From NCBI RefSeq assembly GCF_016446395.1, contig NZ_CP051168.1, positions 3,685,579 through 3,749,578 of the forward strand: 64,000 bases of DNA, read 5' to 3'. Source of the stretch: [Phormidium] sp. ETS-05. GTDB taxonomy: Bacteria; Cyanobacteriota; Cyanobacteriia; Cyanobacteriales; Laspinemataceae. Position numbers and translations under genes: made by a program. This document shows positions 1 through 64,000 of the stretch, one piece after another; positions within the stretch are counted from its first letter, which is position 1, and each line of letters opens with the position of its first letter. Under the pieces are notes generated by a model. The model saw nothing but the letters and a program-made list of their open reading frames with translations, had not been told where the DNA came from and did no database searches.

Positions 1-900
1 ACTACTGGAAACCTCGAAGAATATCCCTATTCTTCTGGTGGTGCGTTACCTCGCATTGTCCCCAACGCCCTGCGGTTCAAAACTACCAAAAATACTGGCA
101 CCATTAACCCAACTACCAACGGTAATGCGGTTTATGGTAATGACAGACCTCTGTTTTACGTCAAGCAGCCCTTGACTGGAACCACAGAGCAACCCCTGCT
201 AGTCCCAATCTTGCAGCTATACATCAGTAATAACAATGCACCACCTAGCGGGGATGTTACTGCCTTCACCACCCTGATGACCAGCTCCAACCCCAATAAT
301 GAGCGAACCTATACCAAAAATCAAACCTATTGGCAACCAAGAGTTACCCAAGACCACACATTCAATCTTATAGTGGGAGCCAAAGACGTTCCCGCACGAA
401 CCTACGGTAATAATCCCCTCACAGCCACCACTGGTGAAACTAATGGGGGTTTACAAAACCTGCCCCGGTTTATGGAAAACTGGTTGCCATCTACTGCCAA
501 CAGCAGAACCACTAATATCCTGGGATCGTTCATCCAATTGGGTCGGAGCGAATACGCTACCGCCCCCTACCAGCCATTGCGGGGTAATGCCAGCATTTTT
601 GGCTTCAACCACCCCTATAGCAACTTCAACTCCACCGGTCGCATCCCCTACTTCAACCCACCCAACCGGAATTGGGGTTATGATATCGGCTTGCTCTCCC
701 AGCCGCCGGACTTATTCGCCGAAAAATTTACAGACAAACCTTCCACTGACGTTCCCAGTGAATTTTTCCGGGAAGTCCGCCGGGATGATGACTGGGTGAA
801 AACCCTCCTTTGCGCCGTGGAGGATAAGAGTGGCAAATATGCTGTCAGTGAAGACCAGCGACCCACTGAGTTCTGCATAGACAAAACTGGAGGTCTATAA
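1..900 (+). CDS. 3' fragment (runs off the left edge) of a large protein immediately upstream of the pseudopilin cluster; possible HpsA-like / pilus-associated protein
   Basis: The frame is open from position 1 to the stop at 898-900 with no upstream stop. Asn/Thr/Pro-rich sequence typical of a secreted protein. Directly followed (4-bp overlap, ATGA) by a prepilin gene. Confidence 0.5.
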   Translation, partial: TTGNLEEYPYSSGGALPRIVPNALRFKTTKNTGTINPTTNGNAVYGNDRPLFYVKQPLTGTTEQPLLVPILQLYISNNNAPPSGDVTAFTTLMTSSNPNNERTYTKNQTYWQPRVTQDHTFNLIVGAKDVPARTYGNNPLTATTGETNGGLQNLPRFMENWLPSTANSRTTNILGSFIQLGRSEYATAPYQPLRGNASIFGFNHPYSNFNSTGRIPYFNPPNRNWGYDIGLLSQPPDLFAEKFTDKPSTDVPSEFFREVRRDDDWVKTLLCAVEDKSGKYAVSEDQRPTEFCIDKTGGL

Positions 901-1574
901 TGAACAGACTACCAACTCTAAAGCTAAACCCGATTCGCCGTGGTGCTGTGTTTGGAAAGCACCACAGTGAACAAGGTGGCTTTACCATCATTGAGTCCCT
1001 CGCAGCGATTATCGTCGTCACCATTATGCTGGTGGGTATCACCCCTATGCTCGCCATTGCCGTCGCCACCCGCGTCCAGGCTCGCCGGGTGGAATTAGGG
1101 GCTCAAGCTGCCCGAACCTACATCGACCACCTGCGCACTGGTCAGCTAGACCATCCCACCGTGAGCAATACTCCTCTGGCGAATGCGGCTGCTCCCAGTG
1201 GCAGTTTGAGCTGTGACGGCAAAAATGGGAATTATTGCCAGTCACCATCAACTTTGTACTGCGTTGATGGTGATGGCGATAAAAACTGTAGGGCTGACAG
1301 CATGACCGATATGCTGGTACAAGGTGTGGGATACAACGCATTTTCCAATGATGCCACACGTGGCTACACCCTCCTAGTCAGGGTTTACAGGGCTGATGCG
1401 TTCAAAGACAGCACCCCACTAACCACAGCCTCGGTACAAGCCACCTTTACTGGCGGCGAAGGCAACCGGAAAGCTCCCCTAGTAACAAGCACTACAGAAA
1501 TCACAGGTGCGCAATATAGAGATTTCCGGTGCCGCTTGAATGAAGCTCGTGCCAGCGATGATTTTTGCCGATAA
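900..1574 (+). CDS. prepilin-type N-terminal cleavage/methylation domain protein (minor pilin / pseudopilin)
   Basis: GG|FTIIESLAAIIVVTIMLVGI shows the class-III signal peptide motif (G|F...E5) followed by a hydrophobic helix. An alternative GTG start at 948 would give a 10-aa leader. Confidence 0.7.
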   Translation: MNRLPTLKLNPIRRGAVFGKHHSEQGGFTIIESLAAIIVVTIMLVGITPMLAIAVATRVQARRVELGAQAARTYIDHLRTGQLDHPTVSNTPLANAAAPSGSLSCDGKNGNYCQSPSTLYCVDGDGDKNCRADSMTDMLVQGVGYNAFSNDATRGYTLLVRVYRADAFKDSTPLTTASVQATFTGGEGNRKAPLVTSTTEITGAQYRDFRCRLNEARASDDFCR

Positions 1575-1641
1575 TAACTCACAGCCACAGTGGCTGTAGA
1601 GACACAAAACACCAGCTAACCATCAACCCAGGGCGCTGACT

Positions 1642-2769
1642 ATGTTCCCCCAACTCCAACTCCACCGCAGAAAACACCCTAAATCAGCTCGTAAACCCAA
1701 AGGTTTTACCCTCATCGAGCTGCTGGTTGGCATTATGATATCCAGCGTGATTATCATGCCCTTGCTGGGATTGGTAGATAGCCTGCTGCGACAAGACCGC
1801 CAAGAACAAGTCAAAACCCGCAGCGAACAAGAACTAACTGCAGCCCTCGACTATATCGCCCGGGATATGCAGGAGTCAGTTTATATTTATGACCAAGCTG
1901 GGGTTAGTGAAATTGCTGACCAAATCCCCCAAGATGCCACTCCCGTTCTCGTCTTCTGGAAGCGGCGGTTTTTATCCCGAGATAGTTTTATCGACCACGA
2001 TAAAAATCCTGCAACCCCTACAAAACAAGTTGGTTGCCTGGAAAAATTTTCAGATGCAGTTACTGATGTAAATGACGAACCTCCAGGGAGTATAGATTGT
2101 GGAAGCTATCGGGGCAAAAACCAAGATTATAGCGTATTTTCCCTGGTAGTTTACTACCTAATTAATAACAATGACAATAATAGTAATGGCACTTGGGCGC
2201 CAAACGCCATGCGGATTGCCCGATGGGAAGTCAGCGGCGGCGTATCCACCGACCCTGCAAGCCAGAATAATCCATACACACCCCTAACCAGGAGTAGCGA
2301 TAGTGTTAGCTACCTGGCTTTGCCTGATAAAGGATTTCAGTTGTTTGATTTAAAGAATAATACAGGCACCCTCGCCCAGAAGATGGATGCTTGGGAAAAG
2401 CATCAGAGCGAAGGATATGACTTGAAACAAAACCAAATCGTCACCCTGGTAGATTATATTGATGCTAGCCCTGTCAGCACTTCAACAAATTTAACACCAA
2501 GTTGCCCTGCCACTTCCCCCCCGAATCCCACGAATCAAGTAGTCCCAGCCAGTGCTACCACGGGAACAGGCAGCTTTTATGCCTGTGTCCCCCAAGCATC
2601 CAGAAGCGCCAATAATACTACTCTTTCTAGACCCATAGCCCAAGTATTTATCCGGGGGAATTCTCTGCTGCGGATGGAAGATAACGCTACTTACAGCGAC
2701 AGTAAAAAAGTATATTTTCCTATGAGTAATGTCCGCGTTCAGGGGATTGGCTTAATAGGTAGTAATTAA
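1642..2769 (+). CDS. prepilin-type pseudopilin, large variant
   Basis: KG|FTLIELLVGIMISSVIIMPLLGL prepilin motif. Same orientation and operon-like spacing as the neighbouring pilin genes. Confidence 0.7.
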   Translation: MFPQLQLHRRKHPKSARKPKGFTLIELLVGIMISSVIIMPLLGLVDSLLRQDRQEQVKTRSEQELTAALDYIARDMQESVYIYDQAGVSEIADQIPQDATPVLVFWKRRFLSRDSFIDHDKNPATPTKQVGCLEKFSDAVTDVNDEPPGSIDCGSYRGKNQDYSVFSLVVYYLINNNDNNSNGTWAPNAMRIARWEVSGGVSTDPASQNNPYTPLTRSSDSVSYLALPDKGFQLFDLKNNTGTLAQKMDAWEKHQSEGYDLKQNQIVTLVDYIDASPVSTSTNLTPSCPATSPPNPTNQVVPASATTGTGSFYACVPQASRSANNTTLSRPIAQVFIRGNSLLRMEDNATYSDSKKVYFPMSNVRVQGIGLIGSN

Positions 2770-2829
2770 TCTTAGCAAAACCCTAAAAATTGGTCGATTT
2801 CACTTATAATTATTGTCGGAGAGTAGCCA

Positions 2830-3447
2830 ATGACCAACAGTTATTTGTTGCCCATCTTAAGCAAATCTCGACTTACCTACCACAAAAAAAATGCCAAGGG
2901 ATTTACCCTTTTGGAAGTGTTAGTGGTGGTGCTGATTATTGGTATTTTGGCAGCCACAGCCGGGGTGAGCTGGCTTAGCTTTGTCAACCGCCAGCGAGTG
3001 AGTGCTGTCCAAAATGCTGCCCTCCGAGCCATAGAAAAAGCCCAGTTAGAAGCCAGAAGCCGCCAACTGAGCTACAGCGTCAGCTTTAAAATCGAAGATA
3101 ATTTGCCTAAAGTAGAATTTAATGGTAGTGGAGTTTGGGAAAGTCTCGCAGCGGGTTTGGATATCAGATCCGGTCAAGTTTTGATGTGTACGAATCTCAG
3201 TGCTGCGAAAGCCAATCAAGTTGGCACACAAACCTGTAGCCCCACTGACCTAGCAACTGCCAGAACCATTCAATTTGATTATACCGGCACCCTCCCCACA
3301 GATACCACTTTACCCATAACAATCACTTTCGCCGACCCCGGTACTGATTATAGTGCTGGGATACCTATTGTTGCTAGCAAACGTTGTGTGAACGTGCAAA
3401 CTCTTTTGGGAGCGATAACCACAGGAATGGGAAGTGAATGCCCCTAG
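2830..3447 (+). CDS. prepilin-type pseudopilin
   Basis: KG|FTLLEVLVVVLIIGILAA motif. Probable RBS (GGAGAG) upstream of the ATG at 2830. Confidence 0.7.
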   Translation: MTNSYLLPILSKSRLTYHKKNAKGFTLLEVLVVVLIIGILAATAGVSWLSFVNRQRVSAVQNAALRAIEKAQLEARSRQLSYSVSFKIEDNLPKVEFNGSGVWESLAAGLDIRSGQVLMCTNLSAAKANQVGTQTCSPTDLATARTIQFDYTGTLPTDTTLPITITFADPGTDYSAGIPIVASKRCVNVQTLLGAITTGMGSECP

Positions 3448-3715
3448 GGGAGACAGGGTGACGGGGAGATGGGGAGCAGGGGAGCAGGGGAGCGGGGGAG
3501 CGGGGGAGCGGGGGAGCGGGGGAGCAGGGGAGCAGGGGACCCGCCACTCGACCAGGGGACCAGGGGACCAGGGGACCAGGAGTCTCCCCGTCCCCCCGTC
3601 TCCCCTAGCCTGCCCCCGCGTAGGCGTTGCCAGCGCGAAGCGCTTAGGCGGGGGTCTCCCCGTCTCCCCGTCTCCCCGTCCCCCCATCTCCCCGTCACAT
3701 ATTGGGGGTGAGACA
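3440..3715. repeat. G-rich heptamer tandem arrays (GGGGAGC / GGGGACC) arranged as a long imperfect palindrome with the complementary GTCTCCCC array
   Basis: Visible tandem runs: ggggagcaggggagcgggggagc..., then gaccaggggaccagggg, then ctccccgtctccccgtctccccgtcc. All three ORFs called here on both strands are repeat-derived. Confidence 0.8.
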
Positions 3716-3798
3716 CTCCATCCTTAACGGAGGGATGAGCGACTAAAATATAGCAGGGATGATTCCCACTCATCACGGGCAAATCAGGGTGTGAGGCG

Positions 3799-4344
3799 AT
3801 GCAAACCAAATCCAAAATGGTGCAGCCAGAGGAGCATGGCTTCACCCTGTTAGAGGTATTGGTCGTAGTTTTAATCGTAGGAATCTTAGCCACAGTTGCT
3901 GCTATCAGTTGGGATACTTTCGTCAGCTTTCAGGCGTTGAGAAATGCGGAAAATTTATTATACAACGCTCTTCAAGAAGCTAAATCAAACGCCGTCAGAG
4001 ATAGCATCAACTGGCAAGTAAGTTTCCGAGAAAAAGATAATGTTTCCCAATGGGCTATTCACCCCACAGAGCGTTCTCCAGTCGCCGCCGATTGGCAAGA
4101 TTTAAACACCAGAGTGCGGATTATAGACACAGACATCAACCCGAATGATTTAAATTACACCACTTTCTATTATAACAGAAACACTGGTGAATACCGAATG
4201 CAATTTAATCATCATGGCAATGCTAACGGACAGTTAGGAAAAATTACCGTAGGTTTGCGCCGTGGGGGTGGAGCGGTGCGGTGTGTGTTGGTTTCCACCC
4301 TCATCGGCGCCATGAGAACCGGCCAAGATGGTAGATGTAAGTAG
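3799..4344 (+). CDS. prepilin-type pseudopilin
   Basis: HG|FTLLEVLVVVLIVGILATVAA motif. Fourth pilin-like gene in the row. Confidence 0.7.
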   Translation: MQTKSKMVQPEEHGFTLLEVLVVVLIVGILATVAAISWDTFVSFQALRNAENLLYNALQEAKSNAVRDSINWQVSFREKDNVSQWAIHPTERSPVAADWQDLNTRVRIIDTDINPNDLNYTTFYYNRNTGEYRMQFNHHGNANGQLGKITVGLRRGGGAVRCVLVSTLIGAMRTGQDGRCK

Positions 4345-4361
4345 TAGCAAGGCGTGAGTCA

Positions 4362-4429
4362 AGAAACCGGGTTTCTAAAACGAGATATCTCTTACCTAGA
4401 GGGAGATTCTCCGCAGAAACCCGGTTTCT
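4362..4429. mobile_element. MITE-like palindromic element, family A (AGAAACCGGGTTTCT ... cgagat.tctc.tacc..gagggagattctccgc ... AGAAACCCGGTTTCT)
   Basis: Two copies of the 15-bp perfect palindrome flank a ~38-bp core. Related copies are at 7736-7800, 11559-11627, 13091-13110, 24416-24452, 37775-37800, 47683-47710, 50078-50125 and 60836-60905. Confidence 0.6.
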
Positions 4430-4469
4430 GAACTGCCACCCCTACAGACGGGGTGTGGTGAATGGGGGT

Positions 4470-6806
4470 TTAGTTGTTGCCACCCATGATGTTTTGCACG
4501 ATCGCCTTGCGGGCTTCTTCCGTCTTTTGCCGATCGAGCTTAAACACAATCACCCCCAGAGGCGGTAAACACAAATCCATAGAATAGCGATGATTGTGCA
4601 TCCACCACTCATCAGCCCATTTACCACCAAGGTTGCCCATCCCGCTACCGCCAAACTCTTTAGCATCACTATTAAACAGTTCCGTGTAGAAACCATGCTC
4701 CGGAACACCGACGCGGTAGTGGCTGTGAGGTTGGGGAGTGAAATTGCACACCGTCACGATAAATTCGTCAGAGCCTTTCGCCCGTCGAATGAATGACACC
4801 ACACTATGGCGGTTGTCACTGCAATCAATCCACTCAAACCCTGCCTGGTCAAAATCCTGGGTATAGAGAGCCGCTTCACTCTTATACAAATTATTCAACT
4901 GACTAAAAAAGTATTTAAGCTGCTGGTGAGGTTCATACTGCAAAAGCTGCCACTCCAAGTCTCCCCAGACGTTCCACTCACTCCATTGGGCAAATTCCAT
5001 GCTCATAAACATGGTTTTCTTACCAGGGTGACAGAACATATAAGTGAACAAAGCCCGGACGTTGGCGAACTTCTGCCAGCGGTCTCCCGGCATTTTGCCA
5101 ATCATATTGCTCTTACCATGAACTACCTCATCGTGAGACAAGGCGAGCATAAAGTTTTCGCTGTGGTTGTACCACATGCTGAAAGTGACATTATTTTGGT
5201 GGAACTGGCGGAACCAAGGGTCCATGCTGAAATAATCCAGCATATCGTGCATCCAGCCCATATTCCACTTCAGGTTAAAGCCCAAACCCCCCACATAGGT
5301 AGGCCAAGAGACCATTGGCCAGGAGGTGGATTCTTCCGCAATGGATAACACCCCAGGGAAATAAGAAAACAGGAGATGATTCACTTGACGCAAGAAGTCG
5401 GCGGCGTCGATATTTTCCCGACCGCCATACTGGTTAGGAACCCATTCTCCCGGTTTCCGGGCATAGTCCAGATACAGCATAGAAGCCACTGCATCCACCC
5501 GAATCCCATCAATATGGTATTTGTCAAACCAGAATAAAGCATTAGCCACTAGGAAGTTGCGCACTTCGTTGCGGCTGTAGTTGAATATCTTAGTGCCCCA
5601 TTCCGTATGTTCGCCTTTGCGGGGGTCGGCGTGTTCATAGAGGTGGGTGCCATCAAAGAAAGACAGACCGTGACCATCTTTGGGGAAGTGACCGGGAACC
5701 CAATCAACAATGACGCCGATACCGTGTTGATGGCACTGGTCCACAAAGTACATAAAGTCTTCAGGACTGCCATAGCGGGAGGTGGGAGCAAAATAGCCGG
5801 TGACTTGATAACCCCAGGAGCCATCAAACGGGTGTTCGGCGATCGGCAGCAACTCAATGTGAGTGTAGCCCAAGTCTTTCACATAGGGAATCAGACGAGC
5901 TGCCAGCTCCCGGTAGGTGAGGAAACGGGCTCCCGGCTTCAGTTCCGAGACCACCACTACCGGTTCCGGTGTGCCATCGGGAGCCAATGCTGGTTCCGCA
6001 GAGGAGGCATGGAGCCAGGAACCGAGGTGACATTCATATACCGATACCGGCTGAGTAAGAGGGTCCGTGTGGCGGCGTTTGTCGAGCCAGTCGCCATCGT
6101 TCCAACTATACCGGCTCAGGTCAGCGACGATCGAGGCAGTTTTCGGTCTTGGTTCTTGCTGGAAGCCATAGGGGTCGGATTTTTCATAGATATGGCCTTC
6201 ACTATTTTTGATTTCATACTTGTAGGCAGCACCCACAGTCAAATCAGGGATGAACAGTTCCCAAACCCCGTTCCCACCCTTGCGCATTTGGTGTTTGCGC
6301 CCATCCCACGAGTTAAAGTCACCTAGTAGAGACACATTGCGGGCATTAGGAGCCCAGACGGCGAAGTAAACCCCTTTCACCCCCTCCACTTCCATCAAGT
6401 GGGCGCCCAACTTCTCATAAATCCGGTGGTGGTTGCCTTCAGCAAATAAGTGAACGTCAAAATCCGTCAACTTCGGGTCACGGAAGGCGTAGGGGTCGTA
6501 TGTCACCCGCTCGTGTTCCCCTTCTTTGATCCGCAGTTGGTAGTTGATCAACTCCGACATTTCCGTGGTGCATTCAAAACTGCATTCAAAAAAGTGGGGG
6601 TTGTGGCTGGGTTCCATTGGGTATTCCTTCCGCTCTTCGGGAAGGATGACCGAAACAGCATTCGCATTGGGCAAGTATGCTCGGACCACCCAGGTGCTGG
6701 TTTTGCCGTTTTGGCTAATCAGGTGGGGACCGAGAACCGCAAACGGGTCTTGATGCTGGTTCCAAACGATCCGATCGATTTGCTCAGGGGAAATAGTAAT
6801 GGCCAT
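4470..6806 (-). CDS. glgB: 1,4-alpha-glucan branching enzyme
   Basis: 778 aa. The N-terminal [28 protein letters not shown] and GH13 catalytic-region motifs are characteristic of GlgB. Confidence 0.95.
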
Positions 6807-6837
6807 GAAACTAGCTACCTAAAATGCAGTTAATAAA

Positions 6838-7130
6838 TTTGTCCTTAGTCACTTGTCCTTAGTCACTTGTACGGGCGAGAAAGCGAATCGCCCCTACTCC
6901 CTTGTCACTTGTCACTTGTCCCTTGTCACTTGTCCGCTAGAAACCACGCAGGTCAGCATAGTGCGACGCGATGCTGACGCGACGTCTTACGACGTTCGCC
7001 GATGTGCGGCTGACCTCCCTGCGACAAGTTTGGGTTTTTCACCAAGATTTGGTTAAAAAACCCCTCCGACAAATGACAAATGACAAAGGACAAATGACAA
7101 ATGACAAATGACAAATGATGGATGGCAAGG
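6838..7130. repeat. STRR-type heptamer tandem repeats (GTCACTT/GTCCTTA, then GACAAAT array)
   Basis: gtccttagtcacttgtccttagtcacttg ... cccttgtcacttgtcacttgtcccttgtcacttgtcc ... gacaaatgacaaatgacaaaggacaaatgacaaatgacaaatgacaaatga. Confidence 0.85.
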
Positions 7131-7235
7131 GAACAAGAAGGCTACGCCGACCTGACGGTTCGTGAGGGACATTGGTATCAAGATACAACAAGAAATGTTA
7201 AAAATTTTAAAAAAATGTAAATCAAACCGGCAGTG

Positions 7236-7470
7236 GGAGACGGGGAGGGGCAAGGGGGCAAGGGGGCAGGGGGAAGATGGGGAAGATGGGGAAGATGGGG
7301 AAGATGGGGAAGATGGGGAAGATGGGGAAGATGGGGAAGATGGGGAAGATGGGGAAGCAACCATCCTCCCACCCCTCCCACCCCTCCCCATCCTCCCAGT
7401 CTCCCCTGCTCCTCCGCCCCCCTGCTCCCCTGCTCCTACAATCCCGGGGGGAGAGGTTCGTTACATAGGG
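7236..7470. repeat. G-rich tandem array (GGGGAAGAT x9, GGGGCAAGG) followed by the complementary C-rich array (CTCCCACCC/CTGCTCC)
   Basis: ggggaagatggggaagatgggg... then ctcccacccctcccacccctcccc...cctgctcccctgctcc. Overlapping ORFs on both strands are spurious. Confidence 0.8.
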
Positions 7471-8233
7471 AGTGAACCTCGGAGATGCGATCGAACAGCC
7501 AGGGATAATCCTGGCGGTAGGAACCCACCAGAGATAGGGGGCTGAGGAGGGCGGCGGCGGCAATATCCGCCACAGAAAGACTATTGCCCACCAAAAAAGG
7601 GTTGGAATGCCATCTCTCCCACAGCACATCCAAAGCCAAACCCAATCGCTGCTCCGCCAGAGCCACAGAAGCGGGAGTAATGCCATATTGCCGCCGCACC
7701 ACCTGAATCACCAACTGGCTGAAGGGACTGGTAGAGAAACTGGGTTTTTGGGAAACCGATCGCATCCTATCTGGCATTTTGTGAAGAAACCCGGTTTCTG
7801 AGCCCCCAGCCCGTCCGTGGTAGTACACGAATCTGGTGGCAGTCCCGATGCTCTCATCGAGCCAATCTTCCAGCATCGCGGCTTCCGTCGCCAAGGGAGG
7901 CGGAGGGATGAGGGGAGGTTCGGGGCGATAGGTTTCTAAAAACCGGAGAATTTGGCTAGAGTCGCCGATCGCCTCCGGTTGACCAGCCTCCTGGGGCAAT
8001 AAAACCGGAGTCGTAGTTAAACCCGTGAGGGGCTTAATCCGCAAAATGTGGAGACCGGGAGTGAGATTTTCCACCTCATAGAGGATTTTTTTGTAACCGA
8101 GGGCTAACCGCACTTTGCGGCAATAGTGAGAAGTGCTAAATTGCAACAGGCGCATGGGAAAAATACCAACTGCTAGGGAATATAACCTCTGGGGGAGAGC
8201 AAATCTTGCTTGCAAAACTCGCCATAGAACCAT
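7436..8233 (-). CDS. glutathione S-transferase family protein carrying an in-frame insertion of a degenerate family-A MITE
   Basis: N-terminal thioredoxin-like GST domain (SHYCRKVRLALGYKKILYEVENL...TPVLL...IGDSSQILRFLE) and a GST C-terminal domain. The segment SETGFLHKMPDRMRSVSQKPSFS is encoded by 7736-7800, which carries ggaaaccgatcgc...agaaacccggtttct. The start is ambiguous: the first in-frame Met is MVLW..., an internal Met is MRLLQF.... Confidence 0.6.
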   Translation of the reverse strand: MVLWRVLQARFALPQRLYSLAVGIFPMRLLQFSTSHYCRKVRLALGYKKILYEVENLTPGLHILRIKPLTGLTTTPVLLPQEAGQPEAIGDSSQILRFLETYRPEPPLIPPPPLATEAAMLEDWLDESIGTATRFVYYHGRAGGSETGFLHKMPDRMRSVSQKPSFSTSPFSQLVIQVVRRQYGITPASVALAEQRLGLALDVLWERWHSNPFLVGNSLSVADIAAAALLSPLSLVGSYRQDYPWLFDRISEVHSLCNEPLPPGL

Positions 8234-8369
8234 TCCGAAATTAGCAGACCCACGAAGCCAGTGCTAGTATGTTTCAATCCCTGAAAGGGGTTCGGGTAAA
8301 TTTTCTCCCTCCCCGTCACAGTACCATGACCCTTGTTATTCGTCAATTCCCTGATATAGGAGAAAGCTG

Positions 8370-9005
8370 ATGACTGCTGCGCTAAAAAACCCCGGTATGA
8401 GTAGAACCAGGAGCCTTGTACCTTTGCCGGGAGGCAGGGCGGGATTAGCCAAAAATCTCCCCAATGGGGTGCGAAAGAAGATTGTGCCCCTGCGGCCCAT
8501 TGCCCCGTCCCCCCGTCCAGAAGTCCCCCGGTCGGTGAGCGAACCGATAGGTCGGCGAAGCCCAGCCGAACCGCCGTCCCCCCGTCTTCCCCGCTCAGGG
8601 GTAGCAGCCAGAGTGGCTCGGATTGACAAAAAAGCCCCTGTGTGGTCTCAGCCCTGGTGGCTGCGAACGATCGCCAGCATCTACTCCATCAGTTCCATCA
8701 CCACAATTCTGTTAGGAGGAGCAGCCTTGACCATGTATGCCAGCACGGTTTACCACCAACAGCAGTGGAGCCAAGAATATGGTAAGCTAGAAAACCTGCG
8801 TCGGGAAGAGCGGCAGCTAAGCGCCACAAACGAAGTATTGAAAAACAGCATCGCCGAAAGCGCCGAACAACCGGGCACTGGCCTAGTCCCCCCAGAAGCA
8901 GCGCCCACCATTGTTCTGGAACCAGCACCGCCGTCTCCTGCCGCCGCCCCCAAACCAACCCCCACCAGAATGGCGCCCCTGGTTGAAGAACCACTGGGAT
9001 ATTAA
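8370..9005 (+). CDS. FtsL/DivIC-like cell-division protein (single transmembrane helix plus coiled coil) upstream of ftsI
   Basis: TM helix TIASIYSISSITTILLGGAALTMYA is followed by the coiled coil LENLRREERQLSATNEVLKN. It sits directly 5' of ftsI, as ftsL does in other bacteria. The Pro-rich N-terminus overlaps a G-rich repeat, so the start is uncertain. Confidence 0.4.
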   Translation: MTAALKNPGMSRTRSLVPLPGGRAGLAKNLPNGVRKKIVPLRPIAPSPRPEVPRSVSEPIGRRSPAEPPSPRLPRSGVAARVARIDKKAPVWSQPWWLRTIASIYSISSITTILLGGAALTMYASTVYHQQQWSQEYGKLENLRREERQLSATNEVLKNSIAESAEQPGTGLVPPEAAPTIVLEPAPPSPAAAPKPTPTRMAPLVEEPLGY

Positions 9006-9018
9006 TAGGAGGTGGCTC

Positions 9019-10977
9019 ATGGCTCTGAGGATGCCCCCATCCGGCAGGGGTGGCGATCGTAGTCGCCAACCGCCCAGAAAGAAACGCCCTCATCTAGCCC
9101 CTCTCGTGGGCAAAACTCAGCGCGACCAAACCATCCGAGGTCAGTCTCGCCGCCACAAACCCACAATCGATCCCCTGTTACACCGCCGCCAAATCGCCCA
9201 GAAGTGGAACCCACCAAAGCGCAAACAGGCAGCATTGCCCACAAGGGAGCGATCGCGTTTGGTGGCGGTGTGGGGCATCTTGTGCTTAGCCATACTGGGT
9301 TTAAGTGCCAACCTATACCGGTTGCAAGTGATACAAGCAGCCTCCCTCAAAGAAATCGCCCGATCGCAACAAGTAGTAACGGTCAAACCATTTGTCCCCC
9401 GCCGCCAAATTAAAGACGCCCAAGGCAACATCTTAGCCTTGGATATGCCCGTGTGGACTTTGTATGCCCACCCCCGTCTATTTGTCAAGCCCAAAGAAGA
9501 AATCGCCAAGCAACTAGCTCCCGTGCTGAATCTTCCACCTTGGCAAATTCTCGTCAAGCTCAGCCAAGGAGAAAGCGGAATTACTGTGGCCTACGATTTG
9601 CCCGAAGAGGTGGGTCAGCAAGTAGGTAATTTGGGTATAGACGGGCTAGAACTGAACCGCACGGCAAAGCGATTTTATCCCCAAAAAGGACTAGCCTCAG
9701 AAGTAGTGGGATATGTGGATGTGGATCGTCTTGGGCAAGCCGGATTAGAACGTAGTCAAGAAGAATTGCTCGAAAGAGGACTCCGCCGAGCTGACGGCTC
9801 CGCCAAAACCATCCAGCTCAAGATGGGAGCCCTAACCCCCGATCCCGTAGATGGGGAGTTTCTAGAACTAGACGAATTGAGCCTGCGCCTGACGATCGAC
9901 AGTCGCCTGCAAAGAGCAGCTCGATCGGCTTTAGACGCACAGCTCAAAGAAGCCAAAGCAAAACGCGGGGCAGTCATAGTGATGGACGCCAAAGACGGTG
10001 CCTTGCTCGCTTTAGTTTGCTCCCCTTCCTACGACTCCAACCGCTACTACGACTACAATGTAGAGCTATTTAAAAACTGGGTGTTAACCGACCTGTACGA
10101 GCCCGGATCCACCTTCAAACCCATTGTCGTGGCGATCGGCTTAGAATCCGGTGCCATCAAACCCGATAGCACCTTTTACGACGAAGGTCAAATCACGATC
10201 GACCAGTGGTCAATAGAAAACCACGACTACAAATCCGTCGGCGGTAGAGGCACCCTCAACGTCCGCCAAATCCTAGAACATTCCAGCAACGTGGGCATGG
10301 TTCACATCGCCGCTCGAATGCGTCCGTCCCTCTTTTATAGCTGGCTAGTGCGCCTCGGTTTAGGCAACACTGTGGGCATTGACCTCCCCTTTGAAGTAGA
10401 AAGCCAACTCCGCCCCAGATGGGAATTTACCGCCTCCCCCGTTCACCCCGCCACCACCTCCTTTGGTCAAGGATTCGCCATCACCCCCATCCAGCTACTA
10501 CAGCTCCACGGTACACTTGCCAATGGCGGCTACCTCGTCACTCCCCACGTAGTCAAAGGGCTATTTGACAGTCAGGGCCAACCCGTCTCCACTCCCAAAC
10601 ACCCCCAACCCCAACAGGTTTTCTCCCCTGAAACCACTAAAGCCGTCGTGGCAATGATGGAAAACGTGATTGAAGAAGGAACCGGTAAAAACGCCCAAAT
10701 TCCCGGCTATCGCATAGCAGGCAAAACCGGCACCTCTCAAAAAGTCACCACCAATGGCACCGGCTACTCGGAATATGCCAGAATTGCCAGTTTTGTGAGC
10801 ATTCTTCCCGCCGATAACCCCCGCTACGTCGTCCTTACCGTCATCGACGAACCCAAAGACGGCTACGGCGGCACCGTTGCGGCCCCAGTATCTCGCGCCG
10901 TTATGGAAGCCCTCATCTCCATCCAGGGGATTCCTCCCTCCACCGAGCCACCCCCGTCATCCAGCGGCGAGGAATAA
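9019..10977 (+). CDS. ftsI: peptidoglycan D,D-transpeptidase FtsI (class B PBP)
   Basis: STFKP (SxxK), SSN and KTGT motifs. N-terminal transmembrane helix and dimerisation domain. ATG at 9019 sits 8 nt after AGGAGG; the track start at 8911 would overlap the upstream gene. Confidence 0.85.
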   Translation: MALRMPPSGRGGDRSRQPPRKKRPHLAPLVGKTQRDQTIRGQSRRHKPTIDPLLHRRQIAQKWNPPKRKQAALPTRERSRLVAVWGILCLAILGLSANLYRLQVIQAASLKEIARSQQVVTVKPFVPRRQIKDAQGNILALDMPVWTLYAHPRLFVKPKEEIAKQLAPVLNLPPWQILVKLSQGESGITVAYDLPEEVGQQVGNLGIDGLELNRTAKRFYPQKGLASEVVGYVDVDRLGQAGLERSQEELLERGLRRADGSAKTIQLKMGALTPDPVDGEFLELDELSLRLTIDSRLQRAARSALDAQLKEAKAKRGAVIVMDAKDGALLALVCSPSYDSNRYYDYNVELFKNWVLTDLYEPGSTFKPIVVAIGLESGAIKPDSTFYDEGQITIDQWSIENHDYKSVGGRGTLNVRQILEHSSNVGMVHIAARMRPSLFYSWLVRLGLGNTVGIDLPFEVESQLRPRWEFTASPVHPATTSFGQGFAITPIQLLQLHGTLANGGYLVTPHVVKGLFDSQGQPVSTPKHPQPQQVFSPETTKAVVAMMENVIEEGTGKNAQIPGYRIAGKTGTSQKVTTNGTGYSEYARIASFVSILPADNPRYVVLTVIDEPKDGYGGTVAAPVSRAVMEALISIQGIPPSTEPPPSSSGEE

Positions 10978-11511
10978 CCCATTTTCCGTACCAACCCAAG
11001 TTAATCGCCGGTCCCAAGGCTCATTTGGCAGTTCGGGTAACAGCGCCAATTCAAAAACTATGCCCACAGTGGAAATCTGCCCCCATTCTGGCTGACTCAG
11101 CATCCGGTCATAAAAGCCACCGCCATAACCCAAGCGATAGCCGAGCCGATCGCAAGCCACCGCCGGAACCAGGATTAAATCTACTTCTGTAGCCACTATT
11201 TCCGGCGCATTCTGGCGGGGTTCCAAAATCCCATAAGCGTTTTTCTCTAATTCATCTCCCGGTTGCCACCGATGCCAAACCAGGGATTTATCAACACATC
11301 TGGGGAATCCCCACTGATGATTAGTAGTAAACAAAGAGCTGAGGTCTGGTTCTTGCCGAAAACTGAAATAAGCCAGAATTGTTCGCGAGGAGGTAAACAG
11401 CGCTGATGATTGGATATGGTGGCACAGTTGCGCGCTTTTTTCCTGCCATTCCGTTACTGATATCGACTGGCGGGATTTGAGGAGCTGACGTCGCAATTGT
11501 GTTTTTGTCAT
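10957..11511 (-). CDS. 5-formyltetrahydrofolate cyclo-ligase
   Basis: LRRQLLKSRQ...ILAYFSFRQEPD...DLILVPAVACDRLGYRLGYGGGFYDRML is the classic MTHFS signature. The gene is convergent with ftsI and overlaps it by 21 bp. Confidence 0.85.
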   Translation of the reverse strand: MTKTQLRRQLLKSRQSISVTEWQEKSAQLCHHIQSSALFTSSRTILAYFSFRQEPDLSSLFTTNHQWGFPRCVDKSLVWHRWQPGDELEKNAYGILEPRQNAPEIVATEVDLILVPAVACDRLGYRLGYGGGFYDRMLSQPEWGQISTVGIVFELALLPELPNEPWDRRLTWVGTENGLFLAAG

Positions 11512-11741
11512 TTGTCATTTGTCCTGCAGTCATTTGTCCTTTGTGTCCTTTGTCCCCCAGAAACCGGGTTTCTAATCGAGATTTTTTGTCCCTGAACGGA
11601 GATTATCCGCAGACCCGGAGTTCAGCCTCTACATCGGCTGTCGCGTCGCTGTCGGCTGAACTCCGTCCCCGGTTTCTTCTCCAACAAGGGACAAGTGACA
11701 AGGGACAAATGACCAAGGACAAATGACAAATGACCAATTAA

Positions 11742-12692
11742 TTAACCAGCCTGCTGACGATACCAATCAATGGTATTTTTCAATCCCTCCCTGAATTCTA
11801 CCTCAGCCTTGAATCCAAAATATTCCCAGGCGCGTTGGGTATCCAAACAGCGGCGCGGTTGACCGTTGGGCTTATCGGTTTCCCAAACCAGTTCCCCATC
11901 AAATTCCATCAATTCACAGATTAATTCTACTAAATCTTTGATGGTTATTTCATAACCAGTGCCCAGGTTCACCGGTTCAGAATCGTTGTATTTCTGGGTG
12001 GCCATAACAATACCGCGAGCTGCATCAGTAGAGTAGAGAAATTCGCGGCTGGGACTGCCATCGCCCCAAACCGGGAGCTGTTTAGCTCCTTGTTTCTGGG
12101 CTTCATGCACTTTGTGAATTAAGGCGGGGATAACGTGGGAGCTGTTCGGGTTGAAGTTATCTTCGGGGCCGTATAAGTTGACTGGGAGCAGGAATATCCC
12201 GTTGAAACCGTACTGCTGACGATAGGATTGCAGTTGCACCAGAAGGGCTTTTTTGGCGACACCATAGGGAGCGTTGGTTTCTTCCGGGTAGCCGTTCCAG
12301 AGGTCTTCTTCTTTGAAGGGAACGGGGGTGAATTTGGGATAGGCGCAGATAGTGCCAACGCAGACAAATTTCTCGATTCCTGCTTGGTAGGCGGCATGGA
12401 TGAGTTGCACGCCCATCATCAGGTTGTCGTAAAATAGTTCGGCGGGTTTTTCCCGGTTTAAGCCAATACCGCCTACGTGAGCTGCCAGGTGGATGATGAT
12501 ATCTTGATTTTGCACGACTTCCTGACAGGCGGGCATGGTGCGCAGGTCGTATTGGCTCGATCGGGGTACGGTAATCTTCGCTTTGTCGGCTCCGGCTTTC
12601 ACCAATTGGTCAATTACTTGTTTTCCCAAAAAGCCCGCGCCACCGGTGACTAAGATGCGCTTGTTTTGTAAATCTAAAACTTCCATTGTCAT
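11742..12692 (-). CDS. fcl: GDP-L-fucose synthase (GDP-4-keto-6-deoxymannose 3,5-epimerase/4-reductase)
   Basis: 316 aa. [11 protein letters not shown]ossmann fold and a YxxxK catalytic motif (PYGVAKK). Adjacent to gmd. Confidence 0.9.
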
Positions 12693-12744
12693 TTGTCCCT
12701 TGTCATTTGTCCCTTGTCATTTGTCCTTAGATGATGCTTCAAAT

Positions 12745-12815
12745 TGTAGGGTGGGCATTGCCGAACACAGAGGTTCTGGGTTGAGATGGCGGAGGTTGGG
12801 CAATGCCCACCCTAC
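12745..12815. mobile_element. MITE-like hairpin element, family B (TGTAGGGTGGGCATTGCC ... GGCAATGCCCACCCTAC)
   Basis: 17-bp terminal inverted repeats around a ~37-bp spacer. Other copies are at 26519-26595, 44807-44880, 49749-49820 and 55010-55085. Confidence 0.6.
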
Positions 12816-12845
12816 GAACTGTTAAAGGACTATCGCGGCCAACCA

Positions 12846-13065
12846 CATCCCTGAGAAACCGGAGTGCCCTCACCCCCAACCCCTCGACCAAAAAGGGAGA
12901 GGGGCTTCTGGAGTGTGCGGTTTGAGGTGGAGTGTGGGATCTTTATTCCTCCCCCTCCTCCCTCTCCTCCCACCCTGACCCCTCTTCCCCCCTTTCTCCC
13001 TTTTTGGGAGAAAGGGGTTGGGGGATAGAGGGCAAGATAAAAAACCTGCACTTGTAAGGGGGGGA
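12846..13065. mobile_element. MITE-like element, family C (pyrimidine/purine-rich, ending ..GGTTGGGGGATAGAGGGCAAGATAAAAAACCTGCACTTGTAAGG)
   Basis: Shares ctcacccccaacccctc..., gagagggg... and the 45-bp 3' terminus with the element at 19918-20140. Confidence 0.5.
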
Positions 13066-13119
13066 GGAAGGGGAGAAGAAGACGATGATTTTGGGCGAGA
13101 AACCCGGTTTCTTTACTTG

Positions 13120-15246
13120 TTAATCCACAGTGTTATCGGCTTCGGCGCGGATAAATGCCCGATCGCTCACTGATATGCCCTTAGAGGAAATCCCCAAAGC
13201 ATTTAAATCAGCTTCCACCATCAATCCTACCAGTTCCTCAAAAGTCACCGATGGTTCCCAGCCCAGCTTTTGCTTTGCTTTCGTGGGGTCGCCAATCAAT
13301 AAATCTACTTCTGCGGGACGGAGATAGCGGGGGTCAAATTCCACATAGTTTTGCCAATCGAGATTGACATAGCCAAATGCCAAATCCAGAAACTCGCGAA
13401 TCTCGTGGGTTTCGCCAGTGGCGACCACATAATCATCGGGTTCGGGTTGTTGCAGCATCAGCCACATCGCCCGCACATAATCTTTGGCATAACCCCAGTC
13501 CCGCTTAGAATCCAGATTACCCAGATAGAGTTTTTTCTGTTTTCCGGCGACGATGCGGGCCACGGCGCGAGTAATCTTGCGGGTGACAAATGTCTCGCCA
13601 CGACGGGGGGAATTGTGGATCCAACCCTGACCAATACCAGCATGGAAAGTCCCGCTGGTAGTGGCTAGGTCAAATAGCCAGTTGTCGTATTCAATGGGCT
13701 GGGCTTTCACCACTTCTGCCAAGGGTCGGCGCAGATGCTGTCCTTTGTTCCCAGGCACATCGGGAGAATTCAGATTAATTTGGTAGTAAATCCGTCCTTC
13801 TCGCTCTTCTGTGCAAATAATTGCTCGTTGCTCTAGGGTTGTCAACGCCATCCAGTACAGACCGGCAGCCATGACGGGGGAGGCAGTTTTGAAGCCCTGA
13901 AACTCATATGTGCAAGGTGTACTCTTGAGTCCGTCGCCAGCGTTGAATCCCTGCAAAAATGCTAAGCGTTCTTGGTAGCAAGCATTGAGAATGCGTTTGG
14001 GGATACGCTTATGGCCCGATCGGCTGTACAGGGAGTTATAAATGTAGCGACCATATTCAGGATTTCCATTCAGGCGGAGCTGAGTTACATCGCCACCGCC
14101 TTCAAAACCCGAAGCAGCCACATATCGAGAAGAACTGCCACCAGTAATTTTGCGCCAAGAGGCAGCCACGCGCTCGAGTAAGGCAGAATCTTGGTTAGTG
14201 ACTTGGACTTTCCCTTCTTCACTGACGTAACCTTCCGCCGCAATTATCCCTAGCAACCAGGCTTCGGTTTCCGTCAAATCGATTTGGTCTGTGGGTTGGG
14301 GCAAGTCAATCAACGCGAGGGAGTCACCCACCATCACTTCCCCGGCGGGCCGCTCACAGGGTTGTTCATCTTTGGTGACAAACACCACGTGGTCGCTAGT
14401 GGCATGATACACCGCCCCCCGAGCCGCAATTCGATGTACCTGTTTATTGGGCTGGCGTTTGGCACCATTCCAAGTGGCGGTCATACAAGTAACTTCCGTC
14501 CACCCTTGGGCGTCCCAAACCTGAAATCGGTCTTCAGGAGACAAATCGGTGGTATAGCGATGACCATGTGTGGCATCTGTGCGATGGGGGACCACATCCT
14601 CGATCGGCAAAATGTCAATCAAGCCATCTTTTCTAATGATCACTGGTGTTTCCGCCGTGACACATTCGTGGTTGAACAGGATGCCGTTACAAGCAAATAA
14701 GTTGTAAGACTCCCGATAATTGACGGTTTGCCAATGAGCGTAAACCTTGGCGCAGGAGTAGGGACTGCGCGGATAAAAAGGTGTGGTTTCTTTTTGGGGA
14801 ACTTCCAGCACTTTACCGAACATTTCCGAGGAACCGGCTTGGTAGAAGCGGACCTGGGTGCCGGTGCGGTGTTCATAGTCCCGGATGGCTTCTAACAGGC
14901 GTAGGGTGCCCATCGCCACAGTATCCACGGTATATTCCGGTGAGTCGAAGCTAACCCGGACGTGAGATTGGGCGCCAAGGTTGTATATTTCTACGGGTTG
15001 GACTTCTTCCAATATCCGCCGCAAGGTGGTGCCATCGGTGAGGTCGCCGTAGTGGAGAAATAGGCGAGCGGTTTCGTTGTGGGGGTCTTCGTAGATATGA
15101 TCGATGCGGTCGGTGTTAAAGGTGGAGGTCCGGCGGATGATGCCGTGGACTTCATAGCCTTTTTCTAGTAACAGCTCGCTGAGGTAGGAGCCGTCTTGAC
15201 CTGTAATGCCGGTGATGAGCGATCGCTTCGGTTGCGTCATCCTCAA
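13120..15246 (-). CDS. gmd: GDP-mannose 4,6-dehydratase precursor interrupted by an in-frame intein (357-aa extein plus 351-aa intein)
   Basis: Extein motifs: ITGITGQDGSYLSELLL, YSCAKVYAHW and ...FACNGILFNHE|...|SPRRGETFVTRKITRA. The 708-aa ORF is about twice the normal Gmd length, and the extra block lies between E194 and S546. Confidence 0.9.
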   Translation of the reverse strand: MRMTQPKRSLITGITGQDGSYLSELLLEKGYEVHGIIRRTSTFNTDRIDHIYEDPHNETARLFLHYGDLTDGTTLRRILEEVQPVEIYNLGAQSHVRVSFDSPEYTVDTVAMGTLRLLEAIRDYEHRTGTQVRFYQAGSSEMFGKVLEVPQKETTPFYPRSPYSCAKVYAHWQTVNYRESYNLFACNGILFNHECVTAETPVIIRKDGLIDILPIEDVVPHRTDATHGHRYTTDLSPEDRFQVWDAQGWTEVTCMTATWNGAKRQPNKQVHRIAARGAVYHATSDHVVFVTKDEQPCERPAGEVMVGDSLALIDLPQPTDQIDLTETEAWLLGIIAAEGYVSEEGKVQVTNQDSALLERVAASWRKITGGSSSRYVAASGFEGGGDVTQLRLNGNPEYGRYIYNSLYSRSGHKRIPKRILNACYQERLAFLQGFNAGDGLKSTPCTYEFQGFKTASPVMAAGLYWMALTTLEQRAIICTEEREGRIYYQINLNSPDVPGNKGQHLRRPLAEVVKAQPIEYDNWLFDLATTSGTFHAGIGQGWIHNSPRRGETFVTRKITRAVARIVAGKQKKLYLGNLDSKRDWGYAKDYVRAMWLMLQQPEPDDYVVATGETHEIREFLDLAFGYVNLDWQNYVEFDPRYLRPAEVDLLIGDPTKAKQKLGWEPSVTFEELVGLMVEADLNALGISSKGISVSDRAFIRAEADNTVD
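13612..14664 (-). other. intein (351 aa) with LAGLIDADG homing-endonuclease motifs inserted in gmd
   Basis: N-terminal Cys (CVTAETPVII, block A) and a TxxH block B (TDATHGHRY). Two LAGLIDADG-like motifs (LLGIIAAEGYV and FLQGFNAGDG). The C-terminus is ...FDLATTSGTFHAGIGQGWIHN followed by Ser+1. The insertion is exactly within the conserved Gmd motif GILFNHE/SPRRGE. Confidence 0.8.
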
Positions 15247-15647
15247 TACTTCCTGTAAAATTTACCATTGTCGGCAGATGCTAGGGGCGTGCAGGCAAGG
15301 AAGCCAGCGCCACCTAAGAAGAAAAACTGGAAGCCAGATGCACCCGCCCTGAGAAGGTTTTGCCCACTAAATCGGTAATTTAGGCGTTTAGTTCTTCACT
15401 TTCACCTGAGATTGTCAGGAAAATCTGAACCCCCAGCCAGACCCCAGGGGGCGGCCCAGGGACGCTGATGGCGACATGGGTGGCGCCAAATCCCCAACCT
15501 TTCCAAGATTTGACCGCAGTGGCTGTCTATTCAAGCGGACGGCGGCTGCTCTAATATACCAAACTATGGCTCTGGCATCCAGTGGTTCGCCCTTACCTTG
15601 GATGCTGGGGGCGACGGGCGCTCAGGTGCCACCTTGCGGTTTAAAAT

Positions 15648-15688
15648 CAGTGGCTGCGGCTCCAATACTGGAACCGCAGCCACTCATG
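15648..15688 (-). terminator. hairpin immediately 3' of the sugar-transferase stop codon (possible intrinsic terminator)
   Basis: cagtggctgcgg-(15 nt)-ccgcagccactc is an 11/12-bp stem. On the minus strand it is followed by a weak A/U-rich tract. Confidence 0.35.
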
Positions 15689-15696
15689 GGTTAAGG

Positions 15697-16416
15697 CTAG
15701 TAAGCACCGTTGTTTTTGGGGAAAATAACCACCCTAATCGTTTTCAAAATAATCCACATATCCATCCAAAAGTTGTTGAAGTTTACGTAGTAAACATCCA
15801 TCTGGATTCTTTTGGGATAGGGAATGTCATTGCGACCAGAAACTTGCCACAATCCGGTGATTCCGGGTCTAATCTGTAGCACCGTGTCCATATGCGTGCC
15901 GTATTTAGGCAGCTCTTCGGTGACTAAAGGTCTCGGTCCGACAACGCTCATGTCACCTTTTAGGACATTCCAGAATTGGGGAAATTCATCCAAACTCGTG
16001 ACCCGCAAAAAATTACCTATCCAGGTAATGCGGGGGTCGTTTTTGAGTTTGAAATTACTCTCGAATTCTGATCTGAGTTCCGGTGATGTTTCCATCATTT
16101 GGGCGAGTATTTCTTCGGCGTTTGTCACCATCGTTCTGAATTTGAGGCAGCCGAATTTCCGGCGATTTTTTCCCACGCGCTCCTGAACGTAAAACACTGG
16201 ACCGGGGGAGCTAATGGCAATCAGCAGCCCCAACAGCAGGTAAACCGGGGAAAATAGAATCAGAACGGACAGAGAAAACAAGATGTCAAACAGCCGCTTG
16301 AAAAACTCTCCGTCGGCTTTGGCCAGGGGGAGGTGCCCGATCTTTTGCGTTAGAGGGGCGCGCCGAGCCACTGCCCGAATCACTTTGCCGGAGATGAATT
16401 GGCTATCGGCAGTCAT
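15697..16416 (-). CDS. bacterial sugar transferase (polyprenyl-phosphate hexose-1-phosphate transferase, WbaP/WcaJ C-terminal domain family)
   Basis: KRLFDILFSLSVLILFSPV transmembrane anchor, then ...GPRPL..., DEFPQFWNVLKGDMSVVGPRP and ITGLWQVSGR motifs. Confidence 0.85.
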   Translation of the reverse strand: MTADSQFISGKVIRAVARRAPLTQKIGHLPLAKADGEFFKRLFDILFSLSVLILFSPVYLLLGLLIAISSPGPVFYVQERVGKNRRKFGCLKFRTMVTNAEEILAQMMETSPELRSEFESNFKLKNDPRITWIGNFLRVTSLDEFPQFWNVLKGDMSVVGPRPLVTEELPKYGTHMDTVLQIRPGITGLWQVSGRNDIPYPKRIQMDVYYVNFNNFWMDMWIILKTIRVVIFPKNNGAY

Positions 16417-16624
16417 TTTACTCCTTCACTTCACACCACACATAGTCCTGATTGTAAAGCCTCCAGACACTTGGCAACCAAGGTTGCGCTAGTGGGAGGC
16501 GACGCTGGGGCTGGTTATGGTGGAGCCGGGAAATCAACTTCCCCCTCCCCTGTGCCTTCCCCCCAACTGTCTTGACCTCACAGACACATTCTTTCAGACG
16601 TTGAGACTGGCTCGATCGGCCATC

Positions 16625-17785
16625 TCAGGGAGAAAGTTTGAGCTGGTTTGGGGCGTGGAATTGGTCTAAACACCGCTCCACAAAGCTAAAATAGCGCTCC
16701 TGAAAGATTTTGGGGGCGAACTCAAGGGCACGCTGGCGCCCCATTTCCGGCTGGAATTGCCCTTGTAGTTGCTCAAACCTCTCGATCGTCTCCACCAACG
16801 CCGCTTCTGTCTGTTCCGGAAAAAACAACCCAGTACCTGACTCTGGATGTTCTCTGATGTCTAGCACTGTCTCTAATGCTCCACCCCCCCCGTAGGCGAT
16901 CGTGGGGGTGCCACAAGCCATTGCCTCCACCGGTGCGATGCCAAAATCTTCACAAGCTGCATAGACGAACCCCTTGGCTTTCGACATATACTCTTCCACC
17001 ACCTTAGCTGGCTGCGCCCCCATCAAGAGCACGTTGGGTTTGGCGATTTTCCTAATCAGCGGCAACTCGGAACCGCTCCCAATCACTACCAGGGGTTTGC
17101 CCATTTGATTGAAAGCTCTCACGATTAAAGATACTTTCTTATAACTCACCAGCCGGGAAACAGTTATATAAAAGTCTTGTTTTTCTGTCACTAGGGGAAA
17201 TCTTTCTACATCTACTGGGGGATAAATCACTTCCGCTTGCCGCCGGTAACACCGCCAAATCCGCCGCGCCGTATGTTTGGAGTTGGCAATAAAATAATCT
17301 ACCCGATTAGCACTTAACACGTCCCACTGACGTAACTGGTGCAGCAAGTATCGGGTCACGAGTCCGGGAAATCCCTGTCCGGCTTTGGTGCTATCTAGGT
17401 AATCAAATGTCAAGTCCCAAGCATAGCGCATGGGAGTGTGACAGTAGCATATATGTGGTTGGGTCGGTGCTGCCAGCACTCCTTTGGCCACGGCGTGAGA
17501 AGATGACAGAATCACGTCATATCCACGTAAGTCTAGCTGTTCGATCGCCATTGGCAAAAGTGGCAAGTATTTTTGCACGCCCCCACGCGCCCCGGGTAAT
17601 TTTTGTAAAAAAGTCGTACCAATCTGGCGTTTATATAAATAACTATTGGGATTGGTAGATTCAAAATCAATTAGCGCATACACATCGGCATCGATACCCT
17701 TGAGAATTTCTTTCACTACCAATTCCGACCCACCGGTGGCTTTTGGTGTCAACCATTCATGCACTAGAGCGTATTTCAGAGACAT
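16625..17785 (-). CDS. glycosyltransferase family 4 (GT-B fold, group 1)
   Basis: C-terminal EDFGIAPVEAMACGTPTIAYGGGGALETV (E-x7-E region). Start chosen at MSLKYALVHEWL, encoded by cat at 17783-17785. Confidence 0.85.
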   Translation of the reverse strand: MSLKYALVHEWLTPKATGGSELVVKEILKGIDADVYALIDFESTNPNSYLYKRQIGTTFLQKLPGARGGVQKYLPLLPMAIEQLDLRGYDVILSSSHAVAKGVLAAPTQPHICYCHTPMRYAWDLTFDYLDSTKAGQGFPGLVTRYLLHQLRQWDVLSANRVDYFIANSKHTARRIWRCYRRQAEVIYPPVDVERFPLVTEKQDFYITVSRLVSYKKVSLIVRAFNQMGKPLVVIGSGSELPLIRKIAKPNVLLMGAQPAKVVEEYMSKAKGFVYAACEDFGIAPVEAMACGTPTIAYGGGGALETVLDIREHPESGTGLFFPEQTEAALVETIERFEQLQGQFQPEMGRQRALEFAPKIFQERYFSFVERCLDQFHAPNQLKLSP

Positions 17786-18286
17786 ACAGCAGTTTGGCCC
17801 ATACCCCACAAATCCTAATCTTTTTTAATTTCCTATCTTAATTCAACCCAAGCTGTGCTAATGTCAGCCAAACTACAAAACTCCTCTATTGTTGTCCCCA
17901 CTCCTCAGTCCCTTGTGCAAGGACTTTTGACAAACGATCAAACACTTTTGCTACAAGACTTTTGGGGACATATGATTGGTGGGTTCGATCGCCCTTCTCA
18001 AAGCAGCCGCAAAAGCCGTTTCCAGATTCAGAGACTTTGGCTGCAACCATTTGGGTCCCCCCCGCCCCCATAGCCCCCTTTTTCCTGGGAGTGGCCGGGA
18101 ACGCTGAGTATAAACTCTCAGGTTTCCGTGACTTTGGCAATATCTTAACCCAAATAGAGCATTTTTCTCCCGGAGCGCCAGTGGCTATAGAAGGTCCCCC
18201 CTTCGGCTCCGGGACTGTGAGAACAAGCAATATTCCCCCCTGCCTCTACCAGGACCTCAAATAATTAAAAAAATCTGCAAAAAATT

Positions 18287-18302
18287 ATGAACACCTGTTC
18301 AT
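18287..18302. promoter_or_regulatory. candidate SmtB/ArsR-family operator (ATGAACA-CC-TGTTCAT) about 35 bp upstream of smtA
   Basis: A perfect 7-2-7 inverted repeat of the TGAACA/TGTTCA type used by ArsR/SmtB repressors. A TATGAT -10-like box follows at 18306-18311. Confidence 0.5.
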
Positions 18303-18336
18303 GTGTTATGATATAAGCGGATGAATTTCAGGAAAC

Positions 18337-18510
18337 ATGACTATGACTACTGTCACCCAGATGAAATGCGCTTGTGAGTCTTGCCTCTGCATCGTTTCTC
18401 TGAGCGAAGCGGTGGCAAAAGAAGGTAAATATTACTGCTCGGAAGCCTGCGCCAGCGGTCATACCAACGGTTCTGGCTGTGGACATACTGGCTGCACTTG
18501 CCACGCCTAG
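18337..18510 (+). CDS. smtA: metallothionein (SmtA/BmtA family), 57 aa, absent from the ORF track because it is shorter than 60 aa
   Basis: MTMTTVTQMKCACESCLCIVSLSEAVAKEGKYYCSEACASGHTNGSGCGHTGCTCHA. The Cys/His pattern KCACE.CLC...YYCSEAC..GH..GS.GCGHTGC.CH is shared with Synechococcus SmtA. Confidence 0.9.
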   Translation: MTMTTVTQMKCACESCLCIVSLSEAVAKEGKYYCSEACASGHTNGSGCGHTGCTCHA

Positions 18511-18546
18511 GAGGTCGATCGCCCGATCGTAAAGGCACAAACACAA

Positions 18547-18589
18547 GATCGCCAGCAATAGTGGTTGAGACTCGCAATTGCTGGCGATC
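18547..18589. other. perfect 14-bp inverted repeat (GATCGCCAGCAAT...ATTGCTGGCGATC) between smtA and smtB; a hairpin, possibly a terminator or attenuator
   Basis: Seen directly in the sequence. No clear U-tract follows. Confidence 0.35.
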
Positions 18590-18683
18590 GAGTGAAATTT
18601 ATGGAAATAATCTCTAAATCACCTATCGCCCAGCTTAAACCAGCGCTATACTATAAATCGGCGGAGCGGGGGGCGAAAAGCAA

Positions 18684-19172
18684 TTGAGTAAATATGAGAT
18701 AATTTTTTTTCAGTTCCCGCGACCTACCGATACCCTATCCTATCAAGTGCCAGTGGAAATCCCAGATAACCATGATTTTGACGCGGTAGTTAACCCTGGT
18801 GTGGAGGCTGCAGATGAAGAAGAGTGCGAGCGAGACCACACCATAGATTTTGACGACATCAGCACCCTGCGAAATCAGCTCCTCAACTCAGAAAAAGCCC
18901 AAATGATGGCGGAGTTTTTCAGCTTTTTGGGGGATGCCAATCGCTTGCGAATCATCTCAGCGTTAGCCCTCAAAGAGCAATGTGTCCACGAACTAGCTGC
19001 CACTGTCACCATGAGTGAATCCGCTGTTTCTCATCAGTTGCGGAATTTACGCGCTCACCGACTCGTAAGCTATCGCAAGCAGGGACGCCAAGTTTTTTAT
19101 CGCCTCAAAGACCGACATATATTCAGTCTCTATGAAGCGGTAGCGGAACATATTGATGAAAAAGATAGCTAA
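18684..19172 (+). CDS. smtB: ArsR/SmtB-family metal-responsive transcriptional repressor
   Basis: LGDANRLRIISALA...ELAATVTMSESAVSHQLRNLRAHRLVSYRKQGRQVFYRL is a winged-HTH region. The alpha5 metal site DRH-x10-H-x2-E (DRHIFSLYEAVAEHIDE) is present. The true start may be internal, since the N-terminal extension is long. Confidence 0.8.
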   Translation: MSKYEIIFFQFPRPTDTLSYQVPVEIPDNHDFDAVVNPGVEAADEEECERDHTIDFDDISTLRNQLLNSEKAQMMAEFFSFLGDANRLRIISALALKEQCVHELAATVTMSESAVSHQLRNLRAHRLVSYRKQGRQVFYRLKDRHIFSLYEAVAEHIDEKDS

Positions 19173-19266
19173 AAGATAAAATAACCACCTCCCTGAGCCG
19201 GTTCTGTCCCCAAGGCCAAAGGAGGCAGTTTTTTACTAAATGGGTTAACTAGCGAACTTTCCCTAT

Positions 19267-19548
19267 TTAAACCTGCTTGTAGAATCTCTCTTTAGGAATC
19301 AGCTTCCCATGATCCAACTCGAGGCAAACTTCCTGGACTATTTCGGCGTGCTTATTAAACAAATTGATACTAATAGAATCACCCCCAGTATATGCTACTA
19401 AAGAAGCAGTAAAAGGTTGCTTAATCGTTATATCAAAAAGCCTGACATTGTGGGGAGAAGCAGTAATTAATTCAAAATCGCTATCGTTGAGCTTGCTCAT
19501 CTTAAAAATTTCCCAATTAAACTGTAATTTATCCAACCCAAAGGCCAA
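19267..19548 (-). CDS. hypothetical protein in a low-GC patch
   Basis: Only the 93-aa ORF itself supports this; I recognise no motif. The local GC is lower than in the surrounding sequence. Confidence 0.25.
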   Translation of the reverse strand: MAFGLDKLQFNWEIFKMSKLNDSDFELITASPHNVRLFDITIKQPFTASLVAYTGGDSISINLFNKHAEIVQEVCLELDHGKLIPKERFYKQV

Positions 19549-19691
19549 ACCGGATTCAGCTATTCCCTTGATGCCATAATCTTAACAGCCTGTATCCCCC
19601 GATCGCTGAAGATGGTGTGGCAGTTTCGCTAATTACCCTCCGGGCTGAGTCGGATCAGGATTCAGGGTGGAAGGCTGACCCCGCCAGGGTG

Positions 19692-19820
19692 AAAAAAAAC
19701 GACCAGCCCGTGTAGGCTGGTCCCCAAAAAAAACCAAATACGTTGTCGTTTCAAGACGAGGAAACCCATTCCTGCGCGTTCCCAAGCTGGCAGCGGGTAT
19801 GTTAGGATCAAACTCGTCCC
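19692..19820 (-). ncRNA. candidate small RNA (~130 nt) ending in an intrinsic terminator
   Basis: Reading the minus strand: a TACAAT -10 box (plus-strand attgta at 19828-19833), then GGACGAG...CCUCGUC long-range pairing. The terminator hairpin GACCAGCC-uacac-GGCUGGUC (19701-19723) is followed by U8. Confidence 0.4.
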
Positions 19821-19917
19821 AAAAAAGATTGTAGCAGCAGACACGAATTTTTAGTTACAAAACTTTATCAGGACGTTAAAAAACATTGACTTAACCTCCC
19901 CGTCCCCCTGGTCCCCC

Positions 19918-20140
19918 CATCCTTACAAGTGCAGGTTTTTTATCAAAGCAGAAAATTTCTGACAAACACTCCAAATTGCCCTCACCCCCAACCCCTCTCC
20001 CAGGTAGGGAGAGGGGAGAAGAGCGGGAGAGAGGTTGGGGGTGAGGGCTTTAGCCCCTTTCTCCCTACCTGGGAGCCCAACGACTGCGCCAGGAGGGTTG
20101 GGGGATAGAGGGCAATATAAAAAACCTACACTTGTAAGGT
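19918..20140. mobile_element. MITE-like element, family C, with 23-bp terminal inverted repeats (CCTTACAAGTGCAGGTTTTTTAT ... ATAAAAAACCTACACTTGTAAGG)
   Basis: The terminal inverted repeats are readable directly. The internal sequence is shared with 12846-13065. Confidence 0.55.
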
Positions 20141-20175
20141 CCCCCCATCCCCCCGTCTCCTTTGCCCAATTTCCT

Positions 20176-21936
20176 CTAACTTTGGCTCAAATAGACACTG
20201 GCGACTTGGGGACGTCCCCAAATCACCCGCTCGTGTTTGTACACCACCATCCCCGGTTTTGCACCCTTGGGCTTATACACATGCTTGGGTTTGGTGTAAA
20301 CTACTGGCACCTGCTCGCTTTGCCTTGCCCGACTGTAGTAAGCAGTTAAGTCAGCGGCTAATTGCAAATCCCGATCGTCCGCCACCGCCCCAGGGTTAAG
20401 CCGCAACAAGACATGACTACCAGCAATCTCCTGGGTGTGAAACCACAAGTCATAATCACCGGCGATGCGAAAACTCAATAAATCATTTTGCCGGTTGTTT
20501 CGCCCCACCAATAATTCAAACCCACTAGGAGACTGATAGCGGTGAAAATCCGCCGCGTCGCTGGGCTTGATCCCCCCCGGTTTACCCCCAGCCGCATCAA
20601 CTTGCCCATCTGGCATCAGCTCCTGACGAATCTCCTGCAGGGCTCGCAGGTCCGCTTCTTCCCCATAAGTATCGATTTGGGTAACGGCTACTTCCACTTG
20701 TTCCAAATATTCGATTTCCGAGATCACCTCCGCCAGCAAAGGCTCGATCGCTGTGCGGGCCCGTTTCAGCTTTTGGTGCAGCTTATACAGACTTTGGGCA
20801 TTTTGCACCGCGTTTTTCTCTGGGTTAAGAGGAACCAGCACCATTTCCCCAGTTTCAAAGTCCGGGAGTTGAATCGACTTCATCCCCGGTTCCCACATAT
20901 GGAGGTGCGCCATGAGCAAATCAGCCAGTTGGCGGTGCCGATCGGCCCCCTCCGACTCCTGTAACCGCTCTGTCCACCCCGCCGCCTTCTGGCGCAACTT
21001 CCCCAACAGCCGCGATAGCTTTTGCATCAGAGCTTGGCGCAATTGCTGGAATTCCTCTTGATTCAATTTGGCACTATAGTACCGATCGAGCAATTCCTGT
21101 AATGAGATAGCCTTCTTCCCACCATCCCCACCATAAAGTACCGTATAACCCCCATCTGTCCAACCCGGTTTCAGATGAGATAAATCCCCTTGCCCCAAAG
21201 CCGCCAAGGCTTGCAGCCACCCCAGCCACTCCTGAAATAACCCCTGCCATTGCCCCTCTGTCAGCTCCAAAGTAGAGGTTTCCGGGTCGATACCCGCCGC
21301 CACCACCATCGAACTCACCAAAGAAGAACTCAAACCCCGATAACTGGAGAGCAACCGTTTGCCCACCTTACCAGGAATCAAGCTTACCCGCTCTTGCCAC
21401 CGCTGGTAAGGTTCCGCCACAGTAGGCGCCGGGTCCGTCAACGCCGGAGGCAGTTCATAGGGTTGGCCCGTTTGCACCGGACGGACGCTAGATTGCTTTT
21501 CGCTGACTTGGTGAGCGCAAGTAATGATGGTGTTGTCCTGGTTAGCCAGGATGACATTACTGCGTTTTCCCATAATTTCTGCATACAGATGCCACAAAAT
21601 CGGTTCCCCCGGACGGCGGGCAAACTGTAAATCAAAAGCCCGCTCCCAAGATTGCACCGGCTCTATGGCAACCAAAGCTAAACCCCCCAATTGGTGCCGC
21701 AGTTGGTCGCTGAAGGTGAAAGTATCTGGGGTGCGGGGTGGGGGGGCGCACAAACACAAACGCGCTCCTTGGGGGTGCCAAGAAACAGCCAGCCAACAGC
21801 GTCCCGTGAGGGTGCGCAGAGCGAGATTCACGGTGTGGCGATCGCGCTGATAAACCTGTTCTAGGCGAGCTGGCAGGACCTGAGCGCGCAGCTCACTACA
21901 GGCAGCAGTTAGAGTAGTGAAATCAACTTGTTGCAT
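20176..21936 (-). CDS. NFACT-domain RNA-binding protein (FbpA / RqcH-Rqc2 family, DUF814)
   Basis: 586 aa. N-terminal NFACT-N-like region, a central coiled coil, and a C-terminal NFACT-R/DUF814 block FELLVGRNNRQNDLLSFRIAGDYDLWFHTQEIAGSHVLLR. Confidence 0.75.
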   Translation of the reverse strand: MQQVDFTTLTAACSELRAQVLPARLEQVYQRDRHTVNLALRTLTGRCWLAVSWHPQGARLCLCAPPPRTPDTFTFSDQLRHQLGGLALVAIEPVQSWERAFDLQFARRPGEPILWHLYAEIMGKRSNVILANQDNTIITCAHQVSEKQSSVRPVQTGQPYELPPALTDPAPTVAEPYQRWQERVSLIPGKVGKRLLSSYRGLSSSLVSSMVVAAGIDPETSTLELTEGQWQGLFQEWLGWLQALAALGQGDLSHLKPGWTDGGYTVLYGGDGGKKAISLQELLDRYYSAKLNQEEFQQLRQALMQKLSRLLGKLRQKAAGWTERLQESEGADRHRQLADLLMAHLHMWEPGMKSIQLPDFETGEMVLVPLNPEKNAVQNAQSLYKLHQKLKRARTAIEPLLAEVISEIEYLEQVEVAVTQIDTYGEEADLRALQEIRQELMPDGQVDAAGGKPGGIKPSDAADFHRYQSPSGFELLVGRNNRQNDLLSFRIAGDYDLWFHTQEIAGSHVLLRLNPGAVADDRDLQLAADLTAYYSRARQSEQVPVVYTKPKHVYKPKGAKPGMVVYKHERVIWGRPQVASVYLSQS

Positions 21937-22162
21937 AGGGAGGAAAGAAATCTTGTGGAGTCAAAGCTGGCTGCACAGGGAGAAACTGCCTTTTTGTAAC
22001 TCAGTTTCTGGGCAGAACCCCCCTAAAAGCCAGAGAAAAAAGAGAATAAAATCTTTAAACCTTGATTTTTCGGGGTTTTTAGCCTTGTAAGCCGAAAATT
22101 TTGCCGATAATATGGAAATTAGATAGTTAAATGCCCGCCACGGCACTGGTTGCCTTTGGGAT

Positions 22163-22789
22163 ATGCAGCTTCACAATCTTGATATCGATGGCTCCTCTCT
22201 CCCACCGGGGGAAATAGCAGAAGACAGAGGTTTGGGCACGATCGTCAGCGCCGCCGAAGTGATTGTCATCATCAATCCCGACTCAGCCCCCATTCAGCGT
22301 ATCATCAGCCGTGCCCGGGAAGAGGGGAGACTAATGGACTTGACCAAAGGTGCGTCGGCGCGAAAAACTCCGTCGGCGAAGCTATCGGCCATCTTTCTCT
22401 GTGCCCCCAACCATACCACGACTCCCGGCAACATCATCCTCGCGGCGATGTCCCCAGAAGCCTTTAGCCATCGCTTTTCTATAACTCAAAGCAGTTTAAA
22501 ACAATCCTATTACTCGGCTAATACTGAAATTTCGATGAATATTCAACTAATAAATATCGGTTTTGGTAATATAGTTTCTGCTAACCGAGTCGTGGCGATC
22601 GTCAGTCCCGAATCTGCCCCCATCAAGCGCATCGTCAGCGAAGCCCGTTCCGCCAACCGGCTCATCGATGCCACTTATGGCCGTCGCACCCGTGCTGTTA
22701 TCGTCACCGATTCTGCTCACGTGATTCTCTCCGCCATTCAGCCAGAAACCGTCGCCCACCGGTTTATCACCCATAAAGACGGTCAATGA
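22163..22789 (+). CDS. tandem DUF370 protein: a divergent DUF370-like N-terminal half fused in-frame to a canonical RemA/YlzA-like C-terminal half
   Basis: C-terminal half from the ATG at 22535: [77 protein letters not shown]. The N-terminal half, [37 protein letters not shown]...[17 protein letters not shown], is a degenerate copy with a 25-aa insertion. The gene is immediately upstream of gmk, as remA is in Bacillus. Confidence 0.6.
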
Positions 22790-22990
22790 CAATTGATAAT
22801 TGACAATTGATAATTGATAATTGATAATTGACCAAGGACAAATGACAATCCCCCAACCCCCTTTGAAAGGGGGGGGACAATTGACAATTGACAATTATCA
22901 ATTGTCAAAGGACAAATGACCAAGGACAAATGACCAAGGACAAATGACAAATGACAAATGACCAAGGACAAATGACAAATGACAAATAAA
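22790..22990. repeat. heptamer tandem arrays (CAATTGA/GATAATT, then GGACAAATGAC) with an inverted central section
   Basis: caattgataattgacaattgataattgataattgataattgacc ... caattgacaattgacaattatcaattgtcaa ... gacaaatgaccaaggacaaatgacaaatgacaaat. Confidence 0.85.
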
Positions 22991-23539
22991 CGATTGATTG
23001 TCTTAACCGGTCCGAGTGGGGTAGGAAAAGGCACCCTCGTAGGTTCTCTCCTCCAGCGTCATCCCGAGCTTTGTCTTTCGGTCTCAGCCACCACCCGATC
23101 GCCCCGTCCCGGAGAAATTCACGGCAAAAACTACTATTTTGTTGACCAGCAACGATTTCAAAAAATGATTGCCGCTGACGAACTCTTAGAATGGGCAGAA
23201 TTTGCCACCAACTACTACGGTACACCCAAAGCACCCGTAGAAAAACTTCTCGCCGAGGGCAAGTTTGTCTTACTAGAAATCGAACTCCAAGGCGCTCGCC
23301 AAGTGAGAAAAACTTTTCCCAACGCCCTGCAAATCTTTATTTTACCCCCCAGCGGAGAAGAATTAGAGCGGCGGATTCGCGGACGTGCCCAAGATTCTGA
23401 AGAAGCTATATCCCGCCGTCTCCAACGTGCCCGGGACGAGATTGCCGCGAAGAATGAGTTTGACATCCAAATCGTCAATGACGATTTAGAAACAGCTTTG
23501 GCAGAAATTGAAAAAGCTATTTTTTCGGTGGACAAGTAA
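22979..23539 (+). CDS. gmk: guanylate kinase
   Basis: [10 protein letters not shown]-loop, SATTR, and ...YYGTPK... motifs; 186 aa. The start codon lies inside the last GACAAATGAC repeat unit. Confidence 0.9.
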
Positions 23540-23561
23540 CAAAGGAATGGGGAGCTTTGAA

Positions 23562-23882
23562 TCATTCCCCTTGTTTCCCCCGTCCTCTGCCGTAAAAAAT
23601 GCCGATAATTCCACCCAGCAGGGTGGTAGTTGGCACAATTATCGCTACATTTTTATCGTTTAAAGCTGCTGATAAAGACATTTGGCTAGCGGCAATCCAA
23701 ATAATTTTATTAATTATGCCAATCACCGCCCAAATAAATGCTGATTTAATGCTATAATTGATTAAATGACTTTGCCGCCAAAACCAGGTAAAAATTACTG
23801 CTATAATCGTCACAGCCAACAAACTAAAGACTATTTCTAAGGCTGTGGCTATCACCATCATAAATATGGCTAAGTCTTCCAT
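23562..23882 (-). CDS. small membrane protein (3-4 predicted transmembrane helices), hypothetical
   Basis: Hydrophobic segments VIATALEIVFSLLAVTIIAVIFTWFW, AFIWAVIGIINKIIWIAA and IVPTTTLLGGIIGIFYG. Confidence 0.4.
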   Translation of the reverse strand: MEDLAIFMMVIATALEIVFSLLAVTIIAVIFTWFWRQSHLINYSIKSAFIWAVIGIINKIIWIAASQMSLSAALNDKNVAIIVPTTTLLGGIIGIFYGRGRGKQGE

Positions 23883-23884
23883 GA

Positions 23885-24060
23885 AATCAACTTTTGTCCT
23901 TAGTCATTTGTCCTTTGTCACTTGTCCTTAGTCCTTAGTCATTTGTCACTTGTCACTTGTCCCTTGTCATTTGTCACCAAAGGATAATTGACAATTATTA
24001 ATTATCAATTATCAAAGGACAAAAGACAAAGGACAAAGAACCAATGACCAATGATATTTA
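23885..24060. repeat. STRR heptamer arrays in inverted arrangement
   Basis: tgtccttagtcatttgtcctttgtcacttgtcc... / ...caaaggacaaaagacaaaggacaaagaaccaatgaccaatga. Confidence 0.8.
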
Positions 24061-24063
24061 ATG

Positions 24064-24456
24064 TTAAAAATTATCTAAAAATTCATCATAAATGGCGGTA
24101 ATTTTTTGCCGCACTTCCGGGACGTAATGGGCAATTACAAAGGCAGGGGAGGTGTTGTCCGGGGGATCGTCTATCTCCAGGCGATCGCCCTCCTCTCTCA
24201 GCCTATCCCCCAGGTTATGTTTGGCGCACCATTTGCCTATAGTATGAGCGATAAAAAATAAATCTTCATCAGGAAATTCTGCCAAACTTTTGCCCAAATC
24301 CGGCAACTGCTGCCAACTTTTAGGCATAAATACTTGGGGGGTATTTTCCAGCCACCGCCAAAACACAATAATAATTACCGCAGGTTCCATAAATCCAAAC
24401 AGGGGGAACACAGCCAAGAAACCGGGTTTCAGGGAGAAACCCGGTTTCTGAGACAC
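24064..24456 (-). CDS. hypothetical protein; the N-terminus as called is encoded by a family-A MITE pair, so the true start is probably internal (MEPAVIIIVFWRW...)
   Basis: An ORF with a GTG start. KPGFSLKPGF is a translation of the agaaacccggtttc palindromes. Confidence 0.35.
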   Translation of the reverse strand: MSQKPGFSLKPGFLAVFPLFGFMEPAVIIIVFWRWLENTPQVFMPKSWQQLPDLGKSLAEFPDEDLFFIAHTIGKWCAKHNLGDRLREEGDRLEIDDPPDNTSPAFVIAHYVPEVRQKITAIYDEFLDNF

Positions 24457-24587
24457 TAGCCGCCGAAGCTGAAAACCAGCATATCGGGGATAAAGCGGTT
24501 AAATTCAATCAAAATGCCAGCGGTAATCACCATCCAAATCGTGGCCAGCACGGGGGCGGTGGAAAGGTATTTCAGGAAATCTTGCAT
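24456..24587 (-). CDS. psaJ: photosystem I reaction centre subunit IX (PsaJ), 43 aa, not in the ORF track
   Basis: Minus-strand translation [43 protein letters not shown] matches the PsaJ signature (...[11 protein letters not shown]...[13 protein letters not shown]...). It lies immediately downstream of psaF, as in other cyanobacteria. Confidence 0.85.
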
Positions 24588-24604
24588 CGCGGGATTCTCC
24601 AAAT

Positions 24605-24745
24605 TGAAAAATGGTCATTAGTCATTAGTCCTTTGTCCTTTGTCATTCGTCAAGTGACAAAGGACAAAGGACAAGTGACAAAAGACAAGTTTTATAAATA
24701 TTTTAGATTAGTCATTCGGTGTTTAAACACAAATGACTAATCCAA
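24605..24745. repeat. two long hairpins between psaF and psaJ (an STRR-based palindrome and GATTAGTCATT..AAATGACTAATC)
   Basis: gtcctttgtcctttgtcattcgtcaagtgacaaaggacaaaggac, and gattagtcattcggtgtttaaacacaaatgactaatc. Confidence 0.75.
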
Positions 24746-24751
24746 AATTAA

Positions 24752-25231
24752 CTAGCGGGGCGAGACGGTAATTTCATTATCCTTGGCAAACATGGCGCCG
24801 CTGGCGGCTTCACCGAAAGCAGCCAAGGGCCAAGCTGCAGCGCCCAAAGAGCATTTGACGGCCAGAGGCACATCGATAACGATTTCTTTTTCCTCGGCAT
24901 TGCCACCTTTCTTAATCGCTTGCAGGTAAGAGCGACCAGCCCAACCGATCCAACCGGCGATGTACAAAAAGAGGATACCGGGGATAACGAATTCACTGGC
25001 GTGAGCCAAATTGCCATCGGTAATCAGGTGGGGCAGACCTTCTTCGCCGCACAGCAGCCCAGAGTAGCTCTCAAAGCGAGCCTTAGCTTGGGGGGTCTTG
25101 GCGTTCTTCGCCAGCTGGATGAAAGCGGGGTTGTCACCGCAGGGGGTGAGATTCGCATAGTCTGCTTTCGCTGCGGGGGCAAAGCTGAACCAAAGACAAA
25201 CCGCCAAAATGATGGGCAGTAATCGTTTCAT
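24752..25231 (-). CDS. psaF: photosystem I reaction centre subunit III (PsaF, plastocyanin/cytochrome c6 docking)
   Basis: Signal peptide [23 protein letters not shown], then [23 protein letters not shown]... and a C-terminal transmembrane helix. 159 aa. Confidence 0.9.
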
Positions 25232-25471
25232 CAGGGTTTCCTTTTGTTACGAAACAATAAGTTTTTTTTCCCCAGGTAGGGAGGTAGCCGACCGAGAGGG
25301 GCCAATAAGCCCTTATAGCTAGCTGGTGCAGAAATCCCGCACCCCCGTAAGGGCAAAGCATCGGCGCCTAAATCTCTCGGTGGAACCGAGAAGCCACAGA
25401 CGCGGATGCTTCACCTTGCACTATGGTTTAAGCTACTACAAAGATGTCACTAACGGACAAGATACTGGGCA

Positions 25472-26515
25472 ATGGCGACAGTTTTAGCGATCGAAACCAG
25501 TTGTGATGAAACGGCGGCGGCGATTGTAAAGAATCGTGAAGTTTTAAGTAACACCGTTGCATCCCAAATCGCAGCTCACCAACAGTATGGGGGGGTAGTG
25601 CCGGAAGTGGCATCCCGAGAACACCTAGAAACTATCAACTATGTGGTAGCTAGTGCTTTGGAACAAGCGGGGTTGGATTGGTCAGATATTGATGGTATTG
25701 CGGCCACTGTCGCTCCGGGACTGGTGGGGGCGCTGTTGGTGGGGTTAAGTGCGGCCAAAACTTTGGCGATCGTCCACGGCAAACCCTTTTTAGGCATCCA
25801 CCACCTGGAAGGTCATATCGCCGCTTCTTACCTCACGGACCCGGACTTACAGCCTCCTTTCCTCTGCTTGCTGGTTTCTGGGGGTCACACCAGTATGATT
25901 GCGGTAGGTGATGGTGGCAGTTATGAAACTCTGGGGCAAACCCGGGATGATGCAGCGGGGGAAGCCTTTGATAAGGTGGCGCGATTGTTAAATCTGGGAT
26001 ATCCAGGGGGACCGGCCATAGATAAAATCGCCAAACAGGGTAATGGCAACGCATTTGCCCTCCCAGAGGGGAAAATTTCGCTGCCGGGAGGGGGCTATCA
26101 CCCCTATGATTGCAGTTTCAGTGGCTTGAAAACGGCGGTGTTGCGGTTGGTACAAAAATTGGAGGCAGAAACTGGGGCAGTTCCCGTTAGTGATATTGCT
26201 GCCAGCTTTCAGGAGACAGTAGCTCGCACTTTAACTAAGCGGACGATCGCCTGTGCCAAAGACCTGGGATTAAACACGATCGTCGTTGGTGGTGGAGTGG
26301 CAGCCAATAGCAGCCTCAGACAGCATTTGCAACAAGCCGCCAGCCAATCATCCCGGAGGGTGATTTTCCCACCATTAAAATTCTGCACCGACAACGCCGC
26401 GATGATTGCCTGCGCGGCAGCGGAACACTTCAACCGGGGCGAAACCTCCCCCTTAAACCTGTCGGTGTACTCCCGGATGGACATATGCCAAATCCCGTTA
26501 CTGTATCATCATTAA
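25472..26515 (+). CDS. tsaD: tRNA N6-adenosine threonylcarbamoyltransferase TsaD (Kae1/Gcp family)
   Basis: [19 protein letters not shown]..., HHLEGHI, and GVAANSSLR motifs. Confidence 0.9.
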
Positions 26516-26606
26516 CCCTCTGTAGGGTGGGCATGTGCCTTGGGTGCAGCAATTCCAGAGCTAAATCATTTTTCTGGCCATGCCCACCGTACCAAATGTA
26601 TCCTCA

Positions 26607-27503
26607 TTAACTCGAAGACAAGATGGGCTCTTTTGCGGCTACTAGACGGCGAATTTCCCCTGCCAAAGCATCCGGCTGCTCGATCATCGACAAATGACCG
26701 CATTCTGGCAGCACAATGGTATTTTCATCGCCACCCTCATACAGATAGTGAAAGCTGGCTAAATGGCGCACATACTTCGGCTCCATCACCTTATCCCGAT
26801 CGCCCGCCACAAAATAAGCCGGTTGCTTCAAGCGGGATACCAGCAGGGGGAGCTGGTGGACCTGAGATTCCGTGGTAGAATCCAGCAAAGCCCCCAAAGC
26901 CGCCTCATAGTTGGCGCCGCAAAAATCGATCGCCCTTTGCCGTCCCCAGTGCCGTTTAATAGGATAAGCAACACTATCTTGGGAAAACATTAAATGAACT
27001 AAAGGAATTTTCCCCAGCCACTGCGGGCGCCACTTCACCAAGAACTGGCCAGCGGAGCGAAACCGCTCAAATTCCTCTTTAATGTAAATACCGCCACCGG
27101 AATTGACGCAGATAATGCCTTGGACAATTTTGGGCAAGTACGCACCCGCCCACAGGGCGATCGTCCCCCCCAGAGAATGGCCAATCAACCAGGCGCGAGA
27201 AATCCCCAGTTTTTCCAGCAGCATCACCACATCCCGCGCATAAGCCGCCGGGGAGTAGCCTGCATGGAATTGACCCTTGCCTTGCATAGGCAAAGAATCA
27301 CCAAATCCCCGCAAATCATAAGCCAAGCAATGATAATCTGGCAGCCTGGAAATCAACGGTTTCCAGTAGTGGCGGCTGAGGAGCCACCCGTGGATAAACA
27401 CCAGAACACATGGAGGCTCGTCCTCGCTAGCGCTCGACAATGGCGCCTGCGGCGTAGTTAAATCGTAAGCGTGAGGAAACCCCAGGATATCAATCTTTGC
27501 CAT
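26607..27503 (-). CDS. alpha/beta-fold hydrolase
   Basis: LVFIHGW, the nucleophile elbow GHSLGG, and a C-terminal His in ...ECGHLSMIEQP. Confidence 0.8.
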   Translation of the reverse strand: MAKIDILGFPHAYDLTTPQAPLSSASEDEPPCVLVFIHGWLLSRHYWKPLISRLPDYHCLAYDLRGFGDSLPMQGKGQFHAGYSPAAYARDVVMLLEKLGISRAWLIGHSLGGTIALWAGAYLPKIVQGIICVNSGGGIYIKEEFERFRSAGQFLVKWRPQWLGKIPLVHLMFSQDSVAYPIKRHWGRQRAIDFCGANYEAALGALLDSTTESQVHQLPLLVSRLKQPAYFVAGDRDKVMEPKYVRHLASFHYLYEGGDENTIVLPECGHLSMIEQPDALAGEIRRLVAAKEPILSSS

Positions 27504-27636
27504 TTGTCCTTGGTCAAAAGTCCTTTGTCCTTTGTCCTTTGTCCTTTGTCCAAGAGTCCTTTGTCAAGAGACTTTGGACCATTTACTTAGGACCAGCCCC
27601 TAGCAGCCCGTGAGGAGCAACGGTGGTCAGTAACGG

Positions 27637-28425
27637 TTAAAAACGGCTGCCCATTAATCGCTGACGTACTCCTTCCGCAATTTTTTGTCCCAAATACTCT
27701 GGAATCAAACTCTCATTAGGACCGAGTAAATACAGGATTAAACGGGTACGTCCTCGCCATACCAGCAAATTGGCATTCACCACCAGCAGGTCTTCTTGCC
27801 AAATGGCGTACATCACCTTATAAAATAATCCCGGTTGGTTATCCGCCTCAATCAGCAACGCTGGCAGGTGAAATACTGGATCGACATAAAACTCCGTTTC
27901 CACATCTTCCAAACCAGCGTCCAGGTTGAACTCCACGGCGAGCATCTCTTCAACTTCAAAGTGTCCCGCCAACGCTTCCCGAATTGCCCTGCCCACATTA
28001 TCTGCGGTTTTTTCCGTCAGTGGTTTTCCGCCCCGGGACACCACCAGTTTAATAAACACCAGCATCGGCGGGTAAATTTGGCCGTACAAGCTCAAATTGT
28101 GGATCGTCAGCCCATAGGCGGCCAGGACCCCGAAAATATCGCTGAGCAAGAATGACTGGTTGCGGTAGGCAAAATTGAGAACACTTTTATTACCTTCCGG
28201 TTTCAGCTCGATCATTGCTTGCCGGGTTTTGTATAGCTGGTAAGCCAGTTTCAGGTTTTGGAGCTGAATCTCACTACTGACAAATTGCTCGTAAAATTGT
28301 GGGAACGCTCGGTTAAAGCGTTTCAGGAGATCTACGGTAGATGATTTTAAACCCGGTGCCGGTGCCATAATTGGGGATAACTCGCGATAGCTTCGCTGAC
28401 CTAAAGGTTCGCGGTGGCGCATCAA
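27637..28425 (-). CDS. hypothetical protein with two ACT-like ligand-binding domains
   Basis: DIFGVLAAYGLTIHNLSLYG and GLFYKVMYAIWQEDLLVVNANL show ACT-type beta-alpha-beta-beta-alpha-beta patterns. The start is uncertain (perhaps MAPAPGLK). Confidence 0.35.
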   Translation of the reverse strand: MMRHREPLGQRSYRELSPIMAPAPGLKSSTVDLLKRFNRAFPQFYEQFVSSEIQLQNLKLAYQLYKTRQAMIELKPEGNKSVLNFAYRNQSFLLSDIFGVLAAYGLTIHNLSLYGQIYPPMLVFIKLVVSRGGKPLTEKTADNVGRAIREALAGHFEVEEMLAVEFNLDAGLEDVETEFYVDPVFHLPALLIEADNQPGLFYKVMYAIWQEDLLVVNANLLVWRGRTRLILYLLGPNESLIPEYLGQKIAEGVRQRLMGSRF

Positions 28426-29953
28426 TCAATCAATCTAGCTGCCACAGTGTGGCCTTTACCTACCACCCTCCCCTGTGGCTGGTATTGCCCAGTTGGGTTA
28501 GGCGCAGGCGAGGGGTTTTTCATGGCTGCAATTTTCATCGGAAAAATTTTTTACTGGCAGCCACAGACGGGGACGCCTGTGGCTAAGGGCAACCCAGCCG
28601 TCACAATCATCTTGAATATACTGTACAATCAGCACCTATAGTGCTAAGTGTACTGTCCCTGTTGGGATGAACTCTGCCCCAACATACAGTCTGTTTCGCC
28701 GCGACTGCCCACCGGGCGGCGGGGAAAAGCACTTCGCTGCATTTACAGACCCATCAGGCGGCTCCAGTTTGGGGCGCTTTGAGAGCAAACGGTTACAGCC
28801 ATCCTGTTACTACCGCCAGCCACGGGCAAAAGCGATTAGCCTTTTGGATGACCTAAATTGTACCACAACCACACCCTCTCCCCTGCCCTTAGTTTTTGGG
28901 GTCCAGAACAGATCTAGCCGGAAAATCACCCCCTATCTCTGCCTATAGCCAAATTATTGCCTCATCTCCTCCTAGCTCCCTGACAATTTAGTAATTTTTC
29001 CCGGTCACTATTGACGGCTAATTAATCGTCATCATCATGGGATTTTTTGCCACAAAATTTGGAGATAAAGTTGGTCATTCAACTAAGCTGTAAATAATTA
29101 TTGCATTTTTTACCTGGTACTTGGATACCCCGCGCAACAAATTTTAAAAAAAATTTGGCGGCTTTTAGAGCATAATATTGGCCGTACTTCTTATCCCATT
29201 GTAGCCATAGGGAGTTGTCGCCCGATGGATCTGCCCCCATTTCCACTATCTTACCCCCGCTTCCCACCCCTCTTTTGTCGCCACCCATCTCCCCAGACGA
29301 GTAATGGTGCTACAATTGCTCATTTGACAGGCTCTGAAAATGCTTTCCACTTTCTCTGGGGATGCCTCTGTTTGCTAAGCTGGTTTCCAGTTGACAATTC
29401 GCTATCGGAGATTTTAGATGCAGATATCTCCCGGGCTGCTTTGTGATGGTAGCTTGGTCTGGGCTCACTTGAGGGAGCGCCTCGGCGCGATCGTTCTGTG
29501 TTTCCGGTTTACTGTCCAGTCGGCAAACCATAGCCAAATGACTTCCCTGATTGCCAGCGCGGGACCTCACAGCCATTGGCTGAGACTGCCCTCGGAACTG
29601 GTGGGAGGCATTAGATTTACCAATCACCTTACCACCATTTCCAATGCTTCGCCCCCTTGGTGGTTCGGTTTTAGCCCGCCAGCGATATAATTGCATAGTT
29701 ACAACCGGCAACGAATCGAGAGAGAGAAGATTAGCGTCAACAAATCATAGACAGAACCATGCTAAGAAATCGTGACAAACACACAACCGCGTCATCCGAG
29801 GGTAGAAGCCTCTAGCCTTCAGGCGAATGGCGGTTTGGGGCTTACCCCTGTTGGAGATTTCGCCACGGGTAAACTCCAGTAAGATATTCAGGTAAGGCTT
29901 TCGGGGTTCAATTAGGTGTTGTTTTAGCTTTAGCAAAGAGGTGGAGGATTTCT

Positions 29954-30481
29954 GTGGGTTTTTGGAAGAACTTTTTTAGCAGTTCTGAAACTGCTTACGA
30001 GTACGAGCAAATGGCGATCGAACCCGATCCCCTGAATGGGTCTGGGGGAAAATTTGGGGAAAGCGTTCAGATTTACTTCAGCACTGACAGAGAGCTAGAT
30101 TTGTACGAACTTGAGGAACTCTGCGATGCGGTAGGTTGGTCGAGACGCCCATTGAGGAAAGTCAGGAAAGCCATTCAGCACAGCTTTTTGGTAGTGTCTA
30201 TGTGGGCCGTGCGGGGGAAGCAGCGACGCTTGATTGGTTTTTCCCGTGCTACTTCCGACCATGCCTTTAACGCCACAATCTGGGATGTGGTAGTACATCC
30301 AGATTACCAAGGAAAAGGGATGGGCAAAGCCCTAATGAATTACACGATTGAGAAGCTGCGCAAAGAGGATATCAGCAATATCACTCTGTTCGCTGACCCC
30401 CATGTGGTGGATTTTTACCGCTTGTTAGGTTTTATGCCAGATCCGGAGGGAATTAAGGGAATGTTTTGGTATCCAAACTGA
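29954..30481 (+). CDS. GNAT family N-acetyltransferase
   Basis: Acetyl-CoA-binding motif [23 protein letters not shown] start following a gaggtggagga RBS. Confidence 0.8.
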
Positions 30482-30753
30482 GGAATGCTGGCAGGGGGTA
30501 ACAATAGAGATAGAGCGTCAAAAGAAAAATTTGCATTCACTGCCTCTTCCTTGACCATAAACCCCCTGGATTTTTTATGCCCTAGTTAATAGCGTTAAAT
30601 ATAGATGATTATGTCGATGATTTGAGTAAAAATTATGGATAGTTTAGACAATTATTAAATGATGAGCAAATAAAATTTATGCTAATCTGATAAGAAGAAT
30701 CAGATTGATTGTTGAATCAGCCAAAAGTTCCTATCAAAATAGACATTTTAGTT

Positions 30754-32870
30754 ATGACTAATCGCCTTGCCACAGCCCAAAGCCTCTACCTGCGCAAACA
30801 CGCACTAAACCCGATCGATTGGTACTCATGGAGCGATGAAGCCATAGAAACTGCCCGCCGAGAAAACAAACCGATATTCTTATCTATCGGTTATTCTAGC
30901 TGCCACTGGTGTACGGTTATGGAAGGGGAAGCCTTTTCTAACGAGTCGATCGCCCAGTACATGAATGCCAACTTCATCCCCATCAAAGTCGATCGGGAAG
31001 AAAGACCGGATTTAGACAGCATTTATATGCAGTCCCTGCAATTGATGACCGGTCAGGGTGGCTGGCCCCTAAATGTTTTCCTCTCCCCCGATGACCTCGT
31101 ACCTTTTTACGGCGGCACATATTTTCCCGTAGAGCCGCGTTATGGGCGTCCCGGCTTCTTACAACTGCTGCAAGCAATTCGCCGCTATTACGATGGGGAA
31201 AAAGGCAAGTTGCAAGCCTTTAAAGAAGAAATACTGGAATACTTGCACCAGGGAGCCGCTGTAGCTAAGGCGGAAGAGGTGGGGGCGACAAAAGATTTAC
31301 TGTGGCGGGGTTTGAATGTCAATACGGGAATAATTGCCCGCCAGACTCCCGGTCAGAGCTTCCCGATGATTCCCTATGCTCAATTGGTCCTCCAAGGTAG
31401 CCGATTAAACTTTGAGTCCAAATATGACTTGAAGCAAGCCAGCACCCAAAGGGGATTAGATTTGGCTACTGGTGGAATTTATGACCATGTGGGGGGAGGG
31501 TTTCACCGCTACACTGTCGACCCCACCTGGACGGTGCCTCACTTTGAAAAAATGCTCTATGACAATGGTCAAATTGTGGAGTATTTGGCGCAACTGTGGG
31601 GCACAGGGGTGCAAGAACCAGCGTTCGATCGGGCGATCGCTCTCACCGTCCAATGGCTCGAGCGAGAGATGACCGCACCATCCGGTTACTTCTACGCGGC
31701 TCAAGATGCGGACAGCTTCACCACTCCCGAAGCAGTGGAACCAGAAGAAGGGCACTTTTACGTCTGGACCCACACCGAACTAGAAGCCATCCTCACCCCG
31801 GAAGAGCTAAAAGCACTCCAAGAGGATTTTACTGTGACATCAGAGGGGAATTTTGAGAGCAGCAATGTCCTGCAGCGCCGGTCTACCTACCGCTTTCCCC
31901 CACCACAGAAGCGGCATTGACGAAAATGTTTCGGGTCCGCTACGGTATAGAACCAGAGGCAGGTGCTGTATTTCCCCCGGCTCGGAATAACCAGGAAGCC
32001 AAAACCGACAAATGGCCGGGACGAATTCCGCCGGTGACGGATACCAAGGCGATCGTCGCTTGGAATGCACTAATGATTTCCGGTTTGGCAAAAGCCGCCA
32101 GCGTTTTTAGTCGCCCCTCCTACCTAAAACTCGCCCTCCGAGCCGCCGACTTTATCTTAGAAAATCAGTGGGTAGATGGGCGAATGCACCGGCTCAACTA
32201 TGATGGTGTGCCAGCAGTACCGGGACAAGCGGAAGATTACTCCTTACTCATCAAAGCTCTCCTAGACTTGCACCAAGCCAGCTTGTCATTTCTGCACAAC
32301 CAATCAGATACTCTTGAGAATTCATCTCCATCCAAATGGTTAGAGCAAGCGGTGAAAGTGCAGGCAGAGTTTGACCAACACCTTTGGAGCGACGAGCTGG
32401 GGGGATATTTTAACACAGCCAAAGATAGTAGCAGCAGCGTGGGAGGATTGCCCCTACTGGTGCGGGAGCGCAGCTACACCGACAGTGCCATCCCCGCACC
32501 CAATGGGGTAGCAGCTACCAACCTGATGCGTTTAGCTTTACTCACGGAAAATCTGGAATATCTCGATCGGGCTTCTGCCACTTTGCAGGCTTTTCGCAGC
32601 ATTATGGAAGCCAGCCCCACCGCTTGTCCCACTTTATTTTCCGCCCTAGACTGGTATCAACATTGCACTTTAATTCGCACCAACCCAGACTTACTCGCAT
32701 CCCTGAGCGGGCAGTATTTGCCCACCGCTGTTTGTCAAAAAGCCGACGAACTGCCACCAGGAGCCGTGGGGTTAGTCTGCGAGGGACTTAGTTGCAAAGA
32801 ACCCGCCACCACTACAGAGCAGCTATTAGAACAGGTGTTAAATTATCAAACTAGGGAAGTTGATAATTGA
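30754..32870 (+). pseudogene. thioredoxin-domain protein of the YyaL/DUF255 family (N-terminal thioredoxin-like domain plus C-terminal six-hairpin glycosidase-like domain), split by a frameshift near 31882-31887
   Basis: ORF 30709-31920 carries the DUF255 block (WYSWSDEAIETARRENKPIFLSIGYSSCHWCTVMEGEAF). ORF 31917-32870 carries the downstream WNALMISGLAKAA block. The downstream frame is already open from 31857 (..VYLPLSPTTEAALTKMF..), so the two halves join if one base is inserted in gtctacctacc. Confidence 0.7.
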
Positions 32871-32940
32871 TAATTGATAATTGATAATTGATAATTGATA
32901 ATTGATAATTGTCAATTGTCAATTGTCAATTATCACCCCA
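32865..32940. repeat. heptamer array GATAATT x7 followed by GTCAATT x3
   Basis: gataattgataattgataattgataattgataattgataattgtcaattgtcaattgtcaattatc. Confidence 0.9.
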
Positions 32941-35278
32941 TCCCCTTGGGTTGGAGGGCAGCTTTGGGATAGGCAATGCGCTTGTGATGGAATTGTTGCC
33001 AGACGCGGACGAAAATTTCAGCAATTTTGGGCATTTCTTCCCGCTTCAGACCGGAATCAACGAGCTGATTGTCTTGCCAGCGAGCCCGGAGAATTTTATT
33101 AACCATATTGAGAGCTTCTTCAGGGGTGGCGTCTTGGAGACTGCGCAAAGCCGCTTCACAGGAATCAGCCAGCATCAGGATTGCCGTTTCCCGGGACTGA
33201 GGAATCGGGCCATCGTAGCGAAAATCCGACTCTTGCACCGGAGGCAGATTTAATTCGGCAGCGCGCTGCTGGGCTTGATGGTAGAAATAAGAAATCAGCA
33301 TCGTGCCCTGGTGTTCGGGGATAAATGCTTGAATTGCTTTCGGTAGGCGGCATTTTTTCGCCATTACCAGCCCTTCGGTGACGTGCTTTTTGATAATCTC
33401 GGCACTTTTGTAGGGGTCGTTAATTTCATCATGCTTGTTTGGTCCGCCCATCTGATTTTCGATAAAACCTAGGGGGTCGTGCATTTTGCCGATATCGTGG
33501 TATAGGGTGCCTGCTCGCACCAGTTCCACATTGCAACCGAGTTCTTTTGCCGCAGCTTCGGCGAGAGTGGCGACAAAGAGGGTGTGCTGGAATGTGCCCG
33601 GAGCTTCGGCAGCGAGCCGCTTCAGGGTGGGGCGATTTGGGTTAGAAAGTTCGGCGAGGCGCACCGGAGTAATTAAATCAAAGAGTTGTTCTAGATAGGG
33701 GCTAATTCCCAAAGCGATGACGCTCCAAGCTAAACCGGCTAAGCTCTGCAATGCTGCTGCTGCTAAGACGGCGTACCAGACGGAACCGGCGGTGGCGCTG
33801 AGAATAAAACTACCCACTAAGTGGACGACGCCTTGAGTCAGTCCTACCCCTAAGCCTAAAAATGCCAGTTCCTCGCGAGCCCGGGTTCGACCGGCGATCG
33901 CGCCGCCGACCAACCCCCCAGCCGCACTGGCGACAATATGCGTCACTTCGATATCCAAGCCGAGAGGCAGCAGTAGGGTGAGCAATGCCACCACCGTGGT
34001 TCCCAAGCCAGAGCCATAAAAGCTGCCCACCAACAAGCCGATCGCAGGCAAGCTAGTCCAAGGCACAGAAAGAGCCACCAGCAGGGGTGTACTGGTACTC
34101 AGAAGCAAAATCAGCAAATGGTCTCGCCGCCGGAGCCAATAGCGTCCCCGGTGGGGATTACAGAACCGCCGCTCCGCCAGCCAAAATATCCCCACAGCCA
34201 CAGATACACTGACTCCGAGCCCCAAAAGTCCTGTCCAGTTAACCCCCCGCTTACTCAAACCGAAATGGTCTAACAGCACAAAATCAGCTTGAGTAATCAC
34301 CTCCCCCTCACTGACGATTACTTCCCCCGCCTTAATCCGGATTTTGACGGTTTCCACCGCTTCGGCAGCTTGTTCGGCGCGAATCCGAGTAGCTTCGGGG
34401 TCTGGAGTGAGGTTGGGCTGGTCTAGAACTTCCAAGAGAATCTGAACCGCGATCGTCTGGGTTGATTCCGGTACTAAGGCTCGGACGTGAGCATTAATCG
34501 TGTTTTCCTGAATCTGTTTGGGCACTCCCGGCGCGATCCCCTGAATTCTGATCAGGGATGCAGCTTTCTCAATACCCTTCTTAGTGGCGGACCAATCCGC
34601 ATCAGATATATCGAGAAAGCTGGCTTGGTAGATGGTGGCTTGCTCGCTCGTCAAGAGGAGTTCCATCGCTTGCCCGTAGGCATTGCGGGCAGCAGTAATT
34701 TCATTAATCAGAGCCAATAGTTTTGCCGAGTTAGTTCTGGCGCGGTAGGCGCGCAGCTCTCGCTCGGCCTCCTGACCCGCCGCACCTAAAGGCTTATTTT
34801 GCCACACCCATTGCATCAAGACGGGCAGAGCCGAGCTGGCATCTGGGGTGGTTTTGGGGGCGGTATTTGGGGGTAGTTTTTCATTCTTAGCAGCCAGCAC
34901 TGCCAGCCATTCCCACGGGTGGGCGCGGCGCAGGTAACGTTGAGTGCGCAGGGAAAGGATTTCTGTGGAGATAAAAGGAATTGAGCCAGCTTTCACCCGG
35001 AGACGATCGCCATAAGCTAACAACCGCTGTAGTTCTTTTTCCATCAAGTCATTAACAGCATTATCCATCATCAGCATCGGTACAGCGCCGACGCGAGCCG
35101 CTTGGCGATTTTCTTCCGTGGTTTTTTCATCCCTGACTTCGGCTTCTTCTGGGGCGTGGATAGTAGCTGGAGCCCTTGTTCCCACATTTAATTGTGGTTG
35201 GTTGTAGAAGCGATTGCCAATGGCAGCAGTGAGACAAACCACTACCACCACCAAAGACACCGGTGATGCTTTGCCCAC
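32933..35278 (-). CDS. 7TM receptor with intracellular HD hydrolase (7TMR-HD / PgpH-like HDIG phosphohydrolase)
   Basis: C-terminal HD domain (TFQHTLFVATLAEAAAKELG...LYHDIGKM...), seven predicted transmembrane helices in the middle, and a large N-terminal extracytoplasmic domain after the first helix VSLVVVVVCLTAAIG. The N-terminus is uncertain: the track ORF extends to 35692 through low-complexity TETTETTET. I chose the GTG at 35278, just upstream of the first helix. Confidence 0.7.
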   Translation of the reverse strand: MGKASPVSLVVVVVCLTAAIGNRFYNQPQLNVGTRAPATIHAPEEAEVRDEKTTEENRQAARVGAVPMLMMDNAVNDLMEKELQRLLAYGDRLRVKAGSIPFISTEILSLRTQRYLRRAHPWEWLAVLAAKNEKLPPNTAPKTTPDASSALPVLMQWVWQNKPLGAAGQEAERELRAYRARTNSAKLLALINEITAARNAYGQAMELLLTSEQATIYQASFLDISDADWSATKKGIEKAASLIRIQGIAPGVPKQIQENTINAHVRALVPESTQTIAVQILLEVLDQPNLTPDPEATRIRAEQAAEAVETVKIRIKAGEVIVSEGEVITQADFVLLDHFGLSKRGVNWTGLLGLGVSVSVAVGIFWLAERRFCNPHRGRYWLRRRDHLLILLLSTSTPLLVALSVPWTSLPAIGLLVGSFYGSGLGTTVVALLTLLLPLGLDIEVTHIVASAAGGLVGGAIAGRTRAREELAFLGLGVGLTQGVVHLVGSFILSATAGSVWYAVLAAAALQSLAGLAWSVIALGISPYLEQLFDLITPVRLAELSNPNRPTLKRLAAEAPGTFQHTLFVATLAEAAAKELGCNVELVRAGTLYHDIGKMHDPLGFIENQMGGPNKHDEINDPYKSAEIIKKHVTEGLVMAKKCRLPKAIQAFIPEHQGTMLISYFYHQAQQRAAELNLPPVQESDFRYDGPIPQSRETAILMLADSCEAALRSLQDATPEEALNMVNKILRARWQDNQLVDSGLKREEMPKIAEIFVRVWQQFHHKRIAYPKAALQPKGMG

Positions 35279-35580
35279 CCTGACAGTGGCACAGTTAGGA
35301 CCTTTCTGGCCTTTGGCGGGTTCAGGTGCATCCCCCCCTACCCCCCCGATCGTCGGGGAGGGGGATGCAGACCGATGGCTACGCCGACCCTGAGTGTCGG
35401 TTCTGGCGGAGGAAGATGGTTTCCTCACAATGCTCACCTCGGGAGTAGCCTGTCCCGTCAGCAAATTTTGCCCAGAAGGTTCGGCGGTTTGTGCGATGGC
35501 TACGCCGACCCTGAGTGTCGGGCGCCGAGATGTTGTCGGTTGACCATCAACGCCTAGAGGTGGAAGGAGGCGCCCTACGG

Positions 35581-35640
35581 TTGTTTCTGCTGTTTCTGTT
35601 GTTTCTGTTGTTTCTGTTGTTTCTGTTGTTTCTGTTTTTG
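35581..35640. repeat. 9-bp tandem repeat (TTGTTTCTG x6)
   Basis: ctgtttctgttgtttctgttgtttctgttgtttctgttgtttctg. A 27-bp direct repeat, GATGGCTACGCCGACCCTGAGTGTCGG, occurs at 35374-35400 and 35495-35521. Confidence 0.85.
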
Positions 35641-35814
35641 GGGGGCGCCGCCATTGTTCGAGCAGCTTTGCGAGCGACGGAATGGTTTTCATAGTGACAG
35701 CATTTCCAGACTTGTAGGCGCTCTCAGAGGCTGCGCCGGACTTAGGGTTGCGAAAGCCTCAAGCTACTATAGGCACTATTATAGAGGCACTGCTCCTTTG
35801 TGATTTGTGATCAG

Positions 35815-36846
35815 TCATTTGTCCCCGGGCACAAAGGACAAATGACTCATCACTTTTGACCAATCAGCGCGATCGATGTTTTGTCGATTCAAATCGTATA
35901 TGCCTGCCCAAGCAGCGAAAAGGCGAGAGGCTAATGGTAAGAAGGAGACTGAGGCGGTAGGAGGGGGAATAGGGGATATAGACAAAGGCATAAATGACAT
36001 AGAGGAATCAAGACATCCCCTGTGTCTTTGTGGTTCACACATTTGCCATGACATAGGGATACCAGCGATGCCGTTATAAGCGCCAGATAGGGCACCAGCG
36101 ATCGCCCCGGTTAGCTCCCTGTGGCTAGCAATACGCATCGGGCTAACCACGGACAAACCGAAATCCTCCGGGGTACTCAAGAAACAATAAAGCGCCAGAG
36201 CAAAAGCTCCATTGGGGCTTTGGGATCCTGGTCGTTCCCCCGAAAGCCCAGTTAATTCAGTTACGGCCATTTCCAGGCTGGCTTTTTCGGCCAATAAATC
36301 GGCTAATTTAGCCGCCGCCACTGGTGGCGCTCCATCTTGTCCCGCTGGTGGGGAACTGACTATTTTGGCCATTTTTTGGATATTGACGATCGCAATAGCT
36401 GGCTGCAGTTTTTCTTGCAGAGATTGAGCGATCGCATAGCCGAATGCCCACAGTTCCCATGAACATCCTCCTAGGGGCGACAACAGGGAACTCGCCTGCC
36501 ATAAGTGTTCTGGCCAAATCAAATCTTCTTCGTGGTAGAACAGCACCAAGGGCAGTATCGCCATTAGTGCTGCTACCGGGGTTAATTCTGCCTCCCCCCT
36601 AGTAGCGTCTGGCTGCCAAGCCATCACACAGCTTTGATGCCAATCTTCCACATCAAAACCGCCGCAGCGAATCAAACTTTCAGCACTGGCTGCCGCCATT
36701 CCTGCCCATGAGGAATGGCGGCTAAGTTCGAGGTTTAGGCGACTATGGCCAACTCTCCCTGGTGGGGGAGCTGAAGCTCCCTGGTTCGCTCCTAGAGCAG
36801 CTCCAAGCAGAGCGCCCCTAAATCGGCTTAAAAGAGAATAGCGCAT
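35815..36846 (-). CDS. ADP-ribosylglycohydrolase family protein (ARH/DraG-like)
   Basis: N-terminal SRFRGALLGAALG, and C-terminal ...LALYCFLSTPEDF...TGAIAGALSGAYNGIAGIPMSW, typical of the ADP-ribosylglycohydrolase fold. The last codons run into an STRR repeat. Confidence 0.55.
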   Translation of the reverse strand: MRYSLLSRFRGALLGAALGANQGASAPPPGRVGHSRLNLELSRHSSWAGMAAASAESLIRCGGFDVEDWHQSCVMAWQPDATRGEAELTPVAALMAILPLVLFYHEEDLIWPEHLWQASSLLSPLGGCSWELWAFGYAIAQSLQEKLQPAIAIVNIQKMAKIVSSPPAGQDGAPPVAAAKLADLLAEKASLEMAVTELTGLSGERPGSQSPNGAFALALYCFLSTPEDFGLSVVSPMRIASHRELTGAIAGALSGAYNGIAGIPMSWQMCEPQRHRGCLDSSMSFMPLSISPIPPPTASVSFLPLASRLFAAWAGIYDLNRQNIDRADWSKVMSHLSFVPGDK

Positions 36847-37009
36847 ACTCTACATCTTAGCACTACCTTCCCCTAGCTCGCCCATCAAGAGCCGCTCAAA
36901 CCCCAATTCCCCAACCCCCATCCAGATTTGGGTTTATTTCTCGCTATCTCCAGATTATTCTTTAGTTATTAATCATCTTTTCTTGAAAATTTGCCCCTAT
37001 TGATGACAA

Positions 37010-37180
37010 CAATTGTTGTCAATTTATAGATAATATTGGTCAAAAGTCCTTGGTCAAAAGTCCTTGATTAAAAGTCCTTGGTCAAAAGTCCTTCTGCCTT
37101 GGGACTGCAGGACAAGGGACTAAGGACAAGTGACTAAGAACTTGGGACTTAGGACTTGGGACTAATGACCAATGACAAAA
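37010..37180. repeat. 14-bp tandem repeat GGTCAAAAGTCCTT x4 followed by GGGACTA/GGACTTG heptamer arrays
   Basis: ggtcaaaagtccttggtcaaaagtccttgattaaaagtccttggtcaaaagtcctt... Confidence 0.85.
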
Positions 37181-37184
37181 TTGG

Positions 37185-37706
37185 TTAATGTATTTTCGCT
37201 TCCAAGGATTTGAGGAATTCGGTATTGACCCCGGATTCGCGAGTTAGAGCAATTTTGCCAGTTCGGGCAATTTCTCTAATGCCGAATTTGTTCAAACTCT
37301 GGACGATGGCTACCATTTTACCAGGGTCGCCCACCACTTCGAGCGTCAGGGAATCCTCCCCCACATCCACCACTCGCGCCCGGAAAATCTGAGCAATTTC
37401 GATAATTTCCGATCGGGTAGAGCTGCTGGCATTGACTTTCATCAGCATCAATTCCCGTTCCACACAGGGAATATCGGTAATATCTTGAACTTTGAGAACA
37501 TTAATCAACTTATAGAGTTGTTTTGTGAGCTGCTCGATCGCCCGCTCATCACCAGGAACTACCATCGTAATCCGGGAAATGCCCAATTGCTCGGCTGGTC
37601 CCACCGCCAGACTTTCAATGTTAAAACCCCTACGGGCAAACAAACCGGCAATTCGGGTGAGAACTCCCGCTTCATCTTCTACCAAAACTGAAAGAGTGTG
37701 TTTCAT
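37185..37706 (-). CDS. ilvH: acetolactate synthase small (regulatory) subunit
   Basis: [36 protein letters not shown] is an ACT domain, followed by the C-terminal ALS_ss_C region. Start at MKH, encoded by cat at 37704-37706. Confidence 0.9.
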
Positions 37707-38083
37707 AGCTGATGTCCTTTGTCCAGAGGTCATTTGTCCGGCGAGTCCTTTGTCATTTTTCCAAAATCTTTGGCTCAGCAGAAACCGGGTTTCTTAACCA
37801 GGTATGGGCTATGATGCAGAAGCGAATGCTATGCTTCGCAGACCGATCGGTTAGGAGCCAGGTCCAGGTTTTTCCTCCAAAGGACAAGGGACTAGGGACA
37901 AATGACCATGATAAATTTTTCGCGCTTATGTATTGGCCAGCCCGATCCCTCTACCAGAGGCGAGGGGACTGTTGGCCAACTCCGGCACCAAGCCGGATGA
38001 GTCGATATACTAAAAATCTTATCCCCCAATTGGCAGGCAAAAGGGATTTTTAAGAATATTATTAGATAGACTGGCGAGCCATC

Positions 38084-38485
38084 TTGCCAGAAGCCTGCCA
38101 AGTCCAAATGGAGACTAAGCCTATGGGTATTACCAGTTTTTTGAAAAGAATGTTTGGGGCGGAACCCCCGGACGTGAGTCAACAAACCGTAATTGAGAAT
38201 TTCACTGTACCAGCGGCTCCCCAAGAACAAGGCATCCCGGCGGAACGGCTGGGTTTGAACGGAGAGTATGACCAAAGTGGACTAGCAAAGCGGGTGGCCC
38301 TTGCCTTCGACCAAGATCCAGATACCGATGATTTTGAACGGTTGTGGGTGGCTCAGACGGGCGGCACCGTGGTCCTCAAAGGCGAAGTCCCCACTCAGGC
38401 AGATTTAGATAAGCTGGTGGCGATCGCCCGTGGGGTTTATGGCGCCACCGATGTCAACGCCGAGCAAGTTAGCATTACTGGTTAA
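38084..38485 (+). CDS. BON-domain protein (OsmY-like), hypothetical
   Basis: C-terminal GGTVVLKGEVPTQADLDKLVAIARGVYGATDVNAEQVSI matches the BON domain pattern. The start may be the internal MGITSFLKRMFG. Confidence 0.45.
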   Translation: MPEACQVQMETKPMGITSFLKRMFGAEPPDVSQQTVIENFTVPAAPQEQGIPAERLGLNGEYDQSGLAKRVALAFDQDPDTDDFERLWVAQTGGTVVLKGEVPTQADLDKLVAIARGVYGATDVNAEQVSITG

Positions 38486-38489
38486 GTTT

Positions 38490-38575
38490 TGGTCATTTGT
38501 CTAAAGGTCACTTGTCCCTTGTCCCTTGTCCTTTGTCACTTGTATAATGACAAAGAACAAGGGACAAGTGACATA
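38490..38575. repeat. STRR heptamer palindrome
   Basis: gtcacttgtcccttgtcccttgtcctttgtcacttgtataatgacaaagaacaagggacaagtgacat. Confidence 0.8.
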
Positions 38576-38584
38576 TTCCTGACC

Positions 38585-39397
38585 TTAGTGGAAAACTCGG
38601 TGTTGGAGGGAGGGCATCTGACGCCGCACTTGTTCTAGGCGGTGGGGACTGATTTCGGCGATCGCCACCCCCGGTTTATCCCCAGCATCGGCCAAAATCG
38701 CGCCCCAAGGATCCACGATCACCGCATGTCCGTGGGACTGGCGGCGTCCGTAATGCTGCCCGGTTTGCGCTGGGGCGATGATATAACAGGTATTCTCGAT
38801 CGCCCGCGCTTGCAGCAAAACTTGCCAGTGGTCCTTCCCTGTATAAGCAGTAAACGCCGCTGGCACAAACAAGATTTCCGCCCCTTGCTGTGACAGATGT
38901 CGGTACAGTTCCGCAAACCTCACGTCATAACAAATTGACAGCCCCAAATTCCCCAACTGCTCTGAGAAATAAACTGGAGGTAGATCCTGCCCCGGTTCTA
39001 CAGTTGCAGATTCGTGATATGTATTGCCATCGGGCAGGTTCACATCAAACAAATGCACCTTGCAATAGCGAGCTAGTTCAGTCCCATTCGCATCCACCAG
39101 CAGCGCCGTATTGTAAACTTTGCCCGAGCTGGCGGGGACCGGAAAGCCACCACCAAGGATTGTCACCTGAAACCGCTGCGCCATTGTTGTGAGAAAGGTC
39201 ACGCTGGCTGCAGCGATTTTCTGTGCTTGCGCCACCTTCTCTTCTTCCGCTCCCAGAAACGAGAAATTTTCTGGCAAGCATACCAACTCGGCTCCCTGGC
39301 GAACCGCTAAGTCGATCAGTTCTTCCGCCTCGGTTAAGTTTTTTTCCAGGTCGGGCACGCTCGTCATTTGGATGGCAGCCGCTAGATACGATTTCAT
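38585..39397 (-). CDS. carbon-nitrogen hydrolase family protein (nitrilase/amidase superfamily)
   Basis: MKSYLAAAIQM..., the catalytic LPENF (Glu), a Lys region, and Cys in ...SICYDVRFAELYR. 270 aa. Confidence 0.85.
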   Translation of the reverse strand: MKSYLAAAIQMTSVPDLEKNLTEAEELIDLAVRQGAELVCLPENFSFLGAEEEKVAQAQKIAAASVTFLTTMAQRFQVTILGGGFPVPASSGKVYNTALLVDANGTELARYCKVHLFDVNLPDGNTYHESATVEPGQDLPPVYFSEQLGNLGLSICYDVRFAELYRHLSQQGAEILFVPAAFTAYTGKDHWQVLLQARAIENTCYIIAPAQTGQHYGRRQSHGHAVIVDPWGAILADAGDKPGVAIAEISPHRLEQVRRQMPSLQHRVFH

Positions 39398-39583
39398 CGA
39401 TATAACTCAACAGCCTCTTATATCAATATTGCTTATCTCTATTGTCTCTGAATTACGATCTGTAGCGCAACCCTCCCGTTTAGGTTGCAGCCAGACTCTC
39501 CCCATTGGGGGTGTGGGGAAAAAATCTTCTCTCCCCCCCTTGTCAGTATCTGTCGGGTTATGCTATATTTGTTTCATTAGCTA

Positions 39584-39657
39584 CGGGATGTAGCGCAGCT
39601 TGGTAGCGCGCCTGCTTTGGGAGCAGGATGTCGCAGGTTCAAATCCTGTCATCCCGA
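39584..39657 (+). tRNA. tRNA-Pro (anticodon UGG)
   Basis: A cloverleaf can be drawn: acceptor CGGGATG/CATCCCG, D-arm GCGC-AGCTTGGTA-GCGC, anticodon stem CCTGC/GCAGG with loop TTTGGGA (UGG at positions 34-36), T-arm GCAGG-TTCAAAT-CCTGT, discriminator A. CCA is not encoded. Confidence 0.85.
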
Positions 39658-40655
39658 TTTCGTCTATCCCTTGCCTAGCGTGACTTCGCAACCTTAGTCG
39701 TGACTGTGGCGTGCTTACTTTACTCATTTCTTACTCAACAGGGTAACACGTAATGGGTAGGGTGAGTAAGTTGCCGAGTAAGTTGTCCCCCATAAACACC
39801 AGCTACCTAACAATTGCCGATCGTCACATCAGCCCTGCAGATTAAAGCTCCACTCCAGATGCGAAACCATGAGGCAATCTGAAATCTAGCCTCGATCGCT
39901 ACCTCTTTCTTCCCCGATTCCATTGGCCACACCCCACCAGGGTGCGAAAATACTGCTAATATACTCTCATACTTCCCAAGGGAAGGGTTAGTTGGGACAA
40001 CAGGGCAACAGATGGGATAAGGCTAGATGAGGCATGGGGAAAGCATCGGCACTCGATATTTTAGGTTTGATGTCTTGGCGTTGCATCCCCCATAGCCTTC
40101 GTGGTAAAACGATTCGGGGCGAAGCATTTGCTTCGTGGCGTTACCAGCTTTTTCAGCCTGAAGCACTTACACCAATAACCGCTCAAGCAAAATTCCCTCT
40201 AGCCCACCTGCCAGATCCTTTGGAACACATGCCGTGAGACTTAAGTCCGGAGATCCAGAAACCAAGGACCCCCTGGAACCAAAGGGCAAAAAATTTTGGA
40301 CGCCCTGGAACCAGGGTTTTCCTGGCCAGAGGCAACCCTGGGTAAGAAAGCGGGTTTCATAGTGAGAGTCTCCGCCAGACGGTTCCTACCCAGGGCAACA
40401 AATCCTTAGCGTCACCCGGAGACGATGGCTACTACGAGAAAAAATCAATGCTTCGATCGGGAATCAGCCCGTCAGCCAATGATTCATTATGAATAACAGG
40501 AGTGGAAAACTCATATAGATGCTGGCCAGGAATAAAGATAAAGATTGGTTTATTGCTTGTAGGGCATCATTCATCTTTCTCGTTTCACTCAAATCTTGAT
40601 GCCGCCTTGTACCAAAGGACAAATGACAACAATTGTATCCACAGCAGGTATAATT

Positions 40656-41447
40656 ATGAAATCACTATTACGTTGGGGCGCTGTACTGGGCTTGATGGGC
40701 AGTGTGTTTGTGGGGATTTCGCCCAAAAACATGAAAGCTCTGGCACTGCCAGAGAACCAAATCATCCAAAAACTCAGCCAGATTCCCGTATTTACCATCA
40801 CCAACCAGCAGGGTTCTCCCCTGGTCGCTTCTATCTCTAATGGGAATCAAAATACTTCCGTAGCCGGAGTTTTTATCAGCAAAAAGGATGCAGATAATTT
40901 TATCCAAAAGCTGACGGAAACCAACCCGGAAATGGTGAACTCGGTGCAAGTCAGAACCGTTTCTCTGGCTGATGTTTACCAGATGGAAAGAGCTAATCCA
41001 GCCCAAGGTGCGCAGCAGCTCGCATTCGACTACGTACCGGTAAGGCAGCAAGTGGACTCAGCACTGGCAGTGCTGGAGGCCAACGGACAGCAAGTAGAAC
41101 AATTCAATGGTGTACCTCTGTTCTTGGCTACGGGGGGTCAAGGCAACGGATATTTAACGATTCAACAAGGTGAGCAGCAGGTAATTCCCCTGTTTTTTAA
41201 TAAGGAAGATTTACAGGGAATGTTAGACCGCTTGCGTCAGCAAGACCCGAACCTGGCTCAAACAGTTAACATTAAGGTGGTTAATCTCCGGGGACTAATC
41301 AAGTTGCTGCAAGAAAGCAATGATGAGCAATTGAATAAAATTGTGCTAATCCCGTCTCGAGAAACTATCGAATATTTGCAATCCCAGCAGCAACCCAACC
41401 GCAGCAATGGTCAGCAGTCGAACCCCACCAATGGTCAGGGGAACTAA
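40656..41447 (+). CDS. Tic22-like periplasmic protein (cyanobacterial homolog of the chloroplast import component Tic22)
   Basis: Signal peptide MKSLLRWGAVLGLMGSVFVGISP. Two internal repeats each with IPVFTITN..G.PL.....G......F....DA and VPLFLATG..G......G..VIPLFFNKEDL. Gln-rich C-terminus. Confidence 0.6.
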   Translation: MKSLLRWGAVLGLMGSVFVGISPKNMKALALPENQIIQKLSQIPVFTITNQQGSPLVASISNGNQNTSVAGVFISKKDADNFIQKLTETNPEMVNSVQVRTVSLADVYQMERANPAQGAQQLAFDYVPVRQQVDSALAVLEANGQQVEQFNGVPLFLATGGQGNGYLTIQQGEQQVIPLFFNKEDLQGMLDRLRQQDPNLAQTVNIKVVNLRGLIKLLQESNDEQLNKIVLIPSRETIEYLQSQQQPNRSNGQQSNPTNGQGN

Positions 41448-41482
41448 GGCAGTTCAGTGCTGATGGAGAGGATGGGAGATAA

Positions 41483-42355
41483 ATGGCGGTAGTTTCGGGT
41501 CAGGAACTGTGGCAGTGGCGTCAAGATGCGATCGCTGCCGCCTCACTGGCTGGGGTGCCCACGGAAGAAGTGGACTGGTTGCTGATGGCAGTAGCGGGCC
41601 TGGATAAGCTGGCGTTGCGCCTAGATTCATATCGTCCCCTATTGCACATCAGCATCCTCCTGCCTCTGGAGCAACTATCGCAACAGTGGCAGCAGCGCTT
41701 GCAGGACCATTTACCAGTGCAGTATATCGCGGGGATGGTGAGCTGGCGCCAGTTTTCCCTCGCTGTCAACCCCAGCGTTCTGATTCCCCGCCCCGAAACC
41801 GAATATCTCATCGACCTAGCAGTGGGGGCGAATCAGGAAGGGAATTGGGCGGATTTGGGGACCGGCAGTGGTTCGATCGCCATTGGTCTGGCAGCGGCTC
41901 TGCCTTCAGCCACAATTCATGCGGTTGATTGCTCCCCGGAAGCCTTGGCCACGGCGCGAGCCAATGCCGATCGTCTCGGCTTCGCCCACCGCATCCAATT
42001 CTACCTTGGTTCCTGGTTAGAACCCCTCTCCCCCCTCCAAGGTCAACTCAGCGGTATCGCTGCCAACCCGCCTTATATCCCTAGCGCGATGGTGCCACAA
42101 CTGCAGCCAGAAGTAGCCAAACATGAACCCCACCTCGCTCTTGATGGTGGTGTTGATGGGTTGGACTGTATCCGCCAGATTGTGAGCATTGCTCCAGCGT
42201 ACCTCCGACCAGGGGGAGTGTTACTCTTGGAAATGATGGCCGGTCAAGCGCCCGCCGTGACTGAACTGCTCCACCGCCAGGGCAACTACGGCCAAATCTC
42301 CATTCACTCTGACCTGGCGGGGATTGACAGGTTTGCCTGTGCTTATCGATTTTAG
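41483..42355 (+). CDS. prmC: peptide chain release factor N5-glutamine methyltransferase (PrmC/HemK)
   Basis: SAM motif DLGTGSGSIAIGLA and the catalytic NPPY (GIAANPPYIP). Confidence 0.85.
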   Translation: MAVVSGQELWQWRQDAIAAASLAGVPTEEVDWLLMAVAGLDKLALRLDSYRPLLHISILLPLEQLSQQWQQRLQDHLPVQYIAGMVSWRQFSLAVNPSVLIPRPETEYLIDLAVGANQEGNWADLGTGSGSIAIGLAAALPSATIHAVDCSPEALATARANADRLGFAHRIQFYLGSWLEPLSPLQGQLSGIAANPPYIPSAMVPQLQPEVAKHEPHLALDGGVDGLDCIRQIVSIAPAYLRPGGVLLLEMMAGQAPAVTELLHRQGNYGQISIHSDLAGIDRFACAYRF

Positions 42356-42398
42356 TTGATTCCTGCCCAATTCTGAAACTTCGCCTGAAACCTCGCCA

Positions 42399-42989
42399 AT
42401 GACTTTAGTTTCCGTTCCAGACCTGATTGCTGGTGCCCGGGCTGGCAAACTGGTCAGCTTTCCTACCGATACCGTACCAGCTTTAGCAGCGCGACCCGAT
42501 CGCGCTGATTTGATTTTTGCCGCCAAACAACGCTCCGAGGATAAACCCCTAATTTTGATGGCGGCAACCGCAGCGGACCTCTGGCCTTATGTCAGGGGCA
42601 CCCCGGAAATGTTGGCTGTATGGCAAAAAGTGGCGGCAAATTGCTGGCCAGGAGCCCTGACCCTAGTTTTACCCGCTGCCAGCGCTGTGCCAAGAGTGGT
42701 CAATCCCCAAACTCCTGATACTATAGGCATCCGGGTGCCAAACCACACGATCGCTCTAGAGATTCTGGCTCAAACTGGTCCGCTCGCCACCACCAGTGCC
42801 AACCATAGCGGTGAGCCCCCCTTGACGGTCATGGCTATGATAGATGGGAAATTTCCTGAAGTGTTGGTTTATCAAGGAGAAATGGACGCCCCAGCCTCGG
42901 GATTACCTTCCACTGTGGCGAAATGGATCGGTAATGGTTGGGATATCTTACGTCAGGGTGCTGTGGATAAACAAAAATTAGAGCGATAA
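42399..42989 (+). CDS. tsaC: L-threonylcarbamoyladenylate synthase (YrdC/TsaC/Sua5 family)
   Basis: YrdC fold motifs: ...VSFPTDTVPALAARPD..., ...IRVPNHTIALEIL... and TSANHSGEPP. Confidence 0.85.
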   Translation: MTLVSVPDLIAGARAGKLVSFPTDTVPALAARPDRADLIFAAKQRSEDKPLILMAATAADLWPYVRGTPEMLAVWQKVAANCWPGALTLVLPAASAVPRVVNPQTPDTIGIRVPNHTIALEILAQTGPLATTSANHSGEPPLTVMAMIDGKFPEVLVYQGEMDAPASGLPSTVAKWIGNGWDILRQGAVDKQKLER

Positions 42990-43048
42990 GATGAAATGTT
43001 TGGCCGCAGACTCTATGGCTATATGAGCCGAGTTTTCCGCCAAACTAG

Positions 43049-44089
43049 ATGATGATTGTTGATTTTGTGGGATATCCTGCGTTAATTATGGATTTGAGCA
43101 ACTGGGTAGCGCTGGCAGTTGGAATCGGAATGGGGCTGGGGAGCAGTTGGGTTCGGCGGCGTCCTCCTGTGGTCGCTCCCGCCACCATAGAAGTGCCACC
43201 GGTGACAGGGAATAGCTCAGAAGCCGAATCGAGCGATTCTGTGGTTGCTCCCGCCACCATAGAAGTGCCACCGGTGACAGGGAATAGCTCAGAAGCGGAA
43301 TTAATCCGGTCTTTAGAGGCTGAGCTGGCTCAAACCAGAGCCGCTTACTATCTGGCTAGCCAGATGAGTAAGTTCAAAGGGGGGTTTCTGGCGCGGGTGT
43401 CTCACGAGCTACGATCGCCCATTAATGGTCTGATTGGTTCTCATCAGTTAATTCTCTCGGACCTGTGCGACGACCCCGCTGAGGAGCGGGAAGTTTTGGC
43501 CCAAGCGAATCAATCAGCCATGAAAATGATTGATATGCTCGATCGGGTTCTGAATGTCGCCAGAACTGAGGATGGCAGAAACCCCATGAACATCCAAGCC
43601 TTATCCCTAGCGCAAATTTTCGAGGAAGTACATTACTTGACCGCGATGCAAGCGGCAAATCGTAACATTCCTCTCAACGTGATTGTGCCCCAACCCGATA
43701 TCTATGTCCTTGCTGATGAAGACTGGCTCAAACAGGTCCTGGTAAATCTTGTAGAAACCGGGATTACCCCTTTCGGCAATGAGGCTATTTCTGTGACTGC
43801 CCAAGGGGCGGCGGATGGACAAACTGCCTACATCACCATTGATGCCGAGTTTCCAGCAGAATTTAAGAGCGAACCCTTAGATTTGCTGCAAAAAGAACTG
43901 CCAAATGACCGCCTGGTGGAAAACAGCGAGCTGTCATTAGGTTTGACCATGCTGATGAACCAGACGGTTTTGGAACTGATGAAGGGAAGCCTAGAAATCC
44001 AAGGATCATTACCCGGAGAGGGGAGTGAGGCACTCAGTCGGATTCAATGCTTGCTCCCACTGGCGACCCCACAGCCGCCAGGGGACTGA
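43049..44089 (+). CDS. histidine-kinase-like protein with an intact HisKA phospho-acceptor motif but a degenerate ATP-binding domain (possible pseudokinase); contains an internal 72-bp tandem duplication
   Basis: H-box FLARVSHELRSPINGLIG. The region where N/G1/G2 boxes should be (QVLVNLVETGITPFGNEAISV...ITIDAEFPAEF...SLGLTML) has no DxGxG or GxGxG. Transmembrane helix near the N-terminus. The duplicated peptide VVAPATIEVPPVTGNSSEAE is encoded by 43169-43240 and 43241-43312. Confidence 0.5.
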   Translation: MMIVDFVGYPALIMDLSNWVALAVGIGMGLGSSWVRRRPPVVAPATIEVPPVTGNSSEAESSDSVVAPATIEVPPVTGNSSEAELIRSLEAELAQTRAAYYLASQMSKFKGGFLARVSHELRSPINGLIGSHQLILSDLCDDPAEEREVLAQANQSAMKMIDMLDRVLNVARTEDGRNPMNIQALSLAQIFEEVHYLTAMQAANRNIPLNVIVPQPDIYVLADEDWLKQVLVNLVETGITPFGNEAISVTAQGAADGQTAYITIDAEFPAEFKSEPLDLLQKELPNDRLVENSELSLGLTMLMNQTVLELMKGSLEIQGSLPGEGSEALSRIQCLLPLATPQPPGD

Positions 44090-44537
44090 ATTCTGGCTGG
44101 TTGTAAAGTACCATTGTGGTGCTGGGATTCTCCTCAAACCCGATGCGCTCGTAAAATTTCTGCTGATGGGTGGTCATCAAGTAAACTCTTTCAACTCGGC
44201 TCATGCGGGGGTGACTCAACACCGTTTCTACCATCTTGCGACCTAACCCCAAACCTTGATAATCTGGGTGAATGACTACATCCCAGATGCAGGCGCGATA
44301 CATTCCGTCTGAGGTGGCGCGAGCAAAACCAATCTGGCTTTTTCCATCCCAAACTGTTACCACCGGTTCGCTGTTGGCTATTGCCACTGCCAAGTCGTCA
44401 AAATCTCGCTCTCGCGCCCAAAAAGCTGCTATCTCAAACAGGGTTTTCAGTTGCTCCAGATCTACGTCTGATTTGCGATCGCAAAAGCGAATGTGACTGC
44501 AATCCATCTTTGTCCCTAGTCCTTTGTCCCTGGTCAT
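44034..44537 (-). CDS. GNAT family N-acetyltransferase (paralog of 29954-30481)
   Basis: ACIWDVVIHPDYQGLGLGRKMVETVL, compared with [26 protein letters not shown] in the other copy. Convergent with the HK-like gene, with a ~56-bp overlap. Confidence 0.8.
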   Translation of the reverse strand: MTRDKGLGTKMDCSHIRFCDRKSDVDLEQLKTLFEIAAFWARERDFDDLAVAIANSEPVVTVWDGKSQIGFARATSDGMYRACIWDVVIHPDYQGLGLGRKMVETVLSHPRMSRVERVYLMTTHQQKFYERIGFEENPSTTMVLYNQPEFSPLAAVGSPVGASIESD

Positions 44538-44912
44538 TTGTCCTTATTCATTTGTCAAAATGACAAATGCAAGCTCGGCTTGGTGCTGTGGTTATCCCCA
44601 CTCGCGACATCCCAGATATTATTGACGCCGTGGGCAGAGCGTGCAAATAGAACTGTTTTTATCGTGATTTAGTATTAAATATAACATTTTTTCCCGGTTC
44701 TGCAATATAATCTGATAGGTTTTACAAACTTTTTTATCTTGATTTCCTGACATTTTACTCCCCATTTGTGGTAGGGAGAATATTTATGATCAATGCTTTT
44801 ATATATGTGTAGGTTGGGCATGACCCACTATAATTGGTGTTTTCACGTATGTGAATCGGGTGGGCATTGCCCACCCGATCATTTTCTCCGGTGTGGGGAT
44901 GTGGGATAAAGC

Positions 44913-45914
44913 CTATTTCAGCAACCAACGAGCGGCATCTTTGGCGTGATAGGTGAGAATTAGGTCTGCCCCAGCACGCTTAAACCCAGTCAGGGTTTCC
45001 ATCACTACCCGCTCCTCGTCAATCCAACCGTTGAGAGCGGCTGCTTTAATCATAGAGTATTCGCCGGATACATTGTAAGCAGCCACGGGCAGGTTGGTGG
45101 CTTCTTTGACCCGCCAGATGATATCCATGTAAGCCAAGGCGGGTTTCACCATGAGCATATCGGCGCCTTCGGCGATGTCGAGGGAGATTTCTTTGAGGGC
45201 CTCGCGACCGTTGGCTGGGTCCATTTGGTAGGTGCGGCGATCGCCGAACTGTGGCGTTGACTCCGCCGCGTCCCGAAACGGACCGTAATAAGCCGAAGCA
45301 TACTTCGCCGCATAAGACAAAATCGGCGTGTCCGCAAATCCCGCTTCGTCTAAGCCCGATCGAATCGCCTGCACGAAACCATCCATCATTCCCGAAGGCG
45401 CAATGATATCCGCACCCGCTTTCGCTTGGGCTACCGCTGTTTTCTTCAGCAACTCCAAAGTGGGATCGTTAAGCACCCTCCCCGTCAGGTCCCCCACCTG
45501 CAAATAACCGCAGTGACCATGACTGGTGTACTCACATAAACAAGTATCCACCACCACAATCAAATCGGGCACCGCCTCTTTCACCGCCGTGGTAGCCTTT
45601 TGGACAATTCCGCAATCGTGCCAAGCTCCAGTAGCTTCCTCATCCTTACTATCGGGAATGCCAAACAAAATAATCGCCGGGATACCCAAGTCGTAAACTT
45701 CCTTGGCTTCTTCCACGATTTTATCTACCGATAGCTGGTAAACTCCCGGCATGGATTTTACCTCTTTCGCCACTGCCTCTCCCGGCACGGCAAACAGGGG
45801 GTAAATCAAATCGCTAGTGGTGAGAACGTTTTCGCGCACCATCCGACGCAGTTGGGGATGGGAGCGCAGGCGGCGCGGGCGATTAATGGGAAACATAGAT
45901 TTTTTCTTGGTCAA
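44913..45914 (-). CDS. hemB: porphobilinogen synthase (delta-aminolevulinic acid dehydratase)
   Basis: RPRRLR N-terminal motif, active-site Lys regions, and ...[11 protein letters not shown]... 333 aa. Confidence 0.9.
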
Positions 45915-46112
45915 TCCTATTCCAACCAGTCTAAAACTTGGAGGGAACCTGGTTTGATTGTGCTTGACAATCTGTTACAATCGGCCCGTGAAAACCGAAA
46001 AAGGCACGCCCCCGGGGGCGTACCTGAAGCCAAAATCTCAGGCCAGAAACAGGTTTCTGGTGGTATTCGGGTTGTTTCGGCCTTTTGGGGATACCATGAG
46101 CGGAAGCCGCTT

Positions 46113-46373
46113 CTAGGCGGACACGGGGTAAACGCTCACCTTTTTCCGACTTTTATCCTTTCTTTCAAAGGTGACGACGCCATCGATGAGGGCGAACAGG
46201 GTATCATCTTTGCCGATACCGACATTGGCGCCGGGGTGAACTTTCGTCCCGCGCTGACGGATCAGGATATTGCCCGCTCTAACCACTTCACCGCCAAAGC
46301 GCTTGACGCCAAGGCGTTGGGCATTAGAATCGCGCCCGTTACGTGTACTACCAGTTCCTTTCTTATGAGCCAT
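46113..46373 (-). CDS. rpmA: 50S ribosomal protein L27
   Basis: [28 protein letters not shown]. Confidence 0.95.
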
Positions 46374-46374
46374 A

Positions 46375-46520
46375 ATTTTCCTTATTGGTCATTGGTCATT
46401 GGTCATTGGTTCAAGAGTCCTTTGTCCAAGAGTCCTTTGTCCTTTGTTCTTGGGTAGGGGCAATTCGCGAATCCCCCCTACAAAGGACTAGGGACTAGGG
46501 ACAAGTGACAAATGACAAGT
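46375..46520. repeat. STRR arrays (TTGGTCA x4, AGTCCTTTGTCC, GGACTAGG) flanking the palindrome TAGGGGCAATTCGCGAATCCCCCCTACA
   Basis: ttggtcattggtcattggtcattgg ... taggggcaattcgcgaatcccccctaca ... ggactagggactagggacaagtgacaaatgacaag. Confidence 0.85.
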
Positions 46521-46903
46521 TATTCTGCAGCCTCGGTGGTGGTGTCACCAGCAACGGTGGGCTCGCTACTTTGGCTTAGGACGCCACCGTTGAGGGTGAT
46601 GGATTCGATCGCCAGCCGCGTGATTTCCTGGCGGTGTCCCCGCTTTTTGCGAGTTTTCTTTTTGGGCTTCATCTTGTAAACGATGACTTTGCGGCCCCGG
46701 CGATGCTGTAGTACCCGCGCCTCGATCGTGGCTCCTTCTACAAAAGGCTGACCCACATGGACGCTACCATCATGGTTGACCAACAGGACTTTTTCGATGG
46801 TAATGGTTTCTTCTGGTTCGACGGGAAGCAACTCCACATCGTAAAAGCGACCGGACTCTACTCGCAGTTGCTTGCCGCCGGTTTCGATAATTGCGTAGGT
46901 CAT
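46520..46903 (-). CDS. rplU: 50S ribosomal protein L21
   Basis: [24 protein letters not shown]... Start at cat 46901-46903. The rplU-rpmA arrangement is conserved. Confidence 0.9.
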
Positions 46904-47038
46904 AAAATTTCCGTGGTGGGTGCCGTAAGGGTAGCTGCTAAGAGCATTTGTCAAGTTTTCACCCGTTCCGAGCCCAAATAGACAGCCAAACTTTAATTAT
47001 AGTATGGCTGTCTCGTTGGTGTCAAGCCCGAGTTGGGT

Positions 47039-47368
47039 TTACGCTTCTGCCGCTACCGCTTCTGGCTTCGGTGGTGTGACATCCTGTTTGATGGTGAGGT
47101 AGCGGATGGTGTCATCCCCAAGGCGCATCATCCGTTCCAATGCAGCCACCAACTTACCCGGACCGGTGTAGTTCATCTGGATGTAGATGCCTTCGCGGTA
47201 TTTGCCAATCTCATAAGCAAGGCGGCGTTTACCGCGATGTTGGGTTTCGCTCACATCAGCGCCGTTTTCCCGGAGAAAGTTTTGATATTTGGCGATCGCC
47301 ACTTCCGTTTGCTCTTCTCCGAGGTCCGGGCGGAGAATGTACATGGTCTCGTAAACGAATTTCTTCAT
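47039..47368 (-). CDS. rpsF: 30S ribosomal protein S6
   Basis: [20 protein letters not shown]...[22 protein letters not shown]. Confidence 0.9.
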
Positions 47369-47941
47369 AACTATTGCTCTCCTTATGGACTCTTGACCTC
47401 TTCTTAGCCTTGGTGGCGACCCTTGGGCGCCCTCGGTTGTCCGAGTCCCTTGGCGGCTGACCGGGACCAGAAGAAGTAAGGCGTGAAAATTTGGGCAATT
47501 AATACCCCATCATCAATTGATTCTATGCAAGAATATCCACAAAGTCACTAGGGTAATAAGTCAACCCGACAAAAAAGTAGCCCAACCAACCAAAACAGAT
47601 GGGAATCAGCACTAGAGCCATTCGGGTGGGGTTGAGCTGACCCTCAACCCCACCTAGGAGGCGCATAGGGTGGCTCGCGGTTTTAGAAACCCGGTTTCTT
47701 TACTTGCGCTTGCTGAGCTAGGGGGAGGGCATGTGGCTATTTCTAGGGTGCCGAGATTCGCTCCACACACATGATGACTGCGGCCTAATTAGGCCGAAAA
47801 TCTATCCCGGTAAAGCTGGCATTTCCTAATTCATATGAGGGTGGTCAGGCGAAAGCTCGGCGATCGCCGATGTAGAGGCTGACTTCCGGGTGGGAAAGGC
47901 TGGTTTCACCGTTAACCGAATCTTAAGGCAATTTCATAGTT

Positions 47942-48715
47942 ATGGCACAACGATACGTGAGAATTCAAACCCCAGAGGGACGAATCTACTACGGTTTACT
48001 GCAAGTCAGTGGCGACGTGCAGGTACTGGATGCACCACCTTGGCTGAAAGGGCAACCCACCGATCGCCAGCTTGAACCTGATGGTTACAAGGTTCTAGCC
48101 CCTTGCGTACCCTCGAAAATTGTGGCGGTGGGCAAGAATTACGCCCAGCATGCGGCGGAAATGGGCGGGCCTGTGCCACCAGAACCCCTGTTGTTTTTGA
48201 AACCACCCACCACTGTGATTGCGCCTGGGGACAACATCGCCTATCCTCCCCAGTCGGAAAGGGTTGATTATGAAGGGGAATTGGCCCTGGTGATTGGGGA
48301 CCGGTGCGCCGATATCGCTCCAGAGGAAGCCAACAGTAAAATCTGGGGTTACACTATTGCCAACGATGTCACCGCCAGGGATTTGCAGCAGCGAGATGGA
48401 CAATGGACTAGAGCCAAGGGATTTGATACTTTCTGCCCCCTCGGTCCCTGGATTGTGCGGGAGTTGAGCCCGGGGGCTCGGTTGCAAACTTTTGTGAACG
48501 ACAATCCCGAACCGGTGCAATCAGCTTTAATTTCTGAGATGGTGTTTTCCCCAGAGGTCCTGGTATCCTACATTTCTCAGGTAATGACCCTGCTGCCTGG
48601 AGATGTGGTGCTGACGGGGACCCCTTCTGGTATCGGTCCAGTACAGGTGGGCGATCGGGTGCGCGTGGAAATCGAAGGGATCGGCTATTTGGAGAACCAC
48701 GTAGGTAGGCGATAG
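47942..48715 (+). CDS. fumarylacetoacetate hydrolase (FAH) family protein
   Basis: KIVAVGKNYAQHAAEMG...DYEGELALVIG..., with the metal-binding E/E/D pattern typical of FAH-fold hydratases and isomerases. Confidence 0.85.
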   Translation: MAQRYVRIQTPEGRIYYGLLQVSGDVQVLDAPPWLKGQPTDRQLEPDGYKVLAPCVPSKIVAVGKNYAQHAAEMGGPVPPEPLLFLKPPTTVIAPGDNIAYPPQSERVDYEGELALVIGDRCADIAPEEANSKIWGYTIANDVTARDLQQRDGQWTRAKGFDTFCPLGPWIVRELSPGARLQTFVNDNPEPVQSALISEMVFSPEVLVSYISQVMTLLPGDVVLTGTPSGIGPVQVGDRVRVEIEGIGYLENHVGRR

Positions 48716-48719
48716 GGAC

Positions 48720-48830
48720 CATCAATGAAGGGAGCAAGGGGGCAAGGGAGCAAAGGGGGCAGGGGAGCAGGGGACTCCCCGTCCCCCGGTCTCCCCGTCT
48801 CCGTCTCCGTCTCCGTCTCCAATTCAACGA
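48720..48830. repeat. G-rich heptamer arrays (GGGAGCAAGGGGGCAAGGGAGC...) with the complementary CTCCCCGTCTCCGTCTCC arm (palindromic)
   Basis: Same family as 3440-3715 and 7236-7470. Confidence 0.8.

Positions 48831-64000: not shown

Follow-up and report, generated by a model that had tools for sequence, protein, structure and literature searches.

A palindromic repeat doublet, probably an old and tolerated insertion, read in frame within a glutathione S-transferase gene of [Phormidium] sp. ETS-05

The locus described here lies in a 64-kb stretch of the genome of [Phormidium] sp. ETS-05 (the window), a thermal-mud cyanobacterium placed in Koinonema, Oscillatoriaceae, in the NCBI taxonomy. The minus-strand open reading frame (ORF) 7436-8233 contains a glutathione S-transferase (GST) gene, and its translation runs uninterrupted through a palindromic element (...GGSETGFLHKMPDRMRSVSQKPSFSTSP...). 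The true start of the gene is the Met at 8155, at which more than 100 homologs begin. The product is 100% identical to WP_199245471.1 (P0123) of the same strain, annotated at NCBI as an intact 'glutathione S-transferase family protein'. Two Pfam models recognize the N-terminal thioredoxin-like GST domain above their cut-offs (GST_N_3, PF13417, 8.5e-14; PF13409, 2.8e-10). The C-terminal helical domain is weakly matched: PF00043 (GST_C) scores 21.0 versus a cut-off of 20.7, and PF13410 (GST_C_2) scores 22.9 bits, just under the curated cut-off of 24.9. Pfam, AlphaFold and Foldseek together identify the all-helical C-terminal GST domain and the overall GST fold. The AlphaFold model, computed from an alignment of 121 sequences, has a mean pLDDT of 89.5, and Foldseek gives a probability of 1.0 against bacterial GST structures, including 4o7h, 4jed and 4glt. 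Both the GST assignment and the in-frame position of the element in the initial annotation are upheld by these results. The features of the gene, with arms named in the coding direction, are the following.

7436..8155, minus strand: GST family gene, 239 aa (from translation, Pfam, homolog starts and AlphaFold/Foldseek)
7730..7805, minus strand: 76-nt segment without counterpart in the empty allele, encoding GSETGFLHKMPDRMRSVSQKPSFST in place of xGKSIDP
7785..7799, minus strand: 5' arm, AGAAACCGGGTTTCT, an intact 15-nt palindrome read as (S)ETGF(L)
7750..7784, minus strand: core, 35 nt, containing CGATCG
7735..7749, minus strand: 3' arm, AAAAACCCAGTTTCT, with 2 changes relative to AGAAACCCGGTTTCT, read as (Q)KPSF(S)

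The element occupies positions 7735-7799 and consists of two inverted 15-nt palindromes (AGAAACCSGGTTTCT) around a 35-nt core, 65 nt in total; it had been placed at 7736-7800, so that its presence was called correctly and its position missed by one base. The ORF reads arms and core as ...RAGGSETGFLHKMPDRMRSVSQKPSFSTSP..., and the predicted insert peptide includes the stretches SETGFLHKMPDR and SVSQKPSFS. Four of the six frames of the element are free of stop codons. The arms match the family 15-mer at 15/15 and 13/15 positions and are 92% complementary to each other over 13 nt. The limits of the 76-nt segment were set by DNA alignment with the metagenomic allele L003, by BLAST against the syntenic locus L004 and by the codon split; at both of these loci the site is empty. 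The carrier has 76 nt in place of the 22 nt of the empty allele, a net +54 nt (18 codons), which puts 25 residues where a conserved 7-residue loop, xGKxIDP, stood. The gain is therefore 18 residues, not the roughly 22 proposed at first. The element is flanked by ...GGCTC and CTACC..., and relative to L003 and L004 the 22 nt were replaced with no duplication seen; the event is old and later changes at the site are possible. Since a 65-nt element alone cannot yield +54 nt, a deletion of at least 11 nt would have taken place during or after the insertion.

The core has no relatives that we could recognize: other copies were searched for in the window (with 3 mismatches allowed), in the 83 loci compared and in JGI metagenomes, and none was found. 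JGI metagenomes do contain 16 matches to ATGCCRGWTRGRATGCGATCG, which we regard as chance matches; none has flanking palindromes and 12 of the 16 contigs have 60-71% G+C. A search of PLSDB plasmids with the 65-nt ancestral unit gave just a chance 23-nt match in Clostridioides. Small size and terminal inverted repeats (65 nt, 15-nt arms) agree with the original designation of the element as a MITE, and the designation is loose in other respects, as the many copies sharing internal sequence that characterize MITEs, a target-site duplication, a sibling with the same core and a parent transposon were not found for the GST element.

In the AlphaFold model, the N-terminal domain extends to about residue 76 and is followed by the linker (residues 77-87); the C-terminal domain comprises helix 88-115, helix 144-157 and later helices. 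The insert (residues ~117-143) is modeled with a pLDDT of 45-50 between helix 88-115 and helix 144-157 and contains a short helical turn at residues 122-126 and no other helix. According to this model, it expands the α4-α5 connection within the C-terminal domain, and its assignment to the linker between the N- and C-terminal domains is incorrect. The segment is modeled as a low-confidence loop, which would be exposed at the surface and at some distance from the active site. Three codons ahead of the insert, at a conserved aromatic position, the ETS-05 allele alone carries three adjacent changes in codon 114 (7812-7814), TTC to GGA, which replace Phe with Gly (F114G). All other carriers and the empty alleles have TTC or TTT at this codon. 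The change could be genuine or stem from faulty polishing of the Nanopore/Illumina assembly.

The α4-α5 loop is short and of fixed length in 118 of the 121 aligned cyanobacterial sequences, with the consensus RAG-x-G-K-x-I-D-P-S among non-carriers. A longer loop, with 18-19 extra residues, is found in only three of the aligned sequences, the window protein, P0001 and P0002. The nearest genome to the window in the species-representative set is that of Oscillatoriaceae cyanobacterium M33_DOE_052 (L004), which is syntenic with the window at ~90% nucleotide identity. Its empty site and that of L003, set against the presence of the element in four alleles, agree with the initial annotation, by which orthologs should lack the segment. 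The four carrier alleles available as DNA are that of the window and the following three.

L084: MAG GCA_054682715.1, ~95% identical to the window and syntenic with it
L001: SRR25083401
L002: SRR14493010

The junctions are identical in all four carriers (GG(C/A)TC, element, CTACC), suggesting a single origin of the insertion. The arms of L084 are nearly intact (15/15 and 14/15), indicating that the ancestral insert was a canonical 15+35+15 doublet. The 3' arm, which carries two changes in the window, has one in L084 and none in L001. An in-frame 3-nt indel within the insert of L002 is the sole indel among carriers, and all four alleles keep the full-length frame. Insertions of a different kind are present in GST orthologs of Coleofasciculus, Cylindrospermum and a Nostocaceae MAG (L021:10001-10708, L045:10001-10693 and L041:1726-2415). 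They comprise 8-15 residues and are unrelated and lineage-specific. All of them fall in the N-terminal domain, within its PQxxGQPxAIADS region, and leave the α4-α5 loop unaffected.

Selection on the gene was estimated by the Nei-Gojobori method from 214 codons outside the loop. Between carriers, the gene-body dN/dS is 0.07-0.26 at a dS of 0.05-0.32, and between carriers and the empty alleles it is 0.10-0.21; each pair contributes 5-20 nonsynonymous and 8-41 synonymous differences to these values. L002 has diverged from the other carriers (dS 0.28-0.32) about as far as carriers have from the empty lineage (0.28-0.37), which indicates that the insertion is old. Since the differences among carriers all post-date the insertion, selection has been active on the gene since then. 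An old, tolerated insertion in a gene under purifying selection is thus well supported. The initial annotation had left the choice between a tolerated insertion and a recent inactivation; orthologs without the segment, four alleles in frame and the gene-body dN/dS speak for toleration, and a recent event is at odds with carriers that differ from each other as much as from their empty sister lineage. Constraint on the insert is far weaker than on the gene body: pN is 0.05-0.10 in the insert versus a gene-body dN of 0.010-0.013, the pN/pS of the insert is ~0.2-0.9, below 1 in most pairs and calculated from very few sites, and the window and L001 agree at 88% of nucleotides in the insert versus 97.7% in the N-terminal flank.

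The palindromic arms belong to a repeat family. At up to 2 mismatches, AGAAACCCGGTTTCT has 22 strand matches in the 64-kb window, which correspond to 12 sites at 10 loci, versus 0.16 expected from shuffled sequence. Nine of the 10 loci are extragenic; the GST copy alone is clearly intragenic. The remaining copies are intergenic, often directly beyond stop codons, and are embedded in heptamer arrays. The copies considered here, together with the gene next to one of them, are the following.

4362..4429: A1-type doublet, 15+38+15 nt, intergenic, between ORF 3799-4344 and glgB (4470-6806), whose 3' ends converge on it
11559..11573: A1-type doublet, intergenic, second arm split by a nested 54-nt hairpin; the ortholog is intact at L084:6530-6596
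13098..13112: one arm of a doublet whose arms are separated by ~320 nt of other repeats; the intact form is at L084:5432-5500
24417..24449: palindrome pair with a 3-nt spacer, non-coding, between the stop of a psaJ-like ORF (24456) and the ATG at 24390
24064..24390, minus strand: second gene, 108 aa from MEP...; P0121 and P0122 begin at the same Met
37780..37794: singlet palindrome
47685..47699: singlet palindrome, intergenic
50077..50091: singlet palindrome, intergenic; ~33 nt downstream there may be a decayed partner

Across 1.47 Mb, comprising the window and the cyanobacterial loci, the family counts 13 doublets and 26 singlets. Nine of the 13 doublets have the polarity CCGGG...CCCGG (G...C) and ten have a start-to-start spacing of 49-55 nt; the GST doublet is of the G...C type with a spacing of 50 nt. 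Spacers are less conserved than arms and are mostly unrelated between copies; the A1 core has three copies in the window, one in L004 and one in L084. The matches are concentrated in Oscillatoriales-type loci (L004, L005, L006, L008, L025, L059 and L084), and Nostocales loci yield isolated near-matches only. Copies have turned over among close relatives, with different complements in the window, L084 and L004 and with the A1 doublet of L004 at another site. The doublet pattern has no match in viral contigs, and Pfam identifies no transposase among 10 small ORFs of the window. Rfam reports only a tRNA in the whole window, with no record of the palindrome family. We found no description of the 13-mer palindrome core in the searchable literature, and the genome paper of ETS-05 (PMC7650686) makes no mention of these palindromic repeats. 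These results point to an abundant palindromic doublet family of the Oscillatoriales, of which no description was found in the searchable literature or Rfam.

Several copies are interwoven with other repeats. A 54-nt hairpin (ACGGAGTTCAGCC...GGCTGAACTCCG) is nested in an arm of the A1 doublet at ~11600-11665 of the window. It is missing from the orthologous doublet of the 95%-identical MAG (L084:6530-6596) and seems to have replaced 2 nt without target duplication. At 12730-13112 of the window, G/C-rich and other repeats (~320 nt) split a doublet, and the arrangement of L004 is different there. One singlet of L084 is missing from the window, in a region too diverged to define insertion boundaries. 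Most palindrome copies are bordered by heptamer arrays (TGACAAA, GGACAAA, TGATAAT and variants), which also occupy many spacers; examples are the arrays at 6844-7139, 22765-23003 and 23885-24057.

The palindrome pair at 24417..24449 had been thought to encode the N-terminus of a second gene, at 24064-24456. This reading is an artifact of extending the ORF to an upstream GTG, from which the pair is translated as MSQKPGFSLKPGF... Only two homologs of the second gene were found, P0121 and P0122 (89% and 58% identical), for which no Pfam domain is recorded. Both start at Met23 of the extended ORF, so that the palindrome pair is positioned 5' of the true ATG and is not coding. The pair follows immediately on the stop of the upstream ORF 24456-24602, in the 65 nt that separate this stop from the ATG at 24390. 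By its sequence, this upstream ORF looks like psaJ, and Pfam identifies psaF next to it.

Short palindromic repeats in frame within genes are known from other bacteria. The palindromic RPEs of Rickettsia (Ogata et al. 2000, summarised in PMC10969869) lie in frame within protein-coding genes and are tolerated, and the same review reports in-frame insertions of ERIC and further MITEs, some of them in ORFs of Anabaena (PMC10969869). The GST element resembles RPEs in being a short palindromic repeat in frame in a housekeeping gene, with an extra peptide that appears compatible with the fold and a host gene that appears functional. It differs from them in length (65 nt versus ~100-150 bp), in sequence family, which is unrelated, and in host, RPEs being from Rickettsia. 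Moreover, a large share of RPE copies is intragenic, compared to one of the 10 loci in the window. The relationship with RPEs is thus one of analogous outcome and not of membership, the host phylum and the element length setting the two apart. In-frame tolerated palindrome insertion was already known, and the present case appears to work likewise, without belonging to the families described before. It leaves the understanding of such palindromic elements unchanged. Its value is that of a natural experiment, in which a conserved fixed-length loop of a housekeeping-type enzyme is replaced by repeat-derived sequence and the gene has stayed under selection over ~0.3 synonymous substitutions per site. 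It also adds a cyanobacterial example to those of Rickettsia and offers a marker of the ETS-05/Koinonema clade.

With respect to architecture, the palindrome family appears to fit REP doublets (REPINs) better than classical MITEs, since the latter have a conserved interior and a target-site duplication. REPINs have been described as 71-bp doublets in P. fluorescens SBW25 and are also present in Nostoc punctiforme (Bertels and Rainey 2011, PMC3116915). Like REPs and REPINs, the family is based on a short imperfect palindrome that is very abundant, over-represented and mainly extragenic; its doublets are inverted and have a favored spacing, the sequence between the arms is less conserved than the arms themselves, and its singlets resemble decayed doublets. 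The differences concern both arms and spacers. The 15-mer has no GTAG or CGTC head, its arms are shorter and AT-richer than those of classical REPs, and its spacers are completely different between most copies. Neither tetranucleotide is found in AGAAACCSGGTTTCT or its immediate flanks; according to PMC3733652, GTAG and CGTC end tetranucleotides define two REP super-families, and most REPs have such a head. A separate palindrome, GTAGGGGCGATTCGCGAATCGCCCCTAC, does have a GTAG head, which is typical of classical RAYT-associated REPs, and is found at 46454-46484 and 63391-63421, with a partial copy near 6879-6905. With MITEs such as ERIC, Correia and those of Anabaena (PMC10969869), the element shares small size, a non-coding nature, multiple copies, terminal inverted repeats and intragenic copies that make in-frame fusions; it differs in that no target-site duplication, shared internal sequence or parent IS was found for the GST element. 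A further similarity is that to very small hairpin repeats that nest in each other and in heptamer arrays, as seen at window ~11600-11665. Such are the small dispersed repeats (SDRs) of Nostoc, reportedly described by Elhai and colleagues in Genome Res in 2008 as 21-27 nt single units from Nostocales, by which they differ from the doublets in this comparison of descriptions.

The data are very probably explained by a single old insertion of a 65-nt palindromic doublet into the GST gene, tolerated in frame. The doublet, AGAAACCGGGTTTCT followed by a 35-nt core and AGAAACCCGGTTTCT, would have come from the highly repeated, mostly intergenic repeat family of Oscillatoriales and would have been inserted once, in an ancestor of the [Phormidium] sp. 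ETS-05/Koinonema clade after its split from the M33_DOE_052 lineage. By analogy with REPINs, the vehicle may have been a hairpin element moved by a transposase; as no second copy of the GST core was found in the window, the 83 loci or the JGI metagenomes, the mobility of the unit is deduced from its arms. Together with small accompanying or later deletions, the insertion would have turned 22 nt into 76 nt with the frame kept, and the length-invariant xGKxIDP loop into a loop of 25 residues. Toleration is attributed to a net change that is a multiple of three, to the lack of stop codons in four of the six frames and to the α4-α5 position, where the model shows the insert as a low-confidence and probably flexible loop around which the fold is preserved. 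From then on, the element would have been immobile and would have evolved as weakly constrained coding sequence, with the rest of the GST under purifying selection. The opposite outcome, a GST inactivated by the insertion and now a young pseudogene that still appears open, is improbable. The insert took the place of the loop residues K, I, P and S, all of which are conserved in 90% or more of the 121 aligned sequences, F114G lies beside it in the ETS-05 allele, and the Pfam C-terminal domain score of 22.9 bits falls just below the curated cut-off. This is countered by a full-length frame in four alleles that differ by a dS of up to 0.32, by the low gene-body dN/dS and by the 3-nt change being the sole indel seen in a divergence that accrued after the insertion. 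We infer that the GST has retained its enzymatic activity; judging from the lost K/I/P/S residues and F114G, some loss of function is possible.

Somewhat less improbable than inactivation, yet still unlikely, is that the insert was exapted and that the GST owes to its 25-residue loop a new property for which the loop is kept, be it the binding of a partner, a change in dimerisation or a different access of substrates. The insert is retained throughout the carrier clade, its pN/pS is below 1 in most pairs, and the segments S-E-T-G-x-L-x-x-M-P and M-R-S are common to all four alleles. However, residues common to the four inserts are expected from common descent alone at such divergence, the nonsynonymous rate of the insert is 4-10 times that of the gene body, the indel and the replacement of five consecutive residues in L002 were tolerated, and the insert is modeled with a pLDDT of 45-50. 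Doubtful to the same degree is a bolder scenario that includes exaptation, in which AGAAACCSGGTTTCT doublets would constitute an undescribed REPIN-like family of Oscillatoriales with its own transposase that does not recognize GTAG, would have repeatedly seeded coding loops and, in the GST, would have provided a loop that changed the range of partners or substrates. We give very little weight to the notion that the insert is a lineage-specific loop expansion with palindromes that arose by chance or were built in situ. It would account for a net length change different from the element length, for the missing sibling with a GST-type core and for the missing target-site duplication, but the two 15-mers match a genome-wide repeat at 28-29 of 30 positions in the polarity and spacing of the family, a single such 15-mer is expected by chance only 0.16 times in 64 kb, and the loop length is fixed in all 118 non-carriers. 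Equally remote is maintenance of the hairpin for a role in RNA or DNA, as an attenuator, RNase site or protein-binding site. The ancestral arms could pair as a 15-bp stem, and other family copies are found just past the stop codons of glgB, psaJ and ORF 13120-15246. The arms are decaying, however: over the 15 arm pairs in four alleles there are no compensatory changes and 8 of 60 cells are broken. In addition, the fold energy of the window copy is no better than that of shuffles (z = -0.61), and no palindrome copy within window 4200-8400 scores as an intrinsic terminator.

Other repeats are found in the window as well. The 208-aa ORF 22163-22789 contains a RemA-like domain at residues 129-201 only, and its long N-terminal extension may be an ORF-calling artifact over repeats. 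A 30-nt tandem array of ~8 copies is present at 62793-63032. Closer to the GST gene, a 9-nt tandem array (GGGGAAGAT, ~10 copies) extends over 7243-7366 and begins 70 nt past the GST stop codon.

Follow-up and report, generated by a model that had tools for sequence, protein, structure and literature searches.

Does a short reading frame followed on the same strand by an ArsR/SmtB-family gene in [Phormidium] sp. ETS-05 represent a metal-inducible metallothionein locus of the kind classically described for SmtB and SmtA, and does its co-oriented gene order set it apart from the known cases? The question was addressed over the whole 64-kb stretch of DNA analysed here (64,000 nucleotides, hereafter the window), with 80 species-representative cyanobacterial loci containing smtA as the survey sample. 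The locus, whose features are collected in Table 1, is real and of an ordinary, textbook kind: a predicted Zn/Cd-responsive smtA, the gene of its SmtB repressor and a repressor site. That it operates as a metallothionein switch induced by metals, after the classical SmtB/SmtA model and with the whole mechanism proposed below, is in our judgment highly probable.

Table 1. Positions of the features of the smtA-smtB locus in the window
Feature	Position	Strand	Basis or remark
12-2-12 SmtB/ArsR-type operator (predicted)	18282..18307	+	AAATTATGAACA-CC-TGTTCATGTGTT; weight matrix and conserved position
Candidate extended -10, smtA promoter	18304..18312	+	TGtTATGAT, hexamer 18307-18312; read from sequence
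5'-UTR block GATGAATTTCAGGAA with RBS AGGAA (18330-18334)	18320..18334	+	conservation
smtA/bmtA metallothionein CDS	18343..18510	+	55 aa; PF02069, 1JJD and RefSeq match
Stem-loop, candidate smtA transcript 3'-end element	18547..18589	+	37 nt past the smtA stop
Conserved non-coding spacer and smtB leader	18590..18746	+	identity to L081; indels of relatives
smtB, ArsR/SmtB-family metal sensor/repressor	18747..19172	+	141 aa from GTG 18747 or 139 aa from GTG 18753

The 57-codon reading frame at 18337-18510 encodes MTMTTVTQMKCACESCLCIV...GCGHTGCTCHA and matches the Pfam family of prokaryotic metallothioneins, PF02069, over the entire profile (positions 1-51 of 51, E=9.8e-27), with a score of 93.4 bits for a cut-off of 33 bits. 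Aligned on the SmtA structure 1JJD (E=5e-19), its product has the 9 Cys and 2 His ligands all in register, and C11, C13, C16, C18, C34, C38, H42, C48, H50 and C55 are invariant across 39 homologues. The 112 homologues found all carry PF02069 and are cyanobacterial wherever their source is named. Binding of Zn and Cd by the product, as well as induction of the gene by metals, are predicted. The SmtA/BmtA identity given to the 57-codon frame in the preliminary description thus stands, its start does not: nearly all homologues start with MTTVTQMKC, the Shine-Dalgarno-like AGGA at 18330-18333 lies 9 nt ahead of ATG 18343 and only 3 nt ahead of ATG 18337, and in L086, a metagenomic relative, 1 nt is inserted between these ATGs. 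For these reasons the second ATG was retained, giving a protein of 55 rather than 57 residues, the in-frame upstream ATG being probably unused. The gene is 95% identical at the DNA level to that of another relative, L081, with six of the eight differences at third codon positions.

This gene had also been presented as a missed one. The 55-residue product is exactly that of the RefSeq record WP_199250430.1 (metallothionein, [Phormidium] sp. ETS-05), so its absence from the ORF track does not correspond to an annotation gap in the source genome, and both smtA and smtB are in RefSeq already. The guanylate kinase encoded in the window is likewise identical to WP_199245481.1 from the ETS-05 genome (6.29 Mb), which places the window in this organism. 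On two related metagenomic contigs, L081 and L082, smtA was skipped by the gene callers; metallothionein genes this small are still lost in such annotations, a known problem (PMC3323870). The publication of the ETS-05 genome mentions neither metallothionein, nor SmtB, nor zinc (PMC7650686).

Upstream of smtA, the palindrome proposed earlier as the repressor site was retrieved exactly at 18287-18302: ATGAACACCTGTTCAT is a perfect 7-2-7 palindrome and forms the core of a longer, imperfect inverted repeat (12-2-12) whose TGAA/TTCA cores lie at the smtA promoter, as in operators of the SmtB/ArsR type. The symmetry alone proves nothing, since perfect 7-2-7 palindromes are not rare in the window (13, versus about 3.8 in shuffled sequences); the significant point is the match of this palindrome to the SmtB box. 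The exact core TGAACANNTGTTCA occurs a single time in the 64 kb. A weight matrix of the SmtB box, built from 62 cyanobacterial sites upstream of smtA, gives the 12-2-12 repeat a score of 29.8 bits, while the next independent site of the window reaches only 5.6 bits, a score of 7.0 bits being an overlap of the same box shifted by 8 nt; no second SmtB box was thus found elsewhere in the window. The smtA-smtB spacer is likewise devoid of a second box ahead of smtB (best score of -12 bits). Allowing up to 3 mismatches over the 12 bases of the core, a box TGAA(C/T)A-NN-TGTTCA precedes smtA in about 75 of the 80 species loci, independently of their gene arrangement. It lies within 120 nt of the smtA ATG in 71 loci, with a modal distance of 38-41 nt between core and ATG, the distance in the window being 41 nt. 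Close relatives all have TGTTCA as right half-site, while the left one, TGAACA in the window, reads TGAATA or TGATTA (L086, L081/L087), a variation which is normal for such boxes. The reading of the palindrome as a repressor operator, that is a predicted binding site, is well supported because of its unique matrix match, its conserved position and a geometry resembling that of nmtA in Anabaena, and the comparison of loci agrees in this respect with the initial proposal.

A candidate extended -10 element, invariant in four relatives, adjoins the right arm of this box, and in most of the 80 loci a -10-like TAnnAT is likewise found directly against the right arm of the box. This geometry of operator and -10, common to the surveyed loci, could aid the design of metal biosensors. 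Transcription of smtA is predicted to start near 18320. The smtA promoter was not called by a consensus promoter scan because it has no -35 match. The 5'-UTR block is invariant in the window, L082, L086 and L087, while the neighbouring bases vary; a short TGAA-T-TTCA palindrome that it contains obtained no SmtB-box score in the matrix scan. Further upstream, two reading frames (17886-18230 on the minus strand and 17962-18264 on the plus strand) are probably not genes, since gene callers differ between relatives as to the coding strand, Pfam gives no match for either and the DNA there is only 54% conserved with many indels.

The ArsR/SmtB-family gene that had been announced after smtA, on the same strand and ending at 19172, was confirmed by the ORF list, Pfam and structure searches. 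Its product matches the ArsR-type HTH_5 family PF01022 (E=1.2e-13); the nearest protein of solved structure is SmtB from Synechococcus PCC 7942 (1R1T, E=3.4e-29 over residues 26-120), with which it shares an identical recognition helix core, SESAVSHQLR. The alpha5 ligands D143, H145, H156 and E159 (ORF numbering), equivalent to Asp104, His106, His117 and Glu120 of SmtB, do not vary in an alignment of 25 sequences that contains SmtB, nor does the alpha3 cysteine C100. An N-terminal C-E-R-D-H (C-x3-H) would stand for Cys14 and His18 among the alpha3N ligands of SmtB (Cys14, His18, Cys61 and Asp64), the last of which is replaced by Glu. The downstream gene is thus a genuine smtB, none of the zinc ligands of alpha5 being lost, and its product a predicted metal sensor.

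The start of this gene differs from the one previously given, TTG 18684 (162 aa), which was rejected on three grounds: the codon is TTT in L081 and L087, a 2-nt insertion at about 18714 breaks the frame in L086, and the starts of the family align 25 codons later. In family members of 132-139 aa, translation begins at a position where the close relatives have ATG and ETS-05 has ATC (18759); the earliest start common to all relatives is GTG 18747, followed by GTG 18753. Three versions of the protein are present in NCBI records, a gene call of 141 aa, WP_233258774.1 (123 aa) and WP_346341794.1 (109 aa), and the 109-aa model, currently used in RefSeq, omits the N-terminal C-x3-H motif. The annotation of the smtB start is therefore inconsistent (109, 123 or 141 aa), and the comparison favours a protein about 139-141 aa long, with the N-terminal Cys and His included.

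This regulator might respond to a signal other than zinc and cadmium (for example Cu(I)/Ag(I), as BxmR does, or redox) or have its main targets elsewhere and be an incidental neighbour of smtA. Its alpha3 motif is CVHE, with Glu in place of Asp64, compared with CVGD in SmtB and CVCD in BxmR and ZiaR, and its nearest named relatives, from Oxynema and Laspinema (65-70% identity), are located in clusters of the znuABC type and not beside smtA, as AzuR is in Anabaena. However, the alpha5 zinc site is fully conserved, the only operator in 64 kb stands before smtA, and AzuR, although located within the znuABC cluster, still regulates a metallothionein gene (PMC8790569). We consider such a different role very improbable, and retain a metal sensor, presumably of zinc and cadmium, acting on smtA. 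The SmtB of L081 is 88% identical to that of ETS-05.

The two genes thus lie both on the plus strand with smtB downstream, according to the ORF listing, and do not form a divergon of the PCC 7942 type. The preliminary description implied that this co-orientation was unusual with respect to Synechococcus, an impression that the survey does not support. Divergent pairs were found in 37 of the 80 loci (46%), smtB was unlinked in 27 (34%, none within 4 kb of smtA), the tandem order, smtA then smtB on the same strand, was found in 15 (19%), and one locus was convergent. With 15 tandem loci, this order is a frequent natural alternative to the divergent pair of Synechococcus, a common variant shared by roughly a fifth of the cyanobacterial species with smtA, and these proportions provide a usable picture of smtA/smtB arrangements. 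The bxmR-bmtA pair of Oscillatoria brevis, a co-oriented operon (PMC8790569), is a further case against singularity. NIES-970, a relative of Picosynechococcus sp. PCC 8807, has the divergent arrangement and represents a case related to PCC 7002. A literature search for an experimentally characterised tandem pair or operon with smtA first retrieved none.

The 15 other species with the tandem order (L013, L021, L022, L028, L035, L042, L049, L057, L063, L066, L071-L074 and L080) include metagenome-assembled genomes of Leptolyngbya, Altericista and Chamaesiphon, and share with ETS-05 the order and strand of the genes as well as the same operator, about 50-60 nt upstream of smtA. They differ by the N-termini of their SmtB, which carry an EDGEDLCC motif, and most of them by the distance between the two genes: their smtB overlaps smtA or begins 0-35 nt beyond its stop codon (the first candidate smtB start may be up to about 130 nt away in L066 and L074, both distant loci), whereas in ETS-05 the genes are separated by about 236-242 nt of conserved non-coding spacer with a stem-loop. 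A junction RNA shared by the other tandem lineages, in the form of a GGGGAAG...CTTCCCC stem in the 5' coding region of smtB, was considered and found unsupported: 78% of its cells are paired versus 75% in shuffles, 38 of 500 shuffles being as high, and the stem is explained by conservation of the peptide EDGEDLCC...PH.

The inverted repeat of the ETS-05 spacer is positioned as first described, and its perfect stem is of 13 bp instead of 14: 18547-18559 pair with 18577-18589 around a loop of 17 nt, the fourteenth position being mismatched on either side. The hairpin, G+C-rich as in intrinsic terminators, is highly stable, with a free energy of -27.1 kcal/mol, and its 121-nt context folds with a z-score of -5.95 relative to shuffles. 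A core stem is kept across three diverged relatives as the length of the loop shifts; in L087 and L086 it comprises 9-12 bp, with a loop shorter by 4-5 nt, eroded stem ends and weaker energies in the relatives (-19.0 and -17.2 kcal/mol). No compensatory substitutions were seen in the stem among these relatives and, as its ends erode without such changes, the constraint could bear on the sequence rather than on the RNA structure. No U tract was found 3' of the stem, the tail being AGTGAAATTTATGG, and a consensus terminator scan makes no call; for lack of this U tract the hairpin departs from the canonical intrinsic terminator. The window contains no other copy of it, as a dispersed repeat would require. 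Perfect hairpins of at least 11 bp are nevertheless far over-represented there (18 matches corresponding to 17 distinct hairpins, versus about 0.1 in shuffles); 13 of the 17 fall between genes, and about 9 follow the end of a long ORF by no more than roughly 100 nt, a placement according to which long hairpins without U tract look like a usual 3'-end element in the ETS-05 genome.

This over-representation can also be turned against a function in the locus. The stem-loop might have no role in the expression of smtA and smtB and be an incidental palindrome around a HIP1-like GCGATCG, or an element acting at the DNA level: its 3' arm ends with GGCGATCG, which resembles the HIP1 palindrome GCGATCGC (20 copies in the window), and the missing compensatory changes point in the same direction. 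Against this, the core stem is maintained in the three relatives despite the changes of loop length, its position past the smtA stop fits the placement of hairpins at gene 3' ends in the window, and it does not belong to a repeated family. An absence of role thus appears improbable, and the stem-loop is best regarded as a putative 3'-end element of the smtA transcript, acting as a partial terminator or a stabiliser. The function of terminator or attenuator first suggested for it keeps its plausibility, owing to the strength and conservation of the stem and the location of similar hairpins at gene 3' ends, and is weakened by the same lack of U tract and of compensatory change.

The remainder of the spacer is informative on how smtB could be expressed. 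The smtA-smtB spacer as a whole is 77-90% identical to that of L081, and its part 18590-18746 is 81-90% identical, while the intergenic DNA flanking the gene pair is only 54-63% identical and rich in indels. Relatives differ from ETS-05 by indels of 1, 2, 3, 4 and 5 nt across the whole region 18511-18746, which is thus non-coding, and the two small reading frames predicted there (18498-18617 and 18565-18687) were rejected since indels of 1, 3, 4 and 5 nt occur in the relatives. A search of 18100-19300 against Rfam at a permissive threshold gave only a chance snoRNA match (E=0.32). The spacer appears to be under constraint, and two -10-like sequences are conserved in it: TATACT (18647-18652) and the extended -10 TGaGATAAT (18695-18703). 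We propose them as two candidate operator-free promoters of smtB. Neither was called by the consensus promoter scan, which requires a -35.

A different organisation can be conceived, in which termination at the stem-loop would be complete, the two genes would form separate units, and smtB would be expressed only constitutively, from a promoter of the spacer, with no autoregulation. The high stability of the hairpin would agree with it, as would the length and conservation of the spacer, with its two -10-like elements and no operator, and the distinct appearance of this lineage among tandem loci, where the two genes are otherwise mostly close together or overlapping. On the other hand, the U tract is missing, the relatives have less stable stems (-17 to -19 kcal/mol) and neither of the candidate promoters of the spacer has a -35 match. 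We hold this organisation to be rather unlikely, and favour a partial read-through of the stem-loop combined with internal initiation.

In the mechanism thus favoured, metal-free (apo) SmtB dimers would bind the single 12-2-12 operator at 18282-18307 which, by spanning the -35/spacer region and adjoining the extended -10, would exclude RNA polymerase from the smtA promoter. Binding of Zn(II) or Cd(II) at the alpha5 site, and possibly also at alpha3N, would lower the affinity of the repressor for DNA and allow transcription of smtA from about 18320. Most smtA transcripts would then stop at the stem-loop 18547-18589, or be trimmed back to it and stabilised by it. The smtB gene would be expressed in part by read-through of the stem-loop, providing a repressor feedback proportional to induction, and in part from one or more operator-free promoters in the conserved spacer, ensuring a basal level. 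Deletion of smtB in Synechococcus 7002 derepresses smtA only (PMC4628125).

The reference for such a switch is the smtA/smtB divergon of Synechococcus elongatus PCC 7942 (Huckle 1993, Morby 1993 and Turner 1996, as cited in PMC8790569 and PMC4628125). ETS-05 shares with it the metallothionein family with all the Zn4 ligands conserved, the repressor family with its recognition helix and alpha5 site, and operator half-sites of the same type, TGAACA/TGTTCA. The genes of PCC 7942 diverge around a common operator-promoter region of 100 bp, whereas those of ETS-05 are co-oriented and separated by the spacer of about 240 nt with its stem-loop, and two boxes are present in the former and a single one in the latter. 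The boxes of PCC 7942, S1/S2 and S3/S4, are situated around and after the -10, while that of ETS-05 precedes it.

A closer counterpart of the ETS-05 promoter is nmtA of Anabaena sp. PCC 7120, which has a single 12-2-12 box overlapping the -35, located 36 nt upstream of the ATG, a transcription start mapped at -23 by RACE, and for which binding of AzuR and its release by metals were evidenced by EMSA (PMC8790569). The geometry is nearly identical in ETS-05, where the box ends 35 nt ahead of ATG 18343, and the metallothionein gene is equally prone to oversight by annotation. The two systems differ by the location of the regulator, azuR being unlinked to nmtA, inside znuABC, and smtB of ETS-05 lying immediately 3' of its target.

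With bxmR-bmtA of O. brevis, described as a same-strand operon (Liu et al. 2004, cited in PMC8790569 and PMC10141476), ETS-05 shares the presence of the regulator and the metallothionein on one strand, in a filamentous cyanobacterium of the Oscillatoriales. BxmR differs by the CVC of its alpha3 motif and by its sensing of Cu(I)/Ag(I) too, and no intergenic hairpin is described for bxmR-bmtA. The gene order is also the reverse: the work of Liu and colleagues of 2004 and 2008 reportedly places the regulator first, and in ETS-05 the metallothionein comes first.

For biology in general, the locus carries little weight, as one more case of the best-studied bacterial metallothionein switch. The distinctive feature of the ETS-05 lineage is a modest one, the conserved non-coding spacer of about 240 nt with its hairpin. 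The tandem pair of ETS-05 may combine a single operator, an internal promoter without operator and a conserved stem-loop metering how much read-through reaches smtB into a distinct feedback design, in which the loss of the ancestral smtB ATG would impose a weak GTG start, the whole resulting in a low level of repressor and a high and fast output of metallothionein. We put forward this last proposal as a quite doubtful one. If true, such a combination of little repressor and rapid, abundant metallothionein would suit life in metal-rich thermal mud.

The smtA promoter of the window, like that of most loci compared, carries a single SmtB box, the operator with which the ArsR/SmtB repressor family is associated. 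In the smtA promoters of eight loci (L001, L009, L014, L017, L019, L040, L047 and L075) the -10 element is flanked by two tandem boxes, one on each side, as it is in Synechococcus PCC 7942. The position at which some species have a second box is equivalent to GATGAATTTCAGG (18320-18332), a stretch of the smtA leader which is unchanged in four relatives and includes the short palindrome TGAA-T-TTCA; evaluated as an SmtB box, this stretch reached no qualifying score. The DNA lying 5' of the smtA promoter (17887-18260, about 370 nt) shows 54% identity to the metagenomic relative L081, with large G/C-rich indels, and hypothetical genes have been called within its counterpart on opposite strands in two relatives. 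A Pfam search of this region gave no match, and it is therefore probably non-coding.

The start of smtB is modelled by RefSeq in two ways, giving products of 123 aa and 109 aa. In the close relatives L081/L087, L086 and P0250, smtB begins with ATG at the codon corresponding to 18759-18761, a position at which about 20 members of the family also start in the alignment; the window strain and the metagenomic relative L082 have ATC there. Because the ATG of the close relatives is replaced here, initiation of smtB in the window must take place at GTG 18753, at GTG 18747 or at the non-canonical ATC itself.

In other lineages with smtA and smtB in tandem, a stem-loop of the form GGGGAAG...CTTCCCC, with energies of -19 to -31 kcal/mol, is located within the 5' coding part of smtB (Table), where it covers the codons of the EDGEDLCC..PH motif. 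Covariation across the stem in the tandem loci was not significant, and the pairing may consequently be a mere consequence of the encoded peptide.

Table. Neighbouring genes and repeats in the window, and the stem-loop of other tandem lineages
Feature	Position	Strand or context	Remarks
GDP-mannose 4,6-dehydratase gene with intein-like insert of ~350 aa	13120-15246	-	Split Pfam match
93-aa ORF convergent with smtB	19267-19548	-	Also called in L081 and L082
Heptanucleotide tandem-repeat arrays	22787-22987 and 23893-23977	intergenic	Units TGACAAT, GACAAAT, TTTGTCA; 9-16 copies
GGGGAAG...CTTCCCC stem-loop	30-90 nt past the smtA stop		L013, L021, L022, L028, L035, L042, L057, L063, L071-L073, L080

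Among the neighbouring genes, the GDP-mannose 4,6-dehydratase gene has its GDP_Man_Dehyd match broken into two parts by the insert, which begins with a Cys after GILFNHE and ends with ...GWIHN before SPRRGETF; a weak LAGLIDADG_3 match covers residues 328-361 of the product, and L081 has this gene split in the same way. The 93-aa ORF had no match in Pfam. The heptanucleotide arrays, which produce long spurious ORFs on both strands, are akin to the short tandemly repeated sequences known from filamentous cyanobacteria.

The nearest named relatives of SmtB, with 65-70% identity, belong to Oxynema sp. CENA135 and Laspinema sp. (L083-L085), and no metallothionein gene adjoins them. These regulator genes are instead found in a znuABC-like cluster, on the opposite strand, with the ABC-3 permease gene on one side and the genes for ABC_tran and ZnuA on the other, the same placement as reported in Anabaena for AzuR, the regulator of the metallothionein gene nmtA in strain PCC 7120 (PMC8790569).

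Follow-up and report, generated by a model that had tools for sequence, protein, structure and literature searches.

Between the rqcH (NFACT) gene of [Phormidium] sp. ETS-05 and the next open reading frame, the minus strand carries a -10 box followed by an intrinsic terminator, and the question is whether the stretch is a gene for a separate small RNA or the end of the rqcH message. An earlier note on the window (the whole 64,000-nt stretch of DNA that was analysed) had favoured a separate sRNA, about 130 nt long and equipped with a -10 box and a terminator, and had named the NFACT 3'-UTR terminator as the alternative. Comparison with other cyanobacteria supported the sRNA, since promoter, RNA body and terminator were kept as a unit in Oscillatoriales, Nostocales, Leptolyngbya-like and Pleurocapsales-like genomes. 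The alternative held in part: in 72 of 73 loci the hairpin was also the first terminator to follow NFACT, but it was not merely that, as promoter and RNA body were conserved too. At the level of sequence, the comparison shows that the two readings are mutually compatible. The stretch is predicted to hold a gene for a non-coding RNA of about 130 nt, served by a promoter and an intrinsic terminator of its own; this conserved gene in the 3' region of rqcH probably yields a discrete transcript that acts in trans by base-pairing.

Locus organization and extent of the element

The following features make up the locus.

20176..21936, minus strand: NFACT/RqcH (Rqc2-family) gene, 586 aa
19923..20137, no strand assigned: MITE between the NFACT stop and the sRNA promoter
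19692..19821, minus strand: predicted sRNA, about 130 nt

The NFACT gene was taken from the ORF list; its homologues carried PF05833, PF05670 and PF18297, and were named Rqc2, RqcH or NFACT in their sources. The intergenic gap measured 627 nt, from the NFACT stop (20176) to the next ORF start (19548, or 19500 from its ATG). The MITE had terminal inverted repeats TTACAAGTGTAGGTTTTTTAT...ATAAAAAACCTGCACTTGTAA and was flanked by a direct duplication, GGATGGGGGGACC (20150-20138 and 19922-19910). MITE and duplication together took up about 228 nt of the gap and were absent from the closest relative, L082 (alignment A1); this insertion was specific to the window. The miRNA-like Rfam matches at 19970-20055 were rejected as spurious because they came from the inner palindrome of the MITE. 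NFACT of L082 shared 93% amino-acid identity with that of the window, and RNA and promoter were near-identical (a handful of substitutions in about 200 nt), while the flanks of the RNA were far less identical (A1).

A covariance model, R1, was built from homologues of the candidate. It matched the window a single time and over its full length, at 19692-19821 of the minus strand (101.3 bits, E = 1.1e-23), with nothing further in the 64 kb. The match agreed with the proposed boundaries 19692-19820 and with a start 7-8 nt past the -10 box. The fold energy of the window RNA was unremarkable against shuffles (z = -1.1 and -0.9), and homologues reached z-scores of -1.3 to -3.3. The element was thus placed beyond chance because it is conserved (R1 score of 101 bits here, 73 homologues in 81 loci), not because of its fold energy, and the label "sRNA" is supported by this conservation.

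Distribution and synteny

When the candidate was compared with 80 NFACT loci by nhmmer and blastn, a collinear element was found downstream of NFACT in 69. The covariance search, which the earlier note had suggested as a check, extended this result: R1 matched 73 of 81 NFACT/rqcH loci of other cyanobacteria with 62-114 bits, and all 73 matches lay on the NFACT strand just downstream of the gene. The distance from the NFACT stop codon to the RNA had a median of 126 nt and a minimum of 19 nt. For an sRNA, so tight a linkage to rqcH across cyanobacterial orders is unusual. NFACT was kept with no element nearby in Nostoc PCC 7120 and four other genomes; in the NFACT locus of Nostoc PCC 7120, no family member was found beside the gene.

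Metagenomes were scanned from the RNA alone with a loose search pattern, and 10 of the 80 returned loci were real matches. Seven of these lay directly downstream of NFACT (7 of the 9 informative ones). Two copies were not beside NFACT, one following murA (L127) and the other following the terminator of another gene (L107), and both kept the promoter and all motifs. These two intact copies away from NFACT support the view that the RNA is encoded by an independent gene.

Predicted promoter and start site

19852..19857, minus strand: -35-like element, TAACTA in the window (family consensus TTACAA), from the upstream-region alignment of 56 loci
19828..19836, minus strand: extended -10 element TGCTACAAT (TGn + TACAAT), read from the sequence and found at the same alignment column in homologues

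The TACAAT box described earlier on the minus strand was located at 19833-19828 and proved to be TGn-extended, with TG at 19836-19835. Nearly all homologues had TACAAT, TATAAT or TAAAAT at this one alignment column, mostly preceded by TGT. Beside the -35 element, a further upstream promoter element was conserved in the alignment of 56 loci. The window copies of both were degenerate, and a generic sigma-70 promoter scan made no call at the window promoter. Across the family, the -35 and TGn-extended -10 were placed 19-350 nt past the NFACT stop. The promoter is predicted to be of sigma-70 type, with a -35-like element and TGn-extended TACAAT, and from the spacing to the -10 we infer a start site at 19821/19820. 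Three regulator sites were considered in the promoter and rejected: NtcA (GTA-N8-TAC), for which the spacing was N9 or N6 and not N8; HLR1/RpaB, for which the repeat was inverted and not direct; and CGRE1/PlmA, for which there was no 21-22-nt palindrome flanked by GTTG/GTTA.

Secondary structure of the RNA body

All of the following features lie on the minus strand.

19813..19820: P1 5' arm GGGACGAG, paired with 19760-19753 in MFE and centroid folds
19753..19760: P1 3' arm CUCGUCUU, overlapping the conserved CU-rich tract UUUCCUC (19764-19758)
19764..19798: core hairpin, made of P2, P3 and P3b
19798-19795 with 19767-19764: P2, ACCC/GGGU
19793-19790 with 19775-19772: P3, CUGC/GCAG
19787-19786 with 19777-19776: P3b, GC/GC
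19778..19785: apical loop UUGGGAAC, from alignments A2 and A3
19741..19752: single-stranded A/C-rich tract GAAACGACAACG, with ACAAC(G) conserved at 19746-19741

The long-range helix that had been suggested from the window sequence was recovered: GGGACGAG and CUCGUCUU paired in both the MFE and the centroid fold, and the duplex reached -12.3 kcal/mol by RNAduplex (z = -3.1 when compared with a shuffled 5' arm). The 5' ends of the 74 family members were varied (UUAAGAAA, UUAGGGAGA, UGGGACGAG and similar). In the MAFFT alignment, 53% of cells were paired in the helix, compared with 42-58% when the partners were slid; because the 5' region could not be aligned, this column-wise test was uninformative, and alignment-free duplex and fold tests were used instead. 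P1-equivalent pairings with other sequences were found in L030/L003, L049, the Lyngbya group, L020 and L127. In the lineage of the window and in several others the long-range helix is real, each time with a sequence of its own, but it is not universal. One of the alignment-free tests was noisy, as purine-rich 5' ends paired with the CU tract even when shuffled.

For the core hairpin the evidence came from covariation. RNAalifold on the MAFFT alignment gave the terminator only, and the core helices were then specified by hand. In alignments A2 and A3, each helix had 77-86% of its cells paired, whereas the structure as a whole fell to 24-42% once partners were slid. Compensatory double changes were present, for example from CUGC/GCAG to UUGC/GCAA or AGGU/ACCU, and separate folds of L082, L030, L052, L049 and L127 all gave the P1/P2/P3 architecture.

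The unpaired segments were conserved in sequence. GGGAACG of the apical loop was near-invariant, with AGAAACG in the Microcoleus group; in the numbering of the first A2 sequence, G41, A43, A44 and G46 were invariant and C45 nearly so. Within the ACAAC tract A77 and A80 were invariant in A2, and C78, A79 and C81 nearly so. The A/C-rich tract was unpaired in the predicted folds of homologues.

A terminator shared with the rqcH mRNA

19701..19722, minus strand: terminator hairpin GACCAGCCU-ACAC-GGGCUGGUC, 9 pairs of which 6 are G-C, from the terminator scan
19692..19699, minus strand: U8 tail, from the sequence and the terminator scan

The GC-rich hairpin followed by eight U, as first described, was confirmed with two details added: the arms GACCAGCCU (19722-19714) and GGGCUGGUC (19709-19701) enclose the loop ACAC, and G19700 stands between the stem and the T run. 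Across the family, 94-96% of cells in the stem were paired, with double changes at 7 of the 9 pairs. The stem was conserved in sequence as well, the C-G pair at columns 139/159 being the same in all 42 sequences, and the motif ACCAGC...GCTGGT plus T-run was essentially confined to the rqcH-linked RNA in 774 kb of loci.

From the NFACT stop to 19722, the scan of the window called no terminator whose T-run was convincing. A terminator-like site between the NFACT stop and the RNA promoter was found in 1 of 73 loci, with a detector that, as a control, recovered the terminator of the sRNA itself in 68 of the 73. Because no terminator intervened in the other 72 loci, the terminator of the RNA must also end the NFACT mRNA.

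Comparison with known RNAs

Rfam 15 gave no gathering-score match in the window except tRNA-Pro. With matches allowed up to E = 10, scans of 1.1 kb and of 146 nt returned only weak, terminator-driven matches of 11-16 bits, and in a set of 15 diverse homologous loci no match coincided with the element. The Rfam 15 families Yfr1, Cyano-1/Yfr2, Cyano-2, NsiR1, NsiR9, 6S, SRP and tmRNA were rejected, with no match near the gathering score. A riboswitch or other 5' leader was rejected as well, because the downstream ORF was mostly convergent and varied among loci. A full-text literature search with conserved strings (TTGGGAACGC, GGGAACGCGCAG and others) yielded no paper with the three specific strings.

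The layout most like that of the rqcH-linked RNA is known from enterobacteria, where DapZ (after dapB) and MicL (within and after cutC) are type I sRNAs embedded in 3' UTRs. Like the rqcH-linked RNA with its predicted promoter and candidate seed, they have a promoter of their own close to the 3' end of a protein gene or right at it, a Rho-independent terminator common to sRNA and host mRNA, conserved synteny with the host gene and a conserved seed 5' of the terminator. With a predicted promoter of its own and a shared terminator, the rqcH-linked RNA would have both marks of the type I layout. The enterobacterial RNAs belong to another phylum and have no sequence relationship to it, and their promoters lie deep inside the CDS, whereas that of the rqcH-linked RNA usually lies just past the stop codon. 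Both are Hfq-dependent; cyanobacterial Hfq is not known to act as a classical sRNA chaperone, and Hfq dependence would be unexpected here.

Among cyanobacterial sRNAs, IsaR1 and NsiR4, at about 68 and about 70 nt, fall far short of the rqcH-linked RNA in length. Together with PmgR1 (Ncr0700), PsrR1 (SyR1) and Yfr1 they resemble it in having an own promoter, conserved single-stranded motifs, an intrinsic terminator and conservation past one genus. The Yfr1 motif CACUCCUCACACC was absent from the rqcH-linked RNA, and the probe primers of SyR1/PsrR1, whose gene follows fabF, did not match it (PMC2662882). For PmgR1, a conserved overlap of 195 nt has been reported (PMC5386190); it was set beside our RNA by description only, and the rqcH-linked RNA may equal such a named, uncatalogued sRNA.

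Yfr2 (Rfam Cyano-1) is likewise cyanobacterial and widely conserved, with a long bulged stem, a purine-rich apical loop and a terminator (PMC2662882). Compared by description, the P1-P2-P3 stem, which is bulged close to a loop of 8-14 nt, resembles the Yfr2 stem with its loop of about 12 nt, and the probe primer for Synechocystis Yfr2b contains CAAGCUGGUC, which is also the string of the terminator 3' arm in the family of the rqcH-linked RNA (PMC2662882). The 5' single-stranded motif of Yfr2 (GGUGUGUGAGGA-like, complementary to the Yfr1 motif) was however absent from the 74 members checked against the Yfr2a-c primers, and Yfr2 genes have no conserved synteny, unlike the NFACT-tied RNA (PMC2662882). 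Membership in Yfr2 was rejected, there being no Cyano-1 match at E up to 10 and no 5' motif.

A look-alike in Nostoc PCC 7120 coincided with the mapped start site 5245514r, for which Brenes-Alvarez et al. (2016, Table 1; PMC4734099) predicted an sRNA of 120 nt with homologues in 22 heterocystous genomes. It shares with the rqcH-linked RNA the promoter layout (ATGTAAA at about -48, -10 TGTTACAtT), the 5' end UUAAGAAAA, the terminator stem GACCAGCC...GGCUGGUU and the short blocks GCUUGG, GCGC, UCCUC and ACAxCAxC. It also lies on the NFACT strand within 5 kb of NFACT, but upstream, where the rqcH-linked RNA is downstream. Its central region is different and has no GGGAACG loop, and R1 scored it at only 12.6 bits (E = 0.29). 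It was rejected as an orthologue: only promoter, 5' end and terminator align, and since an sRNA of this type coexists with a true family member in L074, it is at best a paralogue. By analogy, a look-alike with a mapped start site lends support to the rqcH-linked sRNA. The Table S3 coordinates of the same study held no entry near 5238xxx (PMC4734099).

Proposed function and alternative explanations

PsrR1, IsaR1, NsiR4 and Yfr1 are characterised cyanobacterial sRNAs that act by base-pairing, and our best guess for the rqcH-linked RNA is the same, a base-pairing sRNA acting in trans. It would be transcribed for the most part from its own promoter, as a separate species, while rqcH transcripts would end at the sRNA terminator, so that sRNA and rqcH mRNA would share a 3' end. 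P1 would enclose the covarying P2-P3 hairpin, the loop of which would expose GGGAACG, and the ACAACG tract and then the terminator would follow. The candidate seeds are the exposed apical loop UUGGGAACG, the ACAACG linker, or both; they are conserved and unpaired in the predicted folds and could pair in trans. Once P1 opens, the anti-SD-like UUUCCUC could bind translation-initiation regions of mRNAs. Pairing with the translation-initiation region of NFACT itself gave no signal (mean z = -0.36), by a noisy method in which duplexfold over-predicts on long segments.

Conservation of the terminator stem and of the loop sequence could equally reflect recognition by a protein. The RNAs 6S, CsrB/RsmZ and CrcZ act by titration, and Yfr2 has been proposed as a sponge for Yfr1. 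An RNA of this sort, whose loop, A/C tract and terminator stem are recognised by a protein or by another sRNA, is unlikely here. It would account for a terminator stem conserved in sequence and not in pairing alone, for a terminator motif confined to this RNA, and for the (AAC)n-like tracts of several lineages. Titrating RNAs usually have repeated sites, however, and each RNA of this family has one loop motif; besides, seeds for base-pairing are just as typically found in conserved loops and linkers. GGGA in a loop on a long bulged stem is the Yfr2 architecture, which Voss et al. likened to RsmA-binding motifs, but the same authors found no RsmA/RsmE homologues in cyanobacteria (PMC2662882).

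We give rather little credit to a cis-acting element of the rqcH 3' UTR that mainly controls termination, stability or translation, for example as an autoregulatory site for RqcH, with any short transcript as a by-product. The adjacency to NFACT on one strand, seen in 73 of 81 loci and in 7 of the 9 informative matches from metagenomes, and the missing terminator between gene and element agree with it, as do promoters that abut or overlap the CDS end in several genomes (gap of 19-40 nt). Yet a complete promoter is conserved directly upstream, which a pure 3'-UTR element would not need. Furthermore, the copy after murA (L127) and the free-standing one (L107) retain all motifs with no NFACT, five genomes including Nostoc PCC 7120 have NFACT with no nearby element, and in the window the MITE parts gene and element by 228 nt while the element is unchanged compared with the closest relative.

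RqcH selects tRNA-Ala and has NFACT-R domains, which bind RNA. In its 4 bp, CUGC/GCAG, the P3 helix would match the anticodon stem of tRNA-Ala(UGC) of E. coli. The tight linkage to rqcH could mean that the RNA is a functional partner of RqcH in ribosome-associated quality control, for instance a decoy, a cofactor or a regulator in a feedback loop. This is nevertheless very doubtful; the shared-terminator layout already explains the synteny, and copies exist away from rqcH.

It is still less credible that the hairpin and U-run are just the rqcH terminator, with the upstream conservation and TACAAT incidental. The window fold energy, with z about -1, and the silence of the generic promoter scan fit such a view, but it is already contradicted by the comparative data: about 90 nt 5' of the hairpin are conserved across orders, with invariant 5-7-nt blocks and compensatory changes, R1 scores are obtained over the full length, and the -10 hexamer keeps a fixed position. 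An alignment artefact from a mobile repeat would fit neither the fixed synteny nor the presence of only one copy in each genome region.

The chance that the stretch encodes a small protein or micropeptide is close to nil: in some lineages purine-rich 5' ends such as AAGAGAGA and AGGGAGA look like Shine-Dalgarno sequences, and some cyanobacterial "sRNAs" proved to encode peptides (PMC6596454), but an in-frame ATG preceded the conserved core in no more than 4-20% of sequences (the share varied with the frame), the longest ATG ORF within the RNA had a median of 4 codons, the spacing between the two conserved motifs was evenly spread modulo 3 (25/25/24), and runs of 5-7 invariant consecutive bases had no third-position wobble. 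The earlier judgement that the region has no credible ORF was borne out, as only two ORFs with TTG/GTG starts (50 and 60 aa) overlapped it, running through promoter or terminator, and no reading frame was conserved across 74 homologues.

Significance

The sRNAs conserved across cyanobacterial orders are few to our knowledge: Yfr1, Yfr2, PsrR1, NsiR4, IsaR1 and PmgR1. Those of worked-out function control central processes. Should the rqcH-linked RNA turn out to be one already named, such as PmgR1, its value as a find would be lower, and the wider phylogenetic map and the linkage to rqcH would remain. The covariance model R1 is ready for use in annotation. The family would also be a clear case, outside the enterobacteria, of an sRNA embedded in a 3' UTR with a predicted promoter of its own. 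With motifs near-invariant from Nostocales to Oscillatoriales it is a good candidate for another core regulator, and its fixed place behind rqcH raises the question of whether ribosome quality control is tied to an RNA regulator in cyanobacteria.

Locus architecture and coding potential

The window derives from a filamentous cyanobacterium whose NFACT protein (rqcH; 20176-21936, minus strand) shared 93% identity with that of Oscillatoriaceae cyanobacterium M33_DOE_052, and the best relative in the one-genome-per-species collection reached only 71%. The small RNA signals proposed in the earlier note, namely a -10 box, a region of about 130 nt without credible ORF, and a terminator with eight U, were all located on the minus strand.

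Features of the locus in the window
20137-19923: core of a MITE (19910-20150 including the flanking 13-nt direct duplication GGATGGGGGGACC)
19836-19828, minus: TGn-extended -10 box TGCTACAAT, from sequence reading
19722-19701, minus: terminator hairpin GACCAGCCU-ACAC-GGGCUGGUC, ending the region of about 130 nt after the -10 box
19699-19692, minus: run of eight U, separated from the hairpin by a single G

The terminator scan gave the hairpin nine pairs, six of them G-C. Only two ORFs overlapped the RNA region, both implausible, with GTG/TTG starts and running through the promoter or the terminator. The long-range helix described earlier was recovered in both MFE and centroid folds, in which GGGACGAG (19820-19813) pairs with CUCGUCUU (19760-19753). 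Its duplex energy is -12.3 kcal/mol, which lies at z = -3.1 relative to duplexes with a shuffled 5' arm. The overall fold energy of the RNA could not be told apart from that of shuffles (z = -1.1 and -0.9), and a small RNA could not be argued from folding energy by itself.

About 190 nt past the terminator on the same strand lies a hypothetical ORF of 77 aa (19267-19500, ATG at 19500), for which the Pfam search found no match. This ORF may receive read-through transcription from the RNA, and it probably has its own promoter, as an upstream block at about 19560-19640 is kept in the closest relative (locus L082). Further on, an SmtA-like, Cys-rich metallothionein ORF of 57 aa (18337-18510, plus strand) adjoins an ArsR/SmtB-type regulator ORF of 162 aa (18684-19172, plus strand); the closest relative carries the same pair (PF02069 and PF01022).

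Alignment of the window with this relative revealed about 215 nt of additional window sequence separating the NFACT stop from the RNA promoter. This insertion is the MITE, which is bounded by terminal inverted repeats TTACAAGTGTAGG.../...CCTGCACTTGTAA and contains a G/C-rich inner palindrome that gives spurious miRNA-precursor matches in Rfam. Its absence from the relative indicated a recent insertion, despite which the RNA and its promoter were nearly identical between the two.

Distribution and conserved structure

With nhmmer, the candidate and its promoter matched 69 of 80 NFACT loci, in each case a short distance downstream of NFACT and in its orientation. The covariance search for homologs suggested in the earlier note was carried out with model R1, built from a 42-sequence alignment (A2). 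It found the element in 73 of 81 loci (62-114 bits) and once in the window (19692-19821, minus strand, 101 bits, E = 1e-23). Of the eight loci without it, two had downstream flanks too short to judge, and four (L001, L023, L033 and L067) had full flanks yet no copy.

Parts of the aligned family, 5' to 3'
ATGTAAA element: located some 50 nt ahead of the inferred start in many lineages
Promoter: -35-like TTACAA, spacer, TGT-TACAAT, conserved in the alignment
5' segment: variable between lineages, in some pairing with a CU-rich stretch 3' of the core hairpin
Core hairpin: CCC-G-CUGC...GCAG-N-GGG, apical loop with near-invariant UUGGGAACG
CU-rich tract: UUUCCUC, after the core hairpin
Single-stranded tract: contains ACAAC(G), after the CU-rich tract
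Terminator stem: GACCAGCY...RGCUGGUC, conserved in sequence across the family

The core stem covaried (CUGC/GCAG, UUGC/GCAA, AGGU/ACCU and CUGU/ACAG). The paired fraction was 77-86% in the core helices and 94-96% in the terminator, 12-15 pairs carried changes on both sides, and pairing over the whole structure dropped to 24-42% when the partners were slid; none of 500 shuffles reached the observed structure counts. Pairing of the 5' segment with the CU-rich stretch was found in the window, in L030/L003, L049, the Lyngbya group, L020 and the Nostocales-type locus L127, with lineage-specific sequences (GGGACGAG/CUCGUCUU, CGCGGAGA/UCCUCGUG, GAUUUGAGA/UCUCAAAUC, UGGGGGA/UUCCUCCA and GUUAAGA/UUUUAAC), and a local hairpin replaces it in the Microcoleus group. 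Since the 5' region cannot be aligned, a column-wise test of this helix is uninformative.

The upstream element, ATGTAAA(N4-5)TTACAAAAAA, is conserved at about -50 to -35, overlapping the -35 region (e.g. in L054, L079, L064 and L025), and the window holds a degenerate copy at 19866-19850. Its half-sites read TGTAA-N7-TTACA in most lineages and GTAAA-N2-TTTAC in Nostocales, and did not fit the descriptions of NtcA (N8), HLR1 (direct repeat) or CGRE1 sites. The element is probably the binding site of a regulator.

Two neighbouring features were recorded at homologous loci. In Limnoraphis robusta (L052, 8978-9576), about 3 kb downstream of the NFACT locus, Rfam gave three tandem matches to NsiR1, described as a marker RNA of heterocyst differentiation, which exceeded the gathering score at 47-51 bits. 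In Oscillatoria sp. PCC 10802 (L016, 6281-6468), CRISPR-DR28 repeats start about 300 nt past the RNA terminator.

Relationship to NFACT

The NFACT stop codon preceded the RNA start by a median of 126 nt and a minimum of 19 nt, a spacing so short in several genomes that the promoter touches or reaches into the 3' end of the coding sequence. A detector set to hairpins with an energy of -8 kcal/mol or lower and six or more T among the eight bases that follow recovered the terminator of the RNA in 68 of 73 loci, and a terminator in the gap between NFACT stop and promoter in only one of the 73. In the window, the scan of the minus strand from the NFACT stop to 19722 gave none with a convincing T-run. 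The terminator of the RNA would thus also end NFACT, which would explain the synteny and makes the alternative in the earlier note, a 3' UTR terminator of NFACT, compatible with a small RNA. The same layout, a 3'-UTR small RNA with its own promoter, is seen in the enterobacterial DapZ and MicL.

A metagenome scan by RNA motifs only yielded ten true instances confirmed by R1; NFACT was directly upstream in seven, and one was uninformative owing to a short upstream flank. Two copies stood detached with the complete promoter and all motifs retained, that of L127 (4743-4869, minus strand) downstream of a murA-like gene (5049-6356, minus strand) and that of L107 after the terminator of another gene. 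The former suggests where the missing copy might sit in genomes such as Nostoc PCC 7120, whose NFACT locus (BAB76073; BA000019.2, 5238616-5240355, reverse strand) contained no family member. The spacer downstream of NFACT in that genome (L092, 4241-4461) is occupied by an extended palindrome built of heptamer repeats (GGGAGCA.../CCCCAGT...) resembling STRR repeats.

Comparison with known small RNAs

About 5 kb upstream of NFACT in Nostoc PCC 7120 lies a look-alike (L215, 4843-4973; BA000019.2, about 5245514-5245394, reverse strand), coinciding exactly with the published start site 5245514r. The published entry (PMC4734099, Table 1) predicts an RNA of 120 nt, lists reads of 174/135/94/79 and counts 22 heterocystous genomes with homologues. 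The look-alike, a second small RNA family in Nostocales, agrees with the family described here in promoter layout, in its 5' UUAAGAAAA and in the terminator stem GACCAGCC..GGCUGGUU, and has a different core (R1: 12.6 bits, E = 0.29). As L074 carries its orthologue (about 1-130) alongside a true family member, it may be a paralogue at most. By analogy only, it shows that such a promoter-terminator design can give a primary transcript in vivo.

Rfam 15 gave no match to the candidate at gathering score, only weak terminator-driven matches at E up to 10, and, across 15 diverse homologous loci, none where the element lies; Rfam includes Yfr1, Cyano-1/Yfr2, NsiR1 and NsiR9 (PMC12873609). The family lacks both the Yfr1 motif and the 5' motif of Yfr2, and the full-text literature search found its conserved strings in no paper. 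The primers for SyR1/PsrR1, whose gene is located after fabF (PMC2662882), had no match. Identity with PmgR1/Ncr0700, for which two Synechocystis strains reportedly share a conserved stretch of 195 nt (PMC5386190), is unlikely judging by length. The Synechocystis Yfr2b antisense primer (PMC2662882) implies an RNA string, CAAGCUGGUC, identical to the terminator 3' arm in L030/L003 (the arm at 19701-19709 in the window), which may reflect chance or a distant relationship with Yfr2.

Interpretation

Taken across genomes, these comparisons show a conserved, structured, non-coding unit with promoter and terminator, whose 3' end would be common with rqcH. The comparative evidence for the small RNA reading is strong, and we are confident that this is a genuine conserved RNA gene. 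We favour, with moderate confidence, a discrete small RNA of about 130 nt acting in trans by base pairing. The pairing regions would be the exposed loop UUGGGAACG, the ACAACG linker or both, and the anti-SD-like UUUCCUC, masked in the long-range helix P1, would become available once P1 opens. For the function as a base-pairing regulator taken by itself, the chances appear slightly better than even.

The terminator stem is conserved in sequence, as an RNA that titrates a protein might require, and such a role is unlikely though conceivable. A cis-acting element in the rqcH 3' UTR seems a little less probable still, as the promoter is conserved and detached copies exist. A bare terminator is improbable. 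A micropeptide gene can practically be dismissed: the spacing of the two conserved motifs was spread evenly over the three frames (25/25/24 modulo 3), only 4-20% of sequences had an in-frame ATG ahead of the core, and the longest ATG ORF within the RNA had a median of 4 codons. A riboswitch or 5' leader was ruled out because the gene that follows varies from locus to locus and usually faces the RNA in convergent orientation.

On comparative grounds, the RNA appears to form a new family within a familiar class, linked to rqcH and conserved in several orders of cyanobacteria. Its significance would be lesser if it proves to be an already named small RNA, and greater if it turns out to be functionally connected with ribosome quality control.

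Follow-up and report, generated by a model that had tools for sequence, protein, structure and literature searches.

Does the region from 30709 to 32870 encode two proteins or one, and if it is one, does the interruption belong to the organism or to the sequence record? Two overlapping open reading frames are found there in the window, i.e., the whole stretch of 64,000 nucleotides of [Phormidium] sp. ETS-05 that was analysed. The first-pass annotation had regarded them as the halves of one protein of about 700 aa from the YyaL/DUF255 family, separated by a frameshift of a single base. The features on which the argument turns are the following:

30709 (TTG) or 30754 (ATG) to 31920, plus strand: ORF1, the upstream part; ATG 30754 is the start used by homologs.
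30754 to 31884, plus strand: N-terminal in-frame part of the YyaL/SSP411-family gene, codons 1-377, MTNRLAT...NVLQRRS, about 99% identical to residues 1-377 of the homolog P0122.
30757 to 31245, plus strand: thioredoxin-like DUF255 domain, Pfam PF03190 Thioredox_DsbH, residues 2-164.
30901 to 30912, plus strand: CHWC (CxxC-type) motif of the thioredoxin-like domain, residues 50-53, read as tgc cac tgg tgt.
31857 to 31920, plus strand: 64 nt open in the upstream as well as in the downstream (-1) frame.
31885 to 31920, plus strand: tail of ORF1 read out of frame, TYRFPPPQKRH, with the premature stop TGA at 31918-31920; no homolog has a counterpart of this tail.
31886 to 31890, plus strand: the lesion, CCTAC (5 nt) in place of the relatives' ATGGCT (6 nt), from alignments A1 and A2.
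31893 to 32870, plus strand: the gene's C-terminal part, read in the -1 frame, LSPTTEAALTKMF...QTREVDN and stop, with candidate starts TTG 31917 and ATG 31926.
31917 (TTG) or 31926 (ATG) to 32870, plus strand: ORF2, the downstream part, in the -1 frame with respect to ORF1.
32860 to 32935, no strand assigned: heptamer tandem repeats, TTGATAA x7.4 followed by AATTGTC x4 (Tandem Repeats Finder).

The first part of the question has a plain answer: the two ORFs are the N-terminal and C-terminal parts of one YyaL/SSP411-family protein of about 705 aa. In ORF1 the PF03190 domain is matched with an E-value of 1e-70 (hmmscan; 237 bits against a cut-off of 27, profile positions 1-162 of 163). The sequence SSCHWCTVME occupies residues 48-57, and C50, H51, W52 and C53 are invariant in an alignment of 25 sequences (A3). 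The N-termini of the homologs, MTNRLA..., agree with a start at ATG 30754. ORF2 by itself has no Pfam match, and all NCBIfam matches are sub-threshold and limited to thioredoxin-like models. An identification as DsbH, the stand-alone periplasmic disulfide reductase (NF043050), was considered and rejected: 24 bits are scored against an equivalog cut-off of 190, and the fold alone is shared.

The unity of the two ORFs is apparent when both are aligned with P0122. They are collinear with this protein along its length, residues 1-377 at 98-99% identity and, in the frame of ORF2, residues 381-701 at 98% identity (314/321). The first-pass proposal that a single inserted base restores the frame holds as well, as one base added anywhere from 31857 to 31919 produces a single, uninterrupted frame of 705 codons. 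The match to one split family protein is far beyond chance. Domain, motif and whole-length collinearity are those of the family; an uninterrupted single polypeptide is not encoded. The change of frame at 31885-31892 and the premature TGA at 31918-31920 thus make the locus a disrupted family member at the DNA level. The ancestral state presumably was one single-chain yyaL/SSP411-family gene that encoded an N-terminal thioredoxin-like domain with the CHWC motif, followed by a large helical domain. The literature found on the family consists of work on mammalian SSP411/SPATA20 only and contains nothing on a bacterial function.

Is the gene split elsewhere? At the nucleotide level the related loci are 96.7% (L083 and L084), 92% (L001) and 90% (L085, L086 and L087) identical to the window; L083 and L084 are one organism assembled twice, and L085 and L087 are likewise one organism. 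A relative that is 98.2% identical at the 5' end of the locus is contained in SRR24236066. The relatives' loci share the gene order of the window: upstream lies a GNAT acetyltransferase gene, downstream a 7TMR-HD gene in convergent orientation. L083, L084, L001, L085 and L087 all read AAT GGC TCG/TCA at the junction and none is split there. The comparison with orthologs that the first-pass annotation had recommended, with a natural split at the same point as the result that would have spoken against the frameshift, yielded closest relatives which are unsplit throughout. These relatives came from a look-up of the 90% cluster of the best match, which has five members: three are intact, and the short ones are the window's two ORFs only, i.e., P0124 (403 aa) and P0123 (314 aa), which are identical to them letter for letter. 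Intact are P0122 (707 aa, from a metagenome-assembled genome labelled Oscillatoriaceae cyanobacterium, GCA_054682715.1), P0121 (703 aa, labelled Planktothricoides sp. SpSt-374 or Oscillatoriaceae cyanobacterium M33_DOE_052) and P0001 (706 aa). A scan of genome contigs was dominated by universal motifs such as CHWCTVME, and the closest match it returned was 69% identical.

The same picture emerges at larger evolutionary distances. When the repaired protein was used as query, 8000 candidates were scored at E <= 1e-10. The best 120 of these 8000 are all single chains of 686-718 aa with a query coverage of 97-100%, mostly from Microcoleus and related filamentous cyanobacteria, and carry the source names "thioredoxin domain-containing protein" or "YyaL (SSP411 family)". 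Together with the single chain of PDB 7TKV they corroborate the earlier statement that the family is normally a single polypeptide. In an exhaustive search of 1.84 billion cluster representatives the best 150 matches contained no stand-alone C-terminal half starting at the junction; a natural split was defined by a pairing of query residue 1-5 with protein residue 1-10, and no match had such a pairing. The short matches to the C-terminal ORF are metagenomic fragments with scattered boundaries. A scan of JGI metagenomes for the junction, in which a spacer of either 8 or 9 nt was allowed, found the intact 9-nt allele only.

The surroundings of the gene show some features of their own. The heptamer repeats at 32860-32935 begin inside the last YyaL codons, and the stop codon of the gene is part of them. 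Beyond ...QTR, all four relatives differ in the C-terminus and in the intergenic DNA, and L085 has different, G-rich repeats. Short tandem repeats are common in filamentous cyanobacteria, and the window's intergenic heptamer-type arrays resemble them (GACAAAG, TTATCAA and similar units, at 23927-24040, 24656, 37107-37151 and 38518-38562); L083 has other copy numbers and units in these arrays than the window. A 9-nt tandem repeat, GTTGTTTCT x6.3, is located at 35580-35636 within the 5' end of the 7TMR-HD gene (32933-35692, minus strand) and encodes TETTETTETTET...; the N-terminal region of this gene has many in-frame indels compared with L083. Further downstream, an ORF of 346 aa (43049-44089) contains a HisKA domain at residues 110-176 and no HATPase_c match at E <= 0.001; this could be a histidine kinase in divergent or truncated form.

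What precisely happened at the junction? The upstream frame ends ...NVLQRRSTYRFPPPQKRH at its stop codon and the downstream frame reads ...PVYLPLSPTTEAALTKMF..., exactly the texts given in the first-pass annotation, and the downstream frame is, as claimed there, open from 31857, directly after the TGA at 31854-31856. The assembled text of the window across the lesion is TCTACCTACCGCTT. Aligned codon by codon, the window has TCT ACC TAC -CG CTT TCC CCC ACC where the relatives have TCT AAT GGC TCG/TCA CTT TCC CCC ACC, which encodes S-N-G-S-L-S-P-T. Clearly, this is a net loss of one base and not a plain deletion, as 5 nt replace 6 nt. The loss of one base had been correctly recognized at first pass; its position, placed at 31882-31887, has to be moved slightly downstream, because in the DNA alignment with four relatives the missing base falls within 31885-31892. 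No sequence differs in the length of the neighbouring C5 run (31897-31901), and the lesion lies outside any homopolymer.

A slippage-prone repeat, ctacctacc, had been put forward as one possible origin. This repeat is absent from every relative, all of which have CTAATGGCTC at this position; hence it is a product of the change and not a substrate for slippage. Moreover, slippage of a 4-nt unit would change the length by 4 nt and not by 1, and a slippage origin is thus unsupported. A templated origin from a quasi-palindrome was also considered and discarded as not significant. The inverted repeat in question, 31876-31896 / 32162-32182, comprises 21 nt with 76% complementarity at a distance of 265 nt. 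Its downstream arm contains the complement of TCTACCCAC, to be compared with the new TCTACCTAC, with one mismatch in the critical block, and 600 nt contain nine comparable chance pairs, this one included. Within the window the 16-mer around the lesion occurs only once. Rfam identifies a tRNA at 39584-39657 as the only match in the window and nothing near the lesion.

On the reading favoured here, the change is a replacement of ATGGCT by CCTAC in a variable surface loop, codons 378-380, by which this genome would have lost a net one base. Translation from ATG 30754 would then produce 377 native residues and 11 aberrant ones (TYRFPPPQKRH) and would terminate at 31918-31920; the remaining, approximately 320 codons would be intact, yet out of frame. 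Among the homologs the loop reads SNGS, HSEV, HPGR or KQGQ. According to an AlphaFold2 model of P0001 the junction is situated in a coil between a strand and a helix; the model was calculated with 25 close homologs, is of low confidence (mean pLDDT 55, pTM 0.56), and its local secondary structure alone was used. A search with the 81-aa end of ORF1 including the aberrant tail returned 5 candidates only, and no second carrier of the tail was among them.

The state of the sequence beyond the break bears on its age. Compared with L083, the window has a dN/dS ratio of 0.07 in the N-terminal half and of 0.19 in the C-terminal half, and among the intact relatives the C-terminal half has values of 0.19-0.25. 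Ratios of 0.07-0.25 signify strong purifying selection on the gene in all relatives. With L085 and L001 as outgroups, the changes in the C-terminal half were assigned to branches: the window branch has 8 that are synonymous and 4 that are non-synonymous, and the counts on the L083 branch are identical. Neutral evolution would make about 76% of the changes non-synonymous, and 4 or fewer out of 12 would then arise with a probability of 0.002. Thus, neither the ratios nor the branch counts show any sign of relaxed selection or of further decay downstream of the break. The C-terminal half has spent nearly all of its history under selection, and consequently the lesion is either very recent, or artefactual, or harmless.

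We lean, if only slightly, towards the first of these possibilities, i.e., a real, very recent and lineage-specific mutation, a pseudogene in the making. The base would then be truly missing from the organism's DNA and the gene would hence be inactive. The usual marks of a pseudogene are present in part: the gene is disrupted in comparison with intact orthologs, and relaxation downstream is absent, a combination which, if this is a pseudogene, fits only a very young lesion. The overall quality of the record speaks for a real mutation. Over 22 kb, 19 of 20 syntenic genes match the L083 proteins at full length in one frame, and of the 16 homopolymers of at least 7 nt inside ORFs, 15 leave the frame undisturbed. 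Isolated 1-nt indels with respect to L083 are intergenic, with two exceptions, the YyaL lesion and one near 28721 which falls in an uncorroborated ORF of 93 aa. This predominance in non-coding DNA is the pattern of evolutionary differences and not of random errors.

Compensated +1/-1 indel pairs, 3-4 nt apart, are also observed in coding regions when the window is compared with L083, at 20971/20975 in an NFACT-domain gene and at 23044/23047 in gmk, and here the frame is restored within one or two codons. With clustered changes and compensated indels in other genes, a multi-base change of the kind seen at the YyaL junction is not exotic in these lineages. The YyaL change stands out solely by a net length that is not divisible by three.

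The strongest competitor of a real mutation is an error of assembly or consensus, which we rate as quite possible, though somewhat below an even chance. The organism's gene would be intact, with a loop such as ACC TAC CCG or ACC TAC TCG, and one base would have been dropped during assembly or polishing; in that case the loop substitutions would represent true divergence within the frame. The lack of relaxed selection downstream is the picture expected of an artefact, and the universal conservation of the gene, intact in all relatives and in the best 120 homologs, points in the same direction. If the true loop were ACC TAC CCG, a simple miscall of CCC as CC would generate the observed text. Against this, the site offers at most a run of CC or CCC and no long homopolymer, and the indel error rate of the record appears low, judged by the homopolymers and syntenic genes counted above; the mostly non-coding location of the isolated indels likewise speaks against an error.

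Further support for an error comes from a second one-base frameshift, 26 kb away. An RTX-repeat ORF (57555-58214) and a Calx-beta ORF (58130-59272), the frame of which is open from 58067, correspond to a single protein of 548 aa in a 94%-identical relative (P0127). The window reads ATCTTTTT-TTGCAA, with a T7 run at 58125-58131, and the relative reads ATCTTTTTCCTGCAA; one T added to the T7 run restores ...GRDIFFLQKKFGNPTAE.... Both lesions are deletions. Two one-base deletions in about 60 ORFs of at least 90 aa exceed what real pseudogenes of a free-living cyanobacterium would lead one to expect in a clean assembly. The chromosome record is a single contig of 6.29 Mb, from which a long-read assembly may be deduced.

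A different proposition is that the break is real and does no harm. A functional two-chain protein would consist of an N-terminal product of 388 aa and a C-terminal product of 314-317 aa which assemble non-covalently, the latter re-initiated at TTG 31917, overlapping the TGA, or at ATG 31926, 5 nt after it. We consider such a protein very unlikely. A shade less probable still is the full sequence of events in which the break is real and tolerated, termination and re-initiation take place at TTGA or at the nearby ATG, and the halves reassemble into an active protein. It is true that the candidate starts overlap the stop or lie almost next to it, that the break is in a variable loop with the junction in a coil of the low-confidence model, and that the C-terminal ORF is undecayed; the undecayed state, however, is equally well explained by a young lesion. 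No relative is split, and the best 150 matches contain no separate C-terminal half beginning at the junction. Neither product would contain residues 378-389/391 in the correct frame. Among these residues are E386 and L389, which are invariant, and L381 and S382, which are nearly so (in P0001 numbering E384, L387, L379 and S380), and without these conserved residues in frame a working two-piece protein is unlikely. In addition, direct reading reveals no evident Shine-Dalgarno-like sequence upstream of 31917 or 31926. If the split were indeed tolerated, it would be a natural experiment demonstrating that the YyaL/SSP411 family can be split at the loop of codons 378-380.

Scarcely credible, finally, is a restoration of the full-length protein by programmed -1 ribosomal frameshifting or transcriptional slippage: the geometry is right, with a downstream frame at -1, an overlap of 64 nt and one single-tRNA re-pairing site, C CCA at 31899-31902, that would give a product of normal length, yet the zero frame contains no X XXY YYZ heptamer within 31857-31920, the 121 nt downstream fold no better than shuffled sequences (minimum free energy -34.8 against a mean of -34.2 kcal/mol, z = -0.16), transcriptional slippage would lack the A or T run it needs, C5 being the longest run, the shift is not conserved, since the relatives have this C5 run too and yet a single frame for the protein, and slipping at the C run would put other residues in place of the nearly invariant L and S. 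Lacking heptamer, downstream RNA structure and conservation, programmed frameshifting is unsupported.

For the annotation this means one frameshifted gene, or a corrected one should the reads reveal an error, and not two proteins. The two halves have already entered the public protein collection as separate entries of 403 aa and 314 aa. The YyaL site and the T7 run at 58125-58131 together provide a useful check on the indel quality of the record. New insight into the bacterial function of the YyaL/SSP411 family is not gained.

How does the locus compare with known systems? With YyaL/SSP411 (SPATA20) proteins of the COG1331 type it shares the PF03190 domain, the CHWC motif, a length of about 705 codons and the same gene neighbourhood as in the relatives, and the cyanobacterial members are collinear with the window gene at 67-98% identity. 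The difference is that the frame of the window gene is broken after codon 377, whereas every other member examined is a single polypeptide. This includes a solved structure, PDB 7TKV chain A ('Thioredox_DsbH domain-containing protein', 668 aa), which aligns with residues 2-515 of the repaired protein at an E-value of 2.7e-93. The alignment passes straight through the junction (...GNWEGKNILNRLHAAAETPTPP...), i.e., 7TKV is one continuous chain exactly where the window gene is interrupted.

Genes with a programmed -1 frameshift are exemplified by dnaX, the IS3-family transposases and copA. As in these, two overlapping ORFs in the 0 and -1 frames encode one protein in the window; in contrast to these, slippery heptamer, stimulatory structure and a conserved arrangement are missing. 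The closest counterparts are the frameshifted bacterial pseudogenes that are routinely flagged, in which the same kind of one-base break causes two partial ORFs to be called separately. The locus is an everyday case of a frameshifted gene or a candidate pseudogene, familiar in kind and no new gene arrangement; from the usual representatives of this class it is set apart by a break that is unusually fresh, with no further decay.
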